This document shows, in pieces, positions 1 to 27,404 of a stretch of DNA of 27,404 bases. Source of the DNA: an uncultured archaeon (GTDB lineage Archaea > Asgardarchaeota > Jordiarchaeia > Jordiarchaeales > Jordiarchaeaceae); contig CAZECW010000049.1 of the NCBI GenBank assembly GCA_964510585.1, positions 1 through 27,404 of the forward strand. The letters are read 5' to 3'. Under the pieces are notes generated by a model. That model was not told where the DNA came from and did not search any database. It was given only the letters and a program-made list of their open reading frames with translations. Both the position numbers and the translations under genes were made by a program. Within the stretch, counting starts at the first letter, position 1. Every line of letters starts with the position of its first letter.

Positions 1-36
1 GAGATAGACCTGGTTTCGAGAATGTCTGTATTCCAT
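1..36 (-). CDS. tnpA: IS200/IS605-family Y1 (HUH) transposase TnpA, N-terminal 12 codons only (runs off the window edge)
   Basis: Reverse complement of 1-36 reads ATG GAA TAC AGA CAT TCT CGA AAC CAG GTC TAT CTC = MEYRHSRNQVYL. This resembles the typical TnpA start (..R/H-x-x-VY-x-x-x-YH-x-VW) and lies just inside an IS608-like left end. The catalytic motifs are outside the window. Confidence 0.7.
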   Translation of the reverse strand, partial: MEYRHSRNQVYL

Positions 37-136
37 CTATTGATAACCATAAATTTATCAATACACCAGCCTATAAACTTTTTTTGGCGATTCATCCCCA
101 CGACTTGAAGTCGGGGGCTTTCTCGCCAACGGTTTT
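1..136 (-). mobile_element. Left end of a probably autonomous IS200/IS605 (IS608-like) element, truncated by the window edge
   Basis: Minus strand: TTAC (140-137) | aaaaccgttggcgag AAAG cccccgac-ttcaa-gtcgtgggg atgaatcgcca. This is the IS608 layout: TTAC cleavage site, AAAG guide and subterminal hairpin. It is nearly identical to 7129-7182 and followed by a tnpA-like start. Confidence 0.85.
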
Positions 137-140
137 GTAA

Positions 141-169
141 AAAGAAAAAATAGAATTCCCTTCGGGGAA
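141..169 (-). terminator. Probable terminator of the TFE-beta gene (hairpin plus oligo-T)
   Basis: TTCCC-CGAA-GGGAA hairpin (156-169) a few nt after the stop codon, followed on the minus strand by TTCTATTTTTTCTTTTT. Confidence 0.5.
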
Positions 170-176
170 GGGGGGG

Positions 177-533
177 TCAGAAGTCCACTATTTGCTTTTG
201 TATCCAGTTTGTCAATTTTTGGCACTTGATTGGAGATATTGGTTGGGCTGCACCGCAACGCGTTATTGTTACGCATGTAAAGCAGGGGCAATCATTTAGG
301 GTGTTCCATGTTATTGGCGTTTCTTCTTCTTTATTTGCATAGAGGCGGTATGTCCATCTTCCTTTGTAGAGCTCCCTGGCTCTTCTTGCTAAACCCTTAC
401 TTTCAAGCTTTACTGCTATGCGGGAACCTTCCCGGCTATTGACTCCAAGCTTCTTCCAAAGGTCACTCTGAAGTATACCTTTGCTTCCAGCTTCTAAAAC
501 TAGTTGGTAGGCAGTTTCTTCCAAACTTGTCAC
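177..533 (-). CDS. tfeB: Transcription factor E beta subunit (RPC34/RPC39-like; winged helix plus 4Fe-4S cluster domain)
   Basis: N-terminal winged-helix pattern (GILQSDLWKKLGVNSREGSRIAVKLESKGL) and C-terminal PCFTC-x5-C-x10-C-x-x-L-x-x-W cysteine cluster, typical of crenarchaeal-type TFE-beta. Confidence 0.8.
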   Translation of the reverse strand: MTSLEETAYQLVLEAGSKGILQSDLWKKLGVNSREGSRIAVKLESKGLARRARELYKGRWTYRLYANKEEETPITWNTLNDCPCFTCVTITRCGAAQPISPIKCQKLTNWIQKQIVDF

Positions 534-749
534 CTTACACCCAATGGTGATTAAGAGTAGATTTATTGTTTTAAGGAGAGGTAGCTATTGGTTAGACGGA
601 CTCCAAATTGAACAATAAAAAGGCAATATTTATACTTTATCATGAAAGTGCTAACCCATAGAATTAACAGTTTTGAAAAAGCACAAATGGTTCCAAACGG
701 ATTGCAGGACACTTGACGTATTCGAATAACAATTACTAAAAATAAAAGA

Positions 750-757
750 TTTATATA
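750..757 (+). promoter_or_regulatory. Putative BRE/TATA box for the 830-1078 zinc-finger gene
   Basis: AAAAGA-TTTATATA at 744-757; SD-like AAGGAG at 815-820 upstream of the TTG at 830. Confidence 0.45.
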
Positions 758-829
758 ACATATACATTAAGAAACAATAATTAAATCCCAATCGAGGAAC
801 TCTGTCCAATAGTAAAGGAGCGGAAAACC

Positions 830-1078
830 TTGACAAGGTTTTGTGACTATTGCATAAACAAGGCAAAGTATCGGTGTAAGAGGCACCGGAAAAGTTTCTG
901 TAGGGATCATGGTCTAAGATGCCCAGGATGCGGAGCTGAACTATGCTTGGAGTGCCTTACCAGGAGGGAATGCCCCAACTGTAAGACCGAACTACTCATT
1001 TGCCCCACCTGTCTTTCAAATAAGAAAATAACGCGTCTCAGAGCGGACAATATGAAATGCCCAGTTTGTAATAAATAG
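830..1078 (+). CDS. Small Cys/His-rich multi-zinc-finger protein
   Basis: 82 aa with eight C-x-x-C/H pairs (14 Cys, 2 His); TTG start with SD AAGGAG and an upstream TATA. Confidence 0.7.
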   Translation: MTRFCDYCINKAKYRCKRHRKSFCRDHGLRCPGCGAELCLECLTRRECPNCKTELLICPTCLSNKKITRLRADNMKCPVCNK

Positions 1079-1190
1079 TCCAAAATTCTTAATAATAAAC
1101 ATAAATCCTATTTTCTAAATGTCACCATCCTCAGATACATTTGATTTTTCACAAAAAGCTTCTTAATTTTTAAAGTTTAAAATAAATAGT

Positions 1191-2579
1191 ATGTCAAGAG
1201 CGATAATAAAAAACAGTCAAAAGCTTATTGAAAATTCCAGCGGAAAGAATAGGTTAGCCAGAAAAATTATACTGGCTCTAATCGAATCTGCACTGAGAGC
1301 CGCCGACCCTAGAAGTGCGGTGAAAAAAAATCTTCTTTTAAAGGGGAACAAATTAATAATTAGAGGGAAAACTTTTGACCTCAACAGTTTAAACAACATC
1401 TATGTTGTTGGAGGGGGCAAAGCAAGCGGTGCCATGGCAGAAACAGTGGAAGAAGTTTTAGGGGATAGAATTAGTGGGGGGTGCGTTAACATTCTCAAAG
1501 GTACAAGAAACCAGTTTAAAACCTCCAAAATCGAACTGGTTGAGGCTTCACATCCCGTCCCCGATATGAATGGGTTGCAGGGCGCCAAGAAAATGATGAG
1601 TTTGGTGGGGGAAGCCCAAGAAGGCGACCTAGTTCTATGTCTAATTTCAGGTGGAGGATCAGCCCTTATTCCATTGCCTGTAGAGGGAGTTTCACTAGAA
1701 GACCTCCAAGAAGTCAACAGAGCTTTACTTAAAAGCGGCGCTGAAATAAATGTGATGAACGCTGTGCGTAAGCACCTCTCAGCTGTTAAGGGTGGCAACC
1801 TCGCTGAGGCAGCTTACCCCGCAACAGTTGTTAGCCTCATAATTTCGGATGTAGTAGGCGACCCTCTAGAAACCATCGCTTCTGGTCCAACAGTGCCAGA
1901 CCCAACCACATATAAGGACGCCATTAATTACTTGAAGAAATATAATATCTGGGACACTTGTCCCGAGGGAGTAAAGAAGCACCTAAATAGAGGCCTGGAG
2001 GGCAAATATCCAGAAACCCCCAAGCCCGGAGATCCAATTTTTGAGAGGGTGTTTAATCTCCTTATTGCCACAAATAGAATGGCGTGTTTAGCGGCCCAGG
2101 AAGAGGGACGGAAGAGAGGATTAGAATCCCTAGTGTTAACAACTTTTCTGGAAGGGGAGGCAAAGGATGCAGGTGTTCTGGTAAGCGGAATCGCTAAAGA
2201 AATATTTTACTACAATATACCCTGGAAAAAGCCGGTAGTTGTTATTCTGGGAGGTGAAACCACGGTCACGGTACGCGGTAAAGGGAGAGGAGGAAGAAAT
2301 CAAGAGTTGGCTCTGAGTGCCGCACTAAAGCTAAGAGGAGTTGATGGAGTTGCTATAGGTTCTGTGGCTAGTGATGGAATCGACGGTTTTTCTAACGCTG
2401 CAGGTGCAATTGTTGATGGCCAGACAATTGATGAAGCTAAGAGAAGGGGATTGGATGCCTTGAGCTATCTTTTGGATAATAATTCTACAGCGTTTTTTGA
2501 GAGTTTAGATGACTGTTTGATTTTTAGCGGTCCCACGGGAACTAACGTGAATGACTTGGTTTTCATAGCGGTGGTCTAA
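1191..2579 (+). CDS. gck: Glycerate 2-kinase (GckA/TtuD, MOFRL family)
   Basis: Motifs GGGKAS, ASHPVPD, LISGGGSAL, SDVVGDPLETIASGPT, GGETTV, GGRNQE, SDGIDG, TGTNVND. Confidence 0.93.
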   Translation: MSRAIIKNSQKLIENSSGKNRLARKIILALIESALRAADPRSAVKKNLLLKGNKLIIRGKTFDLNSLNNIYVVGGGKASGAMAETVEEVLGDRISGGCVNILKGTRNQFKTSKIELVEASHPVPDMNGLQGAKKMMSLVGEAQEGDLVLCLISGGGSALIPLPVEGVSLEDLQEVNRALLKSGAEINVMNAVRKHLSAVKGGNLAEAAYPATVVSLIISDVVGDPLETIASGPTVPDPTTYKDAINYLKKYNIWDTCPEGVKKHLNRGLEGKYPETPKPGDPIFERVFNLLIATNRMACLAAQEEGRKRGLESLVLTTFLEGEAKDAGVLVSGIAKEIFYYNIPWKKPVVVILGGETTVTVRGKGRGGRNQELALSAALKLRGVDGVAIGSVASDGIDGFSNAAGAIVDGQTIDEAKRRGLDALSYLLDNNSTAFFESLDDCLIFSGPTGTNVNDLVFIAVV

Positions 2580-2699
2580 ATTTTTTAGACACTCTCCACA
2601 AAAGTCGGCAGCTTTCTCGCCAATGATTCAGTAAATAACTTAAATAGGATTCCGAACAATTGCTTTAGTGTATGTTACAGAAATATTGGAGAAGTTTAA

Positions 2700-3530
2700 A
2701 TGGTTAGAGGTTTTTCAAGTTCCTTAAAAGAGGGGCTTCTTGAAGCCTTACCCCCGCTTCCCCCTTCTGTTAATATGGCTTTGGCCGGATTGATGACTTT
2801 GGTTGTGTGCTTTGCCACTATGGCTTTTCAGATGTATTTTCCATTTTCCCAAGGATACATCAATGCCTGCGAAGGCGCCGTATATGTAATTGCTCTACTC
2901 TTTGGTCCAATTATTGGTGGCATCACAGGGGGAATAGGCTCAATGCTTGCCGACGTTTTCCTGGGCTTTAACCAATACGCTCTTGGCATGCTGATATTTA
3001 AGGGGGCAGAAGGCCTAGCAGTGGGTTTTTTGGGGTATAAGTTCCGTCTTTTATTTAGAAAGTTGTGGAGGCCCCTAGGCTTAGTTATGTGTGGTGGTAT
3101 TTCTGGATTAATTCTCTACGTAGGTATACGTTATTTATCGGGTTTGGCAGAAATTTATGGAGGAGTTCAACCTTGGTGGTGGAGCTCTAGTTTATTTGGT
3201 GCATATTTCCAGTATGGATGGTGGTACACTCTTGTCAACGTTCCATGGTGGACTTGGCTCATCATATCCTCATGTTTCGGCTTGCTGTTCTTATGTTTGA
3301 TTCTTAAGGTGGATGCGTCTGTTGGTTGGAGCGCTCTTGCCACAATTGGAGGCGGCCTTCTCATAATATTAGGACACTTCATTATAGAACAATTCTTCCT
3401 AGGCCTTCCAGGTACCAGCATTGCCATCACCACGGGCCAAATTCTCTTAGGCATCATAATAGCAATCCCAATAGATACAGCCATAAGAAAAATTTCGCCA
3501 GAAATTATCGTTCAAAATTACAGCTGGTAG
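2700..3530 (+). CDS. ECF transporter S-component-like integral membrane protein (extended)
   Basis: N-terminal GYINACEGAVYVIALLFGP-x-x-GGITGGIGSMLADV and KGAEG motifs of ECF S components; many hydrophobic helices. Confidence 0.75.
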   Translation: MVRGFSSSLKEGLLEALPPLPPSVNMALAGLMTLVVCFATMAFQMYFPFSQGYINACEGAVYVIALLFGPIIGGITGGIGSMLADVFLGFNQYALGMLIFKGAEGLAVGFLGYKFRLLFRKLWRPLGLVMCGGISGLILYVGIRYLSGLAEIYGGVQPWWWSSSLFGAYFQYGWWYTLVNVPWWTWLIISSCFGLLFLCLILKVDASVGWSALATIGGGLLIILGHFIIEQFFLGLPGTSIAITTGQILLGIIIAIPIDTAIRKISPEIIVQNYSW

Positions 3531-3566
3531 AAACAAGAAAAATAGATTGCAAAATGGTGTCTTAAA

Positions 3567-3746
3567 AACCGATATTTCGCAGATTCTGCGAAGCTATTTG
3601 GGCGATTGTGATTTTTCCGTGTGGTTTTGGGTGTATGGTTACGCTTTTCCATCAGCCCCCACCCTCATTTTCTCAAAAAATGGAATGATAATGATAAACG
3701 CTTTGCAACTCCACTAAAGAATTCCCAAATCTGCGAAAAATGGGTT
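3567..3746. mobile_element. Candidate 180-bp MITE with terminal inverted repeats
   Basis: AACCGATATTTCGCAGATT (3567-3585) versus the reverse complement of 3728-3746, AACCCATTTTTCGCAGATT (17/19). TAAA lies on both sides (3563-3566, 3747-3750) as a possible target-site duplication. Confidence 0.5.
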
Positions 3747-3974
3747 TAAATTATATTTTTGATTTCCTCTTGGAAAAATTAACTACACTGTAGTTAAATA
3801 CTTATTTTGTTCTCAGCAGACATGTGGATATAGTAGGGTATATTGGACTTAATTTTCCATATGTTTAAACGGCACTCCCGAATGCTGGTTTTATGTTTTG
3901 TCCTGTCCTTTTATTCTATCTTCGCAATACACCCCGCCCCCACTTTATCATGACGGTGTTAAAAAAAAATGGGA

Positions 3975-4217
3975 AACACCCATTTCTCCAAAATAACTCC
4001 ACAAAAAGGAACCCACAGAGGGGAGTGCTCCCTAAACATATGGTAATTTTTGCCATTTTTATGTTACTGAAGAAGATGAAGTTTCTTTTGAGGAACCTGG
4101 CATTTGAAACAGCCACATTTTTGTGAGGGACACGTCCTTTGAGTCATTACTGAAGGTTTCCCCTCTCCATAAAGCATGTAATTGATTTTCGTATCAGTGA
4201 TTTCTCTCGGCAGTCAT
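3975..4217 (-). pseudogene. Decayed alpha/beta-hydrolase fragment
   Basis: Frameshifted minus-strand fragments read INYMLYGEGKPSVM, SLTKMWLFQMPGSSKE and HS/LCGFLFVEL. They resemble the G-x-G-x-P-x-V, MW-x-x-Q-x-P-x-FSK and GHS-x-GG-x-x-A-x-EL segments of alpha/beta hydrolases in the right order. Confidence 0.4.
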
Positions 4218-4352
4218 TCTGTTATAGTTTATCCCCCCTATGAGGAGTTTATAAGCGTACGAGAAATTTTAATAGTGGAAACTGTTCTCCTAGATTTAGG
4301 AAGAAGGGCTATTAGTGAAATGTATGTTCGAGTTTTTAGGAGAGTATTGTGA

Positions 4353-4913
4353 TTGGAGTCAAGTGGCGGATCAGCATTTGATGTTCAGTTTGACGCTTCC
4401 CGCTATTTTCTCAGATTCGAGAACAGCCAAGTAAAAGTCGTAGTGGTTAAAGACCATCCAAAAATTGAAGTGGGTGGGAGAAGCATCGGTCCTTTTGTGG
4501 AGGGTAGAGAGATGAGTCTCAGACTCTGGGAGGCGGCGGAACTAGTTCAGAGTGGAATCGTAAAATACAAGGAGGAGACCAAGTTTGACATATCAGAACT
4601 ATATAAGCAGACTTGGAGCGAAACGAATAAGCCTCAACTCCAACAAATCGACCCAAATTTTTACCAAAAACTTAGAATGTATTACTCTGACCCCAATGTG
4701 GAAGACTCGGAGAAGAGGAGAGTGGAGAACATGGTAACGGATCTAGTGTCACAACGCCTATCTAAAATTCTAAAAATAGCCCTTAGAGGGGGAAGTAGAT
4801 CAGAGATGACCAAGAATATGACCGAAGAAGAAAAGTGGCTATACGATAGATTGAACAGTTTACTCCGAAGCTGGGAGAAAGAGTTACGTACTTTTAAAAG
4901 GGAGGCGGATTAA
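4353..4913 (+). CDS. gins23: DNA replication complex GINS subunit (Gins23, B-A domain order)
   Basis: N-terminal beta-rich B domain (IGPFVEGREMSLRLWEAAELVQSGIV) followed by a helical A domain (LVSQRLSKILKIA, MTEEEKWLY); directly upstream of mcm, the conserved gins23-mcm arrangement. Confidence 0.85.
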   Translation: MESSGGSAFDVQFDASRYFLRFENSQVKVVVVKDHPKIEVGGRSIGPFVEGREMSLRLWEAAELVQSGIVKYKEETKFDISELYKQTWSETNKPQLQQIDPNFYQKLRMYYSDPNVEDSEKRRVENMVTDLVSQRLSKILKIALRGGSRSEMTKNMTEEEKWLYDRLNSLLRSWEKELRTFKREAD

Positions 4914-4976
4914 GAATAAAACATAGAAAAAATATTCTAAATTCGAGAAACCATAATTTTTCAAGAGGAGAAAGTA

Positions 4977-7031
4977 ATGCTTGGAGAGGCTCCCGCGGAG
5001 CGGTTTGAAAACTTTGTGAAAACTTATCGCACAGAATCTGGCTCAATGGAGTATCGCGAAAAAATTCGAAAAATGACTGTAACAGGTGAACAAAGCCTGG
5101 TTGTCGATTTTGACGATCTGATAAGGTTCGACCCAGAACTGGCCAAAACAGTACTAGAAAAACCGGAAAAAACAATTAGTGAAATTAATCAAGCATTAAA
5201 AAGGATAATAGAGGCAGAGGATCCAGAGTTCGCTGAAACTATGCAAAACTTTTATGTGCGCTTCGCCAAACTGCCTGAGGAATACCACATCAACCTCAGA
5301 AAAATTAGGTCAGAACACATAAACAAGCTGATAATGGTAAGCGGAATTTTGACCAGAGCCAGCGAAGTAAAACCCAAACTAGTAGAAGCGGTATACGTGT
5401 GTCAGAGATGCGGCGAAACCATGATTGTAGCCCAGCAAGATGCAAAAATAATACAACCCTCAGAGTGCTATAATCCCAACTGTAGAAGAAAAGGACCCTT
5501 CAAACTAATCATAGAAGAATCAAGATTTATCGACTGGCAAAAAATAAGAATACAGGAAAAACCAGAGGAACTGCCGCCAGGCCAACTACCCCGCAGCTTA
5601 GATTCCATACTCACCGACGACATTGTAGACATTGCAAGGCCCGGAGACCGAATTACACTAACAGGAATACTCCGCTCCACACCAGAAGTCGCAACTAGGG
5701 GAGGGAGCTTGGTAACCTTCAGAACCTTTCTCGAAGTAAACTATGTAGATGTCTCAGAGGTTGAATTCGAAACAGTGGAGATAACAGAGGAAGAAGAGAG
5801 AAAGATCAAAGAACTGGCAGAAGATCCCTTCATACACCAAAAAATAGTTCGTTCCATAGCCCCCAGCATTTATGGAATGGAAAACATAAAGGAAGCTGTA
5901 GCCTTACTACTCTTCGGGGGACAACCCAAGGTTATGGAGGACGGCGTCACAATAAGAGGAGAAATCAACGTTTTAATAGTAGGAGATCCCGGAACCGCCA
6001 AAAGTCAGCTACTGCAGTATGTAGCACGTATCGCACCCCGGGGTTTATACACCTCTGGAAAGGGAACCACAGCAGCCGGACTAACAGCTGCAGTTCTCCG
6101 CGACCCAGACACGGGAGCCATGATTCTAGAGGCAGGAGCGCTGGTAATTGCAGACCGTGGGGTAGCTTGTGTAGATGAAATGGACAAGATGAGGGATCAG
6201 GATAGAGTAGCCATCCACGAAGCAATGGAGCAGGGAACAGTATCCATCGCTAAGGCGGGTATAGTCTCCACGCTTAACGCCCGCACCGCAATACTTGCAG
6301 CTGCAAACCCGGCACTCGGACGGTGGAATCCATTCAAAACAGTTGCTGAGAACCTTAAACTACCAGTAACAATACTTTCCCGTTTTGACCTCATATTCGT
6401 ACTGGTGGACCGCCCCTTAGAGGAACAGGACAGAATGATGACAGAACACATACTCTCCATGCATAGGACTCGTACTGTTGAAAAGGCACCCCCAATTCCA
6501 CCCGAGCTTTTAAGGAAATACTTCATATATGCAAGAAATAACGTTCAACCCAAGTTGACCCCAGAGTCAGCAGAAAAGCTGAGGGAATTCTACTTAGAAA
6601 TGAGAAAAATGGGTGAACAGCCAGACGCCCCAGTACCCATAACAGCCCGCCAGTTAGAAGCCCTAGTTAGGCTTTCAGAAGCTAGGGCCCGTATGGCTCT
6701 CCGAGAAGAAGTTACACCTGAAGATGCGGAGGCAGTAATCAGGCTCATGAGGTCCTCATTGAAGCAAGTTGGCACAGACGAACACGGACTATTTGACATT
6801 GACAGCATCTACGTAGGGGTTACCAAGAGTCAACGGGACAAGATGGAAACCATCCTGAACATTATACGAACCCTAGAGGAACAAACAGAGGCCCCCGTTC
6901 CTGTAAACGTAATCATAGAGAAGGCGGAGTTGGAAAATATTGACGCCGCATTTGTCAATCGAGCCTTAACCCAGCTGAAAAATGACGGTATACTATTTGA
7001 GCCAAAACCGGGTTTTGTGAAGAGAGCCTAA
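4977..7031 (+). CDS. mcm: Replicative helicase MCM
   Basis: Zn finger CQRC...CYNPNC, Walker A GDPGTAKSQLL, Walker B VACVDEMDKM, arginine finger SRFD, C-terminal winged helix; no intein seen. Confidence 0.98.
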   Translation: MLGEAPAERFENFVKTYRTESGSMEYREKIRKMTVTGEQSLVVDFDDLIRFDPELAKTVLEKPEKTISEINQALKRIIEAEDPEFAETMQNFYVRFAKLPEEYHINLRKIRSEHINKLIMVSGILTRASEVKPKLVEAVYVCQRCGETMIVAQQDAKIIQPSECYNPNCRRKGPFKLIIEESRFIDWQKIRIQEKPEELPPGQLPRSLDSILTDDIVDIARPGDRITLTGILRSTPEVATRGGSLVTFRTFLEVNYVDVSEVEFETVEITEEEERKIKELAEDPFIHQKIVRSIAPSIYGMENIKEAVALLLFGGQPKVMEDGVTIRGEINVLIVGDPGTAKSQLLQYVARIAPRGLYTSGKGTTAAGLTAAVLRDPDTGAMILEAGALVIADRGVACVDEMDKMRDQDRVAIHEAMEQGTVSIAKAGIVSTLNARTAILAAANPALGRWNPFKTVAENLKLPVTILSRFDLIFVLVDRPLEEQDRMMTEHILSMHRTRTVEKAPPIPPELLRKYFIYARNNVQPKLTPESAEKLREFYLEMRKMGEQPDAPVPITARQLEALVRLSEARARMALREEVTPEDAEAVIRLMRSSLKQVGTDEHGLFDIDSIYVGVTKSQRDKMETILNIIRTLEEQTEAPVPVNVIIEKAELENIDAAFVNRALTQLKNDGILFEPKPGFVKRA

Positions 7032-7132
7032 TCTAAAACAAAAAATACACATAAAAAATTTCAACAAAAAATAAAAACTATTTGGGAGAGAGTTTTTCAG
7101 AAAAAAGAGTAGGGGATTTCCCTGTTTCTTAC

Positions 7133-7403
7133 AAAACCTTGGCGAGAAAGCCCCCGACTTTAGTCGTGGGGATGAATCGCCAGAAAATTTATTTGAAAGT
7201 ATGGTATATAAATAGTTGTTGGTAGCTGAAGGGTTTGGCTTGGGCTTAAGAGGCTAAACAAGACGCAGCCCCCATGAGGGTGCCAACATAGACGCCGTTC
7301 CCATGAGGGAAGGGCGTGTTAACTGGGTGATGGCACACCCATTGCTTCGAAGGCGATGAGCCAGAAGCAAGAATCTCCCGACTTTAGTCGCGGAGAGTGT
7401 CAA
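7133..7403 (+). mobile_element. Non-autonomous IS200/IS605 (IS608-like) element, 271 bp, copy A
   Basis: TTAC (7129-7132) | ...AAAG cccccgac-ttta-gtcgtgggg (left end) ... GAAT ctcccgac-ttta-gtcgcggag agtg TCAA (7400-7403, right end). The AAAG/TTAC and GAAT/TCAA guide/cleavage pairs match IS608. There is no internal ORF, and it is homologous over its full length to 13534-13804. Confidence 0.9.
7215..7403 (+). ncRNA. Putative TnpB-type omegaRNA (right-end RNA) scaffold; predicted guide continues into 7404-7423
   Basis: Multiple stems: TGTTGG 7217-7222 with CCAACA 7283-7288; ACGCC-G-TTCCC/GGGAA-G-GGCGT; TGGGTG/CACCCA 7324-7341; terminal right-end hairpin. Two of these stems covary in the second copy. 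The position abutting the right end is where TnpB omegaRNAs lie. The 5' end is uncertain. Confidence 0.6.
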
Positions 7404-7556
7404 ATCTCCGTCCTATATGGGGGAAGTGTTTACCCTTTTTTTAAGGATGGGCTATTCTTTCATCTTTTCAAAAACGAATTTTTATATTCTTAAAAATGGT
7501 AAACAATAATTACCTTGAGCTCAAAAACAGTAACGAAAATTATGTGGTGAAAAAGT

Positions 7557-8600
7557 ATGGAAGAATACCTGTTTCTAACTATGTTTTTAAATTACTGGTA
7601 TGCTTGGGATCTCGGAGTTCTTTGGACTATTCAGGGAAGTTTCTGGACCCCTTGGGGTTTCCTCGGTGGGAATCCCATTCTAGACAAATTCTGGTTTGTT
7701 ATCACTTCCTTGGGAAATGAAATGGTGTTATTTGTACTAACTGCGATAATATACTGGCTTGGCTACAAGCGAGAAGGCATCTTTCTAGCATTGCTTCTGG
7801 TTTTCAGCTCACTTATCAACTACACCCTAAAATATATTGTCGGCCGACCCAGGCCCTCATTTTACGAGTCCCGAAAACTATACTTCCCAGAAGGGCCCTC
7901 AATGCCCAGTGGACATGCACAAACAGTCACTGCCGCCGCATTCACACTTACTTGGCTTGCAAAGAAGGAAGCCCCAGCAGTGTCAAAGAGGGGAATCACC
8001 CTATTTGCACTAGCCGCCTTGGTGTCAATCCTTGTTTCCACAAGCAGAGTTTACCTAGGGGCACACTGGCCCACAGACGTGATTTCCGGTCTCCTCATAG
8101 GGCTGCTCATTTTTGGAATATTCGCTCTAACAGTTGATAAAACCTGGGTCTTCATTGATGCAAAACTTCCAAAGAGTCCCTGGATTAGAATAGCAATCGT
8201 AGTTATTGTTCTCCTCCTTATTGCCTTCGCAATACCCTTCAACTGGGAGTTGGGCTGGTACATCTATCTGCTTACAGCCGGCTACATAACTGGAACTCTA
8301 CCACTCACACTACTCATAATATATCCATTCGAATGGGGAATAAGCTGGTATCTTCCCGGAGCTATAGCAGGCTTCCTCTCAGGAGCAATCTTGGAACAAA
8401 AATATATTCAATTTACAACACCGAAGTCTTGGAAGTACGCTATCATAAGAATTATTCTAGGCGCAATAGTTGCTCTACCTGCATACTACCTCATAGACAA
8501 GGTTCCTTGGGGGCCTCTACAATTCCCAGTTTACGCCTTAATGGGCTTATGGGTAACACTGATTGCACCAGCAATCTTCAAAAAACTAGAACCAAAATAG
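7557..8600 (+). CDS. PAP2-superfamily membrane phosphatase (polyprenyl-pyrophosphate/lipid phosphatase-like)
   Basis: PAP2 motifs K-x6-RP (KYIVGRPRP), PSGH and SRVYLGAHWPTDV; many transmembrane segments. Confidence 0.9.
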   Translation: MEEYLFLTMFLNYWYAWDLGVLWTIQGSFWTPWGFLGGNPILDKFWFVITSLGNEMVLFVLTAIIYWLGYKREGIFLALLLVFSSLINYTLKYIVGRPRPSFYESRKLYFPEGPSMPSGHAQTVTAAAFTLTWLAKKEAPAVSKRGITLFALAALVSILVSTSRVYLGAHWPTDVISGLLIGLLIFGIFALTVDKTWVFIDAKLPKSPWIRIAIVVIVLLLIAFAIPFNWELGWYIYLLTAGYITGTLPLTLLIIYPFEWGISWYLPGAIAGFLSGAILEQKYIQFTTPKSWKYAIIRIILGAIVALPAYYLIDKVPWGPLQFPVYALMGLWVTLIAPAIFKKLEPK

Positions 8601-8718
8601 ATACGTCTCTTCTATCCCCTTTTTTCATTTTAATAATTTTGTTGAAAAATAAGCCATACAAAAACCCTTTCACATTAACCTTTTTGGTTCTGCATTGTAA
8701 AAACTGTTATAAACCTTT

Positions 8719-9408
8719 TTGGTGGAAGATGCGAGTGTGAACGATAAAATATTTAGGGTGATAAATCTTCTAAATCGGGAGTATGGAGAGAAAAAGTGGA
8801 AAAAGAAGTTTGACCCTCTCGACCAGCTGATACTAACCATCTTATCTCAGAATACTTCCGATAAAAATAGTTATGCTGCTTTTTCTAACCTGAAAAGAAA
8901 GTATCCTGTTTGGGAAAGCATAATTGGAGCTTCCGAGGAGGAAGTGGCAGAAGCCATAAGAGTTGGAGGACTGGGCAACATTAAAGCCAAGAGGATAAAG
9001 GAAGCCCTAACCGCAATTATGGAGAAGAGGAAAAATCTGAACCTATCTTACCTGAAATATATTCCGACAGATGAGGCGTTATCCTTTCTCACAAATCTCA
9101 AAGGGGTGGGTCCAAAAACTGCTGCCTGCGTCCTTCTCTTCTCATTCGGCAAGCCGGTTCTACCCGTAGACACCCATATTCACCGAGTGTCAAAAAGACT
9201 GAGCCTAATTGGAAACGCAGACCGCCTGAAGGCGCATAAAATACTCCAGCAGCTGGTTCCCGAGGAACAGGTTTACTCATTTCACATAAACATGATAGAG
9301 CATGGGAGGAGAATCTGTAAACCTAAACCTAAATGTCTGGAATGTGTTCTAAATGGGGTGTGCGCCTCAGCCAGCCAATTTTATACTGAGTTGGAAAAAA
9401 CAAAATAG
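8719..9408 (+). CDS. nth: Endonuclease III (HhH-GPD DNA glycosylase/AP lyase)
   Basis: ILSQNTSD, HhH LKGVGPKTA, PVDTHIHRV, C-terminal CKPKPKCLECVLNGVC Fe-S motif. Confidence 0.95.
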   Translation: MVEDASVNDKIFRVINLLNREYGEKKWKKKFDPLDQLILTILSQNTSDKNSYAAFSNLKRKYPVWESIIGASEEEVAEAIRVGGLGNIKAKRIKEALTAIMEKRKNLNLSYLKYIPTDEALSFLTNLKGVGPKTAACVLLFSFGKPVLPVDTHIHRVSKRLSLIGNADRLKAHKILQQLVPEEQVYSFHINMIEHGRRICKPKPKCLECVLNGVCASASQFYTELEKTK

Positions 9409-9431
9409 AACCGCCAATGGGAGAATTTGCG

Positions 9432-9457
9432 GCGGGGCTATCTCCCCGCTTATTCTT
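9432..9457 (+). terminator. GC-rich hairpin plus T-rich tail after nth
   Basis: GCGGGG-CTATCT-CCCCGC followed by TTATTCTT, 23 nt after the nth stop. Confidence 0.4.
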
Positions 9458-9533
9458 CCGATAGAGTTAAAAACCTTAGTCTAATTAAAATTAATATCAA
9501 AAACAAAAATTTTTACATTATACCAAATTTATA

Positions 9534-9547
9534 TTTACATATGTAAA
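9534..9547. promoter_or_regulatory. Perfect 14-bp palindrome, candidate transcription-factor operator upstream of the 9685 gene
   Basis: TTTACATATGTAAA; the TTTACAT half-site recurs at 9512-9518. Confidence 0.35.
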
Positions 9548-9684
9548 ATAAAAGACAAATTTTATTTGTACAAGTAAATGTTTCCGATACAAATATAAAT
9601 AATGAATGTATTGTCTCAAAACAATTCCCAACTATTTGAGGAACTGAGCAAAAAACAATTCGATTCAAATTAAAGGTGTAGTAA

Positions 9685-10869
9685 ATGCATGACGTATACA
9701 TTTGTGACACCACTCTGAGAGATGGCAGGCAGATGCCTGGCGTATACTTCACATTGTACGAGTGTGTAGAAATAGCCAAAAGGCTGGACGAGATAGGAAT
9801 AGACCAAATAGAAGTCTTCTGCCCGGGCTACGTGCTCAAAGACTACTTCCTGATACGAGAGCTAAACAAAATAGGACTAGACAAAAAATTGCTAGTCTGG
9901 CATAGAGGATTAAAGGTAGACCTAGAGAAATCCATCAACACCAAACTCAAATTTGGAGCAGTAGCCCTATCTGTAGCAACAGAAAAACATCATCGTGAAC
10001 AGAAACTCCAGATGACCAAGGAACAAATAATAGAGAACATGTGTGAAGCAGTTTCATTTGCAAAGGAGCACGGGCTATACGTATCTGTAAATGCCGAAAA
10101 AAGTGTAGGCACAGAACCAGAATACTTAATAGACTTCGCCGATGCGGTCACCGAAGCAGGCGCGGACAGAATAAGATACTGCGATACCTTGGGAGAACTC
10201 ATACCTCACGAAACATATAACATCATCTCAAAACTTGCAAAGAGAATTAAAGTAGACATAGAATTTCATGGACACGACGATATGGGTTTGGGTGTGGGTA
10301 ACACCCTTGAAGCATATAGGGCAGGAGCCAAGTGGCTGGACACCAGTGTCTGCAGATTGGGCGAGCGCGGCGGCTTCACTTCTCTCGAGCAAGTCCTATA
10401 TAACCTCTATAAACACTTCAACATCAAGAAATACGATGTGAGCAAACTAGCAGAACTAGCCTCCTTTGTACAGAACGTATCTGGCATAGATCCACCACCA
10501 AACACTCCCATTACCGGTTTAAACATTTACCGTCACGAGTCCGGCATCCATGCCCACGGTGTACTCAGAGACGTGAGCCTTTATGAAAAAGTGAGAGCTG
10601 CAGAAGTGGGCATAAAAGAAGGTTCCATGAGAGACAAGATAGTCATCGGAGAGACAACAGGTAGAGAAAGTATAGTCTTCATACTCAAAGAATTCGGTAT
10701 AAATGTGGAAAAAACAGACCCTGTCATAAGCAAGATTCTAAACAAGATTCAGGAACAGTACCTTTTTGGCAGAAAAACAAGTGTAGCCCACGAAGAACTG
10801 GTCGAATTATACCAACTCTTCACCGCAAAGAACCGCGTAAAACCCGTAACCACAATTGCCGAATTCTAA
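9685..10869 (+). CDS. Homocitrate-synthase/LeuA-like DRE-TIM metallolyase without regulatory domain (divergent active-site motifs)
   Basis: DTTLRDG-x-Q, RIRYCDTLG, EFHGHDDMGLG, LGER, HESGIH. Confidence 0.8.
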   Translation: MHDVYICDTTLRDGRQMPGVYFTLYECVEIAKRLDEIGIDQIEVFCPGYVLKDYFLIRELNKIGLDKKLLVWHRGLKVDLEKSINTKLKFGAVALSVATEKHHREQKLQMTKEQIIENMCEAVSFAKEHGLYVSVNAEKSVGTEPEYLIDFADAVTEAGADRIRYCDTLGELIPHETYNIISKLAKRIKVDIEFHGHDDMGLGVGNTLEAYRAGAKWLDTSVCRLGERGGFTSLEQVLYNLYKHFNIKKYDVSKLAELASFVQNVSGIDPPPNTPITGLNIYRHESGIHAHGVLRDVSLYEKVRAAEVGIKEGSMRDKIVIGETTGRESIVFILKEFGINVEKTDPVISKILNKIQEQYLFGRKTSVAHEELVELYQLFTAKNRVKPVTTIAEF

Positions 10870-10968
10870 AAGTCAAGAAACTTTTTTTGATGATTATACT
10901 TTTTCATCTTTAAAACATATTTATATTTCTCTATTTTTTGGGAACAATTTAAATTCTTCAGCGTTTCA

Positions 10969-12105
10969 GTGATTCTTAGGGATGAAGGAAGGATGTACAG
11001 GGCAGGTGTTGCAGAGCTTCCTTTGCACGGAGGGAAGGCTCCCAGGTGGCTTTTCGGCCGCATGGTTAAGCTGGCAGATGCCATAGTATCCATAATTATT
11101 GACGAGTATGGAACAAGGGAATTAATCCAGAGACTCTCAAACCCATTCTTCTTCCAAGCCCTTTCCTGCGTTTTGGGATTCGACTGGCATAGCTCCGGAA
11201 CCACCACGGTAACATGCTCAGCCCTGAAACTAGCCATGAAGCCAGTAGAACACGGAGTGGCGGTAGCTGGAGGTAAAGGTTCAACCTCCAGAAAGACGCC
11301 TCTTGAAATACCTCAAATAGGGGAACTCTTTAATCTCTCGGAAGCCAAAGTAGAAGACTTGAAGTATGCAAGTCGCATGTCTGCGAAGGTGGATAACACC
11401 GCCATACAAGCCGGCTACCAGCTCTACCACCACTGTATCTTCATAACAGAGGAGGGTGATTGGAGCGTAATACAACAAGGTATGAACCCCGAAATCAGAA
11501 AAGCCCGCAGATACCATTGGCTCAAGGGAACCTTCAAAACATTTGTTGAGGAGCCACACACAGCAATAGTAGGAGAAGTCTCCCACGAAAATGTACTGGA
11601 CATGACCTCTAGACAGAGTGAGGAGTGTAGAAAAATATCAACAGACCTGGTTAATGATAATCCTCAGCACCTCAAAACCATATTATCCGATAAACCCCTA
11701 AACCAAGAGACTCTCCTCAAATGGGTGCCTCAAAGCAAAGTATCCCTTCCTTTACGCCTCAACCTCCTGAGCGGCGTAAATTGGAAAGCCCTAATGAAAG
11801 CCTACCAAACTCAACCCAAAAACTATGAAGAACTCCTCTCCCTCCGAGGAATAGGTCCCTCTACAGTAAAGGCTCTTGCTATGATATCAGGACTAATATA
11901 TGGAAAACCGCCCAGCTGGAAGGATCCAGTAAAGTATTCTTTTACCTTCGGGGGCAAAGACGGAGTCCCCTACCCGGTTAACAAAAAATCTATGGACGAG
12001 GCAACAGCTTTCCTAAAAAAGGTGGTGGAAGAAGCAAAAACCGAATCAAAAGAAAAGACCCAAGCCCTCAAAAGACTGCAACAATACGCACCATTCACCG
12101 AATAA
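10969..12105 (+). CDS. DUF763-family conserved protein
   Basis: Signature segments LPLHGGKAPRWLF, WHSSGTTT, IQQGMN...ARRYHW, SFTFGGKDGVPYPV. The real start may be the ATG of MYRAG. Confidence 0.85.
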   Translation: MILRDEGRMYRAGVAELPLHGGKAPRWLFGRMVKLADAIVSIIIDEYGTRELIQRLSNPFFFQALSCVLGFDWHSSGTTTVTCSALKLAMKPVEHGVAVAGGKGSTSRKTPLEIPQIGELFNLSEAKVEDLKYASRMSAKVDNTAIQAGYQLYHHCIFITEEGDWSVIQQGMNPEIRKARRYHWLKGTFKTFVEEPHTAIVGEVSHENVLDMTSRQSEECRKISTDLVNDNPQHLKTILSDKPLNQETLLKWVPQSKVSLPLRLNLLSGVNWKALMKAYQTQPKNYEELLSLRGIGPSTVKALAMISGLIYGKPPSWKDPVKYSFTFGGKDGVPYPVNKKSMDEATAFLKKVVEEAKTESKEKTQALKRLQQYAPFTE

Positions 12106-12171
12106 AAAATTGGACAACACGAAAGAATAAAGATAGTCACAATAATCTAAAAACTAGCTTTTACCTTCTTT

Positions 12172-12200
12172 AACAGCTTACCTGCTTCTGGGCAGCTGTT
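12172..12200. terminator. Hairpin between the convergent DUF763 gene and the small membrane-peptide ORF
   Basis: AACAGC...GCTGTT outer stem with an inner TGC/GCA stem, followed by T-runs. Confidence 0.35.
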
Positions 12201-12207
12201 TTTACTA

Positions 12208-12291
12208 TTAATATATGGCCGTAAAGAGTGCAGCCAATAATGTTCCAAGGAATAGTAGAATCAGAATGATTGCTAAAATTTTTCTTCGCAA
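12208..12291 (-). CDS. 27-aa single-pass membrane peptide (not in the ORF track)
   Basis: TTG CGA AGA AAA ... TAT TAA = MRRKILAIILILLFLGTLLAALFTAIY; basic N-terminus plus an uninterrupted hydrophobic helix; SD-like GGAAGGA 6 nt upstream. Confidence 0.55.
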   Translation of the reverse strand: MRRKILAIILILLFLGTLLAALFTAIY

Positions 12292-12629
12292 GGCAGTTCC
12301 TTCCAATTGAAGGGGTGAAATTGGTATTAACTAGTAATCTGATTTCTCAACTTTTATTTTTTTACCTGGCTATTTTTTAATTTTGATGATTAAGGTTTAT
12401 GTGAAGTCTTAGTTTGCTAAATCTTCTTTTGCTATTGGCTCTTTCTGTGGAGGGTTTTTATTGATTGGGGCGTTATTTTTCTGAAAATTTAGGTGATTTT
12501 TTAAAATATTTACTGATATTAAATCGTTATTTTTTCAATTTCTGTTTATAATTTTCGCCACAGTAAAATTTAAATATTATGTAGTCTAACTACATACTAG
12601 GGAAAAGGAGTGAAAGAAGGAAAAACCTA

Positions 12630-13289
12630 GTGTCGGCCCCCAGACAAACGTACAAAATCGTCGTATGCGGCGACGGAAGTGTAGGCAAAACCAGCCTCAT
12701 TTTGAAATACACCCAAAACACCTTCAACGAAAATTATATGGCGACTGTGGGTGCAAATTTCGCCACAAAAAAACTAACAATAAACGGTGTAGAAATTATT
12801 TCCCAGTATTGGGACATGGGCGGCCAGCCACAGTTTAAGTTTATACGCCAGAACTTTTATCGGGGCGCCAGAGGCATTATTTACGTTTACGACGTCACAA
12901 GGCGTGAAACCTTCATAAACCTCGAAAAATGGATACAAGAAGTAAACCAGGTTCTTAGTAACGTTCCCTGCATACTAATAGGTAATAAAATTGATCTTCC
13001 CCGACAAGTTGATGAGAGCGAGGCGAGAGAATACAGTTCCAAGATTAATGCTAAATACTTCGAAACCAGCGTAGCTCAAAACATTAATGTTCAAGAAAGC
13101 ATGGATAGCATAAACCACATCATATCTGAAAAGCAAGAAAGCCTGAATAAATCAATCACCTCGCCCAAAACATTATCCCCTACAGACAACCTATTTAAAC
13201 CTCCAATTAGATGCCCAGTTGCATCTACCTCCTCTAAATACCCCCTACCTGAATCAGTTTTCCCCGAAGCTTATAGAATTAGAATATAA
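12630..13289 (+). CDS. Rab-like small GTPase (Ras superfamily) with C-terminal extension
   Basis: G1 GDGSVGKT, G2 TVG, G3 WDMGGQ, G4 NKID, G5 ETSV; Rab-type FYRGA and VYDVT segments; TATA-like TTTAAATA at 12569-12576. Confidence 0.9.
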   Translation: MSAPRQTYKIVVCGDGSVGKTSLILKYTQNTFNENYMATVGANFATKKLTINGVEIISQYWDMGGQPQFKFIRQNFYRGARGIIYVYDVTRRETFINLEKWIQEVNQVLSNVPCILIGNKIDLPRQVDESEAREYSSKINAKYFETSVAQNINVQESMDSINHIISEKQESLNKSITSPKTLSPTDNLFKPPIRCPVASTSSKYPLPESVFPEAYRIRI

Positions 13290-13506
13290 ACCAAAATGGG
13301 TATCGAATAATACAACGTTCTCAAAAAAGGTGGAAACAAAGCCCTTCAATACCTTCTCGACCTTTTCCCCCCTCTCCTTCTGATTCAAAAATATTAACTA
13401 TTTCTAACCCAACCTTTTCTATATTCGAAGCGGCTCTTTTTGTAGGGTGCAAAAATTATAAATCGCCCCTACTCAGAGCCTTAAACCCCTCCTCCTGTTG
13501 GTTTTC

Positions 13507-13519
13507 GAAAGTTTAATAT
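13507..13519 (+). promoter_or_regulatory. Putative original BRE/TATA of the macrodomain gene, separated from it by the 271-bp insertion
   Basis: GAAAG-TTTAATAT. In the reconstructed empty site it lies about 31 nt upstream of a TG initiator (G13814), followed by SD GAGGTG and ATG 13831. Confidence 0.45.
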
Positions 13520-13533
13520 CTAACTTTTATTCA

Positions 13534-13804
13534 TTGGCGCTTCCCTCGACTAAAGTTGGGGGATTCTTGCTTCTGGCTCATCACCTCCAAAGCAACGGGT
13601 GTGCCACCACCCGGTTTAGCACGCCCTTCCCTCAGGGAACGGCGTCTATGTCGGCACCCTTATGGGGGCTGCGTCTTGTCTAGCCCTTTTGAGTCAAGCC
13701 AAACCCTTTAGCCACCGACAACTATTAATATACCCTAACTTAAAATAGGCTATTTTGGCGATTTATCCCCACGACTTAGTCGGGGGCTTTCTCGACAAGG
13801 TTCA
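13534..13804 (-). mobile_element. Non-autonomous IS200/IS605 (IS608-like) element, 271 bp, copy B (putative omegaRNA cassette)
   Basis: Minus strand: TTAC (13808-13805) | tgaaccttgtcgag AAAG cccccgac-taa-gtcgtgggg ... GAAT cccccaac-ttta-gtcgaggg aagcg CCAA. Same length as and colinear with 7133-7403, roughly 80-85% identical by eye. Confidence 0.88.
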
Positions 13805-13821
13805 GTAAATGCTGTTTTGAG

Positions 13822-14361
13822 GTGGGTTTAATGGTTGAATTAAAAGTGAACAAAACAATATTAGAATTAGTTCAGGGCGATATTACAGAACAAAGTACCG
13901 ATGCCATAGTAAACGCCGCCAACACCGCGCTCCAACTGGGTGGAGGAGTTGCAGGTGCCATCAGAAGGAAGGGTGGGCCTAAAATACAGGATGAGTGTAA
14001 CAAGATTGGTGGAACCTACGTTGGAGGGGCTGTAATCACCACCGGTGGAAACCTTAAGGCAAAGTATGTGATTCATGCGGTAGGTCCCCGTTGGGGGGAA
14101 GGCAACGAAGATGAAAAACTTAGAAATGCTACCCTTAACAGTCTAAAGCTTGCGGATGAAAAAAACTTGAAAAGTATCTCATTTCCTGCCATAAGTACTG
14201 GTATTTTCGGCTTTCCTATGAAGAGAGCCTCAGAAATAATGCTCAAAACTACAATTGAATATTTAAAGGGCAGTACGGGTCTTGAAAAAGTGGTGTTCGT
14301 CCTCTACGACAGAGAATCCTACAACATATTTAATGAGACACTGAAAAGTATGACTATTTAG
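13822..14361 (+). CDS. Macrodomain protein (ADP-ribose-binding / O-acetyl-ADP-ribose deacetylase, MacroD type)
   Basis: GDIT...DAIVNAAN, GGGVAGAI, VIHAVGP, SISFPAISTGIFGFP. The probable true start is ATG 13831, after SD GAGGTG. Confidence 0.93.
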   Translation: MGLMVELKVNKTILELVQGDITEQSTDAIVNAANTALQLGGGVAGAIRRKGGPKIQDECNKIGGTYVGGAVITTGGNLKAKYVIHAVGPRWGEGNEDEKLRNATLNSLKLADEKNLKSISFPAISTGIFGFPMKRASEIMLKTTIEYLKGSTGLEKVVFVLYDRESYNIFNETLKSMTI

Positions 14362-14494
14362 CCAAACCAAGTTTTAAATTAGGCGCCGCATTAGACATAA
14401 AAACTTAAAGGCATATTAAAATTCAGCAAACATTTGAGAAGAGTTAAATTTGGAATGCTTTATGAATGAAGGAAGATGGGAATAGGAATAAGCG

Positions 14495-15169
14495 ATGAAT
14501 GATGAAGTTAGAAAATATTATGTTTCTGCTCCTGAAAAAGAAATAAGCTCAGACGTGTCCGCAAAAACTTTTGACATTTGGAATGTTATAGAATTTTGGA
14601 GAAAAAAACTAGAAATAGGAAATAGACTACTAGATGTGGGGATAGGTACAGGCCATTTCACTTATCAAGCCCTCAGAAAGGGTTACAATGTTGTGGGAAT
14701 AGATTTTTTGGAGGAACTCTTGGAAAAGGTTGCCAAAAAATTTCCCGAACTCAAAGGCAAGTTGCACATAGTGAACGTCCTTGACGAAAAATCAGTATCC
14801 GAATTTGTAAGAAAATTTAACCAATTCGACATTGTAACTGTTTTAGGGCTAGTTCCAAACCATGCAGAGAACAAGCAACAATTAACTGCAACACTTTACA
14901 ACATTACAAAATTCGCAGGAGTAAACTCACTAATCGTCGAGGATCTCTTACTCCAAGAAATGTTTCCGGGCAGACCAGAAATCTATTGGAGCGAATTTAC
15001 ACACACCCTAATCTCACTATCTGAATTGGGCGAATTCCTCAAAAAGTACGGTCTCAGACTCCTTGACGCCTACACCATCCACGAAATTTATCCAGCAATA
15101 AGCGAATTTGACAAAGAACTCGACGAACACTACATAAGACTATTCCTTCACAAACCACCAAGAAAATAA
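14495..15169 (+). CDS. Class I SAM-dependent methyltransferase
   Basis: Motif I LLDVGIGTGHF, then VVGIDF and FDIVTV; substrate unknown. Confidence 0.8.
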   Translation: MNDEVRKYYVSAPEKEISSDVSAKTFDIWNVIEFWRKKLEIGNRLLDVGIGTGHFTYQALRKGYNVVGIDFLEELLEKVAKKFPELKGKLHIVNVLDEKSVSEFVRKFNQFDIVTVLGLVPNHAENKQQLTATLYNITKFAGVNSLIVEDLLLQEMFPGRPEIYWSEFTHTLISLSELGEFLKKYGLRLLDAYTIHEIYPAISEFDKELDEHYIRLFLHKPPRK

Positions 15170-15215
15170 AAAAGGTACACAGCAACACTTGACTCAAAAA
15201 TCTGTGAAAAAATTT

Positions 15216-15809
15216 TTATTTTTTTGAAACAAATCTGTTTCCCTTAACGTAATATCTCAGAGGCAAATCCTTACCCTCTTTTATCCCTATTCTACTTGTA
15301 GTAACAATATTCGGGGTCTCTTCTGAATCCTCAAAATAAATTTCATCGTTTACAGTGACATCTTTACCATTATAGGAACCGTTGATTTGGAAGGCTTGAG
15401 TCAGCTTAGCGGGGCCACTAGTGAGTTCAGTGTCCTTTTTTACTTTTCTATGTTTTTTCATTATTTCTATCCCTTCTACTGGTTCTAGGGCTCTGATTAA
15501 AACAGCTCCACTTTTATCCTCCCCCTTCGCTAAGACGTTGAACATCCAGTGATTGCCATAAGTGAAATAAACATAAATTGTCCCTGATGGTTTATCCCTG
15601 AAAAAATCCCTGCTACTTGGCCTTATTTGAAAATGGCTTGCAGGATCATCCTTAGAATAATAAGCTTCAGTTTCAACCACCTTCCCCTTCAATATTCCCT
15701 CAGATGTTTTCTTCACCAAAATTTTGCCCAAGAGTCTCTGTGCGACTTGGGAAGGGTCTCTAGAGAAGAAATTCCTATCAAGCCTCATGAATCTAAACAT
15801 TACACACAT
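15216..15809 (-). CDS. mpg: 3-methyladenine DNA glycosylase (MPG/AAG family)
   Basis: LLGKILV, VETEAY, YVYFTYGNHWMFNV, AVLIRALEP, TSGPAKLTQA, RIGI. Confidence 0.93.
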   Translation of the reverse strand: MCVMFRFMRLDRNFFSRDPSQVAQRLLGKILVKKTSEGILKGKVVETEAYYSKDDPASHFQIRPSSRDFFRDKPSGTIYVYFTYGNHWMFNVLAKGEDKSGAVLIRALEPVEGIEIMKKHRKVKKDTELTSGPAKLTQAFQINGSYNGKDVTVNDEIYFEDSEETPNIVTTSRIGIKEGKDLPLRYYVKGNRFVSKK

Positions 15810-15953
15810 AAAAAAATTAATTTTTTGGGGAAATAATGAATGCAGAAAAAGGTGGAGATGAGGGGCTCTTACAATTCTTTTTCAGTGCGTTTAGGGGGGA
15901 TAACAAATTTTAAAATCAATAGTCAGGTTGCTTGGAATCCTTCTGGAATGTGC

Positions 15954-17990
15954 TTAGTCTTCTCGTTGCCCAGCGTATTCCTCTATTATTTTGTCTATCT
16001 CCCGTTTTGTTTTCTCTCTTTCTTCATTTAGTTCCTTTACTCTAGCATATATTTCTTGTATTCTGTCTTCTTGTCCAGAAAGTGTGGAAATGTATCTTTC
16101 TTTGAGTTCGGCTTCCTGTCTGGTGTTTCCCAGAACCTTCAGGTTCTCTCTGAGTCTTTCCTGATATCTAAATATCTCTTGTTTCTCTCTTTCAAGGTCG
16201 TTCATTTCAATTTCTATTTCGTTAATCTTGCTCTGGAGTTCTGCGACTCTCTTAAGGAAGCTATTTTCTTCCTCGGTGATTAGGTTCCTATTGAAGTAGT
16301 CTTCAATTAGGGCGGAGCTTAATCCCACCACTTTGAGTTGGGAACTGATGAGTCTGCGTAGCTTTACTGTGAATTCTCGACTTTTGCGAGGTTCTAGAAC
16401 TATTTTCCATCGGTAGTAGTTTGGGGTTTCTTCCTCAAACTTATCTGTTTCCCAGGGCTCAAATCCATACTCCTTGGGATGTTCGATTATAATTTCCTTC
16501 TCTTCGTCTCCCTTATTCTTAATATTATACTTGGTCTCATTTATCTGATAGTAATAGGTTTCAATTATAGGTCCTCTAACTATGACTTCATGCACTGACT
16601 CGTACTGAGTTTTAACTTCTTTGTTAACTGCAACGGTTTGATCAACAGCGTAGGCTAATAGGCGCTTGTCTCCATCAACCATGAAGGGCAGCATACACTC
16701 GCCAGCATACGAGTTCTCCTCATAAACGGTAACTGGTCCTTCCTCGAGGGTTAAGCCACTGGTATTCTTAACTTCTATGCATGATACGGGGTTTCCTACT
16801 CGGGCGCTCTCATTGTAAACCAGTATTTTTTTGCCCTCAATCTCGGTGTAAAGGAAGGGCACCAGAGCAGAATGATTTCTTCTAATGGTTACCGGAGTCG
16901 AAATACTATAGAAAAAGAACTCACCCGCCTTAGCAGATTCTGTAGAAACCGAAGCCGCCGCTGTAGCAGCAGCCGCAAAGGAAGCATACGCACCTCCCGT
17001 TTCTCTAACTTCTCCCTTAGCAAGCATTTTGGGTGCGGGGGCAGGAGCCATCAAGGGAGCTGCTTCCTCCATAGCACGTTTTGGTTTTTCGTAAAATTCT
17101 TCTTCCTCTTGTAATTCCATTTCTTCTTCTAGGCTGATTGGTGCTACTCCTGCTGTTTCTTTAACTTTAATTTCCGGTCTCCACATGTATCGTGCAGAGT
17201 ATAAGTTATGTCTGAAGGATATGGGTAATCCTGCCATTAGGGTGAGGTTGATGTCGACCCAATCCTCGTCGGACATGTTATCTACGAGTGCCCAGCCCTG
17301 TATCCATAGGTTTTCCTCAGAATAGTTGAGGCGGTAGCTGGTTTTCCAAACGGGGACCTCTACAGTGTAGCATATGGCTACTTCTCTTTCTCCCTGTCCT
17401 CGAAACTTCAGATTCAGAGTCTTCTTGTTTTTTCTTCTTGAATCGTAAACTGTGTCAATGAAGTATTCTATATCCTTTTTAACCTCTGGGTCTAGTGTTT
17501 TAAGCCTCTTTATCTCTGAGAGGTTTACGGTTTTGATGGTGTCATCGTGGAGTAGGACTAGGAACCTTTTCTCCCTCTCAACATTGTTTTCTTTTTCTTT
17601 TATAGTTTCAATTCCTAGGATTCTTCCTGTTAACTCTTCTGTTCCCGCCGTGAGGCCGATTTTGACTCCCATTAACTGTTTAAGTAGGCTGGTTAAGGAA
17701 TCTTCCACCGGAATATGGATCCCCACTTTCTCAAGTAGTCTGCTCGTTTCTTGAGCTGCCTCATAGTCTACTCCTGAGATCATGCCGCCACCATAATCTA
17801 TTACTGAGAGACTCTTCAGCACATCATTGATCTCATTTTCATCGTAGGAAATTTTGAATTCATCGTCATCCTTCACTTTTCCCCTGCGTTCAAAGTATCC
17901 CAAACCATGCTTGAACAGCACTACCCTTTTCAAAGGAATATCTGCCATGAGTAATAGTTCGCAAGCGGAAAATATTAATTTAACTTGCAT
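15954..17990 (-). CDS. DUF4139/DUF4140-family protein with C-terminal coiled coil
   Basis: LKRVVLFKHGLGYFERRG, NDVLKSL, Y-x-x-x-x-P-x-WK-x-SYRL, QGWALVDN-x-S-x-EDW, LEEGPVTVY; C-terminal heptad-rich region with QERLRENL. The probable start is MADIPL near 17948. Confidence 0.75.
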   Translation of the reverse strand: MQVKLIFSACELLLMADIPLKRVVLFKHGLGYFERRGKVKDDDEFKISYDENEINDVLKSLSVIDYGGGMISGVDYEAAQETSRLLEKVGIHIPVEDSLTSLLKQLMGVKIGLTAGTEELTGRILGIETIKEKENNVEREKRFLVLLHDDTIKTVNLSEIKRLKTLDPEVKKDIEYFIDTVYDSRRKNKKTLNLKFRGQGEREVAICYTVEVPVWKTSYRLNYSEENLWIQGWALVDNMSDEDWVDINLTLMAGLPISFRHNLYSARYMWRPEIKVKETAGVAPISLEEEMELQEEEEFYEKPKRAMEEAAPLMAPAPAPKMLAKGEVRETGGAYASFAAAATAAASVSTESAKAGEFFFYSISTPVTIRRNHSALVPFLYTEIEGKKILVYNESARVGNPVSCIEVKNTSGLTLEEGPVTVYEENSYAGECMLPFMVDGDKRLLAYAVDQTVAVNKEVKTQYESVHEVIVRGPIIETYYYQINETKYNIKNKGDEEKEIIIEHPKEYGFEPWETDKFEEETPNYYRWKIVLEPRKSREFTVKLRRLISSQLKVVGLSSALIEDYFNRNLITEEENSFLKRVAELQSKINEIEIEMNDLEREKQEIFRYQERLRENLKVLGNTRQEAELKERYISTLSGQEDRIQEIYARVKELNEEREKTKREIDKIIEEYAGQRED

Positions 17991-18045
17991 TAATCCATTG
18001 ACTGATTAATTTCCTCCAAATAAAATATGGAAGAAGGGTGCCTAC

Positions 18046-19347
18046 ATGTCCGAAAAATGGAAAAAAATACTTGAAACTGTTGATAAAGAGAAGGAAAAAA
18101 TTGTCAGCCTGGTATCCCAACTTATCCGTATTCCCTCCACAAATCCTCCGGGTGATACCAGCGAAGTCGCAGGATACATTTCTGATTACCTGAATAATTT
18201 GGGAATAAAGACGCAAAGATACGAAGCAAAACCAGGATTAGTGTCAATTGTTGCAAAAGTGGGCAGGCAAAAAGGGAAAAAAATTCTGCTAAATGGGCAT
18301 GTGGATGTGGTTCCAGTTGGCGATGCCTCCAACTGGTTGGTGGAGCCGTTCAGCGGAAAAGTCTATGAGGGCCAAATATGGGGCAGGGGAGCCTCAGATA
18401 TGAAGGGAGGAGTAGCGGCCATTCTGAGCACCTTATCCGTTCTTCAGAGCCACGATGTACTGGATAGGTTGCAAGGCACCCTTGAATGTTCCATTGTGCC
18501 TGACGAGGAAACCGACGGTTACTTAGGTACCGGGTGGCTTGTTAACAAAGGCATAATTAAGGATGGGGATTTAGCAATTGTGGCTGAAGGTACCATTAGC
18601 CCACTTTTTGGGTACGGAATCTGCATTATGGAGAAGGGAGGATTAACTCTCAAACTCAAATCAAAGGGCGCAGAAGCACACGGAGGAATGCCATTCCTAG
18701 GCGATAACGCTATCGAAAAACTAATGGGAATCCTTCCAAAAATTAAAGCCCTCGAGAATAGAGACCTTAAACTACCCCAAAAAGTAATAAAACTCATTAA
18801 TAAAACGAAACCCTTATATGAGGAGGTAGGCAAGCTAATCGGATTTCCAGAAGATAAAATAGAGCCATTCCTTAAACAGTTATTGGTGAACATTACAAGA
18901 ATATCGGGAGGAGTTGCAGACAATGTGATTCCCGCAGAAGCCTCAGCCATAATGGATGTGAGAATCCCTCCCGGAATAACCATCAGCGAAGTCTACAACC
19001 TATTTAGTGAATTAATTGTAAAAGGGGGAAAAGAAGGTTTTACCCTGGAACAGTTATCCTACTGGGATCCCTCAATAGAGAAGGATGAAAATTCTCCAGC
19101 CACCAAACTAGTAGAAGGAGCGATTAAAAAAGTTGACCCCGATGCTAAAATTTACCATGTTTATTCCAGTGGAGGATCTGATGCAAAATTCTTTCGGGCA
19201 ATAGGTATACCCACTGTACTCTTTGGACCCGGACAGCCAGAATTGGCACACAGCGCAAATGAGAGGATACCGATTCAGGATTTGGTTAATGCAGTGAAAA
19301 TCTACCTTACTGGTATTCTAGATTACCTTTCACCTGACGGTAACTGA
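18046..19347 (+). CDS. M20-family metallopeptidase (ArgE/DapE-like)
   Basis: LNGHVDVVP, GRGASDMKGG, PDEE, GGSDA, AHSANE. Confidence 0.92.
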   Translation: MSEKWKKILETVDKEKEKIVSLVSQLIRIPSTNPPGDTSEVAGYISDYLNNLGIKTQRYEAKPGLVSIVAKVGRQKGKKILLNGHVDVVPVGDASNWLVEPFSGKVYEGQIWGRGASDMKGGVAAILSTLSVLQSHDVLDRLQGTLECSIVPDEETDGYLGTGWLVNKGIIKDGDLAIVAEGTISPLFGYGICIMEKGGLTLKLKSKGAEAHGGMPFLGDNAIEKLMGILPKIKALENRDLKLPQKVIKLINKTKPLYEEVGKLIGFPEDKIEPFLKQLLVNITRISGGVADNVIPAEASAIMDVRIPPGITISEVYNLFSELIVKGGKEGFTLEQLSYWDPSIEKDENSPATKLVEGAIKKVDPDAKIYHVYSSGGSDAKFFRAIGIPTVLFGPGQPELAHSANERIPIQDLVNAVKIYLTGILDYLSPDGN

Positions 19348-19529
19348 AGTTACTTTGTTTCATAACCCATATCCTTATAACAACGTGTTTAAAGAGGATG
19401 TACTTTTAATAAAAAATATTTATATACCTTTTAGAATAGTAACAGTTATCATTAGCGAATGGTTATAAGAAGAACTTCAAAATTTTTTCCTAAAAGTTAA
19501 CTCTTTTTAAGGAGTAGGGGCTGTTTTAA

Positions 19530-22319
19530 ATGTCAGAGTGGTTTTCCAAAGATTTGCAAGCCATTGAGAAGGAGCTGAAAACCGATTTTGACAGAGGTCT
19601 GTCTTCTAAGGAGGCAGAGAAACGCTTAGAAAAATATGGACCAAATATACTGGTAAAAGAGAGAAAAATTAGTTTTCTGTCCATCTTTAAGGAGGAAGTC
19701 ACAGAACCCTTAATACTCCTACTCATCGCTGTTGGTGTTCTCTACAGCATTTGGGGCGAATTGAGAGACGCCATAACAATTATCATAATTATATCGCTTC
19801 TGGTTTTCGTGGAGGTATGGAACGAGTATCGGGCCAAGCGCTCCATAAGTGCCTTGCAAAGATTGGCAGCGCCAACGGTTCTGGTGTTAAGAAACGGAAA
19901 GTTGACTGAGATTCGCACCACAGAAATAGTTCCCGGAGACGTTGTACCCCTATTTGCTGGTCAACGCGTTCCTGCAGATCTGAGAATTGTGGAGAGTTAT
20001 GGATTATCTGCAGATGAATCCTCACTCACAGGGGAGTCTGCGCCAGTTTACAAGGATGCACGCCAAGTGCTGGCAAAGGGGACTGAATTAGCGGAAAGAA
20101 CTAACATGGTTTTTGCGGGTACAATCATCACTAGCGGTGAGGGCAAGGGTGTTGTCGTGGCTACGGGTGTAAACACTGAGCTGGGTAAAATTGCTGGAAT
20201 ATTGGAAGAGGTGAAACCCCCAAAAACTCCTCTCCAGCTTGCCATGAAGGACCTTGTTAAATGGCTAATATGGGTAGCCTTGTTCTTCAGCGCCCTAATA
20301 CCGGCACTTAGCTTTCTGAGGGGGCAGCCACCACAGGAAATATTAATCAATATAATTTTGCTGGGGGCCTTCCAGGGATGGGTTCCATACTGGTTTGTGG
20401 CGTTTTTGTATCAACCTTTAGGATACATTGGATTATCTACCATTGAACACGCGGTAAACTCCCTTTTCGGCCTAAATCCTGTTCAGCGATTGGAGCAGCT
20501 TATCCTCACGGGACTATCTCTGGCTTTCGTTACAGTACCCGAGGAGTTGCCCATAATAATTACTATGGTTCTGGGTTTGGGAGCCTACGCCCTCTCGAAA
20601 AAGAACTCGATTGTAAAAAGGCTCAAAGCAGCAGAAACATTGGGGAGCGTTACCGTTATCGCTACGGATAAGACTGGAACAATCACACAGAACAAGATGA
20701 GTTTAAAGAGCATTTATTCCGACGGCCATTTATCAGAGGCTGTAGCCTCTAAAAATTTCCAAAAAATTTTAGAAGCGGGGTTACTGTCTAGTGAGGCGTT
20801 CAGCATTACAAAGAGCCATAAAGCGGTTTATAGAAGTCCTATGAGTGCAGCGATTCTCGAAGCGGCTAAGAAGAACAAGATAAACTTGGAAAAACTACAA
20901 AAAGAATACCAGTTGAGAGAAAAATTTGTTTTTGATAGGGAACGCAAATTGGAGTCCTTCATCTATCAAAAGCGAGAAGACAAGGAGTTATACGTTTTCT
21001 CAGCAGGAGCACCAGAATCAATCCTGGATAGAAGCTCGAGGAAATTGGAGAACGGGAAGGAAATTGATTTCGTAACTGCGGAAAAAATGAAGATAAAAGA
21101 AGTTGTTTCCGAGATGGCTAGTAATGGAGAGCGGGTGATAGCTGTTGCCTACAGAAAAATTTCCAGCGACGAAGAATTGAAGATGGAAAAAGTGGAACGC
21201 GGCCTAGTATTCATTGGCGTTCTGGGATTCATCGATCCCCCCAGACCAGAAGTTAAAGAAGCGGTACTCTCGTGTAAGAAGGCGGGAATAAGGGTTATAA
21301 TGATAACTGGAGACCATCCTCAGACAGCAAAAGCTATAGCATCAAGTGTGGGAATTGACACCGACGCCGGAGTTCTCACAGGAGCCGAAATTTCAGGAAT
21401 GAGCGATAGAGAATTGGAAAAAGCTGTAAAAAACGTTTCAGTTTTCGCTAGGGCCACCCCGGAGCAAAAGCTGAGAATTGTGAGACTGCTCAAAAAGCAG
21501 GGTGCGGTCGTGGCAGTAACGGGAGATGGAATAAATGATGCGCCGGCGCTTAAAGAGGCGGAGATTGGAATCGCTATGGGCATAAGAGGCACAGATGTGG
21601 CAAAGGAAACAGCGGACATGGTTCTTGCAGACGATAATTTTGCAACTGTAGAGGTTGCGGTTCGGGAAGGCCGAAAAATGTTTGATAATCTCAAGAAGGG
21701 CGTGCGCTACTATCTAGGTGTAAAAATTGCTTTGGTAGCAATATTCATCCTACCTATCCTTCTAGGCATACCTCTTCCATTTGCACCCATACAAATCATA
21801 GTGCTGGAACTATTCATGGATCTTGCAGCCTCCGCCACGTTTGTGGCTGAACCTGCGGAATCCGATATTATGACGCGGCCACCACGCGACCCCAAGGAAA
21901 AATTTTTGACAAGAAGTTTACAAGTTGGCATTTTTCTAAATGCCGCTTCACTTTTCGCAGCGGTTTCAATATGCTACCTGTACATCTACTACCAGACACT
22001 AAATATTGTCACTGCGCAAACAGTGGCCTTCGCAGCTTGGATGCTTGGCCACATATTCTTAGCATTCAACTCCCGATCCGAGAGGGAGCCACTCATAAGC
22101 CTCGGACCATTTTCAAATAAGGTTATGGTGGTCTGGGCAATCCTAGCAATAGCAGCACTAGTCATAGCCACATTGCTACCCCCACTTCAAGACGTTCTAA
22201 AAATAACCTACCTTGAACCAAAGAATTGGCTAATTGTACTACTAGTAACCTTTGCCTGCAGCTTCTGGCTAGAAGCCAAAAAATACATCCAGTTTAGGCG
22301 GAGGAAAACAGTCGCCTGA
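19530..22319 (+). CDS. Type II cation-transporting P-type ATPase (ion specificity unclear)
   Basis: TGES, PEELP, phosphorylation motif DKTGT, DPPR, MITGDH, TGDGINDAPAL. Confidence 0.95.
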   Translation: MSEWFSKDLQAIEKELKTDFDRGLSSKEAEKRLEKYGPNILVKERKISFLSIFKEEVTEPLILLLIAVGVLYSIWGELRDAITIIIIISLLVFVEVWNEYRAKRSISALQRLAAPTVLVLRNGKLTEIRTTEIVPGDVVPLFAGQRVPADLRIVESYGLSADESSLTGESAPVYKDARQVLAKGTELAERTNMVFAGTIITSGEGKGVVVATGVNTELGKIAGILEEVKPPKTPLQLAMKDLVKWLIWVALFFSALIPALSFLRGQPPQEILINIILLGAFQGWVPYWFVAFLYQPLGYIGLSTIEHAVNSLFGLNPVQRLEQLILTGLSLAFVTVPEELPIIITMVLGLGAYALSKKNSIVKRLKAAETLGSVTVIATDKTGTITQNKMSLKSIYSDGHLSEAVASKNFQKILEAGLLSSEAFSITKSHKAVYRSPMSAAILEAAKKNKINLEKLQKEYQLREKFVFDRERKLESFIYQKREDKELYVFSAGAPESILDRSSRKLENGKEIDFVTAEKMKIKEVVSEMASNGERVIAVAYRKISSDEELKMEKVERGLVFIGVLGFIDPPRPEVKEAVLSCKKAGIRVIMITGDHPQTAKAIASSVGIDTDAGVLTGAEISGMSDRELEKAVKNVSVFARATPEQKLRIVRLLKKQGAVVAVTGDGINDAPALKEAEIGIAMGIRGTDVAKETADMVLADDNFATVEVAVREGRKMFDNLKKGVRYYLGVKIALVAIFILPILLGIPLPFAPIQIIVLELFMDLAASATFVAEPAESDIMTRPPRDPKEKFLTRSLQVGIFLNAASLFAAVSICYLYIYYQTLNIVTAQTVAFAAWMLGHIFLAFNSRSEREPLISLGPFSNKVMVVWAILAIAALVIATLLPPLQDVLKITYLEPKNWLIVLLVTFACSFWLEAKKYIQFRRRKTVA

Positions 22320-22398
22320 AACAAAAAACTTTCACCTTCCTTTTTTATTCTGTCCTCAAAAATAGTTTATATAAATTAGGAAATCATAGTTAATATCA

Positions 22399-23259
22399 GT
22401 GGTAGAAATGAATCTTAACCTTGAGCGATTAATAAATGAGCCAGGTCAAGTTGGAGAATTGGGAATAGAGGAGATTCAACAACTTATTTCTGACACTGGA
22501 GCCCTTTTAGAGAAGGAGCCCAAACTAGTTATTTTTGACAGGAAAAAAATTTTATTCGTGGGAGACACACATGGAGACCTGGAATCCACTATTCCCATTG
22601 TAAAACGTTTTCTTGAAGGAGGCTACGATGGTGCGGTGTTTCTTGGGGACTACGTGGACAGAGGATTGCAGCAAATTGAAAACATGAACTACCTTTTAGC
22701 CCTCAAAATTCTTTACCCCGAAAAAGTGTTGCTTCTCAGAGGAAACCATGAAACTCCTCTGGCAAACAGGTACTACGGCTTTTTGGACACGGTTGCAACC
22801 AACTTTTCAGTTGAATTCTACAATTCTTACTCAAAATTGTTCTCACGTCTACCCTACGCATGCCTAGTTAATGGTGACATACTTTGTTTACATGGAGGTT
22901 TAGCTAAAGGTCTTAACACAATTAAGCAGATAGAAAAACTGCCGAGTGAGGTCGAAGTCTCAAATCCCATCCTCTTCCAACTACTATGGAACGATCCCCG
23001 GGAGAGAATAAGTGGTTTTGCTCCCAGTGACCGCGGCGATGGCATATTCTTTTTCGGAAAGGATGTCTACGAAACCTTCGCAAAGAACAACGGCATAAAG
23101 TGTATGATTAGGGCTCATGAGGTTTTCAGAAATGGTTTTCACTGGTATTTCGATGGCAACATACTGAGTCTGTTCTCCGCAAAGCATTACACAGTCCCCG
23201 TGGCTGCAAAAATAGCCGAACTTAATCCTCGGGGAGATTTAACCGTAATACCGGTTTAA
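22399..23259 (+). CDS. PPP-family Ser/Thr protein phosphatase (metallophosphoesterase)
   Basis: GDTHG, GDYVDRG, LRGNHE, HGG, LLWNDP, RAHE, SLFSA; TTTATATA at 22366-22373 is compatible with a leaderless or near-leaderless start. Confidence 0.92.
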   Translation: MVEMNLNLERLINEPGQVGELGIEEIQQLISDTGALLEKEPKLVIFDRKKILFVGDTHGDLESTIPIVKRFLEGGYDGAVFLGDYVDRGLQQIENMNYLLALKILYPEKVLLLRGNHETPLANRYYGFLDTVATNFSVEFYNSYSKLFSRLPYACLVNGDILCLHGGLAKGLNTIKQIEKLPSEVEVSNPILFQLLWNDPRERISGFAPSDRGDGIFFFGKDVYETFAKNNGIKCMIRAHEVFRNGFHWYFDGNILSLFSAKHYTVPVAAKIAELNPRGDLTVIPV

Positions 23260-23310
23260 AGCTTACACCTCTTATAATGTCACTTTATATAATTATAGCG
23301 CTGGTTTATT

Positions 23311-24300
23311 TTAAATGACAGCAAAGGCAATCACTGGGACACCGGGAAAACCTACTGAGGAATCTGAATAACCCAAAACCACGCTATCCTGTAATGCTCT
23401 TATAGTATCCCGTAACTTCCCAAAGGCATTATATACTCTAGCCACTGGTTGATCCCTTTTAACTAGGTTTCCAGGCTCCACGAGAAATCTGACAACACCA
23501 CTGGCAGCGCTCAGTGGCAGATGTGAGTACCTGAGAATTTTCCCCCGAAGGAATTCAGGGATTTGATAAGTGAATTTTTCATTCATAGGTTTAACCATTC
23601 CCAGATAATCCAAGATGTTCAGTATAGATTTTACGCCGTATTCTACATTTTCCTCATTAACCACATAAGACTCTCCTAATTCCAGCGTCAAGGATGGGAT
23701 CCCGTGCCGATTAAAACTACCGGAGATAGTTTTTTCCATATGCTCCCTTTCATAAGCTTCTTTCTGCTCACTAACAATCAAGAATCCGGTCATTTTACTA
23801 AAAAGCTTCATTTTTTCATAAGTCTCTTTATCACTCACAACCTCCGGAGGATCTATAAACGTGTAAGGAATGGATTTTCTCCAATCATTATGAAGGTCCA
23901 AAACGAGAGTGGGATTAGTTTCAATTATAGTAGTGAAGATTTTGTCCGCTATCCTTTCTGCTAAGGAACCATTTTTATTACCAGGAAAAGAACGGTTAAG
24001 ATCCTCTCTGCTCAAAGTAATATGGCGAGATGCGGTCTCAAAACCAATGGGATTCATCAAAGGAAAAGCGTGAACCGAACCTTTCAAAAGAGGTTCTCTT
24101 CGTAATTTTTTAAAAATCTCTTGAATAACTACTATCCCTCCCACCTCATCACCGTGAACACAACCAGTCAGCCAAACCACCGGTCCCGGATTAACGCTTA
24201 TTATTTCCATCAGAGCTAGTCGTCTGATGGATAAATCGGAACCAGTAAGAATCTTGAGAAACGAATATTTAATTTTTTGAGCTGAGTCTTGTTTTTTCAT
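23311..24300 (-). CDS. Succinylglutamate desuccinylase/aspartoacylase-family (M14-like) hydrolase
   Basis: GCVHGDE, DLNRSFPG, LDLH, LTLELG, C-terminal beta-hairpin domain. Confidence 0.85.
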   Translation of the reverse strand: MKKQDSAQKIKYSFLKILTGSDLSIRRLALMEIISVNPGPVVWLTGCVHGDEVGGIVVIQEIFKKLRREPLLKGSVHAFPLMNPIGFETASRHITLSREDLNRSFPGNKNGSLAERIADKIFTTIIETNPTLVLDLHNDWRKSIPYTFIDPPEVVSDKETYEKMKLFSKMTGFLIVSEQKEAYEREHMEKTISGSFNRHGIPSLTLELGESYVVNEENVEYGVKSILNILDYLGMVKPMNEKFTYQIPEFLRGKILRYSHLPLSAASGVVRFLVEPGNLVKRDQPVARVYNAFGKLRDTIRALQDSVVLGYSDSSVGFPGVPVIAFAVI

Positions 24301-24385
24301 GTTGTCCAGCTTCTATAATATCAATTTAATTAATTTTTAGCTAATGTTTTTTATTTGCAGGGATTAGATAAGTGGAAATGTCAAA

Positions 24386-26806
24386 TTACAGAATTATTTC
24401 AATGTTTTCTCTTTTTGCTCGGTCTGGGATTTTTACCGTTACAATTTGTTGATTCTCAGAATAAGTCCATCCACTACTCTCATTTCTAAGTTTAGTCCCC
24501 GGATAAACCTCCTCCATAGCTTCTCCATTCCACAGAACTTTTGCCGGTTTTTGTTTTATGCTATTGAATCTTATTTCATAGCTTCTAGGCTTGGGCTTAT
24601 AGTTGCCCTCCCTTTCGCCTATTTCGAATGTTATGGATTTATCCGTTTTGGAACATGTATAATTAATTAGTAGGAATTCTCCTCTGGTGTAGTTTAAACT
24701 TAAGCCGTCATCTTCATAGTACTCCACTTTAGAGGTTCCCGACGGGTAAACGCTGAGAATTAGGGGATCAAGAGGTTTCTGGTCAGAATATTGAACCACA
24801 TCCCGCATGGGAATTATTGCTCCCCCACGAACAAAGATGGGACAAAAGTCCAAAGGCGTATTGACCATTACGGGAAATGCTCCCTCATGCTTCTCATTTG
24901 TCCAGAAGTTGAACCATTCTCCCTCAGGAAGGTAAACTACACAGGTCTTATTATTATCATAAACGGCTGGAGCGATAAGTAGCCAGTCTCCAAACATGAA
25001 CTGTCTTTCACTTACGTATCCGTCGGGTGTGCCGCTCAAAACTACGGGATCCCTTGGAAATTCTATAAACATGGCCCGCATAATTGGGACGCCGGTTTTA
25101 TGTGCTTGATAGAAGCAGTTGTAAATGTAGGGAAGTAGCTGGTAGCGTAGTTCAATGTATTTACGACTAATTTTTTCAACTTCGCTTCCGAAAGACCAAG
25201 GCTCTTGGTCAGGAGTACCAATCATGGTGTGGGTTCTGCAGAAGGGGTAGAAAACACCCAACTGTATCCAACGAGCATAAAGTTCTGGGGAGGGGCTTCT
25301 CCTAAAACCTCCAATGTCAACACCCACAAAGGGTTCTCCAGAGATTCCAATGTTTAAACACATAGGTATACTTAGGCGAAGATGCTCCCAGCTACTCTCA
25401 TTATCCCCAGTCCACACTGCGGCGTAACGCTGAATTCCCGAAAAGGCAGCCCTAGACAAGATGAAGGGGCGGGTATTGGGCCTTAGGCGGAGCAATCCCT
25501 CATAAATGGCTCGAGCCATCTCCAAGCCATAAACGTTGTGGAATTCCCTATGGTCAGTTACTTCCCCATCAATTTCGTGAACAGCATCCAAAGGTAGTGT
25601 TCTCTTCATGCCAGCCAGTGAGGGTTCAGCCATGTCCGCCCAGATTCCGTCGACACCAACATCTAAGTAGTCCTTGTAGAGGTTTCCCCACCATTCCCTT
25701 GTACTGGATTTGGCGAAGTCTGGAAAGTAGCATTCCGGCGGCCACTGTGGACCTATAAAGAGTTTTCCATCTGGAAGACGGACAAAATGGTTTCCCGCCA
25801 AACCCTGATCGCAAACATGATATCCCTTATCAACTTTTATTCCTGGAAAATTGCTCACCACAACTCTAAATCCCTGCTTGTGAAGGTCGGAAATCAGCTT
25901 CTTAGGGTCAGGAAACCTATTTTTGTCCCAGGTGAATGCTCTAAACTCATTCGTGTAATCTAAATCTAGCCAGATGACATCACAGGGAATTTTCCGTTTC
26001 CTAAACTCCTCCGCTATTTGGCGAACTCTACTCTCTGGATAGTAACTCCAGCGACACTGATGATAACCCAAAGACCAAAGGGGAGGAAGAGGCATCCTAC
26101 CAGTTAACTCCGTGTAGAGAGAAATAACCTTCTTAGGCTCAGGACCATAAATGAAATAATAGTCAAGGGAGCCACCGCTGGCTCCGAATGAATAGTAATC
26201 CGCAGATTCCTTTCCCATGTCAAAAGATGAGCGATAAGTGTTGTCAAAAAAGATGCCATAACTTTTACCATCTCTCAGCGCCAGGAAAAATGGGAAGGAC
26301 TCATAGAGCGGGTCGGTAGGCGTGTAGTGGTAAATGTCATCCGTGTTCCACATAGTGAGCGCCTGGTCACGCTTATCAAGAGGCCCAGCCTTTTCTCCAA
26401 ATCCAAAGTAGTGCTCCCCCTCAGGCATTTCCTTCCAGCATCTAACCTGCTCTCCATCCCAGCCCATACCCTTAGCAAAATCATCACGGTTTATTAGCCA
26501 CCCATCATGCGTGTAGAACTCCAACCTACAGGGATCTTTAACAACCCGCAACACCAAATCCTCAGTGGAGATCTCGAGAAAATTGGGCTTCTCACTAAAC
26601 TCAAACTTGGGAATAGGATACTCTCTATCGACAATGGCCCAAGACTCCCTGACAACTTGGTTAGGTGTTATGAGACGCACCCTAAAAACACTTGTTTTTA
26701 TAATTGTGATTTCAGCTCCCAGTTCTCCACAATTAACCCTTAAAACGTTTCCTTTTAAATTATAGTTTTGCACCCGGCCAATCGATACCCATTGCCTTCT
26801 CACCAT
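24386..26806 (-). CDS. Glycoside hydrolase family 31 (alpha-glucosidase-like) with C-terminal DUF5110-like domain
   Basis: PLWSLGYHQCRWSY, IPCDVIWLD, nucleophile region WADMAEP, WTGDN, RWIQLGVFYPFCRTH, YEDDG; no signal peptide evident. Confidence 0.95.
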   Translation of the reverse strand: MVRRQWVSIGRVQNYNLKGNVLRVNCGELGAEITIIKTSVFRVRLITPNQVVRESWAIVDREYPIPKFEFSEKPNFLEISTEDLVLRVVKDPCRLEFYTHDGWLINRDDFAKGMGWDGEQVRCWKEMPEGEHYFGFGEKAGPLDKRDQALTMWNTDDIYHYTPTDPLYESFPFFLALRDGKSYGIFFDNTYRSSFDMGKESADYYSFGASGGSLDYYFIYGPEPKKVISLYTELTGRMPLPPLWSLGYHQCRWSYYPESRVRQIAEEFRKRKIPCDVIWLDLDYTNEFRAFTWDKNRFPDPKKLISDLHKQGFRVVVSNFPGIKVDKGYHVCDQGLAGNHFVRLPDGKLFIGPQWPPECYFPDFAKSSTREWWGNLYKDYLDVGVDGIWADMAEPSLAGMKRTLPLDAVHEIDGEVTDHREFHNVYGLEMARAIYEGLLRLRPNTRPFILSRAAFSGIQRYAAVWTGDNESSWEHLRLSIPMCLNIGISGEPFVGVDIGGFRRSPSPELYARWIQLGVFYPFCRTHTMIGTPDQEPWSFGSEVEKISRKYIELRYQLLPYIYNCFYQAHKTGVPIMRAMFIEFPRDPVVLSGTPDGYVSERQFMFGDWLLIAPAVYDNNKTCVVYLPEGEWFNFWTNEKHEGAFPVMVNTPLDFCPIFVRGGAIIPMRDVVQYSDQKPLDPLILSVYPSGTSKVEYYEDDGLSLNYTRGEFLLINYTCSKTDKSITFEIGEREGNYKPKPRSYEIRFNSIKQKPAKVLWNGEAMEEVYPGTKLRNESSGWTYSENQQIVTVKIPDRAKRENIEIIL

Positions 26807-27100
26807 ACTTCTACACCCCGACGAATAATTTGAAGCCGCCCGTAATAATACAAATACAAGCTTATTTAAAATATATAAATTACGCTGCCCACAAATATTT
26901 ATGAATTGATGGTCACTAAGTTAAACTTGTATTCCGCACTTTGTCATAAAGGTTTCCATTATTGGGAGGTTGTCCCATAATTCTGTTGTATTTTGGTAAG
27001 TTTTGACGTGGCGGAGCCATCTGCCGAGCGTGGCGCCGCCCAACATGCACATTCTAATTCAAACACTGAGAAATGCGGTTCTGGAGGGAAAAGTTTTAGT

Positions 27101-27127
27101 GGGGAGGAAGCGCCCAAATTCCTCCCC
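27101..27127 (+). repeat. Perfect 9-bp inverted repeat just upstream of the right-edge ORF
   Basis: GGGGAGGAA-gcgcccaaa-TTCCTCCCC, ending immediately before GGGTGAT (SD) and ATG 27138. Confidence 0.6.
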
Positions 27128-27137
27128 GGGTGATCTC

Positions 27138-27404
27138 ATGAACAAGGTTCACAGACGTAGGGATAGCTACTACCAAGACTACTTCAGGGCGCGGAAGCCC
27201 CACTTCCTCCGGCTGATAGTGTTCCTCGTTGAGACACTCTTTAAACACTCCGAGGACGGCCAGCTTGAATGTCCGCGAGGAAGGGGGAGACGTCGCAGCT
27301 ACCCTATGGGAAAGCTGGTCGCCCTCGCCGTAATAAAACAGATCATTCATTGCTCTTATGTTTTTCTGGAGATAATGGCCCCCTCACTTGTAGGCATAGC
27401 GCCT
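27138..27404 (+). CDS. Probable DDE transposase N-terminus (IS5/IS4-like), truncated by the window edge; not in the ORF track
   Basis: Open to the end: MNKVHRRRDSYYQDYFRARKPHFLRLIVFLVETLFKHSEDGQLECPRGRGRRRSYPMGKLVALAVIKQIIHCSYVFLEIMAPSLVGIAP. The GR-x-x-x-YP ... hydrophobic-KQ ... SY-x-x-LE pattern resembles transposase N-terminal helices. It has SD GGTGAT and locally higher GC. Confidence 0.5.
   Translation, partial: MNKVHRRRDSYYQDYFRARKPHFLRLIVFLVETLFKHSEDGQLECPRGRGRRRSYPMGKLVALAVIKQIIHCSYVFLEIMAPSLVGIAP

Follow-up and report, generated by a model that had tools for sequence, protein, structure and literature searches.

A gene-less IS608-type element with a putative omegaRNA scaffold at roughly 80 sites in an archaeal genome

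The window analysed here, a 27,404-nt stretch of DNA from an uncultured archaeon, contains a short unit that is bounded by transposition signals of the IS608 type and has no apparent gene. The question raised by this locus is what such a unit is derived from, whether its interior may serve as a guide RNA for a TnpB nuclease and, if so, which DNA that RNA would target. An earlier note, based on the letters of the window, had proposed a protein-free derivative of an IS608-like element with both ends and a complete TnpB-type omegaRNA, the copies of which would form a dispersed, programmable guide repertoire. We compared the unit to its own assembly (G000), to related genomes, and to DNA and RNA libraries. 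Judged by its ends and by its homology to a parent element in the same genome, the unit is a PATE/MITE of an IS608-like IS200/IS605 element in which the putative omegaRNA scaffold has been kept.

Anatomy and parentage of the element

The element proper spans positions 7133-7403 of the window and is 271 nt long (Table 1). TTAC, AAAG and a hairpin at the left side, and GAAT, a hairpin and TCAA at the right side, are all located where they had been described. AAAG and GAAT are placed 5' of the hairpins in the left end (LE) and the right end (RE), respectively, and these two hairpins are direct repeats of each other, with no terminal inverted repeats. The longest open reading frames in the element are 45-49 amino acids, none exceeds 49 amino acids, and indels among the 29 full-length copies disrupt any reading frame, consistent with the claim that it encodes no protein. 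In the window copy, the inner part of stem C, the penultimate stem, is 4 nt (CTCC) shorter than in the family consensus, owing to a deletion that is common to nine copies.

Table 1. Features of the element and of related sequences in the window (positions in the window; for features on the minus strand, motif positions are given in reading direction).
Feature	Position	Strand	Remarks
Left end of a full-length IS, running off the contig start	1-140	-	TTAC 140-137, tnpA ATG 36-34
TTAC target / left cleavage motif	7129-7132	+	flank DNA, predicted TnpB TAM
Left end (LE): spacer, AAAG and bulged hairpin	7133-7187	+	91-97% identical to IS LE (C7, C162, C169)
LE guide tetranucleotide AAAG	7147-7150	+	closes the 18-nt spacer after TTAC
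LE hairpin CCCCCGAC/TTTA/GTCG-T-GGGG	7151-7171	+	
A-rich stretch with two AT-rich boxes	7182-7212	+	
AT-rich box 1 TTTATTTG	7188-7195	+	candidate BRE/TATA inherited from the tnpA promoter
AT-rich box 2 TATATAAA	7205-7212	+	
Scaffold 5' domain: closing stem 7217-7224 / 7281-7288 around inner hairpins	7217-7288	+	predicted fold
Core scaffold	7292-7370	+	stem A 7292-7317, stem B 7324-7341, stem C 7342-7370
Right end (RE): GAAT, bulged hairpin and TCAA	7371-7403	+	one mismatch to the RE of the tnpB-bearing IS
RE guide tetranucleotide GAAT	7371-7374	+	
RE hairpin CTCCCGAC-TTTA-GTCG(C)GGAG	7375-7395	+	
Right cleavage motif TCAA	7400-7403	+	
3' flank ATCTCCGTCCTATATGGGGG, candidate guide	7404-7423	+	presumed role, by analogy with known TnpB/omegaRNA loci
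Second, older copy of the family	13534-13804, TTAC 13808-13805	-	85% identity, ends with CCAA, not TCAA

In IS608 (ISHp608) from Helicobacter pylori, TTAC is located 19 nt from the foot of the left hairpin, guide sequences lie 5' of each hairpin, and TCAA is found 3' of the right hairpin (PMC3201880). The same TTAC, AAAG, GAAT and TCAA tetranucleotides and bulged subterminal hairpins are present in the element, which, like IS608, inserts 3' of TTAC without duplication (PMC3201880). The spacing is similar, with 18 nt between TTAC and the left hairpin foot as compared to 19 nt in IS608, and 7-8 nt between the right hairpin foot and TCAA as compared to 10 nt. IS608 shares its organization with tnpA and tnpB with the parent IS described below, the proteins of which are archaeal relatives of those of IS608, whereas the mini-element itself is gene-less.

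Genes for Y1 transposases (Y1_Tnp, 119.8 and up to 128.9 bits) were identified on contigs C7, C162 and C169 of G000, each preceded by an LE with 91-97% identity to that of the element and followed by the start of tnpB. The C-terminus of TnpB (Cas12f1-like_TNB, 66 bits), which carries the RuvC E, a CxxC..CxxC ribbon and an HRD motif, was recovered at four contig ends (C8, C45, C54 and C152), where it is followed by the RE. The middle of this multi-copy IS tnpB, corresponding to about 85 residues, was not found in the G000 assembly, and the IS copy on C7 is frameshifted. A complete TnpB is encoded on C81, behind a degenerate tnpA and with a TTAC, a left hairpin and a similar RE of its own; its similarity to solved TnpB and Cas12f chains reaches E-values of about 1e-5 only. 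Genes for TnpB with intact E and final D motifs are present in G000.

Pairwise alignments place positions 1-90 of the element on the LE of the IS, and positions 112-279 on its terminal 150 nt, the latter with about 77% identity. The core scaffold has its homologue in the final ~110 nt of the IS tnpB gene, while the 5' domain of the scaffold (7217-7288) can be aligned only loosely to tnpB coding sequence located 105-150 nt from the IS RE, and is missing from the shorter mini-elements in the related genome G004. In stem C and the terminal 45 nt, the element is nearer to the IS on C81, and its scaffold is a mosaic of the multi-copy IS and the C81 IS. According to these alignments, the unit combines the two extremities of the IS, namely its LE and its final ~170-190 nt, with a short AT-rich spacer between them. 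The proposed origin from an IS608-type element with retention of both ends was thus borne out, and the search for a cognate tnpB ended in an IS with both tnpA and tnpB in the same genome, the tnpB 3' end of which is homologous to the interior of the element. Since a tnpB relative with a homologous 3' region exists, the omegaRNA proposal stands on this point.

Copies, insertion sites and the window locus

A BLAST search with the 271-nt unit against the window's own assembly (G000; 3.78 Mb, 217 contigs) identified 29 full-length copies with 88-97% identity, along with 90 fragments of ~140 nt at contig ends and 13 internal partial copies. Approximately one fifth of all contig ends in G000 fall inside the element. 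Pattern searches in G000 recovered TTAC in register at 80 of 93 left junctions, with 7 more at an offset of 1 nt, and TCAA at 79 of 80 right junctions, in line with the boundaries that had been suggested. The DNA outside both junctions is unrelated between copies, and the 16-nt right flanks were distinct in 80/80 cases. The position -5 is T-rich (45/80 junctions) and the first base past the insertion point is A at 44 and G at 1 of the 80 junctions; no shared flank motif was found other than TTAC before and A after the insertion point. The family has spread to roughly 80 sites in G000, and the copies are 95-98.5% identical to their consensus, which indicates a recent burst. For 24 of the 29 full-length copies, the restored site has no spanning open frame of at least 120 amino acids, so most insertions look intergenic. 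Four remnants with fused LE and RE were considered as scaffold-less controls and rejected; they contain a single hairpin and would not be mobilisable anyway.

The mode of insertion can be read from a copy (G000:C72:57273-57551) that is absent from the congeners G001 and G004. In alignment A2, the empty site in G001 and G004 reads ...AAATTTAG up to the insertion point and AATTTAATGC after it, and the occupied site in G000 reads ...AAATTTAC, the element, and then AATTTGTTGC. With a longer left flank, the empty site is ...GAAATTTAG followed by AATTTAATGC, and the occupied site ...GAAATTTAC followed by the element and AATTTGTTGC. The insertion is precise, directly 3' of the tetranucleotide and without target duplication. 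At the window locus, the left flank is kept in G001 and G004 through TTAC, after which there is no element. It follows that TTAC is target DNA and that the element corresponds to 7133-7403; the assignment of TTAC to the flank thus agrees with both the DNA of the congeners and the A2 empty site. No clean empty site for the window copy was found in G001, G003 and G004, where its flanks lie on different contigs with other DNA between them. No joint that skips the element at the window locus was found in the DNA libraries X2 and X3 or the RNA libraries X12 and X22, in which the immediate flanks have no read cover. Dividing the depth of the element core by that of the flanks gives about 42 for X2 and about 42-76 for X3, a ratio that does not equal copy number.

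The arrangement around the window copy differs between genomes. In G001 and G004, the MCM gene and TTAC are directly followed by other DNA (X), and in G001 the end of X and a TTAC lie before the flank on the PAP2 side. In G000, the left part of X follows the right end of an element on C74, and the right part of X precedes TTAC and the left end of an element on C101. The left end on C101 is 100% identical to the window copy over 139 nt, and the right half on C74 differs from it in one loop only, so that the real arrangement is probably MCM-element-X-element-PAP2. The contig path MCM-element-PAP2 would then represent either a recombinant or deletion haplotype or a join made by the assembler through the repeat. 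In either case, both junctions of the window copy are real, and the guide assignment holds for the right junction. As a separate observation, comparisons of C12 to C154 and of the window to G001 hint at deletions from the exact RE to just after a downstream TTAC.

Structure and putative expression of the interior

The interior (7216-7403) has a predicted folding energy of -80.2 kcal/mol (z = -4.4 versus shuffles), in accordance with the dense stems over ~190 nt that had been recognized; the corresponding values for the opposite strand are -69.3 kcal/mol and z = -4.2. Frequent G-U pairs favour the tnpB-sense strand. No match to Rfam was obtained in the window at the gathering threshold. The arm at 7217-7222, which had been described as covarying, contains a compensatory change between the two copies in the window, TGTTGG...CCAACA in the 7133-7403 copy as compared to TGTCGG...CCGACA in the 13534-13804 copy.

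We aligned 18 sequences (alignment A1), comprising mini-elements from G000, the REs of IS copies from G000 and G004, the ~210-nt mini-elements from G004 and one element from G003. For a structure made up of stems A-C and the right hairpin, plus a possible pseudoknot, 94% of the cells pair, as compared to 37-50% in slid controls. Two-sided changes are seen in seven pairs, including 5 of the 10 pairs in stem A. The possible pseudoknot would be formed between TGGCAC in the loop of stem B and GTGTCA in the RE; it is not taken as established, because the two motifs are nearly invariant and show one-sided changes only.

The nested part of the A1 structure was used for a covariance model of 128 positions (R1), which scored 120.7 bits for the 7133-7403 copy and 101 bits for the 13534-13804 copy. 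R1 identified 82-86 sites in G000, 17 in G004, 16 in G003, 10 in G023 and 8 in the closed genome G005, and 0-3 sites each in the 36 other genomes searched. When the distant matches were re-aligned (alignment A3, 24 distinct sequences), 91% of the cells pair versus about 50% in slid controls, a value to be read with the fact that the sequences were fitted to the model, which favours pairing. Changes on both sides are seen in A3 for 25 of the 30 pairs, and none of 500 shuffles reached the observed values; much of this covariation falls between families. Matches to R1 are spread across the phylum; they overlap with the 3' ends of tnpB genes in G032, G002, G023 and G000, and are also located in ORF-less elements of G001, G003, G004 and G005. 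The interior is thus a member of a family of covarying, RNA-like structures found at the position of omegaRNAs, and the suggestion that it is a TnpB-type scaffold gains support. An ORF-less relative in G022 (L095) has neither stem A nor stem B.

Of the 29 copies, 27 retain box 1 (TTTATTTG), whereas few stretches of the family vary as much as box 2 (TATATAAA). Box 1 aligns with the LE-adjacent box of the full IS, and in the C81 IS the sequence TTTAAATA is located 22 nt upstream of the tnpA start, which is the spacing of a leaderless archaeal promoter. A comparable box is located behind the LE in the mini-elements of G004, G005 and G001, at a distance of ~20-25 nt from the scaffold in G004 and G005. 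We infer that box 1 is a candidate promoter inherited from tnpA. Being conserved where box 2 is variable, the distal box is the better candidate, and the RNA would then include the 7217-7224 arm. Only 5 tRNA genes were identified with aragorn for promoter calibration, and TATA-like hexamers upstream of 1031 long ORFs showed no positional peak, so that the choice between the boxes follows from conservation only. In RNA library X22, from another habitat, two contigs of relatives cover the equivalents of 7256-7404 and 7319-7404 and run past the RE, but may reflect DNA carry-over; they diverge from the element upstream of 7256, and transcript ends cannot be read from them. A tentative extension, which we consider doubtful, is that the tnpA promoter in the LE has been reused for the omegaRNA in independent mini-elements, giving self-expressed cassettes that outnumber the TnpB source about 10:1, and that the cassettes or TnpA may also drive deletions from the RE to TTAC.

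Homing, alternatives and known systems

From the known TnpB arrangement, the guide of each copy is inferred to be its own 3' flank, as fixed by the insertion site. All of the guides are unique (80/80), and TTAC followed by the guide is found elsewhere in G000 for only 1 of the 80, as a variant of its own locus. With unique guides fixed by the insertion site and no independent match to TTAC plus guide, the expected target is the empty site of each copy itself. For the window copy, the 3' flank of which is conserved in G001 and there preceded by TTAC, the predicted target is TTAC followed by ATCTCCGTCCTATATG. The most likely role of the family would accordingly be selfish homing at the empty site of each copy rather than a free repertoire of guides.

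The explanation that we favour overall, as a probable though by no means certain one, is that the element is a PATE/MITE moved in trans by TnpA, with an omegaRNA that is used by TnpB for homing. TnpA from the full-length IS would mobilise the element in trans as a single strand ("peel and paste"), a step suggested by the number of copies, by empty sites and by the identity of the ends. The LE-adjacent tnpA promoter would drive a scaffold RNA of ~190 nt that reads across TCAA into the flank, and TnpB from the IS copies would load this RNA. After excision, TnpB would cut the restored TTAC plus flank, and recombination with the sister chromosome would return the element. Several observations speak against this explanation: the scaffold is only ~77% identical to the multi-copy IS and a mosaic with the C81 IS, so that a match to either TnpB is presumed; the multi-copy tnpB lacks its middle in the assembly and one copy is frameshifted; and the copies are young, with stem protection that is not significant (see below) and a G022 relative devoid of stems A and B.

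The main alternative, which we regard as possible but clearly less probable, is that the element is a passive, internally deleted derivative that was mobilised by TnpA and recently amplified, with an omegaRNA-like interior that has no RNA function of its own. The high identity of the copies to their consensus would not need selection, the 4-nt deletion in stem C has spread to nine copies, and the RNA-library contigs come only from relatives, with the risk of DNA carry-over. Among the 29 copies, substitutions were not significantly fewer in stems than in loops (0.49 versus 0.83 per column, p = 0.16-0.5). The covariation that had been anticipated across copies was thus recovered in the paired changes of A1 and A3, including distant families, but not as significant stem protection within the family, and since the copies are young it may date from the time inside tnpB-bearing elements. 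The passive alternative fits less well with the finding that all indels among the copies are located in loops or bulges, and with the variation per column, which is 0.49-0.83 in the interior as compared to 1.37 in the LE and spacer; the lower variability of the interior favours function. It also fits less well with the independent ORF-less families of 275 nt in G000, ~210 nt in G004, ~235 nt in G005 and ~355 nt in G001, all of which keep the 125-nt core. For TnpA of IS608, an RE of about 45 nt is enough for complex formation (PMC3201880); that independent mini-elements nevertheless retain at least 125 nt again favours function over a relic.

It is unlikely that the stems serve other purposes than guiding, either as single-stranded DNA structures that aid excision or integration by TnpA, or as a decoy or antisense RNA by which TnpB or tnpA is regulated or titrated. 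Transposition of IS200/IS605 elements uses the same top strand as single-stranded DNA, for which G-T pairs are just as suitable, and about 80 scaffold copies facing 4-9 IS copies could swamp TnpB. On the other hand, the same structure family is found at the 3' ends of tnpB genes, the known place of omegaRNAs, and complexes of IS608 TnpA form without sequence 5' of the RE guide tetranucleotide. Least probable is a stronger form of the dispersed, programmable repertoire of the earlier note, acting at the level of the host, in which TnpB would be directed to targets other than the insertion sites of the elements, such as foreign DNA or host genes: 80 different 3' flanks do amount to 80 potential guides, and according to PMC10691335 standalone omegaRNAs "provide for targeting additional sites", but each guide is set by its insertion site, the single match elsewhere belongs to its own locus, and the sites look mostly intergenic, with flanks that share no motif beyond the insertion signal.

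We compared the family to PATEs described previously. PATEs of IS200/IS605 elements have been described in Haloquadratum walsbyi (PMC3119063) and in Geobacillus stearothermophilus (Meers et al., 2023; PMC10055086), and a single 271-nt PATE in Halanaerobium hydrogeniformans consists of the LE, the last 58 nt of tnpB and the RE (PMC7290912). Such PATEs "often encode omegaRNAs," on which TnpB from other elements must act, and a role of IS605 TnpB in homing and retention has been shown (Meers et al., 2023; PMC10055086). Like the known PATEs, the element is protein-free, has both IS605-type ends and an interior made of the tnpB tail and the RE, and would be mobilised in trans. It differs from them in its host, an archaeon from a hot spring according to the run labels, in its ~80 copies that account for about one fifth of the contig ends, in the layout of an LE box plus scaffold that recurs across several independent families, and in an extra 5' domain of ~70 nt.

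Standalone mobilised omegaRNAs of OMEGA systems are reported to function in trans (Altae-Tran et al., 2021, via PMC10691335). The novelty claimed in the earlier note was therefore set too high, since both ORF-less PATEs with omegaRNAs (PMC10055086) and standalone omegaRNAs that act in trans (PMC10691335) have been published. As portrayed there, the standalone loci resemble the element in having neither effector nor transposase while loci with an effector are present in the same genomes, and they work with a compatible effector, for which the predicted partner of the element would be a TnpB with a TTAC TAM. The trans tests of standalone omegaRNAs by Altae-Tran et al. reportedly used IscB.

The element family is a large archaeal example of the known type of PATE with an omegaRNA (Meers et al., 2023; Altae-Tran et al., 2021, 2023), and no new principle is involved. 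It accounts for approximately one fifth of the contig breaks of the assembly and can make false or recombinant joins. The family represents a very large expansion of guide-RNA-only IS605 derivatives beside a handful of parents that encode TnpA and TnpB. It offers naturally trimmed scaffolds, of about 125 nt and about 190 nt, for a thermophilic TnpB whose TAM is predicted to be TTAC, and a natural test bed for the use of omegaRNAs in trans and for the homing model outside bacteria.

Junctions formed at element copies

In the window, the element copy at 7129-7403 lies directly between the MCM and PAP2 genes, whereas in two relatives (G001, contigs C31 and C372; G004, contig C204) other DNA, X, separates the TTAC next to MCM from the TTAC of the PAP2 flank. 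X in the window's own assembly, G000, is bordered by two near-identical element copies on other contigs (C74/C101). The path of the window contig through the element may thus come from a haplotype produced by recombination, or have been introduced by the assembler.

Two further contigs of G000 have the right half of the element in common, with private variants that are 100% identical. In C12, this half is joined directly to ATGGATCAGG..., while in C154 it is followed by 1983 nt ending in TTAC and then by the flank of C12 at 98% identity. The pattern resembles a deletion that begins at a right end and stops immediately after a TTAC downstream, or else the presence of two strains.

Four remnants of 46-53 nt consist of the start of the left end (LE), one hairpin and the tail of the right end (RE; ..GTGTCAA-like), fused. 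All are diverged and single, and they look like products of LE and RE hairpins that recombined with each other. Only five tRNA genes were identified in the whole G000 genome, which is 96% complete (aragorn, default settings).

Features discussed in the text
Feature	Location	Strand	Details
Fused LE-RE remnant	window 2586-2634	(-)	others on G000 contigs C40, C19, C130
Candidate pseudoknot	window 7324-7341 and 7398-7403		TGGCAC (stem B loop) / GTGTCA (very right end)
Second IS605-type element	G000:C81:5075-6900 (locus L061 573-2420)	minus	
Paired junctions compared	G000:C12:8676-9153 vs G000:C154:1-2321		basis: common element right half
ORF-less families	G004 loci L063-L068, L070; G005 L094; G001 L087		sizes ~210, ~235, ~355 nt

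A candidate pseudoknot at the right end

The loop of scaffold stem B is able to pair with the extreme right end, and changes in this pairing are one-sided only (G-U to G-C or A-U). A guide-proximal pseudoknot is possible.

Related elements and other ORF-less families

In the second IS605-type element of G000, tnpA is degenerate, with the HUH motif lost, and tnpB is intact in appearance; a single frame of 557 aa spans from the former into the latter and runs on across the right end as far as TCAA-TGA. About four ORF-less relatives, with a scaffold of ~180 nt, are located on contigs C58, C107, C32 and C21. The independent ORF-less families in genomes G004, G005 and G001 have a common layout of TTAC, LE hairpin, TATA-like box, scaffold, RE hairpin and TCAA/TCAG.

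Follow-up and report, generated by a model that had tools for sequence, protein, structure and literature searches.

Copy B, the more diverged of two 271-nt gene-less elements in the 27,404-nt stretch of archaeal DNA analysed here (the window), is probably an older, diverged and likely immobile copy from a separate sublineage of its transposon family, with RNA stems that were selected while the lineage was still mobile and ends that mutated in place after insertion.

On this account, which draws on homology with IS608 and TnpB systems, a Y1 transposase acting in trans would move the element as single-stranded DNA, and a TnpB acting in trans could load its RNA. Copy B would derive from a separate sublineage and not have diverged from its partner, copy A, at its present site. 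The stems of that sublineage would have taken up compensated and wobble substitutions during its replicating phase, which would place the selection on mobile master copies. The insertion of copy B after a TTAC, into the stretch that separates a TATA-like box from the ribosome-binding site of a macro-domain gene, would postdate the split of its host from three sister species, and uncompensated mutations would have followed in its right-end hairpin and tail. These end mutations probably stop TnpA from excising it; both the immobility and the order of events are inferred.

Copies A and B within a family with IS608-type ends

The two copies (Table 1) are ~85% identical. A sequence-only reading of the window had described B as exactly 271 nt and colinear with A, which is accurate apart from two 1-nt deletions and two 1-nt insertions that cancel to a net change of zero. 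B is the single diverged member, with 84-86% identity to every other copy. Its differences were correctly described as mostly transitions: against the family consensus there are 28 transitions and 10 transversions, with a ratio of 24:3 in the RNA region versus 4:7 in the left end plus linker. Copy A is a typical young main-family member, which in the RNA region differs from the consensus by one substitution and a 4-nt deletion. Under the RNA covariance model (R1), copy A scored 232.7 bits and copy B (13534-13725) 181 bits. No protein gene was found inside the 271 nt of copy B, which is therefore gene-less, as a PATE is.

Table 1. Positions of copies A and B, their parts and related features in the window
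Feature	Position	Strand	Description
Left-end fragment	1-140	-	Left end (TTAC 140-137) and start of a tnpA-like frame, cut by the contig edge
Micro-element	2585-2630	-	46 nt; left-end leader (..GGCGAGAAAG), one right-end-like hairpin and a GTGTC(T)AA tail
Copy A	7133-7403	+	271 nt; TTAC at 7129-7132; ends TCAA
Open frame overlapping copy B	13498-13683		Mechanical, 61 aa; the only one overlapping copy B
Putative guide of copy B	13514-13533	-	20 nt 3' of copy B; former TATA-like region of the macro-domain gene promoter
Copy B	13804-13534	-	271 nt; gene-less IS200/IS605 mini-element (PATE)
Copy B, right end	13534-13566	-	GAAT 13566-13563; imperfect hairpin 13562-13542; tail GCGCCAA
Copy B, scaffold	13534-13725	-	Omega-RNA-like, nine helices
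Copy B, linker	13726-13754	-	A+T-rich; TATA-like boxes CTATTTTAAG and GTATATTAATAG
Copy B, left end	13755-13804	-	AAAG 13790-13787, immediately 5' of imperfect hairpin 13786-13767
TTAC of copy B	13808-13805	-	Target and left cleavage tetranucleotide, 5' of copy B

The genome to which the window belongs (G000; 3.78 Mb in 217 contigs) holds ~30 assembled full copies and ~100 partial copies of the element. A genome profile search returned 144 matches, most of them at contig ends, and most partial copies stop at a contig end after ~140 nt, so that the family itself breaks the assembly. Thirty full copies, A and B included, were aligned with their flanks. All except B were 88-100% identical to A; homology started directly after TTAC in 29 of the 30 and stopped at GAGTGTCAA in every copy except B.

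The two ends have a constant layout: on the left TTAC, about 18 nt, AAAG and an imperfect hairpin; on the right GAAT, an imperfect hairpin and a short tail ending in TCAA. Both hairpins are subterminal and imperfect, with one bulged base each (CCCCCGACT..AGTCGTGGGG on the left and CTCCCGACT..AGTCGCGGAG on the right), and the right one covaries, for example GACT/AGTC versus GGCT/AGCC and GAAT/ATTC. Y1_Tnp genes adjoin the same kind of left end on three contigs (C7, C162 and C169), and the PATE left end is 82-95% identical to the left ends that adjoin or lead into Y1_Tnp genes (those three and window positions 1-140). The match of the PATE right end to gene-bearing elements was weaker: 93% over 42 nt for the element on contig C81, and 77% for the C8 type. 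Taken together, the IS608-type ends, the Y1 genes and the tnpB 3'-end homology described below identify A and B, on sequence grounds, as PATEs of the IS608-like IS200/IS605 family that carry a TnpB omega-RNA scaffold. Such a PATE would be mobilised by TnpA as single-stranded DNA, as its ~130 dispersed copies at different TTAC sites suggest. The left end at window positions 1-140 is 91% identical to that of the PATE, and the full-length tnpA-bearing element to which it belongs is a candidate autonomous partner.

Related elements of other kinds were also seen. The micro-element of Table 1 follows a TTAC (2634-2631), just 3' of the stop of a DUF4147/MOFRL gene; three sister species (G001, G003 and G004) carry it at the corresponding locus with 91-93% identity, and it thus predates their split. 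A second gene-less subfamily of ~315 nt (C107:6920-7233, C58:28236-28557, C32:13043-13365 and C21:240-398) shares the RNA core and the TTAC/TCAA ends but has a much longer variable hairpin. A third is present as contig-end halves only (C94, C97, C124, C134 and C35) and is 86% identical to A; considered as possible kin of B, it was rejected, being 77% identical to B. Among the genes of the window are those for MCM, for a GINS-type protein (Sld5 domain) and, adjoining B, for a Ras/Rab-like small GTPase (12630-13289, forward strand). MCM, the GINS-type protein and the Ras-family GTPase point to an archaeal host and fit one of Asgard type.

The RNA fold of the family and the paired changes of copy B

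The right two-thirds of the mini-element are homologous to the 3' ends of the C8-type tnpB and of a frame on C81, and the mini-element keeps remnants of tnpB 3' coding sequence: the last ~190 nt of the PATE represent the end of the parent element and overlap the tnpB 3' end in full-length relatives. On C8 the TnpB zinc-ribbon (TNB) domain (68-259) is overlapped and followed by an RNA-model match (233-366), and on C81 an RNA-model match lies at the 3' end of a 557-aa TnpA-TnpB open frame. The latter frame (C81:5072-6745, reverse strand; locus L034:1315-2988) has Y1_Tnp, OrfB_IS605 and a Cas12f1-like TNB domain, looks like a TnpA-TnpB fusion, and runs without a stop across the guide-RNA region as far as the TCAA that closes its element.

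The main family alone varies too little to settle the fold, with only 4 pairs changing on both sides. The partly different middle fold that RNAalifold gave for this low-diversity alignment (covariation term -0.13) was dropped in favour of single-sequence hairpins that covary across classes. A covariance model with nine helices, built on the main family, retrieved 47 sequences from several classes, 46 of them distinct. In the alignment of the 46, which favours the structure because it was fitted to the model, 95.4% of cells pair versus 81.6% in shuffles, and 39 of 61 pairs change on both sides; for the latter, shuffles gave 24.6 +/- 2.4 and sliding the 3' partners no more than 17. In the hairpin that precedes a 25-nt core, all ten pairs change on both sides, and the differences between classes are also plain in alignments that were not fitted to the model. 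Covariation across element classes backs all nine helices and thus indicates that selection on an RNA fold, or on a top-strand fold, is real for the family. The earlier proposal of selection on an RNA fold therefore stands at the level of the mobile family, but not as a sign that the B locus was domesticated.

The 25-nt core AACYGGGTGRTGGCACACCCRTTGC also occurs in the second gene-less subfamily and in full-length elements of G000. The core and the GAGTGTCAA end were both found in a MAG of another archaeal phylum, the Methanomethylicota MAG WYZ-LMO10 (loci L077-L080), and in many metagenome contigs (loci L081-L159), with the core in at least 79 of these. Within the phylum of the window, the RNA model matched 22 of 151 genomes. 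The guide-RNA class is thus widespread among archaea and has possibly been exchanged between them. No Rfam family matched anywhere in the window at E-values up to 1. By analogy with TnpB systems, the omega-RNA of the PATE would be transcribed, processed and bound by TnpB, and would guide cleavage next to the TAM. The linker of B may act as an internal RNA promoter, derived from the region that follows the left end of tnpA-bearing elements: the left-end matches adjoining tnpA extend to element positions 59-87, and other gene-less classes have A+T-rich TATA-like stretches at a similar position in a by-eye comparison.

Two stems of copy B had been described as changed on both strands and still paired, and both changes are real. 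In helix H1, TGTTGG/CCAACA of copy A (7217-7222, 7283-7288) becomes TGTCGG/CCGACA, pair 13717/13652 going from U-A to C-G; in H6, TGGGTG/CACCCA (7324-7329, 7336-7341) becomes CGGGTG/CACCCG at pair 13613/13596. A third double change, which the sequence-only reading had missed, lies in H9, the right-end hairpin, where pair 13561/13543 goes from U-A to C-G.

All three are states of other elements. The H1 and H9 pairs are C-G both in B and in L134, a complete PATE with intact ends from a related organism; it lies on a metagenome contig of 427 kb that shares synteny with G000 at an identity of only 73-78%. L134 is 81% identical to B and shares 11 of its non-consensus states, including both sides of H1, both sides of H9 and the bulge base. 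In the other classes H1 is a U-A pair wherever the alignment covers it, and H9 is U-A for the most part. At H6, two main-family copies (C12, which is the same locus as L149, and C116) have C-G and three more (C19, C65 and C186) the half-changed C.A; a compensatory path from U-A through C.A to C-G can thus be seen at one pair within a replicating mini-transposon family. Since the double changes are common to other elements, inheritance from the mobile lineage is their most likely source, and they are not a sign of domestication. The fallback offered with the first description, namely that the covariation predates insertion and stems from separate parental lineages, is therefore the best-supported reading, two of the doubles being shared with L134 and the third with C12 and C116.

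In-place neutral decay would account for B differently: an ordinary main-family copy would have inserted soon after speciation, and its doubles would be chance or parallel hits, helped by transition bias. To some extent the doubles allow this. When the 27 substitutions of B in the RNA region were placed at random on the consensus, pair-keeping doubles averaged 0.86 and reached three or more in 4.4% of trials (P = 0.044), under a structure derived partly from the same sequences. Yet parallel two-sided hits would be needed on just those pairs that are changed in other elements, and 8.3 broken pairs were expected versus 3 in B (P = 0.0036; for L134, P = 0.0005). The doubles of B alone are thus marginally above chance, while its deficit of broken pairs is clearer, and we regard neutral decay at the present site as unlikely. 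For private substitutions, in which changes from before and after insertion are mixed, B has 2 broken pairs versus 4.8 expected (P = 0.05), and the deficit in L134 is comparable (P = 0.06).

All four one-sided stem changes of B leave G-U wobbles in the sense strand, a pattern consistent with an RNA, or top-strand DNA, that is read from the left towards the right end; in addition, B folds better than shuffled sequence (z = -3.5). Both observations would also favour a domesticated or immobilised guide locus, in which selection would keep the omega-RNA of B in place and a TnpB, or a regulator derived from one, would use it in trans for a function of the host or a selfish one, and mutated ends that should hinder excision would suit such a locus as well. 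Against this, the double changes are inherited and not local. Some selection on the RNA after insertion would nonetheless also yield the few broken pairs and the transition excess of B.

Ends, kinship and insertion site of copy B

The right cleavage site of B, reported as CCAA for TCAA, is CCAA (13537-13534), whereas all other aligned full copies of the genome have TCAA; a CCAA end was found in one other element, L122. For the single new mismatch reported in the right-end hairpin we found two, 13557 G>A and 13542 G>A. In the tail, GTG has become GCG in addition to TCAA>CCAA. The left outer stem has the G>T mismatch that had been noticed (TTGTCGA, not TTGGCGA), and the first two bases of B are TG, not AA. 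The resulting TGAA start was considered as a marker of the B lineage and rejected, as the only other case (window position 2630, in the micro-element) is a private A>T, the sister species having AGAA or AAAA there.

B departs from the superfamily at 6 of 51 conserved positions, more than any other sequence in the set. Of these, two form the compensated H6 pair; the other four (13537, 13539, 13542 and 13557) have no compensating change and fall without exception within the last 25 nt, at positions that are T, T, G and G in 42-43 of 44 other-class sequences. Among the changes of B, these four are the strongest candidates for decay that came after insertion, and they probably impair cleavage by TnpA. 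As 7.8% of 51 positions, they are also near the overall private rate of B, which is what neutral decay would give. Outside the last 25 nt, at ~31 conserved positions, B has zero uncompensated changes (estimated P ~0.08). The reported decay of transposition signals is thus plausible from the four changes, but its contrast with a preserved RNA is not statistically established at that P value.

Such a contrast would be expected of an immobilised omega-RNA cassette kept for a local role, either as a promoter of the neighbouring macro-domain gene or as a fixed TnpB guide that cuts B-free alleles in the population (a locus-bound homing drive), with selection holding the RNA body while the TnpA signals erode. 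The zero count outside the last 25 nt likewise speaks for a domesticated guide locus. However, the density of private changes in B and in L134 is alike region by region: 9.6% and 7.7% in the left end, 15.6% and 25% in the linker, 8.3% and 9.6% in the RNA body, and 8.6% in both right ends. The main family ranks the regions in the same order. With matching densities, erosion of the ends alongside a preserved RNA does not set B apart statistically from ordinary lineages of the family, and the constraint pattern of B equals that of an element whose ends are intact. Moreover, the positions just 5' of the guide, near-invariant in 46 other sequences, are mutated in B. Retention of the cassette for a local role is a reading to which we give little credence.

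No close relative or master of B was found above 86% identity in G000 (blastn and nhmmer), nor was a close relative found in 40 related genomes (DNA search), in species-representative genomes (pattern search), in 150 other genomes of the phylum (RNA model search) or among the metagenome matches listed (at least 79 contigs, pattern search). The separate sublineage is therefore deduced from the states that B has in common with L134 and a few main-family copies. A tree holding B and L134 together had a log-likelihood 5.4 units above that of the tree from the free search, although this grouping may owe something to long-branch attraction. In the free tree, whose resolution is poor, B branched beside C12 (76/66 support) within the polytomy at the base of the main family, and a grouping of B with C6 was not rejected in the tree comparison. 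Both the position in the free tree and the 4-nt CTCC deletion, which is common to B, A and C6, suit an ordinary main-family copy decaying in place. Parallel change towards the more stable C-G pair may also have contributed to the shared states.

The insertion itself can be traced precisely. B is absent in the three sister species (G004, G001 and G003), where the flanks are joined at TTAC (TTAA in G003): the empty sites read TTTTAC followed directly by GGAATAAAA in G004 and by TAAATAAAA in G001, and the joined flanks are CAGCATTTTAC and GGAATAAAAT. In comparison with the three sister genomes, B is a clean insertion after TTAC, with no bases gained or lost and no target-site duplication. Thus B inserted in the G000 lineage and both of its borders are exact. 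Divergence from G000 at fourfold sites was 0.13-0.20 for G001 and G004 and 0.21-0.30 for G003 (~75 sites per gene); as G003 is the furthest from G000, one gain is more parsimonious than repeated precise excisions. Half of the figure for G001 and G004 gives ~0.07-0.11 neutral changes per site in G000 since the split, while the terminal branch of B is 0.22, so that part of its divergence should predate the insertion; the argument is a rough one, given ~75 fourfold sites per gene, and it runs against decay of an ordinary copy at the present site.

On one side of B lies a TATA-like box, AAATTTTATT, and on the other the macro-domain gene with its GAGGTG ribosome-binding site (ATG 13831). In the sister species this box lies ~40 nt upstream of the gene, and B splits the two. 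The gene itself is intact, with 91-94% identity to its orthologues. B could therefore have been retained as the promoter of this gene, on its left-end side, with selection acting on that function and not on the RNA; a G>A at 13763, private to B, creates GATTTATC on the gene-facing strand. Yet read-through or another start could equally serve the gene, the preserved RNA stems would be left unexplained, and the archaeal promoter calls, including that at 13763, were made by eye. We hold promoter exaptation to be quite improbable.

The guide of B had no other match in the genome with up to 2 mismatches over 20 nt, and near-matches of 16 nt were not preceded by TTAC. For the guide of copy A, the only trans candidate found was a 16-nt near-match on C4, with unrelated flanks, which was rejected as a chance match. 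No TnpB gene lies within the window. Several lines of evidence thus argue against the immobilised or domesticated guide locus that had been suggested for B: i) the orthologous site is empty in the sister species; ii) the doubles are shared with other elements; iii) the pattern of change resembles that of L134; iv) the guide has no second target in the genome. This part of the sequence-only reading was not supported, and of the explanations weighed here domestication is the one we find most improbable. Inheritance from a mobile sublineage, followed by mutation of the ends in place, remains the explanation we prefer.

Comparison with known systems

In domesticated TnpB systems of the TldR type, the guide RNA is kept after mobility is lost. 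B differs from them in having no TnpB-like gene adjoining it, in a locus that is not conserved across species, and in a guide without a host target. If B had truly been selected after the loss of mobility, it would represent an early step from a selfish guide RNA to one used by the host, which the evidence does not favour. The analysis yielded three by-products: a well-supported nine-helix fold for a class of archaeal TnpB guide RNAs, the compensatory path seen at the H6 pair, and exact empty sites that date an insertion.

The fold resembles the omega-RNA (reRNA) of ISDra2-type TnpB and of stand-alone OMEGA loci in that, in full-length relatives, the scaffold extends from the tnpB 3' end, which it overlaps, as far as the right end, and the guide would likewise be the 3' flank. 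It differs in having no Rfam match and in being defined here by covariation only.

In IS608 the cleavage sites are TTAC and TCAA and the left guide is AAAG (PMC3201880). The present family resembles IS608 (ISHp608, from Helicobacter pylori) in TTAC, TCAA, AAAG 5' of the left hairpin, imperfect subterminal hairpins and the lack of target duplication. It differs from IS608 in that TCAA lies ~8 nt, and not 10 nt, from the foot of the right hairpin, and in consisting of gene-less archaeal derivatives whose cleavage is predicted.

PATEs of the IS200/IS605 family in Geobacillus stearothermophilus often encode omega-RNAs, which the TnpB of other elements would have to use in trans (Meers et al. 2023, PMC10055086). 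The elements described here are like them in being gene-less and in sharing their ends with autonomous elements, and unlike them in their Asgard-group archaeal host, in their very high copy number (~30 full and ~100 partial) and in being known from sequence alone. Omega-RNA-carrying PATEs have already been described (PMC10055086), and B is an ordinary diverged copy of such an element, marked by selection on its mobile ancestors.
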